Shown: in pieces, positions 1-64,000 of the stretch | How positions within the stretch are numbered: position 1 is the stretch's first letter | Layout of the letters: the number at the start of each line of letters is the position of its first letter | Source: an uncultured Actinomycetota bacterium | GTDB lineage: Bacteria > Actinomycetota > Actinomycetes > CAVWCF01 | Reading direction: 5' to 3' | DNA length: 64,000 bases | Assembly (NCBI GenBank): GCA_963753435.1 | Contig: CAVWCF010000001.1 | Span: forward strand, 608,001 to 672,000 | Notes under the pieces: generated by a model | The model's database searches: none | What the model saw: only the letters and a program-made list of their open reading frames with translations | Told to the model about the DNA's origin: nothing | Program-made: the position numbers and the translations under genes

Positions 1-364
1 CGCACATCCAGTCGGTGAGGACGACCAGGTCGCGCCCAATGTCGCGGCCTTGCTCCAGAGTTGGCCGTACCTTGGCGTAGAACTCCTCGTTGTCGTTGAT
101 GTCCTCGGTGAGTTGGACCTGGATTCCCTTTTCCTCCTGGAAGCGAACCAGCGTCGGGCGCTCACCGGACTCCTCATCGACATCGGTGTACTCGATCCAG
201 TTGGACCAGTTCACGACACCATCGGGCTCGGCGGGCTCAACCTCAGACGTCGAACTCCCGGTTCCGCATGCGGCCAGCGCCACACCCGCCGCACCGGTTC
301 CCGAAACAGCCAGGAACTGCCGCCGCGACAGCCGATTGGTCAACCTTCTGTTCCGCCTGGCCAC
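1..364 (-). CDS. Polyamine ABC transporter substrate-binding lipoprotein (PotD/PotF family), 5' part; runs off the window edge
   Basis: Not in ORF track; read manually from GTG 364: VARRNRRLTNRLSRRQFLAVSGTGAAGVALAACGTG...VNWSNWIEYTD...EDINDNEEFYAKVRPTLEQGRDIGRDLVVLTDWM. Twin-Arg motif plus LAAC lipobox; clear paralog of 1860..3020. Confidence 0.85.
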   Translation of the reverse strand, partial: MARRNRRLTNRLSRRQFLAVSGTGAAGVALAACGTGSSTSEVEPAEPDGVVNWSNWIEYTDVDEESGERPTLVRFQEEKGIQVQLTEDINDNEEFYAKVRPTLEQGRDIGRDLVVLTDWMC

Positions 365-371
365 CTGTCCC

Positions 372-1856
372 CTACCCCCGATCGCCGAAAATGGTCCGGT
401 GCCAATCCTTGCGCGCTATGGCGGAGTTGTCAGACATAACGTGCTTAATCGCTGTGTACTCATCGAAGGAGTACTGGCTCATGTCCTTGCCGAAGCCGGA
501 CTGCTTGAACCCACCGTGCGGCATCTCGCTGATGATCGGAATGTGGTCGTTGATCCATACGCAACCGGCGCGAATCTCGCGCGCCGCGCGCTGTGCGCGA
601 AAGACGTCGCGGGTCCAGGCTGATGCGGCCAACCCGTAAGGCGTGTCGTTGGCCAAGTTGAAGCCGTCGTCATCGCTGTCGAACGGCAGCACCACCAGCA
701 CCGGCCCGAAGATCTCCGACTGAACCACTTCCGAGCCCTGGGCGGCGCCGGTGATCAGCGTCGGTTCGTAGTAGGCGCCCTGGGCCAGGTCGCCGCCCGG
801 AACCGATCCCCCGCGAACCACCTGGGCGCCATCGGCAATTGCCCGCTCCACGAAACCGGCAACGGATTCCTGCTGGCGGCGGGAGATCAGCGGCCCCTGA
901 TCGGTCCCTGGGTCGAACGGATCACCCAGTCGCACTCCGGCCATCACGTCGGCAACGCCGGCCACGAACTCCTCGTACAGCGGGCGCTGCACGTACGCCC
1001 GTGTCGCGGCGGTGCAGTCCTGGCCGGTGTTGATGAGCGCCCCGGCCACAGCCCCTTGGACTGCCGCCGCGAGGTCAGCATCGTCGAAGACAACGAACGG
1101 CGCTTTGCCGCCTAGTTCCAGGTGAACGCGCTTGGCCGTCGGCGCTGCCGCGGCCATCACCGAAGTCCCGACCGGTGTCGACCCGGTGAACGACACCATG
1201 GCCACGTCGGGATGAGCGGCCAGGTGCGCCCCGACCACCGAACCCGCTCCCGTCAGCACGTTGATGACACCGGCGGGAAGTCCGGCTTCGGCAGCTGCAT
1301 CGGCCAGCATCAGCGACGTGAGCGGAGTCATCTCGGCCGGTTTCAGCACGATGGTGTTGCCAGCTGCGATCGCGGGAAGGATCTTCCAGCCAGCCATCTG
1401 CAAGGGATAGTTCCAGGGCGCGATCGACGCCACCACGCCGATGGCTTCCCGGCGGATCATCGAGGTGTGGTCGCCGGAGTACTCCCCCGCAGCTCGACCC
1501 TCGAGGTTGCGGGCCGCTCCGGCGAAGAAGGAAACGTTGTCGATCGTCCCGGGGACGTCGAACTCGGTGCTCAACTTGATCGGTTTGCCGGTTTGCCGGC
1601 TTTCCGTATCAGCGAACTGGCCGGCCTTGTTGGAAAGAATCTCCGCCAACCGGACCAGGACCCCGGCTCGCTCCGCTGGTGTTGCCCGAGACCACTCCGG
1701 AAACGCCTCCGTTGCGGCGGCTACTGCCGCATCCGCATCGGCGGCGTCGGCCAGCACAACGGTCTCGACCACGTTGCCGGTGGCCGGGTCGACGACGTCA
1801 AAGGTCTTGCCCGAACTTCCTGTCGCCGCCCGGCCCCCGATGCGCTGATGCGCCAT
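372..1856 (-). CDS. Gamma-aminobutyraldehyde dehydrogenase-like aldehyde dehydrogenase
   Basis: ALDH motifs [30 protein letters not shown]; C-terminal [17 protein letters not shown] typical of the PatD/YdcW family. Confidence 0.88.
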   Translation of the reverse strand: MAHQRIGGRAATGSSGKTFDVVDPATGNVVETVVLADAADADAAVAAATEAFPEWSRATPAERAGVLVRLAEILSNKAGQFADTESRQTGKPIKLSTEFDVPGTIDNVSFFAGAARNLEGRAAGEYSGDHTSMIRREAIGVVASIAPWNYPLQMAGWKILPAIAAGNTIVLKPAEMTPLTSLMLADAAAEAGLPAGVINVLTGAGSVVGAHLAAHPDVAMVSFTGSTPVGTSVMAAAAPTAKRVHLELGGKAPFVVFDDADLAAAVQGAVAGALINTGQDCTAATRAYVQRPLYEEFVAGVADVMAGVRLGDPFDPGTDQGPLISRRQQESVAGFVERAIADGAQVVRGGSVPGGDLAQGAYYEPTLITGAAQGSEVVQSEIFGPVLVVLPFDSDDDGFNLANDTPYGLAASAWTRDVFRAQRAAREIRAGCVWINDHIPIISEMPHGGFKQSGFGKDMSQYSFDEYTAIKHVMSDNSAIARKDWHRTIFGDRG

Positions 1857-1859
1857 CGA

Positions 1860-3020
1860 TCAGTTGCCGATCACTGCCTGGAACTGGCTTTGGTACTTGC
1901 TGTCCGTCTCTTCGTCCAGCGCCTGGAAGATGGTCCCGCGACCCAGTTGCTCGTCGTTGGGGAAGATCCACTCGCTCTCGGCCAACTCGGGATCAATCTG
2001 CTCCATCGCCTCCTGAGCCCCGGCGATGGGACACAGGTAGTTGACGTAGGCGGCGACCTCAGCGGCATTTGCCGGGTCCATGTAGAAGTTGATGAGTTTC
2101 TCAGCGTCCGCCTGGTCACCGGCAACTTGCGGGATCAGGATGTTGTCCGTCCACAGCGTCCCGCCGGACTCCGGCAACGCGAACCCGAAGTCGTCGCCCA
2201 AACTGACGACGTCCCCGGACCACCCGATCACCGCGACCGCGTCGCCGCCCTCGAGCGAAGTCAGGTAGTCGTTGCCCTGTACCTGGCGGATCTGCCCGGA
2301 GTCGACCTGCCGCTGCAACTCGGCCAGCGCCTCGTCGTACTCCTCATCCCCGAAGCTGCTGGGGTCGTTGCCCTGCGCGAGCATGATCACGCCGATCGTG
2401 TCGCGCATCTCGGTCAGCACCGAGACCCGACCCTTCAACTCCGGCGCCCACAACTCCTCAACGCTGGACAGCGAGGTCTTGCCGGTCAGTTCCTGCAGGA
2501 GCGGCGTGTTCCAGCCGAGACCGGCGAAGCCGGACTGCCAGGGCACCGTGTACTCGCGCGAGGAATCGAAGTCAGGGCTCTGCAGGCGCTCGATGATGTT
2601 GCCCGCGTTGGGGATGTTGTCCTTGTTGAGTTTTTCGGTCCAGCCGTTGGCGATCCACAGACCGGCCATCCAGTCCGTCAGCACCGCCATGTCCCGGTCG
2701 ATGCTGCGGCCCTGCTCCAGCGTCGGTCGAACCTTCGCCAGGAACTCGTTGTTGTCGTTGACGTCCTCGACGTAGTTGACGGTGATGCCCAGTTCTGACT
2801 GGGCGCGCTCAAGGCTCGGGCGAGCACCCGTGTCGTCGTCAATGTCGATGTACGCGATCCAGTTGGACCAATCGACCGTGCCGTCCGGAGCCGCCTCCTC
2901 CTTGTCGCCGGTGCTGCTGCCGGTGCCGCAGGCGGCCAGCGCCAGGCCGGCAGCACCCGCTCCAGATGCGGCTAGAAATCCACGGCGGGTAAGCCGTCCA
3001 CGTCCGGTCATGCCAGTCAT
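1860..3020 (-). CDS. Polyamine ABC transporter substrate-binding lipoprotein
   Basis: LTRRGFL Tat motif, LAAC lipobox, WSNW..YID, PWQSG, WSGD, LWTDN motifs of the PotD family; ATG 3020 preceded by GGAGTGAGG. Confidence 0.88.
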   Translation of the reverse strand: MTGMTGRGRLTRRGFLAASGAGAAGLALAACGTGSSTGDKEEAAPDGTVDWSNWIAYIDIDDDTGARPSLERAQSELGITVNYVEDVNDNNEFLAKVRPTLEQGRSIDRDMAVLTDWMAGLWIANGWTEKLNKDNIPNAGNIIERLQSPDFDSSREYTVPWQSGFAGLGWNTPLLQELTGKTSLSSVEELWAPELKGRVSVLTEMRDTIGVIMLAQGNDPSSFGDEEYDEALAELQRQVDSGQIRQVQGNDYLTSLEGGDAVAVIGWSGDVVSLGDDFGFALPESGGTLWTDNILIPQVAGDQADAEKLINFYMDPANAAEVAAYVNYLCPIAGAQEAMEQIDPELAESEWIFPNDEQLGRGTIFQALDEETDSKYQSQFQAVIGN

Positions 3021-3022
3021 CC

Positions 3023-4474
3023 TCACTCCCCGATATTCGCCATTACGTGCTTGACCCTGGTGTAGTCCTCGAAGCCGTACATGGACAGGTCCTTGCCGTA
3101 CCCCGAGTGCTTAAAGCCACCGTGCGGCATCTCTGCCACCAGCGGGATGTGCGTGTTGATCCAAACACAACCGAAGTCCAAACGCTTGGCCATTCGCATC
3201 GCTCGACCGAAGTCCTGGGTCCAAACCGACGACGCGAGGCCATAGTCGACGCCGTTCGCCCACGTCAGCGCCTGAGCCTCGTCACTGAATCGCTGCACCG
3301 TAATGACGGGGCCGAACACCTCGTTTTGGATGATCTCGTCTTCCTGGTTCAGGTCGGCCACGACGGTCGGGGAGTAGTGGAAGCCAACGTCACCGAGTCG
3401 TTGCCCCCCGGTCGTCAGGTTGGCGTGGTCTGGCAGTCGCTCGATAAACCCGGCGACCCGGGCCAGCTGATTAGCGCTGTTTACAGCCGGCAACAGGGCA
3501 TCGTCGTGCTCGCGCCCCAGCGCGTGCGCGGTAGCGATCCCCCTGGCCTGTTCGGTCAGGGCAGAAACGAAGTCGTCGTAAACACCGGGGGCGCCGAGAA
3601 CGCGGGTCGCCGCGGTGCAGTCCTGGCCCGCATTGAAGTATCCGGCGATCGCAATTGCCTCAGCGGCCGCCTCAATGTCTGCATCGTCGAATATGACGAT
3701 CGGCGCCTTGCCACCCAGTTCCAGGTGGACGCGCTTGACGTCCTTTGCCGCCGAACCGGCGACCTCCATACCCGCGCGCACGCTCCCCGTGATCGCCACC
3801 ATCTCCGGAGTCGGGTGCTCGACCAACGCTCGACCTGTGTCCCGGTCACCGCACAAGACGTTGAGCACACCGGGCGGGAGCACGTCGTGCTCGGCGAACA
3901 ACTGGGCCATCCGCACGGTGCTGACGGGGGTGGTGTCAGCCGGTTTCAACACGACGGTGTTTCCTGCGGCGATCGCCGGTGCGAACTTCCACACCGCCAT
4001 CATCATCGGGTAGTTCCAGGGAGTGACCTGCCCGATCACTCCGATCGGCTCGCGCCGGATCATCGAGGTGTGGCCCGGCATGTACTCGCCAGCGGCACGG
4101 CCCTCTAGCAGTCGAGCGGCGCCCGCGAAGAACCGGATCTGATCGACCATCGGCGGGATCTCCTCCGACATGGTCAGAGGGATCGGCTTGCCCGTGTTCT
4201 CGCTCTCGAGATCAACTAGCTCTTCGGCATGCTGCTCGATTACATCGGCCATCTTCAGCAAGGCTGCCTGCCGCTGCGACGGCGTGGTGTCACGCCATCC
4301 GTCGAACGCAGCCGCCGCTGCCGCATAGGCGGAATCGACGTCGGCCGCAGTCGATAGCGGGGCCGACGCGAAGACCTCACCCGTGTGTGGGTTCACCAGA
4401 TCGGTGGTCTGCCCGTCGCGGGCAGCGACCGACTCGCCGTTTATCAAGTTCCCAATGGTCCGCTTGTCCGCCAC
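3023..4474 (-). CDS. Gamma-aminobutyraldehyde dehydrogenase-like aldehyde dehydrogenase (second copy)
   Basis: [42 protein letters not shown]; GTG start with GGAGG SD. Confidence 0.88.
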
Positions 4475-4586
4475 CCGGCACCTCCAGTTCGCGGATCATC
4501 ACACCACAGATCTGCGGTTTCGGTCAGCATCTCGGCCAAAATCGAGGAAACCCGTAGCCAAATGCCCTACAAGCATGCGGATTCCC

Positions 4587-4615
4587 TTGCCAATAGCCGC
4601 CAGCCACGACAGGAT
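4587..4615 (+). promoter_or_regulatory. Sigma-A-type promoter, probably leaderless, for the Lrp operon
   Basis: TTGCCA (4587-4592), N17, CAGGAT (4610-4615), 6 nt, then ATG 4622. Confidence 0.6.
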
Positions 4616-4621
4616 CCGCCC

Positions 4622-5089
4622 ATGTCCCGGACCGTGACTAGAAACGGCCTGGACGACGTGTCCAAACAGATCATCGAGCAACTGCAGCAGGACGGCCGTC
4701 GTCCGTACTCGGCCATTGCGGCCGCTGTGGGGCTGTCGGAGGCAGCGGTTCGCCAGCGGGTGCAACGACTGACCGACGCCGGCGTGATCCAGATAGTCGC
4801 CGTGACCGATCCACTCACCGTTGGATTCCCAAGAGCGGCGATGATCGGTGTGACGGTGGACGGGAACCTGGACTCCGTTGCCGACGAACTCGAGAAGCTG
4901 CCAGAGGCGGATTACCTGGTCGTGGTCGCCGGCGCGTACGACTTGCTCGTCGAGGTCGTGTGCGAGGACGACGACCACCTGCTGGATGTGTTGAACACCA
5001 AGATCCGTTCCGTTCCAGGCGTCGTCCGAACCGAGACGTTCGTCTACTTGAAGCTGCGAAAGCAGATCTACACCTGGGGTACCCGATGA
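4622..5089 (+). CDS. Lrp/AsnC family transcriptional regulator
   Basis: LDDVSKQIIEQLQQDGRRPYSAIAAAVGLSEAAVRQRVQRL HTH plus C-terminal RAM domain; start moved from ORF-track 4385 to ATG 4622. Confidence 0.9.
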   Translation: MSRTVTRNGLDDVSKQIIEQLQQDGRRPYSAIAAAVGLSEAAVRQRVQRLTDAGVIQIVAVTDPLTVGFPRAAMIGVTVDGNLDSVADELEKLPEADYLVVVAGAYDLLVEVVCEDDDHLLDVLNTKIRSVPGVVRTETFVYLKLRKQIYTWGTR

Positions 5090-6483
5090 CAGTGACACCG
5101 CAGTACGTGACCGAGCTCGGCCAGGACTCACTCGCCGAGACCGCACGACGGCATCTCTGGATGCACTTCACGCGCCACTCCGTCTACGAGTCGGGGGGTC
5201 ACGTCCCGGTCATCGAGCGGGGCGAGGGCGCCTATATCTGGGACGACACCGGGCGCCGCTATCTCGACGGCCTGGCGGGGTTGTTCGTCGTCCAGGTCGG
5301 CCATGGCCGAGCCGAGATAGCCGAAGCAATGGCGACCCAGGCCAAGCAGTTGGAGTTCTTCCCCCTTTGGTCGTACGCCCACCCGACGGCAATCAAGCTC
5401 GCCGAACGACTGGCGTCATACGCACCGGCGGACCTGAACCGCGTCTTCTTCACCACCGGTGGCGGCGAAGCGGTGGAGAGCGCCTGGAAGTTGGCAAAGC
5501 AGTACTTCCGGCTGACCGGCCGCCCGAACAAGTACAAGGTCATCAGTCGGGCCGTCGCGTACCACGGCACCCCGCAGGGCGCGCTTTCGATCACTGGCAT
5601 CCCCGCGGCCAAGGCCGATTTCGAACCACTGGTTCCGGGCGCTCACAAGGTGCCGAACACAAACTTCTACCGCGCTCCCGAGCACGGCGACGATCTCGAA
5701 GCATTCGGTCGCTGGGCCGCGGACCGCATCGCCGAGGCGATCGAGTTCGAAGGAGCGGACACCGTCGCCGCCGTCTTCCTGGAGCCGGTGCAGAACTCCG
5801 GGGGCTGCTTCCCGCCGCCGCCGGGCTACTTCGAGCGGGTGCGGGAGATCTGCGACGAGTACGACGTCCTGCTCGTGGCCGACGAGACCATCTGCGCCTT
5901 CGGCCGAATCGGCGACATGTTCGCCATGAACCGTTTCGGAGTTGTCCCCGACATCCTCACTTTCGCCAAGGGTCTGACCTCCGGCTACGCCCCGCTGGGC
6001 GCGATGATCGCCTCGGACCGCTTGTTCGAGCCGTTCCGCAACGGCACCGCGACGTTCCTGCACGGGTACACCTGGGCGGGACACCCGGTGTCCGCCGCCG
6101 CGGCTATGGCCAACCTGGACATCTTCGAGAACGAGAATCTGATCGAACACGTGCGGTCCAACGAAGGAGCGTTCCGGTCGACTCTGGAGAAGCTGCACGA
6201 CCTGCCCATCGTCGGTGATGTCCGCGGCGAGGGGTACTTCTACGGAATCGAGTTGGTCAAGGACAAGCAGACCAAGGAGACGTTCAACGACGACGAGGCC
6301 GAACGGCTGTTGCGCGGCTTCTTGTCCAAGGCGCTCTTCGACAACGGCCTGTACTGCCGAGCCGACGACCGCGGCGACCCGGTCATTCAACTGGCACCAC
6401 CGTTGATCATCGGTCAGCCGGAGTTCGACGAGATCGAGCAAATCCTTCGATCGGTGCTGACCGAGGCCTGGTCGATCCTCTGA
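5086..6483 (+). CDS. Class-III PLP aminotransferase (putrescine/omega-amine:pyruvate type)
   Basis: LWMHFT, YLDGLAGL, GGEAVE, YHG, EPVQNSGG, DETICAFGRIG, TFAKGLTSGY; ATGA overlap with the Lrp stop. Confidence 0.9.
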   Translation: MTVTPQYVTELGQDSLAETARRHLWMHFTRHSVYESGGHVPVIERGEGAYIWDDTGRRYLDGLAGLFVVQVGHGRAEIAEAMATQAKQLEFFPLWSYAHPTAIKLAERLASYAPADLNRVFFTTGGGEAVESAWKLAKQYFRLTGRPNKYKVISRAVAYHGTPQGALSITGIPAAKADFEPLVPGAHKVPNTNFYRAPEHGDDLEAFGRWAADRIAEAIEFEGADTVAAVFLEPVQNSGGCFPPPPGYFERVREICDEYDVLLVADETICAFGRIGDMFAMNRFGVVPDILTFAKGLTSGYAPLGAMIASDRLFEPFRNGTATFLHGYTWAGHPVSAAAAMANLDIFENENLIEHVRSNEGAFRSTLEKLHDLPIVGDVRGEGYFYGIELVKDKQTKETFNDDEAERLLRGFLSKALFDNGLYCRADDRGDPVIQLAPPLIIGQPEFDEIEQILRSVLTEAWSIL

Positions 6484-7130
6484 GCGCGACACCCGGCGAT
6501 ACCGCCCGCACCACCGTTCGCCGGCTGCCGGAAAAGGCGGTGCGCGACCGCGACGTCCTAGACCAGATCCTGGACGCCGCGGTCGTGGCACACGTCGGCA
6601 TCGACGACGACGGCCCGGTTGTGGTGCCGGTCGCCTTCGCCCGGGACGGCGAGCGGGTCCTGGTCCACGGCTCGGCGGCGTCCCGCCTGTTCCGTCGACT
6701 CGCGGCCGGTGCCCCGGCCTGTCTGACCGTGACCATCCTGGATGCACTCGTGGTGGCCCGTGCCAGCTTCGAACTGAGCATGAACTACCGCTGCGTCATG
6801 GTCTTCGGGCGCTTCACCGAAGTGACTGGAGCGGAGGCCAAGACGGCGGCGCTGCGTACGCTCACGGAGACGCTGATGCCCGGCCGATGGGCCGACGTGC
6901 GACCCCCGGACCCCCAGGAGTTGTTGGCGACCACGGTGTTGGCTCTGCCACTGGCGGAATGCTCGGTGAAGGTCTCCGACAAGTACCCGGACGACTCCCC
7001 CGCAGATCGCGCAATGAACGTATGGGCCGGCCTGGTCCCGATCCACCGGAGTCTGGGCACCCCCATGCCTGATCGGGACCTGCCCGACGTCATCCCGGTT
7101 CCCGACTACGTCAGCACCTGGCGCGCATGA
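6480..7130 (+). CDS. Pyridoxamine 5'-phosphate oxidase-like / NimA-like split-barrel flavin-binding protein
   Basis: ILDAAVVAHVG, HGSAASR, LVVARASF..SMNYRCVM, WAG.VP; family-like N-terminus RTTVRRLPEKA lies upstream of GTG 6540, implying CTG 6480 (start uncertain). Confidence 0.8.
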   Translation: MSATPGDTARTTVRRLPEKAVRDRDVLDQILDAAVVAHVGIDDDGPVVVPVAFARDGERVLVHGSAASRLFRRLAAGAPACLTVTILDALVVARASFELSMNYRCVMVFGRFTEVTGAEAKTAALRTLTETLMPGRWADVRPPDPQELLATTVLALPLAECSVKVSDKYPDDSPADRAMNVWAGLVPIHRSLGTPMPDRDLPDVIPVPDYVSTWRA

Positions 7131-7161
7131 ACCACCTACTCTGAACAACCGAGGGATGCCA

Positions 7162-8328
7162 ATGACTCAATCTGCGCTCGCCATGCTGGATGCGGAGGAT
7201 CTGCTCACCGATGAGCAGCGCGCCATCCGCGACACCGTTCGTCGATTCGTTGATGACCGGGTACGCCCGGAGGTTGCGCAATGGTTCGAATCCGGCGAGA
7301 TACCGGCCCGCGAGTTGGCGGCCGAACTCGGCAATCTGGGCGTGCTCGGCATGCACCTGGATGGCTACGGGTGCGCCGGTACCGATGCGATCAGCTACGG
7401 GTTGGCCTGCATGGAGTTGGAGGCCGGCGACTCCGGGCTCCGCTCCCTGGTCAGCGTCCAGGGCTCCCTGGCGATGTTTGCCATCTGGCGGTGGGGAACC
7501 GAGGAACAGAAGACTGAGTGGCTACCCCGTCTAGCCGCCGGGGAGGCGATCGGCTGCTTCGGCCTGACCGAACCGGACTTCGGCTCCAACCCAGCGGACA
7601 TGCGGACCTCCGCCAAACGCGACGGTGACGACTGGGTGCTGTCCGGCTCGAAGATGTGGATCACGAACGGGACCGTGGCCGACGTGGCCGTGGTCTGGGC
7701 GCAGACAGAGGACGGAATCGCCGGATTCGTGGTCCCAACCGACACCCCCGGGTTCTCGGCTCCGGAGATCAAGCACAAGATGTCGTTGCGAGCCTCGGTG
7801 ACATCTGAGTTGATCCTGGATGCGGTACGGCTGCCCGGTTCGGCACGGCTCGGTGACGTAACCGGGCTCAAGGGGCCGCTGTCCTGCCTGTCCGAGGCGC
7901 GGTTCGGGATCGTTTTTGGCGCCGTCGGCGCGGCCCGGGACTGCCTGGCCGCCACCACCGACTACGCATTGAGCCGCGAACAGTTCGGGCGGCCGATCGC
8001 CGGATTCCAATTGACCCAGGCGAAGCTGGCCGACATGGCTCTGGAGCTGCAGAAGGCGTACCTGCTTGCGCTGCACCTGGGTCGGCTCAAGGACGCTGGG
8101 CGAGTCCGCCCCGAGCAGATCAGTTTGGGCAAGTTGAACAACGTTCGCGAGGCGTTGGACATCGCCCGCACCTGCCGCACGATCCTGGGCGCCAGCGGCA
8201 TCACGCTGGAGTACCCGGTCTTGCGGCATGCGAACAACCTGGAGTCGGTGCTCACGTACGAGGGAACGTCAGAAATCCACGCACTGGTGGTCGGCCAGGC
8301 ACTGACCGGGCTGCCGGCCTACCGCTGA
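7162..8328 (+). CDS. Acyl-CoA dehydrogenase, glutaryl-CoA dehydrogenase-like
   Basis: DSGLRSLVSVQGSL, GCFGLTEPDFGSNP, KMWITNG, KMSLRASVT, NLESVLTYEGT. Start 7156 or 7162. Confidence 0.85.
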   Translation: MTQSALAMLDAEDLLTDEQRAIRDTVRRFVDDRVRPEVAQWFESGEIPARELAAELGNLGVLGMHLDGYGCAGTDAISYGLACMELEAGDSGLRSLVSVQGSLAMFAIWRWGTEEQKTEWLPRLAAGEAIGCFGLTEPDFGSNPADMRTSAKRDGDDWVLSGSKMWITNGTVADVAVVWAQTEDGIAGFVVPTDTPGFSAPEIKHKMSLRASVTSELILDAVRLPGSARLGDVTGLKGPLSCLSEARFGIVFGAVGAARDCLAATTDYALSREQFGRPIAGFQLTQAKLADMALELQKAYLLALHLGRLKDAGRVRPEQISLGKLNNVREALDIARTCRTILGASGITLEYPVLRHANNLESVLTYEGTSEIHALVVGQALTGLPAYR

Positions 8329-9419
8329 GGTGGCCCCGACCGGTACTGGACCGGAGTGGCCGACAGCCTGATCGGGTTGGCCACCGTCGGCACCGAGTCG
8401 ACCTCCACGATCGGATCCAGGCCCAGTCGATCGGCCAGATCCACCGCAGCAGCGAGGTCATTGATCGGACCCGCGGGAACGCCGGCGGCGGAGAGCTTCT
8501 CGAACCATTCCGAAGCGCTGCGCTGAGCCAAAGCAGCACCAAGTCGCGGCACCAACTCGTCTCGGGCCGCGACCCGCGCGGGGTTCGTCGCAAACCGGTC
8601 GTCCAGGGCCAACGCCGGCACGTCGAGGACCTCGCACAGCCGCCGGAACTGCTCGTCGTTACCCACGGCGAGCACCAATGGTCGGTCCGCGGTCTGGAAG
8701 ACCTCGTACGGACAGATCGACGGGTGACGGTTTCCGAGGATCCCCGGCACGACGCCACCGGCGACGTAGGCGGAGGCCTGGTTCGTCAGCGCCGACAGCA
8801 GGCTCGACAGGAGGTTCACCTCGACGTGCTGCCCGACGCCGGTCTCGATCCGGTGCCGCAGGGCCGCGAGGATTCCCACGGTTGCGTGCAGACCGCAGAT
8901 GACGTCTACCAGCGCAACTCCCACCTTGGTGGGATCGTCGGGTCCCGGACCGGTGATGCTCATCAGGCCGCCGACGGCTTGGGCCAGCAGGTCGTAGCCA
9001 GGCAGCTCGGCGCCCGGACCGGAGCCGAATCCGGTGATCGACGCGTACACCACGCCCGGGTTGGCCGCGGACACCTCGTCATAGCCGAGACCGAACCGCT
9101 GCATCGTGCCGGGGGCGAAGTTCTCCACCACGATGTCGGCGCGAGCAGCCAGTTCTGCGGCGGCCCGCCGGTCCGCGTCATCGCGCAGGTCCAGCCACAC
9201 GGAGCGCTTGTTGCGGTTGACGCCCAGGAAGTACGTGGACTCGCGCCCACGATCGGAATTCCGCCAGGGCGGGCCCCACTGCCGGGTGTCGTCGCCAACT
9301 CCGGGCCGCTCCACTTTGACCACCTCGGCGCCGAGATCGCCGAGCAACATCGTCGCGTACGGGCCCGCCAGCACCCGGGAGAAGTCCGCGACCAGCACCC
9401 CGGCCAGGGCTGTCGTCAC
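8319..9419 (-). CDS. CaiB/BaiF (family III) CoA-transferase
   Basis: [53 protein letters not shown]; GTG 9419 overlaps the rlmN stop (GTGA). Confidence 0.9.
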
Positions 9420-10519
9420 GATTCGGTCTGCCCTGTGACCGCCGCGAGCTGTCCGCAGGCCCCGTCGATCTCCTGACCCCGGGTGTCGCGAACCGTCACG
9501 GGCACACCGGCGCGTTCCAGCCTGGCCACGAATTCCTCCTGCACCCCCGGGCGGGATGCGGTCCAAATGGAGCCGGGGGTCGGGTTCAGCGGGATGAGGT
9601 TGACGTGCGCCAATTTGCCGGCGAGCAACTCCCCAAGCGCCTCGGCGCGCCACGATTGGTCGTTGATGTCGCGGATCATCGCGTACTCGATGCTCACCCG
9701 CCGACCAGTCACTTCGGCGTAGTGCCACGCCGCCTGCAGCACTTCGGCGACCGGCCAGCGGGTATTGACCGGCACGAGCGTGTCCCGGAGTTCGTCGTCC
9801 GGAGCGTGCAAACTGACCGCCAGCGTCACGCCGAATCCTTCGTCGGCCAACTGGCGCATGCGCGGCACCAGCCCGACGGTCGAAACCGTGATGGAGCGAC
9901 GCGAGAGGCCTAGCCCGTTGGGCGCCGGCTCGATGAGTGCCCGCAGTGCTGTGGCCACCGCTCGGTAGTTGGCCAGTGGCTCGCCCATTCCCATGAGGAC
10001 CACGTTGGACAGCCGCAGCGACTCCCCCATCACCCCGTCGCGGGCAGCGGCGGCGGCGGCCACGACTTGATCCACGATCTCCGCGGCGGACAGGTTCCGC
10101 GTCAGACCGGCCTGACCGGTGGCGCAGAAGGGGCAGTCCATTCCGCAACCGGCCTGACTGGACACGCAGACCGTGACTCGGTCCGGGTAGGCCATCAGGA
10201 CCGACTCGACCAGCACTCCGTCGAACAAGCGCGAAACCGACTTGACCGTGCGGCCGGCGTCCGCGGACAACGAACGCACCGGCTGCAGCAAGGTTGGTAG
10301 GAGCTCCCCGACCAGAGCCCCGCGCTCAGCCTTCGGCAGGTCCGTCATCGCTTCGGGGTCCCGCTGCAACCGACCGAAGTAGTGCTGGGCCAACTGGTTT
10401 GCGCGGAACTCCGGCTGCCCCAGTTCCAGGCACACCGCCCGGCGCTCCTGCGGCGTCAGGTCCGCAAGGTGTCGTGGCGGTCGAGGCCGTCGCGGCGACT
10501 CAAAGACGAGATCCGCCAT
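9416..10519 (-). CDS. rlmN: 23S rRNA (A2503)-C2 methyltransferase RlmN
   Basis: [18 protein letters not shown] radical SAM motif, [21 protein letters not shown]; ATG 10519 in a TGATG overlap. Confidence 0.95.
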
Positions 10520-11361
10520 CAGCCGATCATGATCTCCAGGAGCAACCACCCCACCGGTGCCGCCACCAGCAGGGAGTCGATCCGATCCAGCATCCCCCCG
10601 TGGCCGGGCAGCAGATTGCCGCTGTCCTTGACGCCCGCGTCCCGCTTGAGTGCCGATTCGACCAGGTCGCCCAGGACGGCCGCGGGCACGATCAGGGCGC
10701 CGAACAGGAGTCCCTGCCAGACCTCGCCGTCCAGCAGCCAGTAGAACCCGCCGGCTGCCACCACCATGCTCAACACGAAACTGCCGATGAGCCCTTCCCA
10801 GGTCTTCTTGGGACTCAACTTCGGTGCCAGCGGATGCCGACCCATGGTCACGCCGGCCAGATATCCGCCGACGTCACTGGCAACCGCCGTCGCCAGCACC
10901 ACGATCAGGCGGTCGGCGCCGTCATCTGCATACAGCAGGAGAGCGGCGAAAGCAGCCAGGACGCCGGTGTACAGCAGCCCAAAGCCAGCGGCGGAGATGT
11001 CCTTGATGAAGCCCTCGACCGGTTTGACCACGCGTGCAGCCATGAGCACGGCCATCGCCACCGCAGCGGCCGCCAGCAGACCCCGCGTTCCGTCCACGGC
11101 CGCAGCCACCACGACGGCCGCCACGCCCGCGTGCAGCCAACCCACCGGCGGCGCAGCGCCAACCCCCCGGGCCAGCACGACGAACTCGCCGACCGCGAGC
11201 ACCATCGCCACCGCGAGGATCGCGACGAAGGCCGGCGGGAACAGATAAACCGGCGCCAGGACCAGACCGATACCGAGAATCAGTCCGACCGCGATGGCGG
11301 CCGGGACGTTGCGTCCGCCCCGTCGTGCCGGGGCGGCCTCATCCGGAGAGACCTCGCTCAA
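10519..11361 (-). CDS. cdsA: Phosphatidate cytidylyltransferase
   Basis: [41 protein letters not shown]; multiple TM segments. Confidence 0.95.
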
Positions 11362-11418
11362 AGCTCCGCCAGCCTGGCCAGCGGAAGCCTGTGCCGAAGC
11401 GAGAGCCCGGCGGACGAG

Positions 11419-11976
11419 TCAGACCTCAAGGATCTCGGTCTCCTTATGGCCAAGGAGTTCGTCGACTTGACCCACGTACCGATGGGTGAGCTCTTCCAGC
11501 TCCTTCTCCGCGCGACGGACGTCGTCCTCGCCGACCTCGCCGTCCTTGCTCAGCTTCTCCAGCTCGTCCTTGATGTGGCGCCGGACGTTGCGGATGGCGA
11601 CTCGCGCCTCCTCCGCCTTGTGCTTGGCCACCTTGACGTACTCCTTGCGCCGCTCCTCGGTGAGTTCCGGGAACGGCACCCGAATGAGCGTTCCATCGTT
11701 GCCGGGGTTCACGCCGAGGTCAGAGTCCCGGATGGCCCTCTCGATGGCGGGCAGGGCCGACTTGTCATAGGGGGTGATCACGGCCAGCCGGGCCTCGGGC
11801 ACCTGAAATGAGGCCAGCTGCTGGATCGGTGTCGCCGTTCCGTAGTAGTCGACGGTGATCTTGTTGAACATCGCCGGGTGCGCCCTACCGGTACGGATGC
11901 CGGCGAAGTCCTCCTTGGCGACCTCGACGGCCTTACCCATCTTCTCGGCCGCGGTGGCCAGGCTTTCGTCGATCAT
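11419..11976 (-). CDS. frr: Ribosome recycling factor
   Basis: [33 protein letters not shown]. Confidence 0.97.
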
Positions 11977-11987
11977 CAGTTCTCCAG

Positions 11988-12761
<774 letters not shown>

Positions 12762-12799
12762 TCAGTGTGCCGTCTGGACGTCTCCGGTGGGCGGACAGG

Positions 12800-13621
12800 T
12801 CAGGACTGGCCCACTTCGAATCGGGCGAACGCGGTGACCGCGACCCCGGCATCACCCAGGACCGCACCCACGGTGCGCTTGCTGTCCGTTACCGAGGACT
12901 GCTCGGTAAGGACGACGTCCTTGATGAAGCCGTGCACCCGGCCCTCGATGATCTTGGGCAGCGCCTGCTCCGGCTTGCCTTCCTCCCGGGCGGTGGCCTC
13001 GGCGATTCGGCGCTCGTGCTCGAGAACGTCAGCTGGGATCTCGTCAGCAGTCGCGTACTGCGGGCGCATGGCGGCCACCTGCATGGCGGCACCGCGAGCA
13101 GCTTCGGCGTCGGTCCCGGTGTAGGCCACGAGCACGCCCACCTGCGGCGGCAGGTCGGGGCTCTTGCGGTGCAGGTACGTGGCGACCGCACCGTCGAAGC
13201 GTGCCGCGCGACGCAGTTCGATCTTCTCCCCGATGACGCCGCCGATCCCGTCGATGGCCTCCTTCGCCGAACGACCGTCAGCCAGCGTCAGCGTCAGGAT
13301 GTCATCGAGTTCTCCCGTACCGGCGGCCTCTGCTGCCGTTGCGATATCGGAAGCCAGGGCCTGGAACTGCTCGTTCTTGGCTACAAAGTCGGTTTCACAG
13401 GCCAACTCGACCATCGTGTTTCCGACCGCGGTCACCAAGCCATTACCGGCGGTGCGCTCGGCCCCACGCTTGGCAGCCTTGGCAGCGCCCTTGATGCGCA
13501 GCACCTCGACGGCAGCGTCGAAGTCACCGTCGGCCTCGGTGAGGGCCTTCTTGCAATCCATCATTCCGGCGCCGGTGAGCTCCCGGAGCCGCTTTACGTC
13601 GGCGGCAGTGATGTCAGCCAT
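12800..13621 (-). CDS. tsf: Elongation factor Ts
   Basis: [38 protein letters not shown]. Confidence 0.97.
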
Positions 13622-13631
13622 CGTTCTCCGT

Positions 13632-14627
13632 TCAGGCCTGGTTCTCGTCGGATGCGGCTATGCCGCTGTCGGTCGTCGGCTCAGCGGCCGCCACGGGCTC
13701 AGCCGCCGCGGGTTCGGCTGCCGCCTCGGGCGTCGCCGTCTCGGCAGCGGCCTCAGCCGGTGCCTCCGCAGGTGCCTCCGCAGGGACCTCAGCCGGTGCT
13801 TCGGCAACAGCGTCGGCAGCAGCCGCAGCAGGTGCCTCGGCGGGCTGGTCGGCGCTGGCGCCCGCAAGCAACTCCCGCTCCCACTCCGCCAGCGGCTCTT
13901 CGCCCGCAGCGGGCTTGTCATCGCCCGCGGCAGCACCGGCGCGCGCCATCAGGCCATCGGCGACGGCGTCCGCGATCACTCGGGTCAGCAGGGCGACCGA
14001 GCGGATGGCGTCGTCGTTGCCGGGAACCGGGAAGTCGACCTCGTCCGGGTCGCAGTTGGTGTCGAGGATCGCAATCACCGGGATGTTGAGTTTGCGCGCC
14101 TCGGCGACGGCGATGTGCTCCTTCTTGGTGTCCACCAGCCAGACGGCAGACGGGATTCGGTTCATGTCCCGCACACCACCAAGGGTGCGCTCCAACTTCT
14201 CCTTCTCCCGCTTCAGGACTAGGAGTTCCTTCTTCGTCATGCCGGAACCGGCGACGTCGTCGAAGTCGATGAGCTCAAGTTCCTTCAGCCGCTGCAGCCG
14301 CTTGTGAACCGTGTCGAAGTTGGTGAGCATCCCGCCGAGCCACCGCTGCGTCACGTAGGGCATGCCCACGCGAGTCGCCTGCTCGGCTACAGCTTCCTGA
14401 GCCTGCTTCTTGGTGCCCACGAACATGATCGAGCCACCGGCCGCGACCGTGTTCTTCACGTACTCGTAGGCGGAGTCGATGTACGACAACGACTGCTGCA
14501 GGTCGATGATGTAGATGCCATTGCGCTCGTTGAAGATGAAGCGCTTCATCTTGGGGTTCCACCGGCGGGTCTGGTGCCCGAAGTGGGCGCCGCTCTCAAG
14601 GAGCTGACGCATCGTGACAACGGCCAT
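13632..14627 (-). CDS. rpsB: 30S ribosomal protein S2 with long Ala/Glu/Pro tail
   Basis: [52 protein letters not shown]; true start ATG 14627. Confidence 0.97.
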
Positions 14628-14839
14628 GGCCGCAGCCTCCTTTTGCCGCTGGCGCGGCGTCGGTTCGTCGCAACGCCAGGTCGACGTCGCTGCCTGGTGT
14701 CGCGCAATTCGCCACTCTCGAGGAGAGACCGGACGAGTTGCCCCGGCTGACCGGGTAGTGCGACACGCGAATTCGGTCCATAGGACCGGATCGGATGATA
14801 CGGCACGCCCGCGCCAGGGCCGAATCCGCGCTTTGGCCG

Positions 14840-14916
14840 TCCACAGCCGCGCCAGAGCACCGGGAGCCCACAACTGCTGGGCAGTTGAACCGGCGTCCGC
14901 GGACCCCGGCGAACGT
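14840..14916 (+). promoter_or_regulatory. Tandem TCCACAG-like boxes plus -10 element upstream of the M23 gene
   Basis: TCCACAGC (14840-47), N19, CCCACAAC (14867-74), N36, GAACGT (14911-16), 6 nt, GTG 14923; same geometry as upstream of yraN. Confidence 0.55.
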
Positions 14917-14922
14917 CATCCC

Positions 14923-15516
14923 GTGCTCGGACAAGCCCTGATCACCCCCATGGCGCTGCTGGCCGCGCCAGCAATTGCCGTCGCCGTACTCACCGGCACC
15001 GGAACCGGATCCGGCCCGCGCGCGGTCAACGAACCCAGCCCAGGGCTGCCGTTCGGGTCGCCGCCGCCGGCGTGGACGCTGCCCGTCCCCGGACCGGCCC
15101 TGAGCGGCTTCGACCCGCCCCAGCGGCCGTGGCTGGCGGGGCACCGCGGCATCGACCTGGTCGCCGAACCGGGCGATCCGGTCCGGTCCGTGGCCAGTGG
15201 CGTGGTGGCATTCGCCGGGACGGTTGCCGGCCGGGGCGTGATCAGCGTGCAGCACGGACAAGTGCGCAGCACCTACGAGCCGGTCACCCCCGCAGTGGCC
15301 GTAGGCGACCACGTCGTTTCCGGGGAAAGGCTTGGGTTGGTGGCCGGTTCAGCGCACGAGGGTTGTGGATGTCTGCACCTGGGGGCGCGCCGCGGCGTGG
15401 ACTACATCGACCCGTGGACCCTGTTGCGATCGCCGAGCCGGTTGGTCAGCGTGTTGGCGCGGGAAGGCCCGCTCAGCCGTCCATCGCCTCGGTCAGTCGG
15501 GACCGCATCTGAATGA
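14923..15516 (+). CDS. M23-family peptidase-like exported protein
   Basis: Hydrophobic N-terminus, [15 protein letters not shown] (HxxxD), [26 protein letters not shown]. Start GTG 14923 or ATG 14950. Confidence 0.85.
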
Positions 15517-16477
15517 CGGCCTTGGTGTGCAGCTGGCAAACGCGGCTCTCGGTGACACCGAGGACCTGCCCGATCTCCGCCAAGGTCAGGCCCTCGTAGT
15601 AGTACAGCGTCACGACGACCTTCTCGCGTTCGGCCAGTTGCCCGATGGCCCGGGAAAGCAGGTACTTGATCTCCTCGGACTCGACGGCCCCCATGGGGTC
15701 CTCAGCACGGGAGTCCTCCAGGGTGTCCAGCAGGGAGAGCCGCTCCCCTTTGTCCGCCCCCGGATGCAGCAGTTCGTCCAGGGCCACCACGTTGACGTAG
15801 GACATCTTTGAGAAGGTCTGGTGCAGGTCCGACAGCGCGATACCGAGATGGGCGGCAACTTCGGCCTCGGTCGGGGTCCGGTGCAACTCCGACTCCAGCG
15901 CCGCGTAGGCCTTCTCGACCTCACGGGCCTTCGATCGGACCGAGCGGGGGACCCAGTCGATGCTGCGAAGTTCGTCGATGATCGCGCCGCGGATGCGGGC
16001 GATCGCGTAGGTCTCGAACTTGATGGCCCGTTCCGGCTCAAACTTCTCGATAGCGTCGATCAGCCCGAAGACGCCGTACGCGACCAGGTCCGCTTGTTCG
16101 ATGTTGGGCGGCAGACCGACACCAACGCGGCCGGCCACGTACTTCACCAGCGGTGAGAAGTGCAGAATCAACCGCTCCCGAGCCTGCTCGTCCCCGGTGC
16201 TCTTGTACGTGCTCCAGAGTTCGGCCAGCACCGCCACTGGGTCTTCGTCTAGCCAGTCCTCGGCAAAGGGGTCGGCGTCTGCGGAACTGGCTTCGGAGTC
16301 GGAGGTCGCCGCGTCGTCCGCCTCGGTGTCGTCCACCTCGGCGTCAGCCACGTCGGCATCGTCCAGATCGGCATCGTCCAGATCGGCGTCGTCCACGTCG
16401 GTGTCGTCCAGATCCACGGCGGCCTCGGCCCCTTCGGCAACGAGGGCGCCGTCAGGCCCGCGGGTGCGCCTGCTCAT
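15473..16477 (-). CDS. whiG: RNA polymerase sigma factor, FliA/WhiG family
   Basis: [85 protein letters not shown]. Start ATG 16477 or GTG 16417. Confidence 0.9.
16310..16414 (-). repeat. Coding 15-nt tandem repeat giving acidic pentapeptides in the WhiG N-terminus
   Basis: Repeated gtcgtccagatcggc-like units; [35 protein letters not shown]. Confidence 0.8.
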
Positions 16478-17417
16478 ATGTGGATCGCAGCCTTTCGACG
16501 GAAACGTGCGTGTATATCTGCGTGGTCGCGAGCGTAGCGTGGCCAAGCATCTCCTGGACGGACCGTAGGTCCGCGCCACCCTCCAGCAGGTGAGTTGCCG
16601 CGGAGTGTCGCAAGGCGTGCGGCCCAACCGGGCCGGCCACGTCTCGGGTGACTCGAGCCACTAGCGCTCGCACCACGCGGGGGTCGACCCGACCGCCGCG
16701 GGCCCCCAGGAAGAGGGCGTCCCCAGAAGTGGGATTCGCCAGTGCCTCGCGGACCACCCGATACCGCGCCACAGCGCGCAGCGCCGGCTCGCCCAGCGGG
16801 ACGGTCCGCTCCTTGCGGCCCTTGCCCAGTACCCGTACCACCCGCCGGTCGGTGTCGATGTCGCCGAGGTTGAGGCCGCACAACTCCGAGACTCGCACCG
16901 CCCCTGCGTAGAGGACCTCGAGCATGGCCGAGTCCCGAAGCCGGATCGGATCGTCTTCGGCTGCTGCTGCTGCCGAGTCCAGCACCAGCTCCGCGTCGTG
17001 CTGCCGCAGCACGGTGGGTAGGGCGCGGCCGTGCTTGGGAGTGCCCAGGGCCGCCCCCGGGTCGCTGGTGGCGTGCCCGCGGGCAGACGCAAAACTGGTC
17101 AGCGCCCGGGCGGCGGCCGCTCGTCGGGCCACGCTGGAACGCGCCGCCCCGGTAGCCGCCTGCAGCGCCAGCCAGGACCGCAGCACCCCGAGCGTGATCT
17201 CGTCCGGAGTGGAGAGGCCGTGCCGGGCCGCATGTTCCAGCAGCGAGGTCGCATCGTGGGCGTAGGCCCGGACCGTGTGCGGGCTCAGCCCACGTTCGTC
17301 CCGCAGGTGCGTGATGAACGCCAGCAGCAGCGAATCCATCGCCGCCGGTAGCGACTCCGAAGCCGGCGACGGGGACGCCACGTCGCCGGTCCGATTCGGC
17401 TCGCCCCTCCCGGTCAC
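16452..17417 (-). CDS. xerC: Tyrosine recombinase XerC
   Basis: [67 protein letters not shown]; conserved position after dprA. Confidence 0.92.
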
Positions 17418-17423
17418 CGGACA

Positions 17424-17452
17424 ACGGTCTGGCCTGAAGCGGGACGGGTCAA
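17424..17452 (-). promoter_or_regulatory. Sigma-A-type leaderless promoter of xerC
   Basis: Minus strand TTGACC (17452-47), N17, GACCGT (17429-24), 6 nt, GTG 17417. Confidence 0.6.
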
Positions 17453-17480
17453 GACTCCGCGCCGCCGGACCGTGTTCGGC

Positions 17481-18557
17481 CTACTGGCGGCGGACACTTG
17501 CCAGGCGCCACCCCGATGCCGACTCGACCACCAGTCCTGCAGCCGCCAACTCATCCAGACCGGCCAGCACGTCCGCCGTCGACGCTCCGCAAGCAGCCAC
17601 CAGTCGGTCCAAGTCGGACCCGCCCCGGCCGGGCAGGAGCGCCAGCAGATGTTGCGCCAGCAGACCGGGCGCCGCTTCGACCTGACCCAGGTCCGCAACG
17701 GCACCTATCGGCTCAACCAGTTCTCGAACCTGTGCCGCGGATGCCACCAACGTGGACCCATCGCGGATCTCCGCGTGGCAACCGGCGGACACCGCTGAGG
17801 TAATCGGGCCGGGCACGGCCATGACCGGCCGATTGAGTCGACGCGCGTCCGCCGCAGTGCGGCGTGCACCGCTGCGGGACGCCGCTTCGACCACCACGGT
17901 GCCCCGGCTCAGGGCGGCGATGATGCGGTTGCGCTGCAGCAGGCGGGAAGCCGTGGGGCGCACCCCACAAGGCAGTTCACCCACCAAAACGCCCTCGGCG
18001 GCTATCGCCCGGAAGAGTGACTCGTTGCCTCGCGGCTGCAGCAGGTCCGGGCCCGCAGCCAACACCGCAACCGACGCTCCCCCGGCGGCAAGGGCCCCGC
18101 GATGTGCGGCGGCGTCGATGCCGTAGGCCCCGCCGGACACGATCGCGAGACCGGACTGCACCAGTTCGTAGGCAAGATCTCCAGCGCACTCGGCGCCGTA
18201 CGCGGTGCACGCTCGGGCTCCGACAACCGCGACCGAGCGCAGCGCCAGCAGACGCAGGTCGCCCCCGCCGAGCGCCCAGAGCCCGAACGGCGCAGCGCCA
18301 CCCAACTGGTCCAACTGGGTTGGCCACTCCAACTCCCCCGGGATCACCCAGCGCGCGCCCACCAGGTCCAACGCCCGCGCCGCGGCCACTCCCTGCGACA
18401 CGTCAACGCTTGCGCGCGCGGGCAGATTCGGATCCCCACCGGCCATTCGGCGCACGACCGCAACTGCAGACTCCGTTGCGAGGGCCTGGCCTACCCGCGG
18501 ATCGCCGGGCTCGCAGACACCCGCAAGGACCAACCGGGCCATGGCCTCGTCGTTCAC
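17481..18557 (-). CDS. dprA: DNA-processing protein DprA
   Basis: VAVVGARACTAYG, IVSGGAYGIDAAAHRGAL, RNRIIAALS, VVVEAASRSG, VPGPITS. Confidence 0.93.
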   Translation of the reverse strand: MNDEAMARLVLAGVCEPGDPRVGQALATESAVAVVRRMAGGDPNLPARASVDVSQGVAAARALDLVGARWVIPGELEWPTQLDQLGGAAPFGLWALGGGDLRLLALRSVAVVGARACTAYGAECAGDLAYELVQSGLAIVSGGAYGIDAAAHRGALAAGGASVAVLAAGPDLLQPRGNESLFRAIAAEGVLVGELPCGVRPTASRLLQRNRIIAALSRGTVVVEAASRSGARRTAADARRLNRPVMAVPGPITSAVSAGCHAEIRDGSTLVASAAQVRELVEPIGAVADLGQVEAAPGLLAQHLLALLPGRGGSDLDRLVAACGASTADVLAGLDELAAAGLVVESASGWRLASVRRQ

Positions 18558-20068
18558 GCCGCCGCACCCACGGACCCTCGAAAGCGCAGTGCGGTCGCCA
18601 GGTCTGACGCTGCCGGGGCCGTCCGTCCGGCCAGATCCGCCAGCGTCCAGGACACCCGCAGCACCCGATCCACTCCCCGCGCGCTGAGACGACCTGCGTC
18701 CATCTCCCGGGTTACCGAGACCATCGCCGACGGGTCCGGCCGCCAGCGTGACCGCAGCGCACTACCGGGAACGTGGGCATTCACCGTCCAACGCTGGCCC
18801 CAACGTTCCTGTGCCGCCTGCCGAGCGGCCTGGACCCGGGTCGCCACGGTCGAACTGGATTCCGACGGCGTGGGCTGCTCCAGGTCCGCCGGCCGTAGGG
18901 GCCGGACCCCGACGCGCAGGTCGATTCGATCCAGCAAGGGACCGGACAGCCGGTTGGCGTATCGCCGGACCTGCATCGGCGAGCACTCACATGCCAGCGC
19001 CGACGAGCCGAACCGGCCGCATGGGCAGGGGTTAGCCGCCAGCGCCAGCTGGAACCGAGCCGGCAGCCGCACCGAACCTGCCGATCTGGAGACGATCAAC
19101 TCCCCGCTCTCCAGCGGTTGTCGCAACGAGTCCAACACCCCCGAACGGAACTCCGGGGCCTCATCCAGGAACAGCACCCCGCGATGCGCCAGCGACGCCG
19201 CCCCGGGGCGCGGTAGTCCAGAACCACCGCCGATGACCGCCGGAACGGACGCGGAATGGTGTGGGGAGACGAACGGCGGGCGGCGGATCAGCCCAGCGTC
19301 CGGAGGCAGAACGCCCAGGACGGAGTGGATAGCGGTGACCTCAAGCGCTTCTGCGACTGTCAATTCCGGCAGCACCCCGGGCAATCGGGAGACCAGCAAC
19401 GTCTTCCCCGCGCCTGGAGGGCCATGCAGATACAGATGGTGGCCGCCAGCGGCGGCGACCTCCAGCGCCAGGCGCGCCTCGGCCTGCCCGATCACTTCGC
19501 AAAGGTCGGGGACCCGCGACTCGGCTGTCGCGGTCGCACTCGCCAACTGCGGCGCCGGCGTTTCCCCGCGCAACACCGCACAAAGCTGCCTCAGGTCTGC
19601 GACTGCCAACACCGACACGTCCGGGACAAGAGCGGCCTGACCGCCGCTGGCCGCCGCGACCACGACCCGGCTGAAGCCGGCATCCCGGGCAGCCAAGACC
19701 GCCGGCACCACGCCCGGTACGGCGCGGACGCTGCCGTCCAGTCCCAGTTCGCCCAGGACTACTGCCCCCGCCAACGCGTTCTCGGGGATGCGGCGTTGCA
19801 CGAGCAGCAACCCGCAGGCCAGCGCCAGGTCGAAGCCGGAACCTCGCTTCTGCAGATCCGCGGGAGAAAGGTTGACCGTGACCCGCTGGGCCGGCCACGG
19901 CAGCCCACTGTTCAAGACTGCTGCGCGAACCCGATCGCGCGACTCCGAAACCGCTGCGTCCGGCAATCCGACCAGGCAGAACCCGGGCAAACCCTGCGAG
20001 TGGTCAACTTCTACGTCGACGATTCGGCCCGTCACCCCGACGATGGCGACCGAGCGGACCCGGGACAT
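18554..20068 (-). CDS. comM: ComM/YifB Mg-chelatase-like AAA+ helicase
   Basis: VGLPDAAVSESRDRVRAA, NLSPADLQKRGSGFDL, GPPGAGKT, SLAHRGVLFLDEAPEF, AANPCPCG, SGPLLDRID; ATG 20068 in a TGATG overlap. Confidence 0.93.
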   Translation of the reverse strand: MSRVRSVAIVGVTGRIVDVEVDHSQGLPGFCLVGLPDAAVSESRDRVRAAVLNSGLPWPAQRVTVNLSPADLQKRGSGFDLALACGLLLVQRRIPENALAGAVVLGELGLDGSVRAVPGVVPAVLAARDAGFSRVVVAAASGGQAALVPDVSVLAVADLRQLCAVLRGETPAPQLASATATAESRVPDLCEVIGQAEARLALEVAAAGGHHLYLHGPPGAGKTLLVSRLPGVLPELTVAEALEVTAIHSVLGVLPPDAGLIRRPPFVSPHHSASVPAVIGGGSGLPRPGAASLAHRGVLFLDEAPEFRSGVLDSLRQPLESGELIVSRSAGSVRLPARFQLALAANPCPCGRFGSSALACECSPMQVRRYANRLSGPLLDRIDLRVGVRPLRPADLEQPTPSESSSTVATRVQAARQAAQERWGQRWTVNAHVPGSALRSRWRPDPSAMVSVTREMDAGRLSARGVDRVLRVSWTLADLAGRTAPAASDLATALRFRGSVGAAA

Positions 20069-20430
20069 CACCAGATCACTCCGCGACGGTGGTCTATGAC
20101 GGGTTGCTTCCGCTGCGAAACCAGCACCCCGATCACGTCGAAACGAACCGGTGTGCCGGGCACACCACGTTCTCGAAGCCACAGAGCCGCCAGGCGCCGC
20201 AGCCGCCGCGCCTTGTCCGGGCCGACCGCGGCAACTGCCGGACCGAAGGCGTCGGTGCTGCGGGTCTTGACTTCGCAGACGACAACCGCGTCGCCGTCCA
20301 TCGCGACGATGTCCAGTTCCCCAGCACCGCACCGCCAGTTGCGGTCGAGAATGCGCAGGCCGCATTCGCGCAGGTGCGCGGCCGCAAGATCCTCGCCGAG
20401 CCGGCCCAGCGCGGCCCTCGACTCCGTCAT
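20068..20430 (-). CDS. yraN: YraN family nuclease (UPF0102)
   Basis: LGRLGEDLAA..L, ILDRNWRC..GELDIVA, EVKTR, RFDV. Confidence 0.93.
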   Translation of the reverse strand: MTESRAALGRLGEDLAAAHLRECGLRILDRNWRCGAGELDIVAMDGDAVVVCEVKTRSTDAFGPAVAAVGPDKARRLRRLAALWLRERGVPGTPVRFDVIGVLVSQRKQPVIDHRRGVIW

Positions 20431-20448
20431 GTGATCACCTCCGCGGCG

Positions 20449-20525
20449 AGCGTCGTCGCTGCGGAGCGATCCGACCGCGGTGCGTGACGGCCTGGGGACT
20501 GCGGGGGTGCGCGAGCGCCTGTGGA
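20449..20525 (-). promoter_or_regulatory. Tandem TCC(A/C)CAGG boxes plus -10 element upstream of yraN-comM-dprA
   Basis: Minus strand TCCACAGG (20525-18), N19, TCCCCAGG (20498-91), N36, GACGCT (20454-49), then GGAGGTGA SD and ATG 20430. Confidence 0.6.
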
Positions 20526-20533
20526 AGCGACGC

Positions 20534-20848
20534 CTACCCGGAGTCGGCGGGCAGTTCCATGTCGGCCTTGGCCATCTCCTCGACGTTTACGTCGCGGAAG
20601 GTAAGCACCTTGACGTTCTTGACGAACCGAGCGGGTCGATACATGTCCCAAACCCAGGCGTCGGACATGGTCACCTCGAAGTACACCTCGCCGGCGTCGG
20701 TTCGTACCTGCAGATCGACCGAGTTCGTCAGGTAGAAGCGTCGCTCCGTCTCCACGACATAGGTGAATAGACCCACCACATCGCGGTACTCGCGGTACAG
20801 GGTCAGTTCCATCTCGGACTCGTACCGTTCGAGGTCCTCGGTACTCAT
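20534..20848 (-). CDS. DUF2469 family conserved actinobacterial protein
   Basis: MSTEDLERYESEMELTLYREYRDVV..F.YVVETERRFYL, DAWVWDMYRPARFVKNV; ATGA overlap with rnhB. Confidence 0.88.
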   Translation of the reverse strand: MSTEDLERYESEMELTLYREYRDVVGLFTYVVETERRFYLTNSVDLQVRTDAGEVYFEVTMSDAWVWDMYRPARFVKNVKVLTFRDVNVEEMAKADMELPADSG

Positions 20849-21552
20849 CTCGCCTCCGTCACGGCCGCACGGGACGGTTCGATCGGGCCGTCCACCCCTA
20901 GCCGCCAGGACTGCCGATGCTGCGGTGACGGCCCCAGGCGTCGCAGCGCTTCTCGATGAGCTGGGGTGGCATAGCCCATGTTCTCCGTCCAGCCGTACTC
21001 CGGGTGCGTACCGGCCAGTTCGCACATCAACGCGTCCCGCGTGGTCTTGGCCAGAACGCTCGCCGCCGCCACCGTCGCGCAAGTCTGGTCCCCCTTGACC
21101 ACCGTATGCACAGCCGGCGTGGTGCTCAGCCAGTCACTCCCGAAGAGGTCCAGTTCGTCGGGTTGGGTCACGTAGTCATAGTTTCCGTCCAGCACGACGA
21201 TGTCGACCGGAACCGGCAATGCCCGCAGGGCTCGGTGCGCCGCCAGCCGAAGCGCGGCGATGATCCCCATCTGGTCGATCTCCGCCGGGCTGGCGTGGGC
21301 AACCGCTGTGGCCGGGGACCAGTCCCGGATCCGCGGCACCAGCCGGCGGCGCTGCTGGGCCGGTAGCAGTTTGCTGTCGCGCAGCCCGCGCGGCGGTCGC
21401 AGCCCAGGAGGCGGCAGCACCACCGCACCGATCGTGACCGGCCCGCAAAGCGCCCCGCGCCCGACCTCGTCGAGCCCCACGACGAACCGATACCCGGCAT
21501 CGCGAAGGCCGTTCTCAACGCGGAGCCGCGGAACCGGACCGGGTGGGCTCAT
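20845..21552 (-). CDS. rnhB: Ribonuclease HII
   Basis: GLDEVGRGALCGPV, LRDSKLL, VKGD, AAASVLAK..RD, GY.T..H, HRQSW. Confidence 0.93.
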   Translation of the reverse strand: MSPPGPVPRLRVENGLRDAGYRFVVGLDEVGRGALCGPVTIGAVVLPPPGLRPPRGLRDSKLLPAQQRRRLVPRIRDWSPATAVAHASPAEIDQMGIIAALRLAAHRALRALPVPVDIVVLDGNYDYVTQPDELDLFGSDWLSTTPAVHTVVKGDQTCATVAAASVLAKTTRDALMCELAGTHPEYGWTENMGYATPAHREALRRLGPSPQHRQSWRLGVDGPIEPSRAAVTEAR

Positions 21553-22040
21553 TCGCCAATGTCCTCAAGATCGGCCGTCACCGGGACGCGGCCGGCGATC
21601 ACCGCCGCAACCAGCGCAGCCAGCCGCCGCGGGTAGACGGTGTCCTTGGTGGTTGCCAGGTCCGGCAGGTGCCACCATCGATGCCCGATCAGCACTTCGC
21701 GCTCAAGGTCGGTGATCTCTTGGCGGTGAACCGCCGTATCGGCCACGTGCGCCAGGAAATACCGCTCCTCCTGCTGATACCGCTGGCCGGCGAAATCGAA
21801 CTCGACCTTTCGCCACCATGGCAACGGGGTCAGGTCGACGGGGTCCAGCCCCGTCTCCTCGCGCAACTCCCGTCGGGCCGCTTGCTCCGCGGTTTCGCCG
21901 AGGTTCAGACCGCCACCGGGCGTGAACCACCACGGTTGGCTCCCAGGTCGGGCCGGATCGCGGCCGCGCAGCAGCAGGACACGCTCGGCGCCGTCCAGTA
22001 CGACCACCCGCGCACCGGCCCGTTCGGCGACCTTCATCAC
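21549..22040 (-). CDS. NUDIX hydrolase
   Basis: WFTPGGG....ETAEQAARRELREETGL Nudix box. Confidence 0.88.
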   Translation of the reverse strand: MMKVAERAGARVVVLDGAERVLLLRGRDPARPGSQPWWFTPGGGLNLGETAEQAARRELREETGLDPVDLTPLPWWRKVEFDFAGQRYQQEERYFLAHVADTAVHRQEITDLEREVLIGHRWWHLPDLATTKDTVYPRRLAALVAAVIAGRVPVTADLEDIGE

Positions 22041-22073
22041 CTCAGCGTACGCAGCCGCCGGGAGCCACAGCGC

Positions 22074-22799
22074 TTACGGAGCAAGCGCGGCCGGGGCGGG
22101 ATCGGGGACGGATTCGAACGTCGCCGGGATCCCCAGGCTGCTGAAGCGGTCCAAGGGCCAGATCCGCACGAACGCCCGGCCGACCACGGCGTCCAGCGGA
22201 ACCATCCCCCCACCTGCCGCCACCGATTCGTGGAACCGCGAATCCTGGCTGACCGACCGGTGATCGCCCATGACCCACAAGCGGCCCGCTGGCACCGTCA
22301 CGTCGAACGGAGTGTCGCTCGGAACGTCCCCGGGGTACAGATAGTCCTCGGCAAGAGGTTGGCCGTTGACCGTGATACGTCCCGATTCGTCACAGCAGAC
22401 GACCCGGTCGCCCCCGACGCCGATGACTCTCTTCACGAGATCGTCACCGCTGTCCGACGGCAGCAGTCCGACGAAGGTGAGGACATCGCGCAAGGTGGCT
22501 CCGAACCCGGATTCGGAGCTGCTCAAGACGGTCACCCAGTCGGCCGGGTCGCGGAACACCACGACCTCACCGCGCTCGATCTCACCGATGCTGGTGCTGA
22601 GTTTGCTGACCAGCACACGGTCGCCCACCAACAGCGTGTCCTCCATGGACGCCGACGGGATGTAGAAGGCCTGGAAGAAGAAGGTGCGCACGACGATGGC
22701 CACCAACAGGGCGCCGACGACGACCACCAACGTCTCGCGCAAGAGCGAGCCGCGCTTTGGTCGGGCGCCGGACTCCGCGTCGGGACCGGAATCGGTCAC
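22074..22799 (-). CDS. lepB: Signal peptidase I
   Basis: FYIPSASMEDTL, LVKRVIGVGGD, VMGDHRSVSQDSR; N-terminal TM segment. Confidence 0.93.
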   Translation of the reverse strand: MTDSGPDAESGARPKRGSLLRETLVVVVGALLVAIVVRTFFFQAFYIPSASMEDTLLVGDRVLVSKLSTSIGEIERGEVVVFRDPADWVTVLSSSESGFGATLRDVLTFVGLLPSDSGDDLVKRVIGVGGDRVVCCDESGRITVNGQPLAEDYLYPGDVPSDTPFDVTVPAGRLWVMGDHRSVSQDSRFHESVAAGGGMVPLDAVVGRAFVRIWPLDRFSSLGIPATFESVPDPAPAALAP

Positions 22800-23554
22800 G
22801 GCGTGGCCGACTGCAGCGCGGGATTGGCGAATGTGCTCGGAGTGCCCAGTCCGCTCCAGCGCGCGGGTGGCCAGACCACCGAGATCGCGCGGCCAATCAC
22901 CTTGTCGGTGCTGACGAAACCGCCGCCCGGTGAGCCCAGGTAAGCCCGGGAGTCCCGCGAGACGGAGCGGTGATCGCCCATCAGCCAGAGCTTGCCGGCG
23001 GGGACTTCCACATCGAACTCCTGACGGCTCGGGGCATCGCCGGGGAAGAGGTACTCCGCCTCGTCCAGAGCCACCCCGTTGACCGTGATCCGACCAGAAT
23101 CATCGCAGCAGATGACACGATCCCCGCCCACGCCGATCACGCGCTTGACGAAGTCCCGCTCACCCGGAGCCAGTCCCAGCAGCCGGGCGATCCAAAGCCA
23201 GACCGACTCCAGGGCATTGTCGGCAGTCACCGTGGGGGGTTCAGACACGAAAGAGTCAGAACCGTCGAAGACGACCACGTCACCGCGATCGATGTCGCCG
23301 AGCCGGTAGCTCATCTTGCTCACCAGGATCCGGTCTCCGATGAGCAGCGTGTTCTCCATGGACGCCGAAGGGATGGAGAACGCCTGGAACACAAAGGCCC
23401 GGATGAGGACGGCGACGACAAGCGCCCCGCCGATGATGGCCACCACCTCGCGGCGGTTACGTCGTTTGCCCCGAGATTGCTCGGCCTTTTCCAGGCGACG
23501 CCGCTCAACACGGCTCAACGGCTGGTCGCCGTCCGGCGATGCCGCTTCCGTCAT
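22796..23554 (-). CDS. lepB: Signal peptidase I (paralog)
   Basis: FSIPSASMENTL, FVKRVIGVGGD, LMGDHRSVSRDSR. Confidence 0.93.
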   Translation of the reverse strand: MTEAASPDGDQPLSRVERRRLEKAEQSRGKRRNRREVVAIIGGALVVAVLIRAFVFQAFSIPSASMENTLLIGDRILVSKMSYRLGDIDRGDVVVFDGSDSFVSEPPTVTADNALESVWLWIARLLGLAPGERDFVKRVIGVGGDRVICCDDSGRITVNGVALDEAEYLFPGDAPSRQEFDVEVPAGKLWLMGDHRSVSRDSRAYLGSPGGGFVSTDKVIGRAISVVWPPARWSGLGTPSTFANPALQSATP

Positions 23555-23572
23555 GAGGGCCCGACGGCGAGG

Positions 23573-23932
23573 TCAGGCGCTGGGAACGTTGTCGCGGCGC
23601 TCGCGGATCTTCGCGGCCTTGCCCCGCAACTCGCGCAGGTAGTAGAGCTTGGCGCGGCGGACATCGCCTCGAGTGGTGACCTCGATCTTCTCCACCACAG
23701 GCGTGTGCACCGGGAAGGTGCGCTCAACGCCAACCCCGTAGGAGATCTTCCGGACCGTGAAGGTCTCGCGGACTCCCGAACCGGAGCGCGCGATCACGAC
23801 GCCGGCGAACACCTGGATTCGGGACTTGTTGCCCTCAACCACTCGTACGTGGACCTTCAGCGAGTCGCCGGGGCGGAAGTCGGGGATGTCGGTCCGCAAC
23901 GATGCGGCGTCAACGGCGTCGAGCTTGTTCAT
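23573..23932 (-). CDS. rplS: 50S ribosomal protein L19
   Basis: [40 protein letters not shown]; start ATG 23932. Confidence 0.97.
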
Positions 23933-24100
23933 GGTCTCTCCTCGCGGTGCCATAGGTCACCGGCGTCGATGACTGTGTCGGTGGTCGCCGGAGTCGGCCT
24001 TCCCCCTATGGCAGGAGCAGCACGTAGCCGGCGCAGCGGCAAAGTGTGCCACAGCCGGCCCATGGGCCCGAAATCCACGATCGGACCTGGCCGCCCGAAC

Positions 24101-24802
24101 TCAGTCCCCGTCAAGCAGGTCCGGCCGCATCTGCCGCGTGCGCAGGCGGCTCTGCTCGGTCCGCCAATCGGCGATGGCACCGTGGTGCCCACTCAGCAGC
24201 ACCGGTGGCACGTCCAGGTCACGCCAGCTCGGCGGCTTGGTGTAGACCGGTCCCTCCAAGAGCCCCTGTCGGCCGGCGGCGAAGGAGTCGTCCACGGCGG
24301 ATGCCTCGTTGCCGAGGGTTCCCGGCAGCAGCCGCACAATCGCCTCGATGATCACCAAGGCGGCCGCTTCCCCACCGGCGAGCACGTAGTCACCGATGCT
24401 CACCTCAGCCACCGGCATCCGACGCGCGGCGTCGGCGGCGACGCGTGCATCGATGCCCTCGTAGCGGCCGCAGGCCAACACCAGGTGCGCTACTCCAGCC
24501 CACTCCTCGGCGTCGGCCTGGGTGAACGGGCGCCCCGAAGGCGTCGGGATAACCAGCAGGGGCGGCTGCGGTCCAGCCAGCGAATCGATCGCCTCACCCC
24601 AGGGCTCCGGTCGCATGACCATGCCGGGCCCGCCCCCGTACGGGGTGTCGTCGACCGTCCGGTGCCGATCGTGGGTGAAGTCCCGCAGGTCGTGGACACC
24701 TAGTTGGACCCGGCCGGACTCGATCGCCTTGCCGACAAGCGAAAGCCGCAGCGGCTGCAGGTAGTCGGGGAACACGCTGACAACGTCGATGCGCAAGGTC
24801 AC
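24101..24802 (-). CDS. trmD: tRNA (guanine-N1)-methyltransferase
   Basis: [45 protein letters not shown]. Confidence 0.96.
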
Positions 24803-25308
24803 GCACCCGCCTCGAGCAGTCCCGGCGGCGGATCCACCAGTACCCGGCCGCCGACGACGTCCACCTCGGTCACGATCGCGGATACGAGCGGCACCAATGC
24901 CTCGGAACCACCGTCGAGTTCAACTTCGAGCAGGTCTTGAGCGGGCAGGTGCACAACCGACTTCACGTGCCCGATCGCACGCCCGTCCACCTCAACGCGC
25001 AATCCGACCAACTGCCGGTCGTACCAGGTGTCCGGCTCGTCCGGCACGGCGTCGTCGTCGACCTCTGCCCGCAGCAGCAGACCGCGCACCGCCTCGACGG
25101 ATTGCCGGTCGGCCAACTCCGCGAACCGCACCAGCAGCCGCCCGTGATGATGGCGCACCGAGTCGATGGTGAGTGAGCGATCACCCGGCTCCGTGAGCAG
25201 CGACCCGCCAACGGCGAAACGCTGATCCACATCGTCGGTCCGTGGCTCGACCGCCACCTCGCCTCGCACTCCGTGGGCGCGGCCGACTCGGCCGACGACC
25301 ACGAGCAT
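24799..25308 (-). CDS. rimM: Ribosome maturation factor RimM
   Basis: [35 protein letters not shown]. Confidence 0.94.
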
Positions 25309-25310
25309 GC

Positions 25311-25547
25311 TCAGCGCTCGTCGACGTCGAGGATGTCGATCCGAACGCTGGACTCAGCCAGCGCACCCATCACGGTACGAAGCGCCTGCGCCGTTCGACC
25401 CGAGCGGCCGATTACGCGACCCAGGTCGTCGGGGTGCACCCGCACCGTCAACGACGGGCCGCGGCGGCCACTGCGCTCGGACACCCGGACCTCGTCCGGG
25501 TTGTCGACGATGCCGCGAACGAGATGGTCGAGGGCCTCGGTCAGCAA
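25311..25547 (-). CDS. khpA: KH-domain RNA-binding protein (KhpA)
   Basis: TTG 25547: MLTEALDHLVRGIVDNPDEV...VHPDDLGRVIGRSGRTAQALR; the ORF-track extension is spurious. Confidence 0.9.
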   Translation of the reverse strand: MLTEALDHLVRGIVDNPDEVRVSERSGRRGPSLTVRVHPDDLGRVIGRSGRTAQALRTVMGALAESSVRIDILDVDER

Positions 25548-25548
25548 C

Positions 25549-26097
25549 TCAGGCCTCGGCCTTGTCGCCGTCGACTGCCTCGGCGGCCGCCTCAGCCTCG
25601 GGAGCCGGTGCCGCCTCAGCCTCAGCCTCGGGAGCCGGTGCCGCCTCAGCCTCGGGGGCCGGTGCCGCCTCAGTCTCAGCCTCGGGAGCCGGTGCCGCCT
25701 CAGCCTCGGGGGCCTTCTTCGCCTTCGGCGTGGTGGCCGCAGCCACCGGCTCGTCGCCGGACTCCTTGGCCGCAGCCTCGAAGGCAGCGGTCCGGTCGGC
25801 CTTGACCTCAGCGACCCGCAGCGTGCCCTCGGCACCGGGAAGGCCCTTGAACTTCTGCCAGTCCCCGGTCACCTTCAGAATCGCCGCGACCGGCTCGGTC
25901 GGCTGAGCGCCTACGCCAAGCCAGTACTGGACGCGCTCGGAGTCGACCTCGATCAGGCTCGGCTCCTCCTTTGGGTGGTACCGGCCAATCTCCTCGATCG
26001 CCCGGCCGTCGCGCTTGGTGCGGGAGTCGGCCACGACGATTCGGTACTGCGGGTTGCGGATCTTGCCGAGCCGCTTCAACTTGATCTTGACAGCCAC
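25549..26097 (-). CDS. rpsP: 30S ribosomal protein S16 with repetitive C-terminal tail
   Basis: [38 protein letters not shown]; GTG 26097. Confidence 0.96.
25589..25712 (-). repeat. Coding tandem repeat (APEAEAAP-like, 24-30 nt units) in the S16 tail
   Basis: gcctcagcctcggg(a/g)gccggtgcc repeated about 4-5 times. Confidence 0.85.
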
Positions 26098-26256
26098 TGG
26101 TTGGGAGTCCTCATGTTCGATTCGGGGGAGCCACGGCGCACGCGTGGGGAGCGGGCTATGACTCCGGGGACGGAACTCAGCCGGTGAGAGGGCCGGCAGC
26201 GCTCCGATCAGGGGGGATTGTGCCACGCGGGCCGGGCCAGGGCGAAATGCCCGGTC

Positions 26257-27774
26257 TCAGCCCTTGCCGAGGAGGTCCCGGAAGTCCGCCGGGAGTTCGA
26301 AATCCGCCACCGCGTCCGGGGCCGTCGTCGGACCTGTATCCGTGTCCTGAGCGGCCCGCTTGGCCGGGTTGCCCGATCGGCCGGACTTGCCGCGCTTTGC
26401 CGCCTTCGGTGGCTTGCGGCGACCCCGACCCATGCCGGGCACCCCGCCCAGTCCCGGAATAGCGGGCACCCCGCCGCGGGCCATCTGTTTCATCGCCTTG
26501 CGGGCCCGGTCGAATCGCTCAACGAGCGTGTTGACATCAGATACCGCGGTCCCCGAACCCACGGCTATCCGGCTGCGCCGGGATCCGTTCAACAGCTTCG
26601 GGTCCTGCCGTTCGGCCGGCGTCATCGACTGGATGATCGCTTTGGCCCGGATCAGTTCCCGCTCGTCGAGGTTGTCCAACTGCGCCTTCATCTGCCCGGC
26701 CCCGGGCAGCATCCCGACCAACTTCGACAGGGAGCCCATCTGCTGCACGGCCTGCATCTGCTGCAGGAAGTCCTCAAGCGTGAAGTCCGCCCCCGAGGCG
26801 AACTTGTCCGCCATGGCCTGCGCCTGGTCCGCCTCGAACGCCCGCTCGGCCTGTTCGATCAGGGTGAGCAGGTCCCCCATGTCCAGGATGCGGTTGGCCA
26901 TGCGATCGGGGTGGAACACGTCGAAATCGGTCAACTGCTCGCCGGTGCCGGCGAACATGACCGGACGACCGGTGACCGAGGCGACCGACAGGGCCGCGCC
27001 ACCGCGGGCATCGCCGTCCAACTTGGTCAGCACCACGCCGTCGAAGCCGACTCCCTCGGCGAACGCCTCAGCAGTGCGGACGGCATCTTGACCCACCATC
27101 GCGTCGACAACGAGCAGGACCTCGTCGGGCGTGACAGCAGCCTTGATGTCGGCCGCTTGTTGGATCAGTTCGTCGTCGATGGCCAGTCGGCCGGCGGTGT
27201 CGATGATGACCACGTCGTGCTGCGCTTCAACGGCCAGCCGACGGCCCGCATCGGCCACGGCTACCGCATCACCCACCCCGTTGCCCGGCTCGGGAGCGAA
27301 GACCGGAACACCGGCCCGCTCTCCCACCACCTGCAACTGGGTGACGGCATTCGGCCGCTGCAGGTCCGCGGCGACCAAGAGCGGGGTGTGTCCGTCCGCG
27401 GCGAACCAATGCGCCAATTTCCCGGCAAGAGTGGTCTTACCCACGCCCTGCAGGCCGAGCAGCATGACCACGGTCGGCGGCGTCTTGGCGAGCCGGACGC
27501 GGCGTGTTTGCCCGCCCAGGATCTCCACGAGTTCCGCGTGGACGATCTTGACGACCTGCTGCGCGGGGTTCAGCGCTTGCGAGACTTCTTCACTCAGCGC
27601 ACGTTCCTTGACGCGCGCCACGAACTGGCGCACCACCGGCAGCGCGACGTCGGCTTCGAGCAGCGCGACGCGGATCTCTCGGGTGGTCTCCTCGATGTCG
27701 GCTTCGGTGAGCCGACCCTTGCCCCGAAGGTTCTTGATCGTCGCCGCGAGCCGGTCTGACAGTGTGGCGAACAC
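26257..27774 (-). CDS. ffh: Signal recognition particle protein Ffh
   Basis: ALLEADV, GLQGVGKTT, DTAGR, TKLDGDARGGAALS, RILDMGD, SMTPAER, SRRSRIA. Confidence 0.97.
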   Translation of the reverse strand: MFATLSDRLAATIKNLRGKGRLTEADIEETTREIRVALLEADVALPVVRQFVARVKERALSEEVSQALNPAQQVVKIVHAELVEILGGQTRRVRLAKTPPTVVMLLGLQGVGKTTLAGKLAHWFAADGHTPLLVAADLQRPNAVTQLQVVGERAGVPVFAPEPGNGVGDAVAVADAGRRLAVEAQHDVVIIDTAGRLAIDDELIQQAADIKAAVTPDEVLLVVDAMVGQDAVRTAEAFAEGVGFDGVVLTKLDGDARGGAALSVASVTGRPVMFAGTGEQLTDFDVFHPDRMANRILDMGDLLTLIEQAERAFEADQAQAMADKFASGADFTLEDFLQQMQAVQQMGSLSKLVGMLPGAGQMKAQLDNLDERELIRAKAIIQSMTPAERQDPKLLNGSRRSRIAVGSGTAVSDVNTLVERFDRARKAMKQMARGGVPAIPGLGGVPGMGRGRRKPPKAAKRGKSGRSGNPAKRAAQDTDTGPTTAPDAVADFELPADFRDLLGKG

Positions 27775-27902
27775 GGATTCCCTTCCTGGCGTTACGGACT
27801 GGCGTTCCCGACGGTGGTCGCAACGGCGCGCATCAGGCAGCGATGGGCCGATGATCGGCAGGGTAGCCGGGGCGGGGAGGCACTACCCCCGTGCCGGTGT
27901 CC

Positions 27903-28673
27903 CTAGAAGTCCACCGACTTCGTCGTACCGCCGTCGACCCGAAGACTCGCACCGGAGATGTAGCCGGCCGCCGGGCTGGCGAGAAACAGCACCGCAGCGG
28001 CCACCTCCTCTGGCCGACCGAGCCGGCCCAGCACGCTCAGACGCTCGACGCCCTCGACGACCTGTGGCATCGCCTGGCGCATCCCGGCCCAGGTGCCGCC
28101 CGGGAACTCGATGGGCCCGGGGATGACCGTGTTCACCCGAACACCGTCAGGACCCAGCAAGGCCGACAACTTCGATCCGTAGCTCAAGACGGCCGCCTTC
28201 ACGCTGCCGTAGGCATGCTGCATTGCCGGGGTCGCCTGGCTCAACGCCGTTGTGCTGCTGATCAGGACCACGGAGCCGCCCGATTCAGCCAGGGCCGGTC
28301 GCGCCACCCGCACCGCACGGGCAACCTGGAGCAGGTCGGCGGCCATCGTGAGCTGCCAGGTTTCGTCGTCCTCACCAGAAGGCTGGATTGAGGCGTTCAG
28401 GACCATGACATCTAGGCCACCCAGCCGCTCGACGGCCGAACCCACCCAGGCCTCGAATGCGGGCCCGTCAGTCACGTCAACCGGGTCGCCGAACGCCGCC
28501 GCGGACCCATGAGCGTCCTGCCAACCGCTGACCGCCTCGGCCAGCGGCTCGGGGGTACGAGCACACGTGGCAACCCGCGCACCTTCACCCAGGAGACCGG
28601 ACACGATGGCATGACCGATCCCCCGGCTGCCGCCGGTGACCAGCGCTCGTTTTCCCTGTAGTTGCAGATCCAC
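27903..28673 (-). CDS. Short-chain dehydrogenase/reductase
   Basis: GKRALVTGGSRGIG, YGSVK (YxxxK), VRVNTVIPG, LGRLGRPEEVA, VDGG. Start GTG 28673 or 28679. Confidence 0.9.
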   Translation of the reverse strand: MDLQLQGKRALVTGGSRGIGHAIVSGLLGEGARVATCARTPEPLAEAVSGWQDAHGSAAAFGDPVDVTDGPAFEAWVGSAVERLGGLDVMVLNASIQPSGEDDETWQLTMAADLLQVARAVRVARPALAESGGSVVLISSTTALSQATPAMQHAYGSVKAAVLSYGSKLSALLGPDGVRVNTVIPGPIEFPGGTWAGMRQAMPQVVEGVERLSVLGRLGRPEEVAAAVLFLASPAAGYISGASLRVDGGTTKSVDF

Positions 28674-28753
28674 TTCCACTCCCCTGGGTCCGGAACAGCC
28701 GAGTCGGGCAAGCGTAGGCCGCGGCATCGCGCACCTCGGAGTCGGCGACCGAC

Positions 28754-31021
28754 TCAAGCAAGCGCTTCGATCAGCCTGTCGACAACGCTGGCGGTCAGGG
28801 CGGCGTCCAACGGTCGGCCAGCACGGGTCAGGTATAGGACATCGACGGCGTCCGCCCCATGGGTGCTGACCAAGGCGCTCATGACATCGACCTTCGCCGC
28901 GGTGATCACCATCGCGACGTCGTGCAGCAGGCCAGAGCGATCCGCGGCCCGCACTTCGACGACGGTCGCGTCTTGGGACACGTCCGGGATCACGCAGACA
29001 GTTGCCGGTGCCGCTGTCGCAGCCGGATACGCCGCTTCCCGGGCAGCGAGGCGGGCGCCCAGGTCCAGCGAACCATCAAGGATGCGGCGCAGGTCGGCGC
29101 GCAGTCGGTCCGGTGGTGGCGGATCGCCGAACTCCGGCCGCACCTGCCAGACCTGGGCGGCCAGCCCATCGACCGAACGCAGGCGCGCGGACCGAACCGA
29201 CAGCCGATGAATGGCCATGAGTCCGGCGGCCGCGGCCAGCAGCCCGGGACGGTCCAGGGCGGATACCCGCACTTCCAGACCATCGACGGACGCCGCCGTA
29301 GCCACCTGAACACCGCTGACGGCGGCTGGATCCGGCGCTACCTCCGCTGGCTCGGCCGGTGGCTTACCTACCAACTGGGCGCTCGTGCGGCTCACCAGGT
29401 CGCGAATCAGCCCGGCCCGCCATGACGACCACGCCGCCGGGCCGGCCGCTTGGGCATCAGCCTGGACCAATGCGGCCAGCAGGTTCAGGGTGTCCACATC
29501 TGCGATCGCCGCCGCGGCGCTCTGCGCCGTCGCCGGGTCGTCGAGATCGCGACGCGTGGCGAAATCCGGAAGCAGCAGATGCAGTTCGGTCAGGCGGGCG
29601 AGAGTCTTCGCATCGTCGGCGCTCAGCCCCATGCGCTCGGCGATACCGGGCACCAGCGCGGCTCCGGTCTGGCAATGCTCCCCCGCTGACCCCTTGCCGA
29701 TGTCATGGAGGAGTGCCGCCAGCAGCAACAGGTCCGGACGCGACACCTGCCGAGTGAGCCCGGCGGCTCGAACAACTGCTTCAACGCTGTGCCGATCGAC
29801 GCTGTAGACATGCACGGGGCTGCGCTGCGGCAAGTGCGCAATCCGGCTCCACTCCGGGATCCACTGCTGCACGAACCCGGCTTGGTCCAGCGTCTCCCAG
29901 ACGTCCACGAGCCCGGCCCCGGCGCCGAGCAACTGGATGAACTCATCGCGGGCAGCCGCCGACCACGGCACCGGCAACGGCGGACAGGCACTCAACGCAG
30001 TGACGGTTCCCTGCGCCAGTGGCAGCCCTGCGCGCGCCGCCGCCGCGGCCACCCGCAGCGGCAGGACCGCGTCGGCCTCGGGCCGGACATCACGGGCGAG
30101 CAATACGTCATCCCCGTCGCGAACAACGCCTTGCGCCAGCCCGATCCGCCGCCGACTGCGCAGACCCCGCGATGCATCGAGCGCACGCACTGCGCGATCG
30201 GTTGCCGCGAACGCCTGCGAGATGGTCCGACCGGCGCGATAGACCAAGCCAAGCAACTCGTCTCGATCTCTGAGGCCCATGGCAGTCGCAACGTCGTGCT
30301 GCAGATCCGGGACGAGACGATCGCCGCGACCGCCGACCTGGTGCAGCACGTACCGGACGTCGCGGAGCGTGCTCTCGGCCGCACCAACTCCCAGATGTGG
30401 CGCATCCACCAACCACGAAGCCCGCACGGCCCGAAGCAGATCCGCATCGCGCAGTCCACCGCGGCCGTATTTCAGATCCGGGCTCAGGGTGTGGCGTACG
30501 TCCCCGCTCTCGACGTGCCGCTGTTCGGCCGCCGCCAGCAGTAGCGGCAGCCGCTTGCGGGCCGCCGCACGCCAGGCAGCCAGAACCTCGCTGCGGACCC
30601 CGACGCTCAGCGCCTCAACGCCGGCTACGTGCCGCAGGTCGAGCATCCCGACAGCCGCCGGCAGGTCATCGGCGGCCACCCGGCGGCATTCCGCGGGTGT
30701 GCGGATGCTGTGATCCAGCCGGAGTCCGGCGTCCCAGATCGGATACCACAGCGACTCGGCTGCAGCCTCGGTTGCGCCATCGTGGGATGGGACCAGCAGC
30801 ACTAGGTCTATGTCGCTGCCACCGGACAATTCCTGGCGACCGAAACCGCCCACAGCCGCCAGCCCGGCACCGGCGACCGGCGCACCGGAGGATGCGAACA
30901 AGTCCCGCAGCCACTCGTCGGTCAAATCCGCCAGGAGACGCCGCTCGCCCGGCCCGTGACCGGGCCGGGCGAGCAACTCCTCGCGTTCGGCGCTGAACCG
31001 CGCCGTGCGCTCAGCGATCAT
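28754..31021 (-). CDS. glnD: PII nucleotidylyltransferase GlnD
   Basis: AVGGFGRQEL..GSDIDL, DLKYGRGGLRD, H.YSVDRHS, LLHDIGKG, two C-terminal ACT domains; follows amtB-glnK. Confidence 0.93.
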   Translation of the reverse strand: MIAERTARFSAEREELLARPGHGPGERRLLADLTDEWLRDLFASSGAPVAGAGLAAVGGFGRQELSGGSDIDLVLLVPSHDGATEAAAESLWYPIWDAGLRLDHSIRTPAECRRVAADDLPAAVGMLDLRHVAGVEALSVGVRSEVLAAWRAAARKRLPLLLAAAEQRHVESGDVRHTLSPDLKYGRGGLRDADLLRAVRASWLVDAPHLGVGAAESTLRDVRYVLHQVGGRGDRLVPDLQHDVATAMGLRDRDELLGLVYRAGRTISQAFAATDRAVRALDASRGLRSRRRIGLAQGVVRDGDDVLLARDVRPEADAVLPLRVAAAAARAGLPLAQGTVTALSACPPLPVPWSAAARDEFIQLLGAGAGLVDVWETLDQAGFVQQWIPEWSRIAHLPQRSPVHVYSVDRHSVEAVVRAAGLTRQVSRPDLLLLAALLHDIGKGSAGEHCQTGAALVPGIAERMGLSADDAKTLARLTELHLLLPDFATRRDLDDPATAQSAAAAIADVDTLNLLAALVQADAQAAGPAAWSSWRAGLIRDLVSRTSAQLVGKPPAEPAEVAPDPAAVSGVQVATAASVDGLEVRVSALDRPGLLAAAAGLMAIHRLSVRSARLRSVDGLAAQVWQVRPEFGDPPPPDRLRADLRRILDGSLDLGARLAAREAAYPAATAAPATVCVIPDVSQDATVVEVRAADRSGLLHDVAMVITAAKVDVMSALVSTHGADAVDVLYLTRAGRPLDAALTASVVDRLIEALA

Positions 31022-32646
<1,625 letters not shown>

Positions 32647-32718
32647 TCCCCTGTCGATGGTCTATGGACCGGGTCGGCGGCGTCGGCGGCCCGGCGTCGC
32701 ACAATCTGCTGAACGCCG

Positions 32719-32788
32719 GTTTCAGTCGCTGTTGCGCTGTGTTTCGGTCACGTAAGCGAATGCTGACTTCGGGTTACGCGGCTGTTTC
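32719..32788 (-). promoter_or_regulatory. GlnR-box array upstream of amtB-glnK-glnD
   Basis: Minus strand GAAAC-n6-GTAAC-n5-GTCAG-n6-CTTAC-n6-GAAAC-n5-GCAAC-n7-GAAAC, about 11-bp period; matches the actinobacterial GlnR consensus GTnAC-n6-GAAAC. Confidence 0.75.
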
Positions 32789-32792
32789 GCGC

Positions 32793-33890
32793 CTATTCGG
32801 CCAGCAACGCGTCGACGAATTCCTCCGCTTCGAAGGCAGCCAGATCGTCCGGGCCTTCGCCAAGGCCGACGAACTTGACCGGGACTCCCAGCTCGCGCTG
32901 TACCGCGACCACGATTCCGCCCTTGGCGGTGCCGTCCAGTTTGGTCAGCACGACGCCCGTGACGTCCACCGATTCGGCGAAGACGCGGGCCTGCACCAGA
33001 CCGTTCTGGCCTGTGGTGGCGTCCAGGACCAGAAGGACTTCACGGATGGGCGCCTGCTTGCCCGCGACCCGTTGGACCTTGCCCAACTCGTCCATAAGGC
33101 CGGCCTTGGTGTGCAGCCGCCCGGCGGTATCGATGACTACTACGTCGGCGTTCGCGTCACGTCCGGCCGCTACAGCCGCAAAGGCGACACTCGCCGGATC
33201 GGCTCCATCAGCACCCCGCACCACCTCGGCACCGACCCGCTCCCCCCAAGTGCTCAGTTGCTCAGCTGCGGCCGCCCGGAAAGTGTCGGCCGCCCCAAGA
33301 ACCACGGACTTGTCATCGGCGATCAGCCAGCGAGCCAACTTGCCGGTCGTTGTGGTCTTGCCGGTGCCGTTTACGCCGACGATCAGGACTACCGCCGGGG
33401 ACCCGTCCAGGTTCAGGGATCGGTCGTCGGACTCCAGCATCTGCAGCAACTCGGCACGTAGCAGTTGCCGGATGGCGTCCGCGTCCCCGTCGCCCAGAAC
33501 CCGGAGCTGCGTTCGCAGTCGCTCCACCAGTTCGGCCGTTGGGCCCACGCCCATGTCGGCCAACAGCAGCAGGTCCTCGACGTCCTGCCATGCCTCGTCG
33601 TCCAGGGAATCGCGGGAGAGGAGACTCAGGAGGCCACGGCCGAGACCGCTTTGGGAGCGGGCCAGTCGCTGCCGAAGGCGGGCCAGCCGACCCGCTGCCG
33701 GGGCCGGGGCCTCAACCGTCGGGACTTGCGTCGCCGGCTCAACGAGGTCGACGTCGCCGCGATCGACGTCTTCCAACTGCGTCGGCGGTGCTGGTGGCGC
33801 CGGACGGCCGCGTCGCAGCCGCGGTACCACCAGGCCAGCAGCCAGCAGCAGGACGACGCCCACCACCACGAAAACAAGCAGGGTCTCCAT
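32793..33890 (-). CDS. ftsY: SRP receptor FtsY
   Basis: N-terminal TM segment, GVNGTGKTTT, DTFRAAA, DTAGR, TKLDGTAKGG. Confidence 0.96.
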   Translation of the reverse strand: METLLVFVVVGVVLLLAAGLVVPRLRRGRPAPPAPPTQLEDVDRGDVDLVEPATQVPTVEAPAPAAGRLARLRQRLARSQSGLGRGLLSLLSRDSLDDEAWQDVEDLLLLADMGVGPTAELVERLRTQLRVLGDGDADAIRQLLRAELLQMLESDDRSLNLDGSPAVVLIVGVNGTGKTTTTGKLARWLIADDKSVVLGAADTFRAAAAEQLSTWGERVGAEVVRGADGADPASVAFAAVAAGRDANADVVVIDTAGRLHTKAGLMDELGKVQRVAGKQAPIREVLLVLDATTGQNGLVQARVFAESVDVTGVVLTKLDGTAKGGIVVAVQRELGVPVKFVGLGEGPDDLAAFEAEEFVDALLAE

Positions 33891-33929
33891 GCCGATGATC
33901 CTCTCAGCCCGATGACACCCGTCTGCGGG

Positions 33930-36900
33930 TCAGGCCGGCTCGGCCTCCCGCAGCCGCTGGCTGATGACTGTGCTGACGCCGTCGCCGCGCATGCTCACGC
34001 CGTACAGGGCATCGGCTACTTCCATGGTCCGCTTCTGGTGGGTGATGACGATGAGCTGGCTGTTCTCGCGCAACTCCTCGTAGATGGTGAGCAGTCGTCC
34101 CAGGTTCGTATCGTCCAGGGCCGCCTCGACCTCATCCAGGATGTAGAACGGGCTGGGTCGGGCCTTGAAGAGGGCCACCAGGAACGCAACCGCAGTGAGG
34201 GAACGTTCACCACCGGACAGCAGTGACAACCGCTTGACCTTCTTGCCGGGTGGGCGTGCCTCTACCTCGATGCCGGAGTTGAGCAGGTCACCCGGCTCGG
34301 TCAGCACGAGGCGCCCTTCGCCACCGGGGAACAGCCGGGAGAAGACGTGCCTGAACTCACGCTCGACGTCGGCGTACGCCTCGGCGAACACCGCCTGAAT
34401 GCGATCGTCCACCTCGCGGACGATCTGCAGCAGGTCCCGCTTCGACCGCTTCAGGTCCTCCAGTTGCTCGGTGAGGAAACGGTGCCGCTCCTCCATCGCG
34501 CTGAACTCCTCCAGCGCCAACGGGTTGACGCGGCCGAGGAGGCGGAGATCCCGATCCGCCGCACGCGCTCGCTTCTCCTGCTCCGTGCGCACGTAAGGGC
34601 GGGGGCTGGCGTCCTCGGCCACCGGTTCGCCGTCAGCCGGCGCCGACGGGGGCACTGGCTGGTCAGGTCCGTATTCGGTGATCAAGGTGTCAGCGGCTAC
34701 CCCGAACTCCTCCAGCGACCGCTGCTCGACTTGCTCGATCCGGAGTCGCTGCTCGGCCCGGGCCACCTCGTCGCGGTGCACCGAGTCGGTCAGCTCCGTC
34801 AGTTCCTGCGCCACGGCGCGCAGCCGCTGGCGGACCTGGACAAGTTCGCTTGCCAGCCCTTGGCCATCGGCGGACAACTCCCGGCGGCGCCGGTCGGCCG
34901 CGGCCAGCGAATCCGCCAGGCGATCCATGAGCACATTGGTCCCCGCCAGCACTGCTGCGGCCACGACCACATCACGGGCGGCCCGCTGCCGCCTGGCAAT
35001 GGCATCAGCGCGGGCCCGCCGCTCGGCGGCCGCGGCCGCCTCCAACTGACCGGCCCGACCGGCCAGAGACCGGGCGCGCTCCTCCAGCGTCCGCAGCCGC
35101 AGCCGCGCTTCGACCTCTTCTGCCCGTGCCGCCGTTGCGGCCACGGCCAGGCGGTCGCGTTCGGCCACCGAAGGCTCGGCATGCTCGGCCGACTCCGCCT
35201 GCGTCAGCCGAGCGGTTAGTTCGGCCACCGCCGACTCATCAGCCTGCAGGGCTGTCTCCGCTGCCTCCCGCCCCTCCGCCACCCGGTGGGCCTCGGCCGC
35301 AGCCGCACGGGCCGAGGCGCCCAGATGCGCCAACTGCTCGGCGACCGCCGACATCCGGGCATCGGACTCGTTCAACTGCTGCAACGCGGCCTCCACCGCC
35401 GCGGCCGCGTCGGCCACCGTCGACTCAGCAGCAGTGAGCGCGAATCGAGCCCGTTCCAGCCGGGCGGTTGCCTGGGTCAGTCGAGCGGCCGCCTCGTCTA
35501 CTGCAGCAGCGGCTTCGATGGCGGAGCGACCAGAAGCCGAACCGCCGGTGACGGTGTAGGCGCTGATGCGGTCACCGTCGGCGGTGACCGCCACCAGGTC
35601 GGGGTCGGCCGCAATCAGCCGCCGCGCGGACCCGGTATCCGTGGCGATGGCGACTCCTGCGAGCAGTCGCCGCAATCCGGCCATGAGATCAGCAGGGGCG
35701 TCGATCGAGTCGATGACCCAACGCGTGCCGGCCGGTGGCGCCCCGGCGTTAGGTGAAGTCGCAACATCGGGTGCGCCAGCTACGAGTAGTCCGGCTCGGC
35801 CCGCATCGGCCTCCTTCAACACCGCCAGGGCCTCGATGGCCGTGCCCAGGTCGGCGACCGCGATCGCGTCCGCCAGGGGGCCGAGTGCGGCGGCGACCGC
35901 CGCCTCGTCACCGGCGCGGACCTGGATCAACTCCGCGACGGTGCCGCGCACCCCGGCGAGGCGGCCCTCCGGAGCCAGCAGCGCTCCCGAACCGTCGCGC
36001 CGGGCCAGGCTCGACCGCAGCGCCTCGTGGCGTGCCTCCCACGCCGAACGGTCCTTCTCGGCGGCGTTCAGCTCATCGCGGCAGTTTCGAGCGGACTGCT
36101 CGGCCGCACTCAGTGCAGCCGCAGCCTGAGCGTGTTCGGAATCCAGGTCGATTTCGCCGTCGTCGAGCCCCGCCACCTGGGCTTCGAGCGCGGCAAAGTC
36201 CGACTGCGCCGAGCGCGCTCGCTCCTGTGCCTCCTCATGCGCCCGGACCAGGCGGTCGATCTCGGCTTGGCGGGCTTCGACGCGCGATCGAGCCGCGGCG
36301 ACCTGGCCGGACAGCCGGGCAAGTCCCTCCCGCCGATCGGCGGCCGCCTGCAGGGCGGCAGCGACCCGGCGCTCCTCGGCGGAGTGCTCATCCTCGGCGG
36401 TGCCACGCACCTGCTCGGCCTGGCTCAGCTCGGACGCGGCAGTGCTGATCCGGTCGGTGAGGGCCTGCTCCTCCGACCGGACCCGCGCCGCTTCGGCGTC
36501 CAGCTCGCCCGGGTCCCGACCGGGGCGGTCCGGTTCGGCGGCCACTTCGCTCAGGTGGCGACGGCGTTCCGCCGCCAACGACGCAAGGCCGGTGACCCGC
36601 TCGTTGAGGCTCTGGAGCCGGAACCAGATCTCCTGCGCGGCCGCCACGGTAACGGCGAGTTCCGCCTCGCGGGCTTCCAGTAGGGATTCACGTTCCCGCA
36701 TGGACGTGGACTCGGCCTCGGCTGCGGCCCGGCGCTCACGCAGCGCGGTCTCGTCGGCAACCTCGGCGGCCAACTCCGACCGCAACGCCAGCAAGTCGTC
36801 GGCCAACAGGCGCAACCGGGCATCGCGCAAATCCGCCTGAATGACCGAAGCTCGGCGAGCGATCTCGGCCTGCCGCCCGAGCGGCTTCAGTTGCCGACGC

Positions 36901-37493
36901 AACTCGGTGGTCAGGTCGGTTAGGCGGGTGAGGTTGCCTTCCATGCTGTCCAGCTTCCGCAGCGCCTTCTCCTTGCGCTTGCGGTGCTTCAGGACGCCGG
37001 CGGCCTCCTCGACGAAACCACGCCGCTCCTCCGGCCCGGCAGACAGGACGGCGTCCAACTGCCCCTGGCCGACGATGACGTGCATCTCGCGACCGATCCC
37101 GGAGTCGCTGAGAAGCTCCTGGATGTCCAACAGCCGGCAGGCCTCACCGTTTATGAAGTACTCCGAGCCGCCGTTGCGGAACATGATCCGCGACAGGGTC
37201 ACTTCGGTGTAGTCGATGGGCAGGGAACCGTCGGAGTTGTCGATCGTGAGGATCACCTCGGCCCGCCCCAGCGGTGCTCTGCCGGAGGTCCCCGCGAAGA
37301 TGACGTCTTCCATCTTGCCGCCGCGCAGCGACTTGGCGCCCTGCTCGCCCATCACCCAGGCGATCGCGTCTACGACGTTCGACTTGCCCGAACCATTGGG
37401 TCCGACGACTGCGGTTACCCCCGGCTCAAAGCGCAGGGTCGTAGACGAAGCGAACGACTTGAACCCACGAAGGGTGAGGCTCTTCAGATGCAC
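33930..37493 (-). CDS. smc: Chromosome segregation protein SMC
   Basis: GFKSFA, GPNGSGKSN, long coiled coils and hinge, LSGGE, LDEVEAALD, ITH. Confidence 0.97.
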   Translation of the reverse strand: MHLKSLTLRGFKSFASSTTLRFEPGVTAVVGPNGSGKSNVVDAIAWVMGEQGAKSLRGGKMEDVIFAGTSGRAPLGRAEVILTIDNSDGSLPIDYTEVTLSRIMFRNGGSEYFINGEACRLLDIQELLSDSGIGREMHVIVGQGQLDAVLSAGPEERRGFVEEAAGVLKHRKRKEKALRKLDSMEGNLTRLTDLTTELRRQLKPLGRQAEIARRASVIQADLRDARLRLLADDLLALRSELAAEVADETALRERRAAAEAESTSMRERESLLEAREAELAVTVAAAQEIWFRLQSLNERVTGLASLAAERRRHLSEVAAEPDRPGRDPGELDAEAARVRSEEQALTDRISTAASELSQAEQVRGTAEDEHSAEERRVAAALQAAADRREGLARLSGQVAAARSRVEARQAEIDRLVRAHEEAQERARSAQSDFAALEAQVAGLDDGEIDLDSEHAQAAAALSAAEQSARNCRDELNAAEKDRSAWEARHEALRSSLARRDGSGALLAPEGRLAGVRGTVAELIQVRAGDEAAVAAALGPLADAIAVADLGTAIEALAVLKEADAGRAGLLVAGAPDVATSPNAGAPPAGTRWVIDSIDAPADLMAGLRRLLAGVAIATDTGSARRLIAADPDLVAVTADGDRISAYTVTGGSASGRSAIEAAAAVDEAAARLTQATARLERARFALTAAESTVADAAAAVEAALQQLNESDARMSAVAEQLAHLGASARAAAAEAHRVAEGREAAETALQADESAVAELTARLTQAESAEHAEPSVAERDRLAVAATAARAEEVEARLRLRTLEERARSLAGRAGQLEAAAAAERRARADAIARRQRAARDVVVAAAVLAGTNVLMDRLADSLAAADRRRRELSADGQGLASELVQVRQRLRAVAQELTELTDSVHRDEVARAEQRLRIEQVEQRSLEEFGVAADTLITEYGPDQPVPPSAPADGEPVAEDASPRPYVRTEQEKRARAADRDLRLLGRVNPLALEEFSAMEERHRFLTEQLEDLKRSKRDLLQIVREVDDRIQAVFAEAYADVEREFRHVFSRLFPGGEGRLVLTEPGDLLNSGIEVEARPPGKKVKRLSLLSGGERSLTAVAFLVALFKARPSPFYILDEVEAALDDTNLGRLLTIYEELRENSQLIVITHQKRTMEVADALYGVSMRGDGVSTVISQRLREAEPA

Positions 37494-37597
37494 GTAAAGG
37501 CTCCCGGCCCGAGCGGCGTTGACACCGGGGAAGTGGGCTGAACCCTACCCATGCCGTCCGGACATCCTGAGCAGGCGCACGGGGGTAAAGCCAGGAC

Positions 37598-37801
37598 TCA
37601 GGTGAGAGCCGGCTCCCGGTCGCTCAGTTCCGCTTCGAGAAGCAGTTCGGGCTCCTCGGACAGGGTGGTGAGTTCACCGTTCAGGGCACGCAAACGGGCG
37701 ACTTCGTCCTCCAGCGCCGTGATCCGGCGCCGAAGCGCCGTCAACTCGGCGGCAACCAGCGGATCGGGTCCCCCCAGGTGACCCAGCAAGGCCTTGGCCA
37801 T
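37598..37801 (-). CDS. Small coiled-coil hypothetical protein
   Basis: MAKALLGHLGGPDPLVAAELTALRRRITALEDEVARLRALNGEL; GAGGAG SD; heptad pattern. Confidence 0.75.
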   Translation of the reverse strand: MAKALLGHLGGPDPLVAAELTALRRRITALEDEVARLRALNGELTTLSEEPELLLEAELSDREPALT

Positions 37802-37932
37802 GCGGTCCTACTCCTCAAGAACGTGTAACCACGACAGGAACGGTTCCTGCACGTTGCCAGCCCAGATCGTTGCCCAGGTGGGCCAGATCCGAATGGGCTA
37901 GCGCAAACGCGCTTGGTGCAGATTGGTTGAAA

Positions 37933-37961
37933 AGTGTCCCACTCGCCGAATTCCGGGTCAA
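37933..37961 (-). promoter_or_regulatory. Sigma-A-type promoter giving a leader of about 125 nt
   Basis: TTGACC (37961-56), N17, GACACT (37938-33). Confidence 0.6.
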
Positions 37962-37969
37962 GCGGCCGT

Positions 37970-38830
37970 CTAGGGACGGCCGGGCCGCTGACACCTGGGA
38001 CAGAAGTAGGAGGAGCGGTTCATGAAGCGATCCCGGCGGATGGGGGTCCCGCACCGAGGGCACGGCCGGTCAGCCTGGCCGTAGACGGACAGGGACCTGT
38101 CGAACCAGCCGCTCTGCCCGTTCACGTTGACGTAGAGGGCATCGAAGGACGTCCCACCGGCGGCCAAAGCCTCAGCCATCACCGCCACCGCGGACTCCAG
38201 CAGCGTCGCGACAGCCCGCCGGGGCAGCCGATCCGCGCTTCGGTCGTAGTGGATGCGCGCCCGCCATAGCGCCTCATCGGCGTAGATGTTGCCGATGCCG
38301 GAGACGACCGTCTGGTCGAGCAGGACGCGCTTGATGCCTCGTCGCGATCCCCGGATCTGCCTGGTGACGGCGTCCAGGTCGAAGTCCGGATCGAACGGGT
38401 CGCGGGCGATGTGCCGGACCGGAACCGGCAAGCCGGCGTCGGCATCGACGACCGTGAGGCCGCCGAACGTGCGCTGGTCGGTGAAACGCAGGTGCGGTCC
38501 GGCCCCATCGAGGTCCACGACGACGCGCACGTGCGGACCGAGGTCTGCGCCGGAACCGACTCCCGACGCGTCAGACAGGAGCATCTGACCGCTCATGCCC
38601 AGGTGGGCTAGAAGCGCCTCATCCGTCTCGGCCAGCGGGAACCACAGGTACTTGCCGCGTCGCCGCGGTTCGGCCAGCACCTGCCCGATCAGGCGATGCT
38701 CGAACTCCGCGGCGCCGCCGGGTTGGCGCCGAACCGCGCGTGGATGCAGCACCCGGACCGCCCGCACCCGGCGGCCCGCCAGCGGCAGCAGCCCGGCCCG
38801 GACCACCTCGACCTCGGGCAACTCCGGCAT
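37970..38830 (-). CDS. mutM: Formamidopyrimidine-DNA glycosylase
   Basis: [39 protein letters not shown] zinc finger. Confidence 0.96.
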
Positions 38831-39540
38831 CAGTCGGGATTCTTGTCCGCAGCGGAGAGAACCTGGAAGGCGGTTGCCGCGGCTTGCTGTTCGGCGTCCT
38901 TCTTGGAGCTGCCCCGGCCGGCACCCAGGCTCGATCCGCCGACCACGGCGTGCGCCTCGAAGACCTTCGCATGGTCCGGGCCGGTCTCGGTGATGCGGTA
39001 ATTGGGCACCCCCAAGCCGCGCTCGGCGGTGAGTTCCTGCAGTGAGGTCTTCCAGTCCAGTCCAGCGCCGACCTGGACCGCACGCTCGATCAGGGGGTCG
39101 TAGAGGCGCTGGATCAACTCGGTCGCCGCCGTCAGCCCCGCCTCGACATACACCGAGCCGATTACCGCTTCCATCGCATCCGCGAGGATGGAGGCCTTCT
39201 GCCGCCCGCCCGTGGTCTCTTCACCGCGGCCCAGCAGCAGGTAAGCGCCCAGATTCAACTCGGTGGCCACCTCGGCGCAAGCCCGCATGTTCACGACGCC
39301 GGCCCGCAACTTGGCCAGGTCGCCCTCCGCCAGATCGGGGTGGGCCCGGAAGAGGCGGTCGGTGACCACGAGCCCCAGAACGGCGTCGCCGAGGAACTCC
39401 AACCGTTCGTTGGTTGGCAGCCCGCCGTTCTCGTACGCGTAGGAGCGATGGGTCAGCGCGCGGTTGAGGGCCTCGTCGCTCAGATTGACGCCGAGGCGAG
39501 TGCGCAGCTCTTGCAGGAGCGGCTCAGCTGAACCGCTCAG
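38830..39540 (-). CDS. rnc: Ribonuclease III
   Basis: [28 protein letters not shown], ds[11 protein letters not shown]...SKKDAEQ; probable CTG start at 39540 overlapping the rpmF TGA. Confidence 0.93.
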
Positions 39541-39710
39541 ACGTCCAGCACCTGGCGCTTGTTGTAGGTGCCGCAAGTGGGGCACGCCACGTGGGGCAGC
39601 CGCGGCTCACGGCAGCGCTCGCACGCGACCAGGGTCGGGGCGGTCGCCTTCCACTGCGCGCGGCGGTGCCGGGTGTTGCTGCGCGAAACCTTCCGCTTCG
39701 GGACGGCCAT
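39537..39710 (-). CDS. rpmF: 50S ribosomal protein L32
   Basis: Not in ORF track; [57 protein letters not shown]. Confidence 0.95.
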
Positions 39711-39713
39711 CTC

Positions 39714-40250
39714 TCAGCGCTCCTCGTCGTTCAACAGTTCAGCAAGGGCGGACCACCGGGGGTCCGTCCGTTCGTGCCGATGGTCGGGATCATCGGCCAG
39801 GCGCACCCCGCACTCGGGGCACAGACCCGGACAATCCTCCCGGCAAAGCGGCTGCAAAGGAAGCGCCAGCACGATCGCGTCCCGCAGCGTTGGCTCCAGG
39901 TCAAACAGCGTGTCCTGCAGCCGTGCGGCCTCGACGTCGTCCGGGTGCGTGTCCTGGTACAGGAACATCTCCTGCAGGTCGAAGTCGCGCTCAGTGTCGA
40001 TCGGGTCCAGACACCGGACGCATTCTCCGCGTACCGGTGCGTGCACCGTCCCTGACATCCACACGCCCTCGACCACCGACTCACATTGCAGTCGGCCCGC
40101 CAGCTCAGCCCCTTCCGGGACCCCGATGACGTCATTGCCAAGACCCGCCGGCGCCGGAGCTAGGACATCGAAGGACCTCATGGCGCCTGGACGGCGACCG
40201 AGGTCCCGGGTGTCGATGACCAGGGGTGCGCGAGGGTCTAAGGCGACCAC
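39714..40250 (-). CDS. YceD/DUF177 family protein
   Basis: ECVRCL, DLEPTLRDAIVLALP.QPLCREDCPGLCPECG, DPRWSAL; upstream of rpmF. Confidence 0.92.
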   Translation of the reverse strand: MVALDPRAPLVIDTRDLGRRPGAMRSFDVLAPAPAGLGNDVIGVPEGAELAGRLQCESVVEGVWMSGTVHAPVRGECVRCLDPIDTERDFDLQEMFLYQDTHPDDVEAARLQDTLFDLEPTLRDAIVLALPLQPLCREDCPGLCPECGVRLADDPDHRHERTDPRWSALAELLNDEER

Positions 40251-40350
40251 GCGATCCTCCGCAACAACGCAAGCGGCCCCGACAAGAGGCCGAGCGCAGG
40301 GTACTCCACGCCCGCCCGCCGGCCCAACTCAGCGGCTCGGCGCTCTGGAC

Positions 40351-40848
40351 TCAGTGCTCCGGGAGCGGGTCGCTGCTGTCGGCGAAGTCCTCATCTCCGA
40401 ACCCGCCGGGCGCCCCGAGCCGGTCCCGAGCACGATCGACTGTCTCCAGCGTGCGCTGCAGCGCCACCTGGAATTGCGCCAACCGCGCGTCGATGTATTC
40501 ATCCGTCTCCGCACGCTGGCGGTCGAGCTCTTCCTGTGTCGCCTGCCGCAGCTGGCCCGCCTCGTCGCGGGCCGCTCGCATGATCTCGCTATCGGACACC
40601 AGAGCGCTGGCGTGCGCGCGCGCCCCGTTGAGCAGTTCCTCGGCTTCGCCACGCGCTGCCTCCAGGACCGACTCCCGGTCCTCAAGCAGCGCCGAGGCCT
40701 GCGTGATCTCGCTGGGCAACCCGGCTCGGATCTCATCGAGCAGTTCCAGTGCCTCGGTGCGGTTGACCACGCAGGAAGCGGACAACGGCATGGCCCGGGC
40801 TTCCTCCACCATCCGAGTCAGCCGATCCAGGCTCACCTCAACGTTCAT
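40351..40848 (-). CDS. Coiled-coil protein, SepIVA/DivIVA-like, conserved between coaD and DUF177
   Basis: VEEARAMPLSASCVVNR.E.L.LLDEIR..LP; helical Ala/Glu/Arg-rich sequence. Confidence 0.75.
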   Translation of the reverse strand: MNVEVSLDRLTRMVEEARAMPLSASCVVNRTEALELLDEIRAGLPSEITQASALLEDRESVLEAARGEAEELLNGARAHASALVSDSEIMRAARDEAGQLRQATQEELDRQRAETDEYIDARLAQFQVALQRTLETVDRARDRLGAPGGFGDEDFADSSDPLPEH

Positions 40849-41335
40849 CACGACCTCCGGTCTGTCCCAGTCGCTGGCTCAAGGCCGCAGCGACGGCATC
40901 GGGCACCAGCCCTGTCACATCGCCGCCATGGCGACCGACTTCCTTGATGAGACTCGACGACAGGAACGAGTACTCCGGCGTTGTTGGAATGAAGAGCGTG
41001 TCGACGCCCGCGAGCCGGTGGTTCATCTGCGCCATCTGCTGCTCGTAGTCGAAGTCGGAAATGGCGCGCAGGCCCTTCACAATCGCCTGGATGTCGTGGG
41101 ATCGGCAGAAGTCGACCAGCAGCCCGGCGAACGAGTCGACCGAGACGCCGGGAAGGTGCGCGGTGACCTGCTGCAGCAACTCGATGCGCTCTTCGACGCT
41201 GAACAGACCCTGCTTCTTCTCGTTCACCAGGACCGCGACAACGACCTCGTCGGACAGCGAGGCGGCGCGCTCGATGATGTCGAGGTGTCCGTTGGTGACC
41301 GGGTCGAAGGACCCGGGGCAGACCACCCTGCGCAC
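40838..41335 (-). CDS. coaD: Phosphopantetheine adenylyltransferase
   Basis: VCPGSFDPVTNGHLDIIERA, VKGLRAISDFDYE, FLSSSLIKEV; GTG 41335. Confidence 0.96.
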   Translation of the reverse strand: MRRVVCPGSFDPVTNGHLDIIERAASLSDEVVVAVLVNEKKQGLFSVEERIELLQQVTAHLPGVSVDSFAGLLVDFCRSHDIQAIVKGLRAISDFDYEQQMAQMNHRLAGVDTLFIPTTPEYSFLSSSLIKEVGRHGGDVTGLVPDAVAAALSQRLGQTGGRDER

Positions 41336-41358
41336 GCGCGCTCCCTCCGGCAGCCGTC

Positions 41359-41910
41359 CTAGGCCGCGCGACCGTACCAGAGCACGGTGTCGCCGTAACG
41401 GCGTTCGTCCACGGCCGCCAATGGCGGCGGCCACTGCACCTGCTGTCCCCGCGGACGCTCGAGCGTGACAAGCGCGTCGGGGCGCAGCCACCCGTGGACA
41501 AGCTGCCCCAGGAACTCCGACACCGCCTCCTCGGTCATCGCGTAGGGCGGGTCGGCCAACACCACATCGAATGCGGAGTCAGGTCGATCGGCCAGGTACC
41601 GCTGCACCGGCACCGCGGCGACCGTCGCACCGGGCAACCCCACGGTGTCCACGTTTCGCTGCAGTACGCGCACTACCGCCTTGGCTGACTCCACCAGGAC
41701 AACCGCGTCGGCACCACGGGACAACGCCTCCAGACCCAGTGCCCCAGATCCAGCGAAGAGATCCAGCACGCGCAGCCCGGCGAAACCACCGCACTTCGCC
41801 ACCAAGGTCGAGAACATCGCCTCGCGCACTCGATCCGTGGTGGGGCGGGTTCCAGTGGGTGGAACCTGCAGCCGACGCCCACGGGCCGCGCCGGCGATGA
41901 TCCTGGTCAC
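41359..41910 (-). CDS. rsmD: 16S rRNA (G966)-N2 methyltransferase RsmD
   Basis: RIIAG..RGR, RPTTDRVREA, LDLFAGSGALGLEALSRGA, DPPY, YGDT. Confidence 0.95.
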   Translation of the reverse strand: MTRIIAGAARGRRLQVPPTGTRPTTDRVREAMFSTLVAKCGGFAGLRVLDLFAGSGALGLEALSRGADAVVLVESAKAVVRVLQRNVDTVGLPGATVAAVPVQRYLADRPDSAFDVVLADPPYAMTEEAVSEFLGQLVHGWLRPDALVTLERPRGQQVQWPPPLAAVDERRYGDTVLWYGRAA

Positions 41911-44096
41911 GATTTGTCCAAGAACTCGGCGCGCTCACCGAGCAGTCTCTCGACCGCCGCGGCCACCTCCGGGTGCCATGTGAGTTCCGGGTCAGCGGCG
42001 ACCAGATCGGTCGCTTCCGCCCGGGCGCGAGCGATGAGTTCCCCATCGCGCAGCACCGAGACGAGCCGCAACGAGGACCTGCGCCCCGATTGCGCCTGCC
42101 CCAGCACATCGCCTTCGCGGCGTTCCGCCAGGTCCACGGCCGCCAGCTCAAACCCATCCAGGGTCGCGGCCACTGCGTCCAGGCGCCGTCGCGCGGCCTC
42201 GCCGGGCCGGCGAGTGAGCAGCAGACACAGCCCGGCATGGCCACCGCGGCCAACCCGGCCGCGCAACTGGTGCAACTGGCTGACGCCGAACCGATCCGCA
42301 TCCAGGACCACCATCACCGTTGCGTTCGGAACGTCGACACCGACCTCGATGACCGTGGTGGCCACTAGCACGTCCAGGGCACCGGCGACGAAGTCACGCA
42401 TTACCGAGTCCTTCTCGTCAGCGCTGAGACGCCCGTGCAACAGGCCCAGCCGCAAACCGGCCAACGGTCCTGCACGCAATTGCTCGTACGCGGCGAGGAC
42501 GGACGCAGCCGGCACGGCGGCATCGGCCCCGTCAGCGTCCGCAGGACTATCGGCGGCGCCCGCACCTTCCAGGTAGACGTCCTCAGGTTCGTCCGCACCG
42601 ATGCGTGGGGCAACGACGAACGCCTGCCGACCGGCGCGCACCTCCTCAACTACCCGCTGCCAAACCCGTTCCGCGTGACGTGGTTGCTCCGCCTCGTCCA
42701 CAACATGGGTGGCGATGGGCGATCGGCCCGCCGGCAACTCTGCGAGCGTGGACACATCCAGGTCACCGAAGACCGTCATCGCCACCGTGCGCGGGATGGG
42801 GGTCGCGGTCATGACCAGAACATGCGGCGGGCTGGCCGCTTTGGCACGCAGGGCCTCTCGTTGTTCGACTCCGAAGCGGTGCTGCTCGTCGATCACCACC
42901 AAGCCCAAGTCGGCGAACTCCACCTGCTCGGTGAACAGCGCGTGGGTGCCGACCACGATCCCCGCTCGCCCGTCGCGAATGTCGGCGTATGTGTCCCGAC
43001 GGGCGGAACCCGTCAGGGAACCGGTGAGGAGTCCCACCGAGGTCGCCCCCTCGGCCGCACCCAACGTGCCCGCCTGACCCAGCGGACCCAAAAGGTCGCG
43101 CAAACCGCGCGCGTGCTGGGCAGCGAGGACCTCGGTCGGAGCCAGGAGCGCGGCCTGCCCGCCTGAGTCCACTACGGCCAGCATCGCGCGCAGGGCCACG
43201 ACCGTCTTTCCGGACCCCACCTCCCCCTGCAGCAGGCGGTGCATCGGGTGCGGTCGGGACAGGTCCTGCTCGATCTCGGCGCTGACCGCCCGCTGGCCGG
43301 TGGTCAGTTCGAACGGCAACGACTCGTCGAAGGCGGCCAGCAAGCCGTCGTCGCGGTAGGGCCGAGCGACGGCCGCGGTGGCCGCGGTGGCAGCGCGACG
43401 CTGCGCGATCACCACCTGAGCCGCGAATGCCTCGTCGAAGGCGAGTCGTTCCCGGCCCCGCTCCGGATCCCCCGGTTCTTCGGGTTGATGCACCATGCGG
43501 ATGGCGTCGGCCCAACCGGGCAGGCCCTGGCGGGAACGCACCTCGGCCGGCAACGGGTCATTCAGATCGGGAAGGACCGCCAACGCCATCCGCACGCACT
43601 TGGCAACTCGCCAACTGGGTAGTCGGGAGCTGGCCGGATACAGCGGCACCAAAGCCCTGCTGAAGGCCTCGGCGTCGGTGTCGTCCTCGGCGTCCAGCAT
43701 CAGATAGTCCGGATGGGTCAGTTGCCGCTTGCCCTGGTAGCGGGTGACCTTGCCGGAGAACAGTCCCCGGGCCCCGACGCGCAGGTCCTTCTCCCGCCAG
43801 TTCTGGTTGAAGAAGGACAGGGACAAGGAGCCGCTACCGTCGGTGACGACCACCTCCAGCAGACTCCCCCGCCGCCGCTGCATCCGACGCGAATGCACCT
43901 TCGCCACCTCGGCCATCACCGTCACCTGCTCGTCGATCGGCAACTCACCGAGGTTGGACAACTCCCCGCGCCGCGCATAGCGGCGGGGAAGATGCAGCAG
44001 CAGATCCCCGACGGTCTCGATGCCCAATGCGTCGGCCAGCACGACCCCGGTGCGGTCCCCAACCACCGACGAGGCGCGCGCGTCGAACTGCGTCAC
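41907..44096 (-). CDS. recG: ATP-dependent DNA helicase RecG
   Basis: RLLQGEVGSGKT, DEQHRFGV, MTATPIPRT, TTVIEVGVDVPNAT, QLHQLRGRVGRG. Confidence 0.97.
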   Translation of the reverse strand: MTQFDARASSVVGDRTGVVLADALGIETVGDLLLHLPRRYARRGELSNLGELPIDEQVTVMAEVAKVHSRRMQRRRGSLLEVVVTDGSGSLSLSFFNQNWREKDLRVGARGLFSGKVTRYQGKRQLTHPDYLMLDAEDDTDAEAFSRALVPLYPASSRLPSWRVAKCVRMALAVLPDLNDPLPAEVRSRQGLPGWADAIRMVHQPEEPGDPERGRERLAFDEAFAAQVVIAQRRAATAATAAVARPYRDDGLLAAFDESLPFELTTGQRAVSAEIEQDLSRPHPMHRLLQGEVGSGKTVVALRAMLAVVDSGGQAALLAPTEVLAAQHARGLRDLLGPLGQAGTLGAAEGATSVGLLTGSLTGSARRDTYADIRDGRAGIVVGTHALFTEQVEFADLGLVVIDEQHRFGVEQREALRAKAASPPHVLVMTATPIPRTVAMTVFGDLDVSTLAELPAGRSPIATHVVDEAEQPRHAERVWQRVVEEVRAGRQAFVVAPRIGADEPEDVYLEGAGAADSPADADGADAAVPAASVLAAYEQLRAGPLAGLRLGLLHGRLSADEKDSVMRDFVAGALDVLVATTVIEVGVDVPNATVMVVLDADRFGVSQLHQLRGRVGRGGHAGLCLLLTRRPGEAARRRLDAVAATLDGFELAAVDLAERREGDVLGQAQSGRRSSLRLVSVLRDGELIARARAEATDLVAADPELTWHPEVAAAVERLLGERAEFLDKS

Positions 44097-45652
44097 TCCA
44101 CTCCTACCAGCACCGGGTAGTGCGGCTGCCCCCCGACCAGCACCTCGACGTCGACCTCCGGGTGGGTCTGGCGAACATGCCGGTTCAGCACGTCGACCAA
44201 CTGCTCTGGCGCGTCGGCGCCCAGCATCAGCGTGACCAACTCCCCGCCGTTGACCAGAAGTCGGTCCAGGACCTCAACAGCCACTTCTTCGACGTTGCCG
44301 CCGATGACGGCTATGTCCCGGTTGACCAAGCCCAACACGTCGCCGGGGCGGCAGACCCCGGCGCTCGTCAACGCCTCGCGCACCGCGGTGGTCACGGCAC
44401 CGGTGCGGGTCGCTTGGGCGGCGGCAGCCATCTGCACCACCGCCACGTCGAAAGGAGCCTGCCGGTCGTGCACGGCAAGGGCGGACACCACTTGCAGCGG
44501 GGACAACGTGGGCAGTACCGCGACCCGGATACCGGCGGCTCGCGCCTCGGCCGCGGCCGCCTCCGCCACCGGGACGGAGTCCGGATCGTCCGGCAACAAC
44601 ATGACTTCCTCGGATCCGGACTCAGTAATCGCGGTCAGTAGGTCCCGGGTTGCCGGTCGGCGCCCCTCCTCGTGGGACACGACCTGAGCCCCGCATTCAG
44701 TGAGCAGAACGGCCAACTCTGAGCCGGCCGCGATCGCCACCGCTGATCGCGGATGCGGCTGCGACGGGGTGCGCTGACTCTCGAAATGGGTGATTCGGAT
44801 GCGATGCGGCCGCCCGGCGCGCACACCCACCTCGACCGCAGCGCCAGGCTCGTCGGTGTGCACGTGCACGTTCCACAACCCGTCCCCACCGACCACGAGG
44901 AGCGAATCGCCCAACGCGTCCAACTCAGCGCGCAAGGTCGGCATGTCCTCGTCCTTGGCGTCCAGCAGGTACATCACCTCAAACGCCGGCCCCTGCAACG
45001 GCAGATCGGCGACCACGGCCTCGGGCCGCCGCACCGACACCGGCCGACTGACCGTCTCCCCGGTGACCACGGCGAGCAGGGCATCAAGCACTTCGGTGAC
45101 CCCACGGCCACCGGCGTCGACGACCCCGGCGCGGGCCAGCACCTCGAGTTGTTCGGGGGTACGTTCCAGCGCCTCCCGGGCGGCCCGACTGGCGGCACGC
45201 ACCACGTCCGACATCGACCCTTCCACCGACTCGACGGCGTCAGCGGCCGCGCGCATCACCGTGAGCATCGTGCCCTCAACCGGATGCGCTACCGCCTCGT
45301 ACCCGGCCTGAGCTGCCCGTCGCAACACCCGACGCAACTGGTCCACGGTGACCGGCGGAGCCATCTCCTCGGCTGCACCGTGCAGCATCTGACTCAGAAT
45401 CACGCCGCTGTTGCCCCGGGCACCCAGCAGTGCCCCGCGCGCCAGCATGCGCGCCGTCTCGGGCAACTCCTCGCTCACCGACGCTGCCGCCTCTTGGGCG
45501 GATTCCCAAGTCAAGAACAGGTTGGTCCCGGTGTCTCCGTCCGGTACCGGGTAGACATTGAGCGCATCGATTTCGGCCCGGCACTGCGCCAGGGCGTCCA
45601 AGGCGGCGTCGGCCCAGCGCCGCACCAGCCGCGCGTCCAGCACCTCCGACAC
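44093..45652 (-). CDS. DAK2-domain fatty-acid-kinase-like protein (YloV/FakA family)
   Basis: [52 protein letters not shown]; GTG 45652 with GGGAGG SD. Confidence 0.92.
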
Positions 45653-45792
45653 CGCACACCTCCCGTGAGCCGAGCCTAGGCGGCCGGAGCGGCAACGAGC
45701 GCGAGGTTTGGGCTCGTGCGCGAGTGTCGGGTACTCTCGGGCTCCGCCCGGCGTACCGGGCCCATCCTGTCCCACCTCAAGGAGTACCGACC

Positions 45793-45978
45793 ATGGCTGC
45801 CAACTGCGACGTCTGCGGCAAGGGCCCCGGTTTCGGGAACTCCATTTCGCACTCCCACCGCCGCACTTCCCGGCGCTGGAACCCCAACATCCAGCGGGTG
45901 CGGGCCACGGTAAATGGCAGCCCGCGCCGCCTGAACGTCTGCACCTCCTGCCTGAAGGCCGGCAAGGTCACTCGCTGA
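45793..45978 (+). CDS. rpmB: 50S ribosomal protein L28
   Basis: [34 protein letters not shown]...[10 protein letters not shown]; AAGGAG SD. Confidence 0.96.
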
Positions 45979-46015
45979 TTCACCGCCGACGCGCGTCGTC
46001 GGCGAACTCCTGCCG

Positions 46016-46984
46016 CTAGCCGGCGAAGTGGTCGTACCCGACTGCCCCCAAGTCGGACCGCCCTAGAACTGTGACGCCGGCACCCGCGGCCACCTGACCA
46101 ACGACCAGCCAGCCTTCGGGTACCGATCCGGGCGGGAAGGTCGCGGCGAGCGCGTGGTCTTCACCGCCGGTGAGCAGGAAGTCCATCGGGTCAACACCAA
46201 GCGCCGCGGCCGCGTCAGCCAGCGCGGCATCAACCTCCAAGACCTGCGGGTCCACGACGATGGCGACTCCGCTCGCGGCGGCCACGTGCCCCAGGTCCGC
46301 CAACAGGCCGTCGCTGACGTCACACATTGCCGTGGCGCCCGACATCGCTGCGGTGACGCCGGCGGCGTACGGCGGCTGCGGCCGCCGGTGCGCGTCCACC
46401 AGCGTGCGCGGGGACCGAAATCCTCGGCGCAGCAGCGCGAGCCCCGCGGCGGCCCGGCCCAATTGCCCGCAGACCGCCACCTGGTCCCCTACCGACGCCC
46501 CTGCGCGGGTGACCGGCTCGCGGCCGTCGAGTTCGCCGATCGCGGCAACCGACACCGTGACTACCGGAGACCGGGCCATGTCGCCGCCGACCACGACGGC
46601 GCCGACGCCGGCCGCCTCATCACGAAGTCCGTCGGCAAGCGACAACACCCATTCGACGGGCAGCTCCGGCGGCATCCCGAGCCCAACTACCAGACCGGAG
46701 CCGCGCGCCCCCATCGCAGCTACGTCGGCGAGGTTGGCCGCGGCCGCCTTGCGGCCGACGTCGTAGGCCTGCGACCAGTCCCGGCGGAAGTGGACGCCCT
46801 CAACCAACATGTCCGTGGTGACCACGCACCGGCCATCGGGCATGGCGACAACGGCCGCATCGTCCCCCGGCGCCACCAGCACGTGCGCGGCATCCACGCC
46901 GCGCAGCCGTTCGGCCACCTGCTCGATGAGGCCGAACTCCCCAATGTCGGCGACTGCGGCCTCAGGTCCCTTAGCCGATCCGAT
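46016..46984 (-). CDS. thiL: Thiamine-monophosphate kinase
   Basis: GEFGLI (upstream of the ORF-track start), PGDDAA, VEGVHF, NLADVAAMG, DVSDGL, GGEDH; probable ATC start at 46984. Confidence 0.92.
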   Translation of the reverse strand: MGSAKGPEAAVADIGEFGLIEQVAERLRGVDAAHVLVAPGDDAAVVAMPDGRCVVTTDMLVEGVHFRRDWSQAYDVGRKAAAANLADVAAMGARGSGLVVGLGMPPELPVEWVLSLADGLRDEAAGVGAVVVGGDMARSPVVTVSVAAIGELDGREPVTRAGASVGDQVAVCGQLGRAAAGLALLRRGFRSPRTLVDAHRRPQPPYAAGVTAAMSGATAMCDVSDGLLADLGHVAAASGVAIVVDPQVLEVDAALADAAAALGVDPMDFLLTGGEDHALAATFPPGSVPEGWLVVGQVAAGAGVTVLGRSDLGAVGYDHFAG

Positions 46985-47080
46985 TGCGTCCTCCCCTGCT
47001 CGTCGCCGCCGCTGTGGCGCTAGCCTCTACCTCGCTGGTGTTGCTCACCTGAGCGCACCGTACGGCCCGAAGGGACGATC

Positions 47081-47314
47081 GTGGTTCAGGCCTACATCCT
47101 CATCCAGACAGAGGTGGGAAAGGCGGCCAACGTCGCTTCGGCCATCGCCGAGATCCAGGGCGTGATCATGGCCGAGGACGTGACCGGTCCATACGACGTC
47201 ATCGTGCGCGCCGAAGCGGACGATGTCGACGACTTGGGCCGACTGGTTGTCGCCCGCGTACAGATGGTCGACGGCATCACCAGGACGCTGACCTGCCCGG
47301 TCGTCCGCATCTGA
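47081..47314 (+). CDS. Stand-alone Lrp/AsnC ligand-binding (RAM) domain protein
   Basis: MVQAYILIQTEVGK...EDVTGPYDVIV...GITRTLTCPVV. Confidence 0.88.
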   Translation: MVQAYILIQTEVGKAANVASAIAEIQGVIMAEDVTGPYDVIVRAEADDVDDLGRLVVARVQMVDGITRTLTCPVVRI

Positions 47315-47346
47315 AGCAGCCAGCAGGTGCGCGTAGCAGCCTGACG

Positions 47347-47799
47347 GTGACTCGCCTGTTCGCCGCGGCCCTGGCCGCGGCCGGCGTGCTCGCCGGCTGC
47401 AGCACGGCCCTCGAGGTCGCGCCGCCGAGTGCGGATCCGGAAGCCGGCGCAGCCTGCCAAGACCTAGCCGCCGCACTTCCCGAGGCGGTCGCGTTCCAGG
47501 ACTCCAGGCCGACTGAGCCGGACTCCGAGCTGACTAGCGCATGGGGCGATCCCGCAATCGTCTTGCGGTGCGGCGTGGGTGTCCCGGACGCCTTGACCGC
47601 GACGTCGCAACTGATCACGGTTGATGGGGTTGATTGGTTCCCGCAGGAGTTGACGGCCGGGTATCGGTTCACGACTACCGGCCGTGCGGCCAACGTCGAA
47701 GTATCGGTACCCGACGACTACGCGCCGGAGGCCGAGGTATTGGTTGACCTGGCGGAAGCGGTCGGCGACACCGTGCCGCTGATCAGCGCAGCACCGTGA
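47347..47799 (+). CDS. DUF3515-like lipoprotein
   Basis: LAGC lipobox; C..L..ALP, AWGDPAIVLRCGV, VDGVDW. Confidence 0.8.
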   Translation: MTRLFAAALAAAGVLAGCSTALEVAPPSADPEAGAACQDLAAALPEAVAFQDSRPTEPDSELTSAWGDPAIVLRCGVGVPDALTATSQLITVDGVDWFPQELTAGYRFTTTGRAANVEVSVPDDYAPEAEVLVDLAEAVGDTVPLISAAP

Positions 47800-48835
47800 G
47801 GGGACGCTCAAGGGCCGCGCCAATCAGCCGCTTTACGAGCGTTTCGTAGTCGACTCCGCTGTGCTGCCACAGCAACGGGAACATGGATGCCGGCGTGAAC
47901 CCCGGCATCGTGTTGACCTCGTTCACCACGATCTCGTCGCCGTCCACGAAGAAGTCGACGCGGGCCAAACCCTCACAACCCAGAGCCTCGAACGCAGTCA
48001 GAGCCAGTCGGCGAACGCGGTCGGCGACGGCTGGCGGCAGTTCCGCCGGCACCACCAAGCGTGCCGCCTCAGACAGATACTTGGACTCGAAGTCGTAGAA
48101 GGACTCCCCGCCGACCTCGATCTCGCCGGGGACCGACGCCTGCGGCTTCGGATCGGCAAGCACCCCGCATTCGATCTCGCGTCCGGGCACGGCTGCTTCG
48201 ACGATCACCCGACTGTCGAACCCCAACGCCGTCTCGATGGCGGCACCGATCTCGGAATCGGCGGTGACCCTGGTGATCCCGAGGCTGGATCCCCCGCGCG
48301 AAGGCTTGACGAACAAGGTGGCACCGAGCTTGGACAGCCGCTCCAGGACCGCGCCTGGGTCGGCGTGCCACTGAGTCGCCGTCAGGGGCTCCCAGGGGCC
48401 GACCGGAAGCCCGGCGGCGGCCAGCAGGGTCTTCATGACGATCTTGTCCATCGCCGCCGCGCTTGCCAGCACACCAGACCCCACGTACCGGTGCGCAGTC
48501 ACCTCCAGTAGACCTTGGATCGTGCCGTCCTCGCCGTAGGGGCCGTGCAGGAGTGGGAAGACAACATCCACGTCGGCCAGCGCCGCGACCGGCCCGGCAC
48601 TCGCGTCGGCGGCGTCCCGATCGGCAACCTCCGGCAAGGCGCTGCGGCTGAGCTCCACTAAGGGATCGGCGATGCGGACCCAGTCACCGGACCGGGAGAT
48701 GCCGATTGCCACGATGTCGAAGTCGGCCGGGCCCATCGCTTCGATCACGCACCTGGCGCTGATGCAGGAGATGGAGTGTTCGCTGCTGCGGCCCCCAAAG
48801 AGCACCGCAACGCGGGTACGAGCGACCGTGGACAT
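47783..48835 (-). CDS. ddl: D-alanine--D-alanine ligase
   Basis: FGGRSSEHSIS, LHGPYGEDGTIQG, GSSLG, GREIEC, YDFESKY, RVDFF, NEVNTMPGFT; ATG 48835. Confidence 0.96.
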   Translation of the reverse strand: MSTVARTRVAVLFGGRSSEHSISCISARCVIEAMGPADFDIVAIGISRSGDWVRIADPLVELSRSALPEVADRDAADASAGPVAALADVDVVFPLLHGPYGEDGTIQGLLEVTAHRYVGSGVLASAAAMDKIVMKTLLAAAGLPVGPWEPLTATQWHADPGAVLERLSKLGATLFVKPSRGGSSLGITRVTADSEIGAAIETALGFDSRVIVEAAVPGREIECGVLADPKPQASVPGEIEVGGESFYDFESKYLSEAARLVVPAELPPAVADRVRRLALTAFEALGCEGLARVDFFVDGDEIVVNEVNTMPGFTPASMFPLLWQHSGVDYETLVKRLIGAALERPLTVLR

Positions 48836-48865
48836 CGCCCAGACCCTACTGGCCACGTGTTACGT

Positions 48866-49867
48866 CTAGACGGCTTCGGGCTTGGCCTGCCGAGCCATCA
48901 GATCGGCCAGCGCCTGCCTCGGGTTGACTCCCTCATGAACTACCCGGACCACCTCAGCCGTGATCGGCATCTCCACCTGATGGGCTGCGGCCAGTTCGTG
49001 GATCGGCTGGCAGGACTTCACACCTTCGGATGTCTGCTTGGTGATGGCCTCCACCTCGGCCACCGACAGCCCGCGTCCGAGGTTCTCGCCGAAAGTGCGG
49101 TTGCGGGAAAGCGATGACGAGCACGTGGCGATCAGGTCACCAACCCCGGCCAGGCCCATGAACGTGGCCAGGTCAGCGCCCAGGGCCAGCCCCAACCGGG
49201 TCATCTCGGCCAGGCCGCGGGTGATCAGCGATGCCTGCGTGTTGTCTCCGAAACCCATGCCGGCGGCCATCCCCGTTGCCAGCGCCACAACGTTCTTGAT
49301 CGAGCCGGCCAATTCGGTACCGACCAAGTCGGTGTTGGTGTACGGGCGGAAGTAGGACGTGAAGCACGAGCGCTGAATGGCATCCGCCGTCGATTGGCTG
49401 GCGCTGGCGATGACGGTCGCTGCCGGCTGTCGTTGGGCGATCTCGCGGGCGAGGTTGGGGCCAGACAAGGCCGCCAACCGATCCGGCTCGATCTCGGCCA
49501 CCTCGGCGATGACCTCGGTCATCCGGAGCATGGTCCCCCACTCGATGCCTTTCATCAGGCTGAGCACGGGGGCGTCGGTCGGGATGTACTGCCCCCAGGC
49601 GCTCAGGTTGCTGCGCAGCGCCTGGGCCGGCACCGCGACCACCACCAGTTCCGCATCAGCAAGTGCTTGGGTGGCGTCGGTGCTCGCCCGGATCGATGCG
49701 GGCAACTCGATCCCCGGGTGGTAGTCGGGGTTGCCCCGGCCGGTGTTTATGGACTCGACCACCTGCTCATTGATGCCCCATACCGTCACGGTCGCGCCGG
49801 CGTCGGCCAGAACCATCGCGAAGGCCGTTCCCCACGAGCCACTACCCATAACGGTGCACTTGGTCAT
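48866..49867 (-). CDS. gpsA: NAD(P)H-dependent glycerol-3-phosphate dehydrogenase
   Basis: GSGSWGTA, KGIE, SGPNLARE, KNVVALA, GLAGVGDL.ATC.S..SRN. Confidence 0.95.
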   Translation of the reverse strand: MTKCTVMGSGSWGTAFAMVLADAGATVTVWGINEQVVESINTGRGNPDYHPGIELPASIRASTDATQALADAELVVVAVPAQALRSNLSAWGQYIPTDAPVLSLMKGIEWGTMLRMTEVIAEVAEIEPDRLAALSGPNLAREIAQRQPAATVIASASQSTADAIQRSCFTSYFRPYTNTDLVGTELAGSIKNVVALATGMAAGMGFGDNTQASLITRGLAEMTRLGLALGADLATFMGLAGVGDLIATCSSSLSRNRTFGENLGRGLSVAEVEAITKQTSEGVKSCQPIHELAAAHQVEMPITAEVVRVVHEGVNPRQALADLMARQAKPEAV

Positions 49868-49877
49868 CGCGAACTCC

Positions 49878-50651
49878 TCATCGGGTCTTCCTTCGCCGTT
49901 GGCGTTTACGCGGGTCCCCATACTCCGCGAGGCCAGCGGCGCGCGGATCGAATCGTTGCGCTGGGGCCGGCTCACCGCGAATCCCCGCCAGCAGGTCGGT
50001 GATGGCGGACATGATCCGATTTGTGGCCTCGCGCACTGCCTCTGGCTCACCTGCAGCGGAGTGCAGGTCCGCTAGGGCAACGGCCGGACCCGCCGCCAAC
50101 TGGACCGGGGTTCGCGGCACCAGTCGCAACCTCTTGGAGTAGGGCGGGAGCAGATTCTGCGGCCCCCACTGCGCGACTGGGATGACCGGGGCCCCGGTCG
50201 CCAGGGCTATCCGCGCGGCACCAGTCTTTCCCCGCATCGGCCACTCATCCGGATCTCGGGTCAGCGTGCCCTCCGGATAGACGACCAGACACTCGCCGGC
50301 TCGCACGGCCGCCAAGGCACTGCGCAGCGCGTCCCCGGCGTCGGCAGCCCCGCGGTGGACCGGGATCTGGCCCGCCCCAGAGAGAACCTGGCCGACCACC
50401 GGAGCCTCGAACAGACTGTCCTTGGCCAGGTAGCGCACGGCCCGCCCGGTCTCATTGAGGAAATGCGCCAGTGTGAGGGGGTCGATGTGCGAAACGTGAT
50501 TGGCGGCAATCACCACCCCGCCTCCGGACGGGATGTGCTCCTGCCCGGACCAGGTCCGGATGGTCATCGAGGCGATCAACGGCGTGAGGATCCCGTCTGC
50601 GGTCCGGTACCAGCCGGAGCGGTACCCCGCTTGTGACCGAACCTGCCGCAT
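49878..50651 (-). CDS. 1-acyl-sn-glycerol-3-phosphate acyltransferase family protein
   Basis: NHVSHID (HxxxxD), LAKDSLF, YPEGT, KTGAARIA. Confidence 0.9.
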   Translation of the reverse strand: MRQVRSQAGYRSGWYRTADGILTPLIASMTIRTWSGQEHIPSGGGVVIAANHVSHIDPLTLAHFLNETGRAVRYLAKDSLFEAPVVGQVLSGAGQIPVHRGAADAGDALRSALAAVRAGECLVVYPEGTLTRDPDEWPMRGKTGAARIALATGAPVIPVAQWGPQNLLPPYSKRLRLVPRTPVQLAAGPAVALADLHSAAGEPEAVREATNRIMSAITDLLAGIRGEPAPAQRFDPRAAGLAEYGDPRKRQRRRKTR

Positions 50652-50712
50652 GAGTTTCATCTTGCCGCAGTCCGGTCGCACGCGCTGTTGACTCCGCTGA
50701 CAGGATCGGAAT

Positions 50713-51330
50713 GTGGATCCGGTTTCGATCGTCGTCCCGGTGAAGCGCTTCCGGCACGCGAAATCCCGCCTGATCGAGCAACCCCACCGGGCCGAGTTCG
50801 CGATGGCCCTGGCCCAGGACACTGTGGCGGCGGCGCTCGCAGCCGAGTCGGTGGTCGTCGTCGTGGTCACTGACGAGCCCGAAGCACGGCGGCGACTGGC
50901 CGAAATGGGCGCAGTCGTGGTGCCGGATGTTCCAGACGCCGGCCTCAACCCCGCCCTCGCCCACGGCGCCGCCCAGGTCGACTCCGGGAGTTGGGTGGGT
51001 GCGCTGTCCAGCGACCTGCCTGCGCTGCGAACCATCGAGTTGACCGAGGCGCTGCAGCGGGCGCAGGCAACTGCCACTCGCGGCTATGTCCCAGACAGGT
51101 CCGGCATCGGCACCACCCTGCTGCTGGCACCGCCAGGAATGGACCTGGCCCCGGACTTCGGGGTCGGTTCAGCCCGCCGGCACGCGCATTCCGGCGCAGT
51201 TGCCGTTGGTGCGGATCTACCGTCACTTCGCACCGACGTCGACACCTGGGCGGACATGGAGGTTGCGGCGGAGTTGGGACTCGGCCCCCATACGCGACAG
51301 GTCCTCAACCAGTGGCGCAGGCGCGGCTAA
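50713..51330 (+). CDS. cofC: F420 biosynthesis guanylyltransferase CofC/FbiD
   Basis: VVPVK...AKSRL, GLNPAL, DLPAL, GTTLL, FG.GSA..H, LRTDVDT..D. Confidence 0.9.
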   Translation: MDPVSIVVPVKRFRHAKSRLIEQPHRAEFAMALAQDTVAAALAAESVVVVVVTDEPEARRRLAEMGAVVVPDVPDAGLNPALAHGAAQVDSGSWVGALSSDLPALRTIELTEALQRAQATATRGYVPDRSGIGTTLLLAPPGMDLAPDFGVGSARRHAHSGAVAVGADLPSLRTDVDTWADMEVAAELGLGPHTRQVLNQWRRRG

Positions 51331-51339
51331 CCTGCCGGG

Positions 51340-51576
51340 GTGGACGCTGACGCGGAAGTCGGTACGGCCAACCGGACCGAGCAGGGAACAGTTCGCAGTT
51401 TCGACGAGAGGACCCGCGCCGGTTCGGTGTACACCGACGACGGATTCGAGCACTCATTCGCCGCTACGGCGCTGAGCAACCGCATCCGCCACCTGCGCTT
51501 CGGGCAACGGGTCCGGATCGAACTTGCCGACGACCGCGTCGTCCGCCTGCAGATCGTGACGCTGCCCGACGATTGA
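51340..51576 (+). CDS. Small cold-shock/OB-fold-like protein
   Basis: QGTVRSFDE.TR.GSV.TDDG...F...LR.GQRV; TAACCT -10 lies 6 nt before the GTG. Confidence 0.7.
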   Translation: MDADAEVGTANRTEQGTVRSFDERTRAGSVYTDDGFEHSFAATALSNRIRHLRFGQRVRIELADDRVVRLQIVTLPDD

Positions 51577-51593
51577 GCGCGAATTGAATGCTG

Positions 51594-51626
51594 AGGGGGC
51601 CTGGACGCTATGCGCCCAGGCCCCCT
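51594..51626. terminator. Hairpin between convergent genes (probable bidirectional terminator)
   Basis: AGGGGGCCTGG-N11-CCAGGCCCCCT. Confidence 0.75.
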
Positions 51627-51637
51627 AAACGTGTTCG

Positions 51638-52147
51638 TCAGCGCTTGCGCGCCGGAGCCTTCTTCGCAGTGGACTTCTTGGCTGCACTCTTCTTGGCCGG
51701 AGCCTTCTTGGCCGGGGCCTTCTTCGCAGTGGACTTCTTGGCCGGAGCCTTCTTGGCCGGGGCCTTCTTCGCAGTGGACTTCGTGGCCGGGGCCTTCTTC
51801 GTGCCCGTTGCCTTGCTCGCCGCCTTCTTGGCCGCGCTGGACGCACTGGCGGCCGCCTGCTTCGGCAGCTTCTTGGCACCGCTCACGTAGGCCTTGAGGT
51901 CCGCGCCGGCCTTGAACTTCGGCACCGAGGTGGCCTTGATCTTCATGGGCTTGCCGGTGAACGGGTTGATGCCCTGGCGCGCAGCCCGCTCGGCCTTCTC
52001 GAAGGCACCGAAGCCGGTGATCACGACCTTCTCACCCGAAGCAATGGCCCGCGTGATGATGTCGGTGGTGTGCTCCAGCGCTTCCTGGGCCGCCTTCTTG
52101 CTGCCCAGGCGTTCGGCCAGAGCGTCGATGAGCTCGGACTTGTTCAC
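51638..52147 (-). CDS. hup: HU DNA-binding protein with Lys/Ala/Pro-rich tail (HupB/HupS-like)
   Basis: [37 protein letters not shown], followed by (PAKK)n. Confidence 0.93.
51650..51800 (-). repeat. Coding [10 protein letters not shown] tandem repeats
   Basis: cttcttggccgg(a/g)gc and cttcttcgcagtgga 15-nt units. Confidence 0.85.
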
Positions 52148-52274
52148 TAGTTCCCCTTCAGGTGCGGTCGGGCGGTCGCCCGACAGCCGCCCACGCTAGG
52201 CGCTCCCGCACCCTTGAGCAAGCAGCGGCGTGTCGAGAAAACCGCTACTACAAGGACCTTTTCGCTAACTGGGG

Positions 52275-52868
52275 TCAGCCGTTGATCGTCGTCGGCTTGT
52301 GCGCCGGACGTCCGGCCTCGTAGGCGCTGATCAGGTCAGCGTGCCGCAGCGTGAGCGCGATGTCGTCCAGGCCCTCCATGAGCCGCCACCGGACGTAGTC
52401 GTCGATCTCGAAATCGGCGCTGATTTCGCCGGCCGACAGGGTGCGCGCATCCAGGTCCACGGTGATCTCGGTACTCGGCTGCGACTCGACCAGGTCCCAC
52501 AACTTCTCGACGACCGGCTGGTCGACCTGTGCGGTCAGCAGCCCCACCTTGCCGGCGTTGCCACGGAAGATGTCGGCGAAGCGCGACGACACGATCACGT
52601 GGAAGCCGTAGTCCTGCAACGCCCAGGTGGCGTGCTCCCTGGACGAGCCGGTCCCGAACTCCGGACCGGCGAGGAGGATGCTGGCCCCGCGGTACTGCGG
52701 CTGGTTAAGAACGAAGTCCGGCTCCTCCCGCCACTCTGCGAACAGCGCGTCCTCATAGCCGTGCCGGGTGATCCGCTTGAGGTAGTCCCCAGGGATGATC
52801 TGGTCGGTGTCGACGTTGCTGCGGCGCAACGGCACCGCCGTGCCTACATGCCGGATCAGCGCTTCCAT
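52275..52868 (-). CDS. leuD: 3-isopropylmalate dehydratase small subunit
   Basis: [35 protein letters not shown]; ATG 52868. Confidence 0.96.
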
Positions 52869-52878
52869 GTTCGTCCTC

Positions 52879-54276
52879 TCACAGATCCGCGGGGGCGGCC
52901 AGATGTCCGGCCACGGCGCTGGCCGCCGCGACCGCCGGCGAGACCAGGTGCGTACGCGCACCGGGACCTTGCCGTCCTTCGAAGTTTCGGTTGGAGGTCG
53001 AGGCGCTGCGCTGGCCACGGCCGACCTTGTCCGGGTTCATGCCCATGCACATCGAGCAACCGGCCTGCCGCCATTGCGCCCCGGCGGCGACGAAGACTTT
53101 GTCGAGACCTTCGGCTTCGGCGGCTAGGCGGACACGAACCGAACCGGGGACCACCAGCATCTCCACTCCCGGTGCTACCGACCGGCCGCGCAGGACCTCC
53201 GCTGCGGCGCGCAGGTCCTCCAGTCGGCCGTTGGTGCAGGACCCGACGAATACCGTGTCCACGGAAACGTCTCGCATTGCCGTCCCCGGCTTGAGGTCCA
53301 TGTACTCCAGGGCCCGCTCCGCTGCAGCCCGATCCACCGCGTCGGAGAAGTCCTCCGGCGCCGGCACCGAACCCGACAACGGGACACCTTGGCCGGGGTT
53401 TGTGCCCCAGGTGACGAACGGCGTCAGCTCAGCGGCGTCGATGACCACCTCACGGTCGAAAGTTGCGTCCGCGTCGGTGGCCAACGTTCGCCAATAGGCA
53501 ACCGCTGCATCCCAGTCGGCCCCGGTGGGCGCATGTTCGCGGCCGCGCAGGTACTCGATCGTGGTGGCATCGGGGGCGATCATCCCGGCGCGCGCACCGG
53601 CCTCGATGCTCATGTTGCAGATGGTCATGCGCGCTTCCATGGACAGGGCGCGGATCGCTTCACCGCGGTACTCGATGACGTAGCCCTGCCCGCCACCGGT
53701 GCCGATGCGGGAGATGACGGTGAGGATGAGGTCCTTGGCGGTTACCCCGTCGGGGAGTTGGCCTTCGACCGTCACCGCCATGGTCTTGAAGGGCTTCAAG
53801 GGCAGCGTCTGCGTCGCCAGGACGTGCTCCACCTCGCTGGTGCCGATGCCGAACGCCAGCGCCCCGAACGCCCCGTGCGTTGCCGTGTGGCTATCCCCGC
53901 AGACCACCGTCATCCCCGGCTGCGTAAGCCCCAGCTGCGGACCGACCACGTGCACGATTCCCTGCTCCACGTTGCCTAGGGGGAACAGCGGCACGCCGAA
54001 GTCGGCGCAGTTGCGCCGCAGGGCCTCCACCTGGGCCCGCGACGTGGGATCGGCGATCGGCTTGTCGATGTCCAGCGTCGGGACGTTGTGGTCCTCAGTG
54101 GCCAGGGTGAGATCGGGGCGCCGCACCGGACGGCCCGCCGCGCGGAGACCGTCGTAGGCCTGCGGGCTGGTGACCTCGTGGGTGAGGTGCAGGTCGATGT
54201 AGATCAGGTCCGGCTCGCCTTCGGCCCGTCGGACCACGTGGTCGTCCCAGACCTTCTGCGCCATCGTGCGGCTCAT
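52879..54276 (-). CDS. leuC: 3-isopropylmalate dehydratase large subunit
   Basis: [48 protein letters not shown]; ATG 54276. Confidence 0.97.
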
Positions 54277-54318
54277 CGGCCTTCCTCTCCTCGCCAGTGG
54301 GGGCTCACCCGCAGGTGG

Positions 54319-54347
54319 TTGCATCTCGGAATGCGAGACGGCAGTAT
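54319..54347 (+). promoter_or_regulatory. Leaderless promoter with a 15-bp palindromic operator (NdgR/LtbR-type) between leuC and the IclR gene
   Basis: TTGCAT (54319-24), N17, CAGTAT (54342-47), 6 nt, GTG 54354; TCTCG-GAATG-CGAGA at 54324-54338. Confidence 0.65.
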
Positions 54348-54353
54348 CGCTAC

Positions 54354-55067
54354 GTGGACAATTCTAGCGGAGTGGGTGTCCTGGACAAGGCCGCCCTCCT
54401 CCTCAGCACCCTGGAGGCGGGCCCGCAGAGTCTGGCGGGCCTGGTCGCAGCGACCGGGCTGGCCCGACCGACCGCCCATCGGCTGGCGACGGCCCTGGAG
54501 CACCACCGCCTGGTTTCCAGGGATCTGCAGGGCCGGTTCGTCCTCGGCCCGCGAATGGCCGAGCTCGCGGCCGCGGCTGGCGAGGACCGACTCCTGGCCG
54601 CCGCCGGACCCGTCCTGACCGCACTTCGCGACGTGACGAACGAGTCCGCACAGGTGTACCGGCGCCAGGGAGACATGCGTGTGTGCGTTGCCAGCGTGGA
54701 GCGGCAGTCCGGCCTGCGCGACTCCGTGCCGATCGGGGCCACATTGACGATGCGCGCCGGGTCGGCGGCTCAGGTCCTGCTGGCGTGGGAGGAACCCGAC
54801 CGCGTCCATCAGGGACTCAAGGGCTCGCGATTCACCGCAGCGGCCCTGGCTGGCGTACGCAAGCGTGGCTGGGCGCAGAGCGTCGGGGAGCGGGAGGCCG
54901 GCGTGGCGTCCGTCTCGGCGCCGGTACGGGGCCCGGGGGGTCGGGTGGTTGCGGCCATCTCCATCAGCGGACCCATCGAGCGGTTGACCAGGGCCCCCGG
55001 TCGCGTGCACGCCGCAGTGATCCTTGATGCCGCCCGCCAACTGGCGGATGCGCTGCGCGCCGGCTAG
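54354..55067 (+). CDS. ndgR: IclR family regulator NdgR/LtbR
   Basis: [48 protein letters not shown]; divergent from leuCD. Confidence 0.88.
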
Positions 55068-57367
55068 GCGCAGGGGGTGAAGGCGACCGCGCTGTCCGGA
55101 AGCACCGCGGCAGCCCCGAGCGCCACGACGGTATTAGCGCCCGTTCGGGACTTCACCGCGACGTTCGACGCCGGGACGCAATCACCTTTTGCCAGCAGAA
55201 CCGGACCGCCGTTGACGCTGGCCACCGGCCCGCCGGCCAACGCGTCCGGGAAGTTCGTTCCGGTGGCCAGGACTACGGACGGCCTCGCGCCCGGGAAGGC
55301 GTAGTTCGCGATGGCGGCCGCCGTCGCGAATCGGTCCGAACCGGCCAGCCTGGTAACCGCGCCGGTCGTGTAGCCGGACAGTTGAGTAGCCACCCCGGTC
55401 CCCACCACGGAGGAACCGCCCAGCACCACGATCCGCTGGGGCTTGAGCACCTGCAACGCGGTCACCGTCGCCGCCGGCAGCGCGGTGGCGGTCGCCAGCA
55501 GTAGTGGCCCGCCCTGCGCTGCCGCGGCCGGCGCCCCGGCGAGGGCGTCGGGGAAGTTCTGGCCCGTTGCGACGTAGGCGACCGGCACTGGTCCCGCGAA
55601 GGAGGCCATCGCCGCTGCGGCCGCGGTGGCATACCGGTCGGCCCCGGCGAGCCGCTGCACCGGACCCGTGGTGAAGGCCTGCAGTTGCCCGAGCAGGCTG
55701 TCCGGGATGACGCCGCTCGACCCCAGAACGACGATTCGCCGCGGACTCAGCCGCCACAGCTCGTAGCCCACCGAGGTGGGCATCGTGCCGCCGTTCACCA
55801 GCAGCACCGGACCTCCGAGGCGCCCAGCCAACGGGCCGGCGGCCAAGGCATCGGGGAAGTTGCCACCGGTCGCGATGTAGGCAACCGGGACACCCGAAGC
55901 GAAGGTCCGAGCGCTGGCCACGGCCGCGGTGTCGTAGCGCGTGGGCCCGTCGAAGCGGTCGCCCGGCGCGGTGGCCACTGTGGCGGGGGCCGGGTTCGGT
56001 GGACGGACGGCGCTCAGAGCCGCAGCGACGTTCAGCCGGCCACCACTGGCAACCTGACCGAACCACGCCGGCGACGCGTCCACGGTCGTCAACAACGCAC
56101 TCCGCAGTTGGCCGGCAGTCAGCGTTGGCGCAGCGGACTTCAACAGGACCGCAGCGCCGGCAACGTGCGGGGCGGCCATGGACGTGCCCTGGTAGTACGC
56201 ATAGCCACCGCCGACCACCGTGCTCAGCACGCTGACGCCGGGTGCGGCCAGGTCCACGCTGCGCCCGTAGTTGCTGAAGGAGGCACGCCCGCCGCCCTGC
56301 GTAGACGCAGCGACACAGACCACGTTGGCACGGTTCAGGTTGCAGGGGAACCAGGGCTGAGTGTCATTGCTGGTCCCGGAGTTGCCGGCGGCGGCCACGA
56401 CCAGGAGGTTCGGCGAGTCGGCGATCGCATCGTCGATCACTGGACTGAACTGATCACTGCCCAAGCTCATGTTGACGAGGTCCGCGCCCATGATGCGCGA
56501 GTAGATGATCGAGTTGGCGAGCGCGTAGTCCGGTAGCCCGCAAAGATCCTCGTCGTAGGCGTCCAGCGCGATCAGTCGTACGTCCCACGCGACACCGGCC
56601 ACGCCGACGGAATTGTTGCCGCGCGCCCCGATGGTTCCGGCTACGTGCGTGCCGTGGCTTTGCCCGCTGAACAGACATCCGGCATCCGACTCGGGCCTCG
56701 GGTCCGCGTCCCAGTCGGCGAAGTCGAAGCCGAAGATGTCGTCGGTTACGCCGTTGCCGTCATCGTCCACACCGGTGACTCCGGACTGCTCGACGGGATT
56801 AACCCACCGGTTGGCCGCCAGGTCCGGGTGCAGGTAGTCGATGCCGGTGTCGATCACACCCACGGTGACGCTGCCGTCGCCGGTTTCGAAGTCCCAGGCG
56901 GAAGGAGCGTCGATGTCGTTGGCGCCGTTGCCCAGCGGCCACTGAGACCCGTAAGCGGAGTCGTTCGGGGTCTTGGTGAGCGAGTACAGCACGCTTGGTT
57001 CGGCGTAGACCACGTCGGCTCGCCGGCCCAGGCCAGCGGCTACCGCTGCGGCCTGACCCGGTTTGGTGCGCACAACCTCAACCAGTGGCAGGTTCGTTTC
57101 CTGTAGCAGAGTGGCTCCCGCAGCAGCCCTGGCCTGCGCCCGCCGGGACGGAGAGGTCCCCGGCTCGAAGCGGACAACGACCCGATCGCTCAGGACTCGG
57201 GACTGTGCATCGCGAGCCGGACCTTGACCAGTGCTCGGGGCCTGACCTGGTTCGGTGTCGGCCACCGCGGCTGGGGCAGTTGGCAGCAGTAGCGCGGCGG
57301 AAGCGACCAGCGCGGGCAATACGACCGACCGCCGGCGGGTCCGGAGCCACTGGGCGGACTGCCACAT
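55064..57367 (-). CDS. Secreted S8 (subtilisin-like) protease with three C-terminal CWB2 cell-wall-binding repeats
   Basis: Signal peptide, prodomain, triad VIDTG / HGTHVAG / GTSMAAP, three R.AG..RY.TA...ATG.NFPDALA...GGP.LL repeats. Confidence 0.9.
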   Translation of the reverse strand: MWQSAQWLRTRRRSVVLPALVASAALLLPTAPAAVADTEPGQAPSTGQGPARDAQSRVLSDRVVVRFEPGTSPSRRAQARAAAGATLLQETNLPLVEVVRTKPGQAAAVAAGLGRRADVVYAEPSVLYSLTKTPNDSAYGSQWPLGNGANDIDAPSAWDFETGDGSVTVGVIDTGIDYLHPDLAANRWVNPVEQSGVTGVDDDGNGVTDDIFGFDFADWDADPRPESDAGCLFSGQSHGTHVAGTIGARGNNSVGVAGVAWDVRLIALDAYDEDLCGLPDYALANSIIYSRIMGADLVNMSLGSDQFSPVIDDAIADSPNLLVVAAAGNSGTSNDTQPWFPCNLNRANVVCVAASTQGGGRASFSNYGRSVDLAAPGVSVLSTVVGGGYAYYQGTSMAAPHVAGAAVLLKSAAPTLTAGQLRSALLTTVDASPAWFGQVASGGRLNVAAALSAVRPPNPAPATVATAPGDRFDGPTRYDTAAVASARTFASGVPVAYIATGGNFPDALAAGPLAGRLGGPVLLVNGGTMPTSVGYELWRLSPRRIVVLGSSGVIPDSLLGQLQAFTTGPVQRLAGADRYATAAAAAMASFAGPVPVAYVATGQNFPDALAGAPAAAAQGGPLLLATATALPAATVTALQVLKPQRIVVLGGSSVVGTGVATQLSGYTTGAVTRLAGSDRFATAAAIANYAFPGARPSVVLATGTNFPDALAGGPVASVNGGPVLLAKGDCVPASNVAVKSRTGANTVVALGAAAVLPDSAVAFTPCA

Positions 57368-57483
57368 GAACCGGGGACGGTACCTGCAGTTCGCTCCCGT
57401 TTCATCCCCAAGCATGAGCGCAGGATCCCATTTGGCACACGGACAGCGATCGTCCGAACGGGCGAGTTGGCAGGTCACCGCTG

Positions 57484-57521
57484 AGAAGAAGACGAGGCCC
57501 TCGCCATTGGCGAGGGCCTCG
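57484..57521 (-). terminator. Intrinsic terminator after tRNA-Glu
   Basis: Perfect inverted repeat CGAGGCCCTCGCCA-T-TGGCGAGGGCCTCG followed on the minus strand by TCTTCTTCTC. Confidence 0.8.
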
Positions 57522-57525
57522 GTCG

Positions 57526-57598
57526 TAGCCCCGACGGGATTCGAACCCGCGCTACCGCCTTGAGAGGGCGGCGTGCTAGGCCGCTACACAACGGGGCC
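57526..57598 (-). tRNA. tRNA-Glu (CTC)
   Basis: GGCCCCG acceptor, anticodon arm CCGCC-CT-CTC-AA-GGCGG, GGTTCGAATCC; CCA not encoded. Confidence 0.96.
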
Positions 57599-57666
57599 GA
57601 GTCGGTGCTGACGCACCGGAGTGCGGAACGGTACCCCACACGGATGTTTGGGAACCACTCCAACAG

Positions 57667-57738
57667 CTGGGGTACCAGGACTCGAACCTAGACTAACTGG
57701 GCCAGAACCAGTCGGGCTGCCAATTACCCCATACCCCA
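57667..57738 (-). tRNA. tRNA-Gln (CTG)
   Basis: TGGGGTA acceptor, ACTGG-TT-CTG-GC-CCAGT, GGTTCGAGTCC; CCA not encoded. Confidence 0.96.
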
Positions 57739-57774
57739 TCGGTGCCAGGCACCGACCGCGAACTATACCCCGGC

Positions 57775-59298
57775 TTACGCAGGCTCCAGACGCGCCAACA
57801 GCGCGCGCAGCCGCGTGCGCGTGACCTCCGCGCCGAGCAACTCCAGCGACTCGAACAGCGGCGGTGAGACCCGCCGGCCGCAGACCGCAACCCGGACCGG
57901 CGTGAATGCATTGCGTGGCTTCAGCCCCAGGCCTTCGATGAGGGCGGTGCGTAGCGCGGCTTCGATCGACTCCGTTGACCACGCGATGTCGGCCAGGGCC
58001 GCATCAGCGGCGCGCAGCACCGCGGCAGCGTCATCGCCCAGGGACTCGACTGCGTCATCGTCCGGAGCGAAGCCGTCGCTGGCGAACAGGAAGCCCACCA
58101 TGCCGGGGGCCTCCGACAGCACCGTCATCCGCTCCGAAACCAACGGCGTCACCGCCCGCAGCAGACTGAGCTGGTCCTGGCCGGGATCGGCCGGAAGCAG
58201 GCCGTCGCGCTGCAGGAAAGGCACAATTCGTGCGGCCAAGTCGTCGACGTCCAGGCGCCGGATCCAGTCGGCGTTGATGGCCCGGGCCTTCTTGTAATCG
58301 AAGCGCGCCGGACTCGGATTCACCCTGGAGATGTCGAAGGCCTCAGCCATCTCCGCCATGCTGAAGATGTCCCGGTCCTCCGCGATCGCCCAGCCCAGCA
58401 GCGCCAGGTAGTTGAGCAGTCCTTCAGGGATGAAGCCCTCGTCGCGGTACAGGTTCAGTGACGACTGCGGGTCGCGCTTGGACAGCTTCTTGTTGCCCTC
58501 CCCCATGACGTACGGCAGATGCCCGAAGGCCGGTATCGATCCGTCCCCTACACCTATCTGCCCGAGGATCCCGTACATCACGATCTGCCGCGGGGTGCTG
58601 GAAAGCAGGTCCTCGCCGCGGAGCACCTGCTTGATCTGCATGAGGACGTCGTCCACCGGGTTCACCAGCGTGTACAGCGGCTCACCGTTGCTGCGCACGA
58701 TCACGAAGTCGGGGATCTGCTGACCGTCGAAGCGCAGTGGGCCGCGAACCAGGTCGTCCCAGGTGATCTCGCCGTCGGGCATTCGCACGCGCACGACCGC
58801 CGGTCGGTCGACGACCGCGGCCAACTGTTCGTCGGTCAGGTCCCGGCAGTGCCCGTCGTAGCCCGGCGGGCGACCGGCAGCGCGCGCGGCTTCACGCCGT
58901 TCCTCAAGTTCCTCCTGGGTGCAGAAGCAGCGGTACGCCAACCCCGCCTCCAGCAGCCGACGGGCAATGTCGGCGTAGCTGTCCATGCGCTCGCTTTGCC
59001 GGTACGGGCCCAGCGGCCCGCCCACAAGCGGCCCCTCATCCCAGTCCAGGCGCAACCAGCGCATGGCTTGGATGAGTTGCTCGTAGGACTCCTCGGTGTC
59101 CCGGGCGGAATCGGTGTCTTCGATCCGGAAGACGAACGTCCCGCCGGTGTGTCGCGCGTGCGCCCAGTTGAACAGCGCCGTGCGCACCATGCCGACATGC
59201 GGATTGCCCGTCGGGGACGGACAGAACCGCACCCGGACGGAATCGTTGGATTGCCGCGCCGGGACGCCCACTCCGTCCAGAGGCCAGGACTCAGTCAT
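57775..59298 (-). CDS. gltX: Glutamate--tRNA ligase
   Basis: [47 protein letters not shown]. Confidence 0.96.
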
Positions 59299-60058
59299 CT
59301 GCCACCACCGGATTGCGCAAGGCACCCAGCCCTTCGATAGTCACGTTGACGGTATTGCCGGCCACCAGTGGACCGACCCCCGCCGGAGTACCGGTGAGCA
59401 GCACGTCCCCGGGCAGCAGCGTCATCACCGCTGACGCCGCGGCCACCAACTCAGCGACGGAACGGAGCATTGCGGCGGTGCGGCCGTCCTGAACCACTTG
59501 GCCGTCGACCTCGCAGACGATTCGCAGATCCGTGGGGTCGATCTCCGTGTCGATCCAAGGCCCTAGGGGTGCGAAAGTGTCAAAGCCCTTAGCGCGCGTC
59601 CACTGACCGTCACCGCGCTGGAAATCACGGGCGGTCACATCATTGGCGCAAGTGAAACCCAGGATCACCGCGGCGGCGTTCTCAACCGGCACCCGGCGGC
59701 AGAGCCGGCCGATCACCACAGCGAGTTCGGCCTCGTAGTGGACCTCGGTGGACTCCGGCGGCAGGACGATCGGGTCCCCGGGACCGATCACCGCCGTGGA
59801 CGGCTTCAGGAAGAAGAGCGGCTCCGCGGGTGGCTCCGATCCCATCTCCCGCGCGTGGTCGGCGTAGTTCTTGCCGACCCCGACGATCTTGCTGGGCAGC
59901 ACCGGAGCGAGCAGTCGGACGTCGGCGCGCGGGAACCGCGCCGTGGAGAGGCTGAACGGACCGAACGGGTGGCCGTCGATGGCCACCACGGTCTCGCCGT
60001 CGCCTTCTACGACTCCGAAGGCGACTTGGTCTGCAACTGAGAAGCGGCAGATCCGCAT
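59291..60058 (-). CDS. Fumarylacetoacetate hydrolase family protein
   Basis: [50 protein letters not shown]; ATG 60058. Confidence 0.92.
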
Positions 60059-60162
60059 GCTGGCCCTCCCAGGTCGGCGCACCCGGGGCGCCTGCTGCGG
60101 CCGGATGGCCGCGTCGGAGGACAATACGGGAGGCCAGGACTGACTTACGGACGTGCGAGGGG

Positions 60163-61182
60163 GTGGCCGTGCCGGACCTACGACTGTCGCGCCGCAGCCT
60201 GCGCCTGATCGCGGGCGCCACTGCCATCGTCGGGATCGTCCTGGGCGGTGCGGCGGCGTCGTTGTCCAGCACCGCAGCGCCGGCAGCAATATCGGGAGGG
60301 GACATCGAGGAAGCAGCACCGGTCGCCGCTGGCGGCGCGAGTGACCCATCGGCTGCGTCGGCGTCGCCACTGCCCCTGCAGGTGGGCGCCGGCGCCGACG
60401 TCTTGGTGCTGGGAGATTCCCTGGCGGTCGCCCTCTACCCATACCTGGGAACGCAGATGCCGGACCGGCGGGTCACCTACGCCGCGCAAGAAGGTCGGGC
60501 CACGGCCTGGGCCGCAACCCGACTGGCGGAGGAGTTGCGCCGCGGCGGCGTGCCCCGGGTGGTCGTGGTCTCCTCCGGTACCAACGATGGCGGCGACGCG
60601 GAGGCGTTCCGCGGCAACGCCGAGCGCCTCCTGGACCGCGCCGGTGCGGACCGATGCGTGGTCTGGCTGACCGTGCACGTGCCGGACGAGGAGGCGCGCG
60701 CGGGCATCAATGCGCAGATTCAGCGTCTGGGTGAGCGCGACAACGTAGCGATCGCCGACTGGGCCGGCGCCGTGGCGCAGAACCCCAACCTGCTGATCGG
60801 CGATCGCGTGCATGCAACTGCCGCGGGTCTACAGGTGCGCGCGGAACTCATCGCCGACGCCGTGCATCGCTGCTCCCCGTTCGATCCCGACGCACCGCCA
60901 CCGGCCTACGTCCCGCCCCCGACCGACACGCGGATGCCGGGGGGCACAAGCGGATCAGGCTGGAGCTCGACGCCCGCTACCGGCTCGGCCGAATCCGCGG
61001 GTTCGCCGCAGCCCAGCCCTAGCGGCTCCAGCGATGCGGGAACGCCCAGTGAATCTGAAACGGGCGGGTCGGGAACGGCAACACCGTCGGCATCGGCTCC
61101 AGCCAGCACCCCGGCGCCCAGCACTTCCGCGCCTAGCCCGGCCGGCAATTCGAGCCCGTCCGGTCCGGCGTCCGGGGGCTGA
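60163..61182 (+). CDS. Exported SGNH/GDSL-family protein with Ser/Pro/Gly-rich tail
   Basis: N-terminal TM/signal, VLGDSL, GTND, DRVH (DxxH). Confidence 0.8.
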   Translation: MAVPDLRLSRRSLRLIAGATAIVGIVLGGAAASLSSTAAPAAISGGDIEEAAPVAAGGASDPSAASASPLPLQVGAGADVLVLGDSLAVALYPYLGTQMPDRRVTYAAQEGRATAWAATRLAEELRRGGVPRVVVVSSGTNDGGDAEAFRGNAERLLDRAGADRCVVWLTVHVPDEEARAGINAQIQRLGERDNVAIADWAGAVAQNPNLLIGDRVHATAAGLQVRAELIADAVHRCSPFDPDAPPPAYVPPPTDTRMPGGTSGSGWSSTPATGSAESAGSPQPSPSGSSDAGTPSESETGGSGTATPSASAPASTPAPSTSAPSPAGNSSPSGPASGG

Positions 61183-61186
61183 GCCT

Positions 61187-62290
61187 TCAGGCGGACGCGG
61201 GGACGAGCGTGCGCATCCAGCCGTGACTGTCCGCAGCGACCCCGGTCTGGATGTCCAGCAGCGCCTGGCGGAGTTGGCTCGTGACCGGGCCCGGTTGGCC
61301 ATCGCCGATCTGGAACTCCCCGGACTCGGACTTGACCGTGCCCACCGGAGTGATCACTGCCGCAGTCCCACAGGCGAAGACCTCGGTGATTTCGCCCGAC
61401 TCAACCGCCGCAGCCCACTCGTCAGTGGAGATCCGCCCCTCGGCGACTGCCAGCCCGTGGTCACCGGCCAACGTGAGCAGCGAATCCCTCGTGATGCCCG
61501 GCAGCAAGGTGCCGGTGAGCTCCGGCGTGAACAAGCGGGCAGAAGGACCGGAACCGAAGACGAAGTAGAGGTTCATCCCACCCATCTCCTCCACCCAGCG
61601 GTGTTCGGCCGCGTCCAGCCACACCACCTGATCGCACCCCTGCTCAGCGGCCTGGGCCTGCGCGATCAGCGACGCCGCGTAGTTGCCCGCGCACTTGGCC
61701 TCACCGGTGCCGCCGGGGGCGGCCCGGGTGTATTCGGTGGACAGCCAGACGCTCACGGGCTTGACGCCCTTGGCGAAGTAGGGACCGGCGGGGCTGGCGA
61801 TCAGCAGGTACTGGCACGCCGATGCGGGCTTGACTCCTAGCCCGACCTCAGTGGCCAGCATGAACGGGCGCAGGTAAAGGCTGCGCTCGGCGCCGCTGGG
61901 CACCCACTCGGCGTCGGCCGCAACCAGCGCCGACAGGGAGTCCAAGAACAGTTCCTCCGGCAGTTCCGGCATCGCCAGCCGCCGCGCGCTGCGATTGAAG
62001 CGCGCCGCATTCGCCTCCGGTCGGAACGAGGCGATAGCGCCGTCGGTTTGCCGATAGGCCTTCAGCCCTTCGAAGATCTCCTGGCCGTAGTGCAAGGCCA
62101 TCGTCGCCGGGTCCAGCGACAGTGGGCCGTAGGGCACCAGTTCCGCGTCATGCCAGCCGAGCTCGGTCGACCAATGAGCAGTGACCATGTGGTCGGTGAA
62201 CCGTCGGCCGAAGCCCGGGTCAGCGAGAATCGCCTCACGCTCAGCTTCGGCAAGCGGGTTCGAGGTCGGCTTGAGGGCGATGACTGTCAC
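61187..62290 (-). CDS. ilvE: Branched-chain amino acid aminotransferase
   Basis: [52 protein letters not shown]; GTG 62290. Confidence 0.95.
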
Positions 62291-62303
62291 GGAACCTCCC
62301 GGC

Positions 62304-63350
62304 CTAGTTCGCTGCTTCCAGCAGCGCGGACACGACCGCGTCACCGGTTTGCTCGGTAGTGCGCTCGCTATCGCGGCGCTGTAGGTCGGCCACAACGGCG
62401 GCCTCCACCGCCGCTGCCGCGTCGGCATGCCCGCAGTGCTGCAGGAGCATCGCCAACGACAGGATGCACGCCGTGGGATCGGCGATGCCACGACCGGCGA
62501 TGTCCGGAGCCGACCCGTGGACCGGCTCGAACATGCTCGGGTTCGCGCCGGAAGCGTCGATGCTGCCACTGGCGGCCAGTCCGATCCCGCCGGCGACGGC
62601 CGCTCCGATGTCGGTCAGCACGTCGCCGAACAGGTTGTCGGTGACGACCACGTCGAAGCGCTCCGGGTTCGTCATGAAGTGCATCGCCGCGGCGTCCACG
62701 TGCGCGTAATCGACGGCGACCTCCGGGTACTCCGCCCCGACCTCGTCGACGATGCGGCGCCACATGGCTCCGGCATGGACCAGCACGTTCGCCTTGTGCA
62801 CCAGGGTCAGGTGGCGGCGGCGTCGCATGGCGCGAGCGAAGGCGTCGCGCACGACTCGCTCGACGCCGTACGCGGTGTTGATGCTCTCCTCGGTCGCAAC
62901 CTCGTGCGGGGTACCCGTGCGGATCGACCCGCCGGCGCCGACGTAGGGCCCCTCGGTGCCTTCACGCACCACCACCAGGTCCACGCGGTCCGGCGTCAAC
63001 CCGGCCACCGGCGTGGCCACGCCCGGGTACAGCCGTACCGGGCGCAGGTTGACGTGGTGATCCAGGGCGAACCGCAGCCGCAGCAGCATCCCGCGCTCCA
63101 GCAGTCCCGGCGGCACCCGCGGGTCACCAACCGCACCGAACAAGATCACGTCCTGTTCGCGCAGTTCGGCGAGCACCGAATCCGGAAGCACTTCGCCGGT
63201 GCGGTCGTAGATGCGCCAGCCGAGGTCGTACTCGGTGCGGTCGGTCTTGACGCCGAAACGGGACTCGACGGCGTCAAGCACCTTGAGCGCCTGGGGGACG
63301 ACCTCCTGCCCGATCCCGTCGCCGGGGACAACGGCCAGCCGGGTCATCAC
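62304..63350 (-). CDS. leuB: 3-isopropylmalate dehydrogenase
   Basis: [37 protein letters not shown]. Confidence 0.95.
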
Positions 63351-64000
63351 TGCACCACGTCGGCCATGCGGGCTGAGGCGGCGCCGATTCGCGTCGAGAT
63401 GTCCGCGAGCACGTCGGCGGCCACCGGCGAGTCAACGGTGAGCACCATGAGGGCATCGCCCCCGGCCTCGGCTCGGCTGACCTGCATCCCGGCGATGTTC
63501 ACGCCCGCGTCGCCGAGAATCTGCCCAACGGTGCCGACCACGCCCGTCCGGTCGGGGTAGCGGAAGAACAGCAGGTGCGAACTGGGCTCCAGGTCGACAT
63601 CGAAGCCGTTGACCTCGACGAGCTTCTCCACGCGGCGACGGCCCACCAACGTCCCCGAGACGGAGACCTGTGACCCGTCCACGGCAGTGCCCCGAACCGT
63701 CAGCAGGTTGCGGTGGTCCGGGCTCTCCGTGCTGGTGTGCAGGGCAACCTCCACACCGCGCTCCTTGGCGAGCAGCGGCGCGTTCACGTAGGAGACCGAC
63801 TCCTCCACGATCGCGCTGAACGCACCCTTGAGCGACGCGAGTTCCAGCACCTTCACGTCGTGCTCGGCGATCTCACCGAGAACCTCGACGTCGATGCGCG
63901 CCAGCGCGTCGTCGGCCAACGCGGTGACGATGCGACCGAGTCGCTCCGCCAGCGGAAGACCGGGCTTCACGTCCTCGGCAATGTGGCCGCCCTGAACGTT
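63347..64000 (-). CDS. serA: D-3-phosphoglycerate dehydrogenase, C-terminal part (starts beyond the window)
   Basis: [12 protein letters not shown] intervening domain and ACT domain [27 protein letters not shown]; upstream of leuB. Confidence 0.9.

Follow-up and report, generated by a model that had tools for sequence, protein, structure and literature searches.

Genes and promoters of the two loci

The window, which here means the whole stretch of 64,000 nt analysed from an uncultured Actinomycetota bacterium (contig CAVWCF010000001.1, positions 608,001 to 672,000), contains the transformation genes yraN, comM and dprA on the minus strand and a gene for an M23-family protein on the plus strand (Table 1). 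A xerC-like gene possibly overlaps the end of dprA and may be co-transcribed with it. In the M23 protein the HxxxD part of the zinc site is kept and the HxH part has become CxH (motif counts in 48 orthologues). Alignment shows that orthologues begin at GTG 14923, 6 nt past the predicted hexamer, and the gene is most likely leaderless, starting at this codon.

Table 1. Genes and predicted promoter elements of the yraN and M23 loci (window coordinates)
Feature	Position	Strand	Remarks
Partner (upstream) box, M23 promoter	14837..14846	+	DnaA-box type; core 14840-14846; profile matches oriC boxes
Anchored box, M23 promoter	14864..14873	+	weak variant; core 14867-14873, starting 44 nt before -10; kept at orthologues
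Predicted weak -10 hexamer, M23 promoter	14911..14916	+	position conserved among orthologues
M23-family protein	14923..15516	+	Pfam PF01551; likely leaderless GTG start
xerC-like recombinase	16452..17417	-	start uncertain; TIGR02224 below cut-off, PF00589
dprA	17481..18557	-	TIGR00732, PF02481
comM, YifB-family AAA+ helicase	18554..20068	-	TIGR00368 above cut-off
yraN nuclease	20068..20430	-	PF02021, NF009154
Predicted weak -10 hexamer, yraN promoter	20449..20454	-	6 nt before GGAGG ribosome site 20442-20437
Anchored box, yraN promoter	20492..20501	-	TCCCCAG variant, common at oriC too; core 20498-20492
Partner (upstream) box, yraN promoter	20519..20528	-	core 20525-20519

The initial annotation had described two matching tandem-box promoters before yraN and M23, neither with a good -35. 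Both were confirmed to the base, with a period of 27 bp and a box-to-hexamer distance of 44 bp in each, and a sigma-70 consensus scan of positions 14500-21000 returned no canonical promoters. All four boxes are relaxed, none being a perfect DnaA 9-mer. The match exceeds chance: when the degenerate box of that annotation was used, (27, 44) was the best-filled of 1394 spacer combinations genome-wide, with three sites, the third of which precedes a DUF4192 gene. The equality of the spacers holds within this genome but not across the class, where the partner spacing is lineage-specific; both spacers match here because that spacing is genome-typical. The arrangement of the promoters, bracketing the locus and facing inward, had been pointed out in that annotation and looks incidental. 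Predicted transcription starts lie at about 20443 for yraN and 14923 for M23. Neither promoter was covered in RNA run X1 (share 0.07, contigs only).

Two other associations at the locus were discarded. The boxes are backwards relative to the divergent rpsB promoter, and an anchored box was found in 0/50 rpsB upstream regions. The window also has a WhiG/FliA sigma gene; this gene was seen in only 18/80 loci (a figure partly limited by locus length), and the box pair in 0/18.

A promoter module before competence genes

The genome was scanned with a model whose training set came from other genomes. Eleven sites scored above 20, nine of which are promoters sharing one module: box, period of 26-27 bp (27 in 8/9), box, 44-45 bp and a weak -10. 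These promoters precede yraN-comM-dprA, M23, comEA-comEC, ssd-tadA, the Flp pilin gene, comF, recA-recX, a second ssb and DUF4192. Above a score of 22 there were 8 sites, compared with 0-2 in seven wrong geometries. One element therefore stands before genes of uptake, processing and recombination, and the predicted presence of the module at other competence genes was borne out (comEA-comEC, comF, Tad pilus genes, ssb and recA). We conclude that the module almost certainly marks a competence regulon. As for the earlier proposal of an activator co-inducing the DNA-processing and M23 genes, the shared promoter module is borne out, with the activation and the binding protein being putative.

At the second Tad locus the anchored box stands alone; a genome scan for single boxes did not rise above background in this genome (11 vs 9-16). 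The top-scoring site of the module scan lies inside a gene on the opposite strand. The hits at C1 1186559 and, ahead of an acyltransferase gene, at window position 50691 were treated as background. DUF4192 is described as having a RadC-like fold; a single-sequence fold was poor, and an atlas search returned its own family only.

Across the class Actinomycetia, the constant is one box placed 43-47 nt before the -10, shifted upstream by one helical turn in some lineages; a second box is usual, at a genome-typical spacing. The anchored box was present at 60/76 yraN loci, compared with 1/196 at three neighbouring genes used as controls (DUF2469 0/80, rnhB 1/66, rpsB 0/50). The motif is conserved at orthologous yraN and M23 promoters, as the initial annotation would have it, while the neighbouring genes are without it. 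Exact TCCACAG-N18..24-TCCACAG pairs occurred 179 times in the class (61 genomes), and the reversed pattern 24 times. All these class-wide counts overstate significance, because kin are not independent. Among 86 ORFs downstream of exact pairs, 42 belong to the same families as the regulon in this genome, eight are DUF559/AbiEi/Uma2 nucleases, nine are other and 27 have no assignment.

The box distance peaks at 44-47 in 70/89 loci, with a leaderless ATG at 57-58; the anchored box lies at about -54 from the predicted start. The -10 is weak, its first base being C or G in 92/95 yraN/M23 promoters. In one family (f41) all six genomes have the comEA box 56-57 nt before the -10, one helical turn further upstream, and 3/6 have the DUF4192 box there. 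The site is therefore upstream of the -35, helically phased and joined to a weak core, which is a placement of class I type. Exceptions are genome G020, in which the second box is downstream, 18 nt before the -10 and over the polymerase site, and f41, with inverted boxes at yraN in 4/5 genomes. No 43-47 peak for the anchored geometry was seen at dnaN across 29 origins.

The spacing to the partner box is tight within genomes and varies from 14 to 34 bp between them. The yraN and M23 periods agree to within 1 bp in 15/17 cases (shuffled mean 5.4); exact equality is not significant (5/12, permutation p 0.13). A fixed spacing of 27 bp was rejected as a class rule, since modal periods range from 20 to 31 in 13 motif-rich genomes and are 14-21 at several comEA promoters. 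In G020, a period of 26 is seen in 9/9 sites when periods are confined to a 25-31 window, but in 9/23 when the window is wide.

DnaA as candidate reader of the boxes

The initial annotation had named DnaA as its second option, after an unrelated activator. The data favour DnaA. Promoter and oriC boxes of these genomes share the profile YYR-TCC(A/C)CAG-S, and lone yraN boxes are perfect DnaA 9-mers in 15/20 cases, compared with 7/40 for paired boxes. The genome encodes a sole DnaA DNA-binding domain (one PF08299 match at E <= 1), and the DnaA recognition segment is nearly invariant in 30 genomes. Because the boxes match those of the replication origin, DnaA likely acts at these promoters. The origin itself lies between dnaA and dnaN (C1, about 1.4195 Mb) and carries 11 boxes; the module sites have two boxes each rather than many boxes beside dnaA.

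We somewhat favour a competence regulon that DnaA itself reads and activates, probably together with a further partner. Bound on this side of the helix, DnaA would bring RNA polymerase to promoters without a good -35 by class I activation. Relaxed boxes would be occupied only at high levels of free DnaA or with help from the partner, as in slow growth or stalled replication, and DNA uptake would thereby be tied to the replication state. How far away the second box lies would probably be set by the partner. The M23 protein would assist uptake as a cell-wall accessory. We take radC to be a member of competence regulons, and DUF4192 may be a RadC-like member here.

Neither of two linkers served as a spacing ruler: DnaA linker length did not follow spacing (rho 0.03, n = 25) and the RNA polymerase alpha linker has 34 residues in 25/25 measured. 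Two proteins were rejected as universal reader. The query for the M. luteus-type HTH_17 protein had no match in motif-rich genomes G066, G042, G070, G039, G022 and G072, and DUF4192 was not found in motif-rich G019, G020, G124, G066, G130, G053 and G061.

For mycobacteria we take six loci to be competence loci, and Rv2415c to be comEA. In M. smegmatis growing exponentially, DnaA ChIP gave five strong regions, with no competence gene among them, and nine weak unannotated peaks. With purified mycobacterial DnaA, a weak window (3.6-7.2-fold) appeared 92 nt upstream of Rv2415c (PMC7738170 Table S8). This single window may be noise, because 5/6 of these loci are absent from that in vitro table (PMC7738170 Table S8) and its weak tail looks rich in PE/PPE-type regions. 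In three mild dnaA point mutants under ordinary growth the same six genes were unchanged, except for Rv3660c (+0.35 log2 in one mutant). The mapped mycobacterial DnaA sites (oriC, dnaA, dnaB, Rv0010c-Rv0011c and Rv3843c) have, outside oriC, the same box type as the module, but are multi-box, high-affinity clusters, whereas the module consists of one- or two-box promoter sites.

The ChIP result would also suit a dedicated competence activator that reads a DnaA-like box, with its own geometry (a variable linker or dimer arm) setting the spacing and DnaA binding weakly or incidentally. Such a protein would explain a spacing that is tight within genomes and 14-34 bp between them, for which the DnaA and alpha linkers do not account. 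However, apart from DnaA itself the genome lacks a DnaA-type DNA-binding domain, the box follows the oriC profile down to its variants and turns into a perfect 9-mer where it stands alone, and the candidates tried (HTH_17 protein, DUF4192) are missing from motif-rich genomes. We regard this activator as rather unlikely. Lower still stands DnaA as a repressor or gate, with competence genes switched on when DnaA falls or leaves in starvation. In M. luteus, competence increases in minimal medium and amino acids repress it (PMC6667448), DnaA autorepression occurs in many bacteria (PMC8203912) and the second box in G020 covers the polymerase site, but a conserved, phased box upstream of the -35 region with a weak -10 is the pattern of activator dependence. 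A repressor would moreover be expected in ChIP during rich exponential growth, yet was not seen there; repression is improbable. Chance matches, or stray DnaA titration sites with no transcriptional role, might be suspected from a short degenerate motif in a genome of 68% GC with 2/11 top sites resembling background, but dozens of families keep the gene set, the orientation and the position relative to the -10, against 1/196 in controls, making this explanation highly improbable.

Activation by DnaA may extend further. Tentatively, DnaA could be the master competence activator across Actinomycetia, with the partner as a species-specific ruler between boxes; uptake would then be coupled directly to the state of replication, and for every genome in the class the regulon, with M23 and the RadC-like DUF4192 among its members, could be read off the sequence.

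Relation to known competence and DnaA systems

DnaA activates the Caulobacter crescentus promoters gcrA, mipZ, ftsZ, hdaA and podJ (PMC3193534), whose xTCCACA boxes are likewise relaxed and lie upstream of the core promoter. At mipZ P2 the DnaA motifs are at -52 and -83 (PMC4287350), close to the -54/-81 predicted for the module. The Caulobacter targets are cell-cycle and division genes with boxes of varied number and position, whereas the module has DNA-uptake targets, a position fixed across the class and a putative reading by DnaA.

ComK of B. subtilis, SigX of streptococci and CRP-S with Sxy/TfoX in Haemophilus/Vibrio likewise place one cis element before uptake, processing and recombination genes, and comEA-EC, comF, dprA, comM, recA and ssb are gene types common to these regulons and the module set. 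The closest logic is that of CRP-S, where a general regulator acts at relaxed sites aided by a helper (PMC8467076). The module differs from all three in sequence and in its likely reader, an essential replication initiator.

In M. luteus, neither ComK nor the cascade around it was found (PMC4322843). Transformation in M. luteus and Bifidobacterium uses the same machine (Tad/Flp pilus, ComEA-EC, DprA-ComM-YraN), and both M. luteus and the present genome have two Tad loci. RNA-seq of Bifidobacterium pseudocatenulatum shows homologous genes co-induced during transformation: ssd-tadA-tadB-tadC-DUF4244-tadE, ssb2, dprA-comM-yraN, comEA-EC, WXG100 and a PGAP1-like hydrolase (PMC13660472 Table S3). 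The module set adds recA, comF, M23 and DUF4192, which are not named in that list. Neither body of work names a promoter motif, and a literature search found no published description of the present one, nor of a replication-control route to horizontal gene transfer. The competence switch in Actinomycetota is stated as an open question (PMC12849477), and a 2026 M. luteus paper leaves the upstream regulators still to be identified. The reading proposed here, if true, would connect replication control to horizontal gene transfer. It is testable with few promoter mutations because the box is defined, its position fixed and the candidate protein named. M23 and DUF4192 are nominated as new transformation genes. 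In the genomes sampled, comEC was found in 197/201.

Predicted competence promoters in the window and its genome

The boxes described here very probably form a real, class-wide promoter element of competence genes. The initial annotation had claimed matching modules (two boxes resembling the DnaA-box core and a proposed -10 hexamer) ahead of minus-strand yraN-comM-dprA and a plus-strand M23 gene. Both were found in the window sequence exactly as stated, with a box-to-box period of 27 bp between the partner box and the anchored box (that nearer the -10) and 44 nt from the latter to the hexamer. The minus strand carries DUF2469, yraN, comM, dprA, xerC-like and WhiG/FliA sigma genes, and the plus-strand M23 gene is divergent from rpsB. 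Relatives in the class place the source genome, G000 (2.17 Mb, 68% GC, 98% complete), among the actinomycetes; Knoellia, Nocardioides, Actinomadura, Streptomyces and Amycolatopsis are represented among their named loci.

When G000 was scanned with the degenerate box of the initial annotation, period 27 with distance 44 was the best-filled of 1394 spacing combinations (3 sites). Allowing no more than one mismatch, a blind search for paired TCCACAG returned five at period 27, one at period 26 and 0-4 at other periods. These pairs preceded yraN, comEA, ssd, ssb2 and DUF4192, with one site lying inside an opposite-strand gene. A box and -10 model was trained on other genomes only, its period window (26-28) being derived from G000 itself. 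Eleven sites scored >20, nine of them at ssb2, DUF4192, ssd-tadA, recA-recX, comEA-comEC, yraN, comF, a Flp-type pilin and M23; the other two are probably background. The module stands before comEA-comEC, comF, Tad pilus genes and ssb2, gene types at which the initial annotation had proposed testing for enrichment; the comF and comEA family matches score under curated cut-offs. The pilin, without an NCBIfam match, was assigned by its G/XXXXEY site as defined in PMC4322843. Period 27 holds at 8/9 member promoters and a -10 at 44-45 at all nine. Eight sites scored >22, against 0-2 under seven wrong geometries; at scores >18 the contrast weakens (12 sites vs 1-9). A second tadA-tadB-tadC locus is preceded by a single anchored box.

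Spread and geometry across the class, and expression in Bifidobacterium

Upstream of yraN in 26 relatives, 20 had two boxes, four had one, one had none and one locus was cut off. Exact TCCACAG pairs occur in 46/61 class genomes (179 sites vs 24 for reversed-pattern controls), and a pair plus -10 in 142/201. Conservation in orthologous regions, also raised by the initial annotation, held among 80 named loci: the pair is present at 38/76 yraN and 19/48 M23 genes, and at none of the neighbours rnhB (0/68), rpsB (0/50) and whiG (0/18). The unpublished genomes G008 and G038 count only in class-wide tallies, G038 also supplying 1/7 M23 loci, and nothing claimed here depends on these two by themselves.

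Ninety exact-pair loci across the class were excised for a survey of downstream genes and, after dropping three duplicates and one masked-base locus, 86 mechanically picked ORFs were scanned. M23, RecA, DUF4192, YraN/ComM, SSB, ComEA, ComF, Ssd-like, DUF4244 pilin or RadC account for 42, DUF559/AbiEi/Uma2 for eight and other families, including WXG100 and alpha/beta hydrolase, for nine; 27 had no family assignment. Nuclease-like DUF559, AbiEi and Uma2 genes lie under the module at loci L039, L048, L086, L093, L099, L109, L114 and L116, which suggests that DNA-restricting or repair enzymes may share regulation with uptake.

Independent support comes from Bifidobacterium pseudocatenulatum, for which 19 genes are listed whose expression rises in conditions that promote transformation (PMC13660472). 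They comprise the ssd-tad operon, ssb2, dprA-comM-yraN, comEA-comEC, WXG100 and a PGAP1-like hydrolase, plus four more. Deleting Tad, comEA-EC or dprA-comM-yraN abolishes transformation. The DUF4244 pilin of the ssd-tad operon is induced far above its neighbours (PMC13660472), which fits the separate promoter that the module predicts for this gene.

Judged from sequence, the class invariant is a single box 43-47 nt ahead of an xAxxxT hexamer. Distances peak at 44-47 in 70/89 loci, with leaderless ATGs at 57-58, and five small low-GC genomes retain a box 56-58 nt ahead of the comEA ATG. Partner-box spacing is genome-typical, which explains the equal spacer lengths at the two window promoters. 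Modal periods in genomes chosen as motif-rich were 26 (7/9), 28 (9/18), 29 (10/13; 11/17; 9/19), 30 (6/8), 31 (7/12) and 20 (12/23), and two large genomes showed a wider spread. The yraN period lies within 1 bp of the M23 period in 15/17 genomes, across a range of 17-40. There are exceptions. G020 has its second box downstream, 18 nt ahead of the -10; four genomes of family f41 have an inverted pair at yraN; and G124 has further copies of the module ahead of rpsF-ssb, cell-wall genes and gyrB (labels read off sequences). At L290 (G124) and L295 (G020) a gyrB-like gene follows a period-32 pair whose -10, 43 nt away, is strong, sites that would tie the geometry to a replication gene. G130 holds 15 period-26 pairs, one of them 1.6 kb upstream of comEC, with mutually similar spacers containing a short inverted repeat; either a partner may recognise the spacer, or a promoter cassette may have been copied.

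The probable reader of the boxes

On balance we lean towards the module being read by DnaA as an activator, probably with a partner. The G000 origin has 11 boxes that are relaxed in the same way, among them the CCCACAG and TCCCCAG variants present in the window. Flank profiles agree between 178 promoter boxes (-3 C 0.44/T 0.44; -2 C 0.53/T 0.34; -1 G 0.65/A 0.20) and 70 exact oriC cores (-3 C 0.30/T 0.34; -2 C 0.33/T 0.49; -1 G 0.49/A 0.31). Lone yraN boxes are perfect DnaA 9-mers in 15/20 cases vs 7/40 for paired boxes; at M23 the difference is not significant (5/10 vs 8/25), and lone boxes occur mostly among kin.

A dedicated factor other than DnaA is a less probable reader: G000 has one DnaA DNA-binding domain. 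Published mycobacterial DnaA data point both ways. The Rv loci looked up were taken to be competence genes. None of the five regions strongly bound in vitro and in vivo is at a competence gene; in vitro binding also gave a single weak window, 92 nt ahead of Rv2415c, and the other five loci looked up are missing from the in vitro table (PMC7738170). In three dnaA point mutants the looked-up genes were unaffected save one small rise (PMC7738170). Literature searches, covering few subscription papers, found neither the motif nor DnaA control of actinobacterial competence described.

A precedent exists in Caulobacter, where DnaA boxes lie at -52 and -83 (PMC4287350) and promoters are activated by DnaA (PMC3193534). 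The f41 comEA box lies 56-57 nt ahead of the -10 in 6/6 genomes (DUF4192 likewise in 3/6), an upstream shift by a single helical turn such as an activator confined to one DNA face should show; other f41 promoters appear to retain 44-46. The f41 RpoA looks to be of mycobacterial type. For activation by DnaA a partner protein is proposed because neither the DnaA linker (compared with hand-tabulated periods) nor the RNA polymerase alpha linker accounts for the period as a spacing ruler. Repression by DnaA at the boxes seems improbable. A chance match is barely credible: anchored boxes number 60/76 at yraN vs 1/196 for DUF2469, rnhB and rpsB together.

Member proteins and further sites

M23 orthologues retain HxxxD (48/48), and their hydrolase activity is uncertain because HxH mostly reads CxH (41/48 matched). 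The DUF4192 structure model (pLDDT 89) has an N-terminal domain followed by a TPR-like helical part. Among solved structures this domain matches RadC best (TM 0.60-0.68 depending on the target, E 0.013, no match reaching 0.001; sequence profile E 0.79), a predicted likeness that is a lead, not proof. YraN and ComM cooperate on the transformation D-loop (PMC13663708).

Coordinates of sites in the window and on contigs C1 and C5 of G000
Location	Strand	Feature
Window 15473-16627	minus	WhiG/FliA-type sigma gene directly after xerC; acidic N-terminal extension; its end overlaps that of the M23 gene
Window 50691-50720	minus	Weak box pair, edge of score range, before lysophospholipid acyltransferase gene; probably background
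C1 about 914000-916200		L245: HTH_17 gene transcribed divergently from SAF-domain and CpaE-like genes
C1 1028069	minus	L298: perfect DnaA box at anchor distance, strong -10; DUF222/HNH-like gene, leaderless start, spread over two frames
C1 1328649		DnaA multi-box cluster off the origin
C1 1404676		DnaA multi-box cluster off the origin, adjoining cell-division-like genes; may match the Rv0010c-Rv0011c site, presuming shared synteny
C5 198972		DnaA multi-box cluster off the origin

A palindrome across the L298 start is one we take to be SOS-like; boxes are likewise combined with a presumed SOS-like palindrome at the recA promoters of G066 and G071. Most intergenic regions orthologous to L245 hold one or two module-type boxes, often inverted. 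In M. luteus, mutations in such an arrangement change transformation as well as the expression of comEA (PMC8467076).
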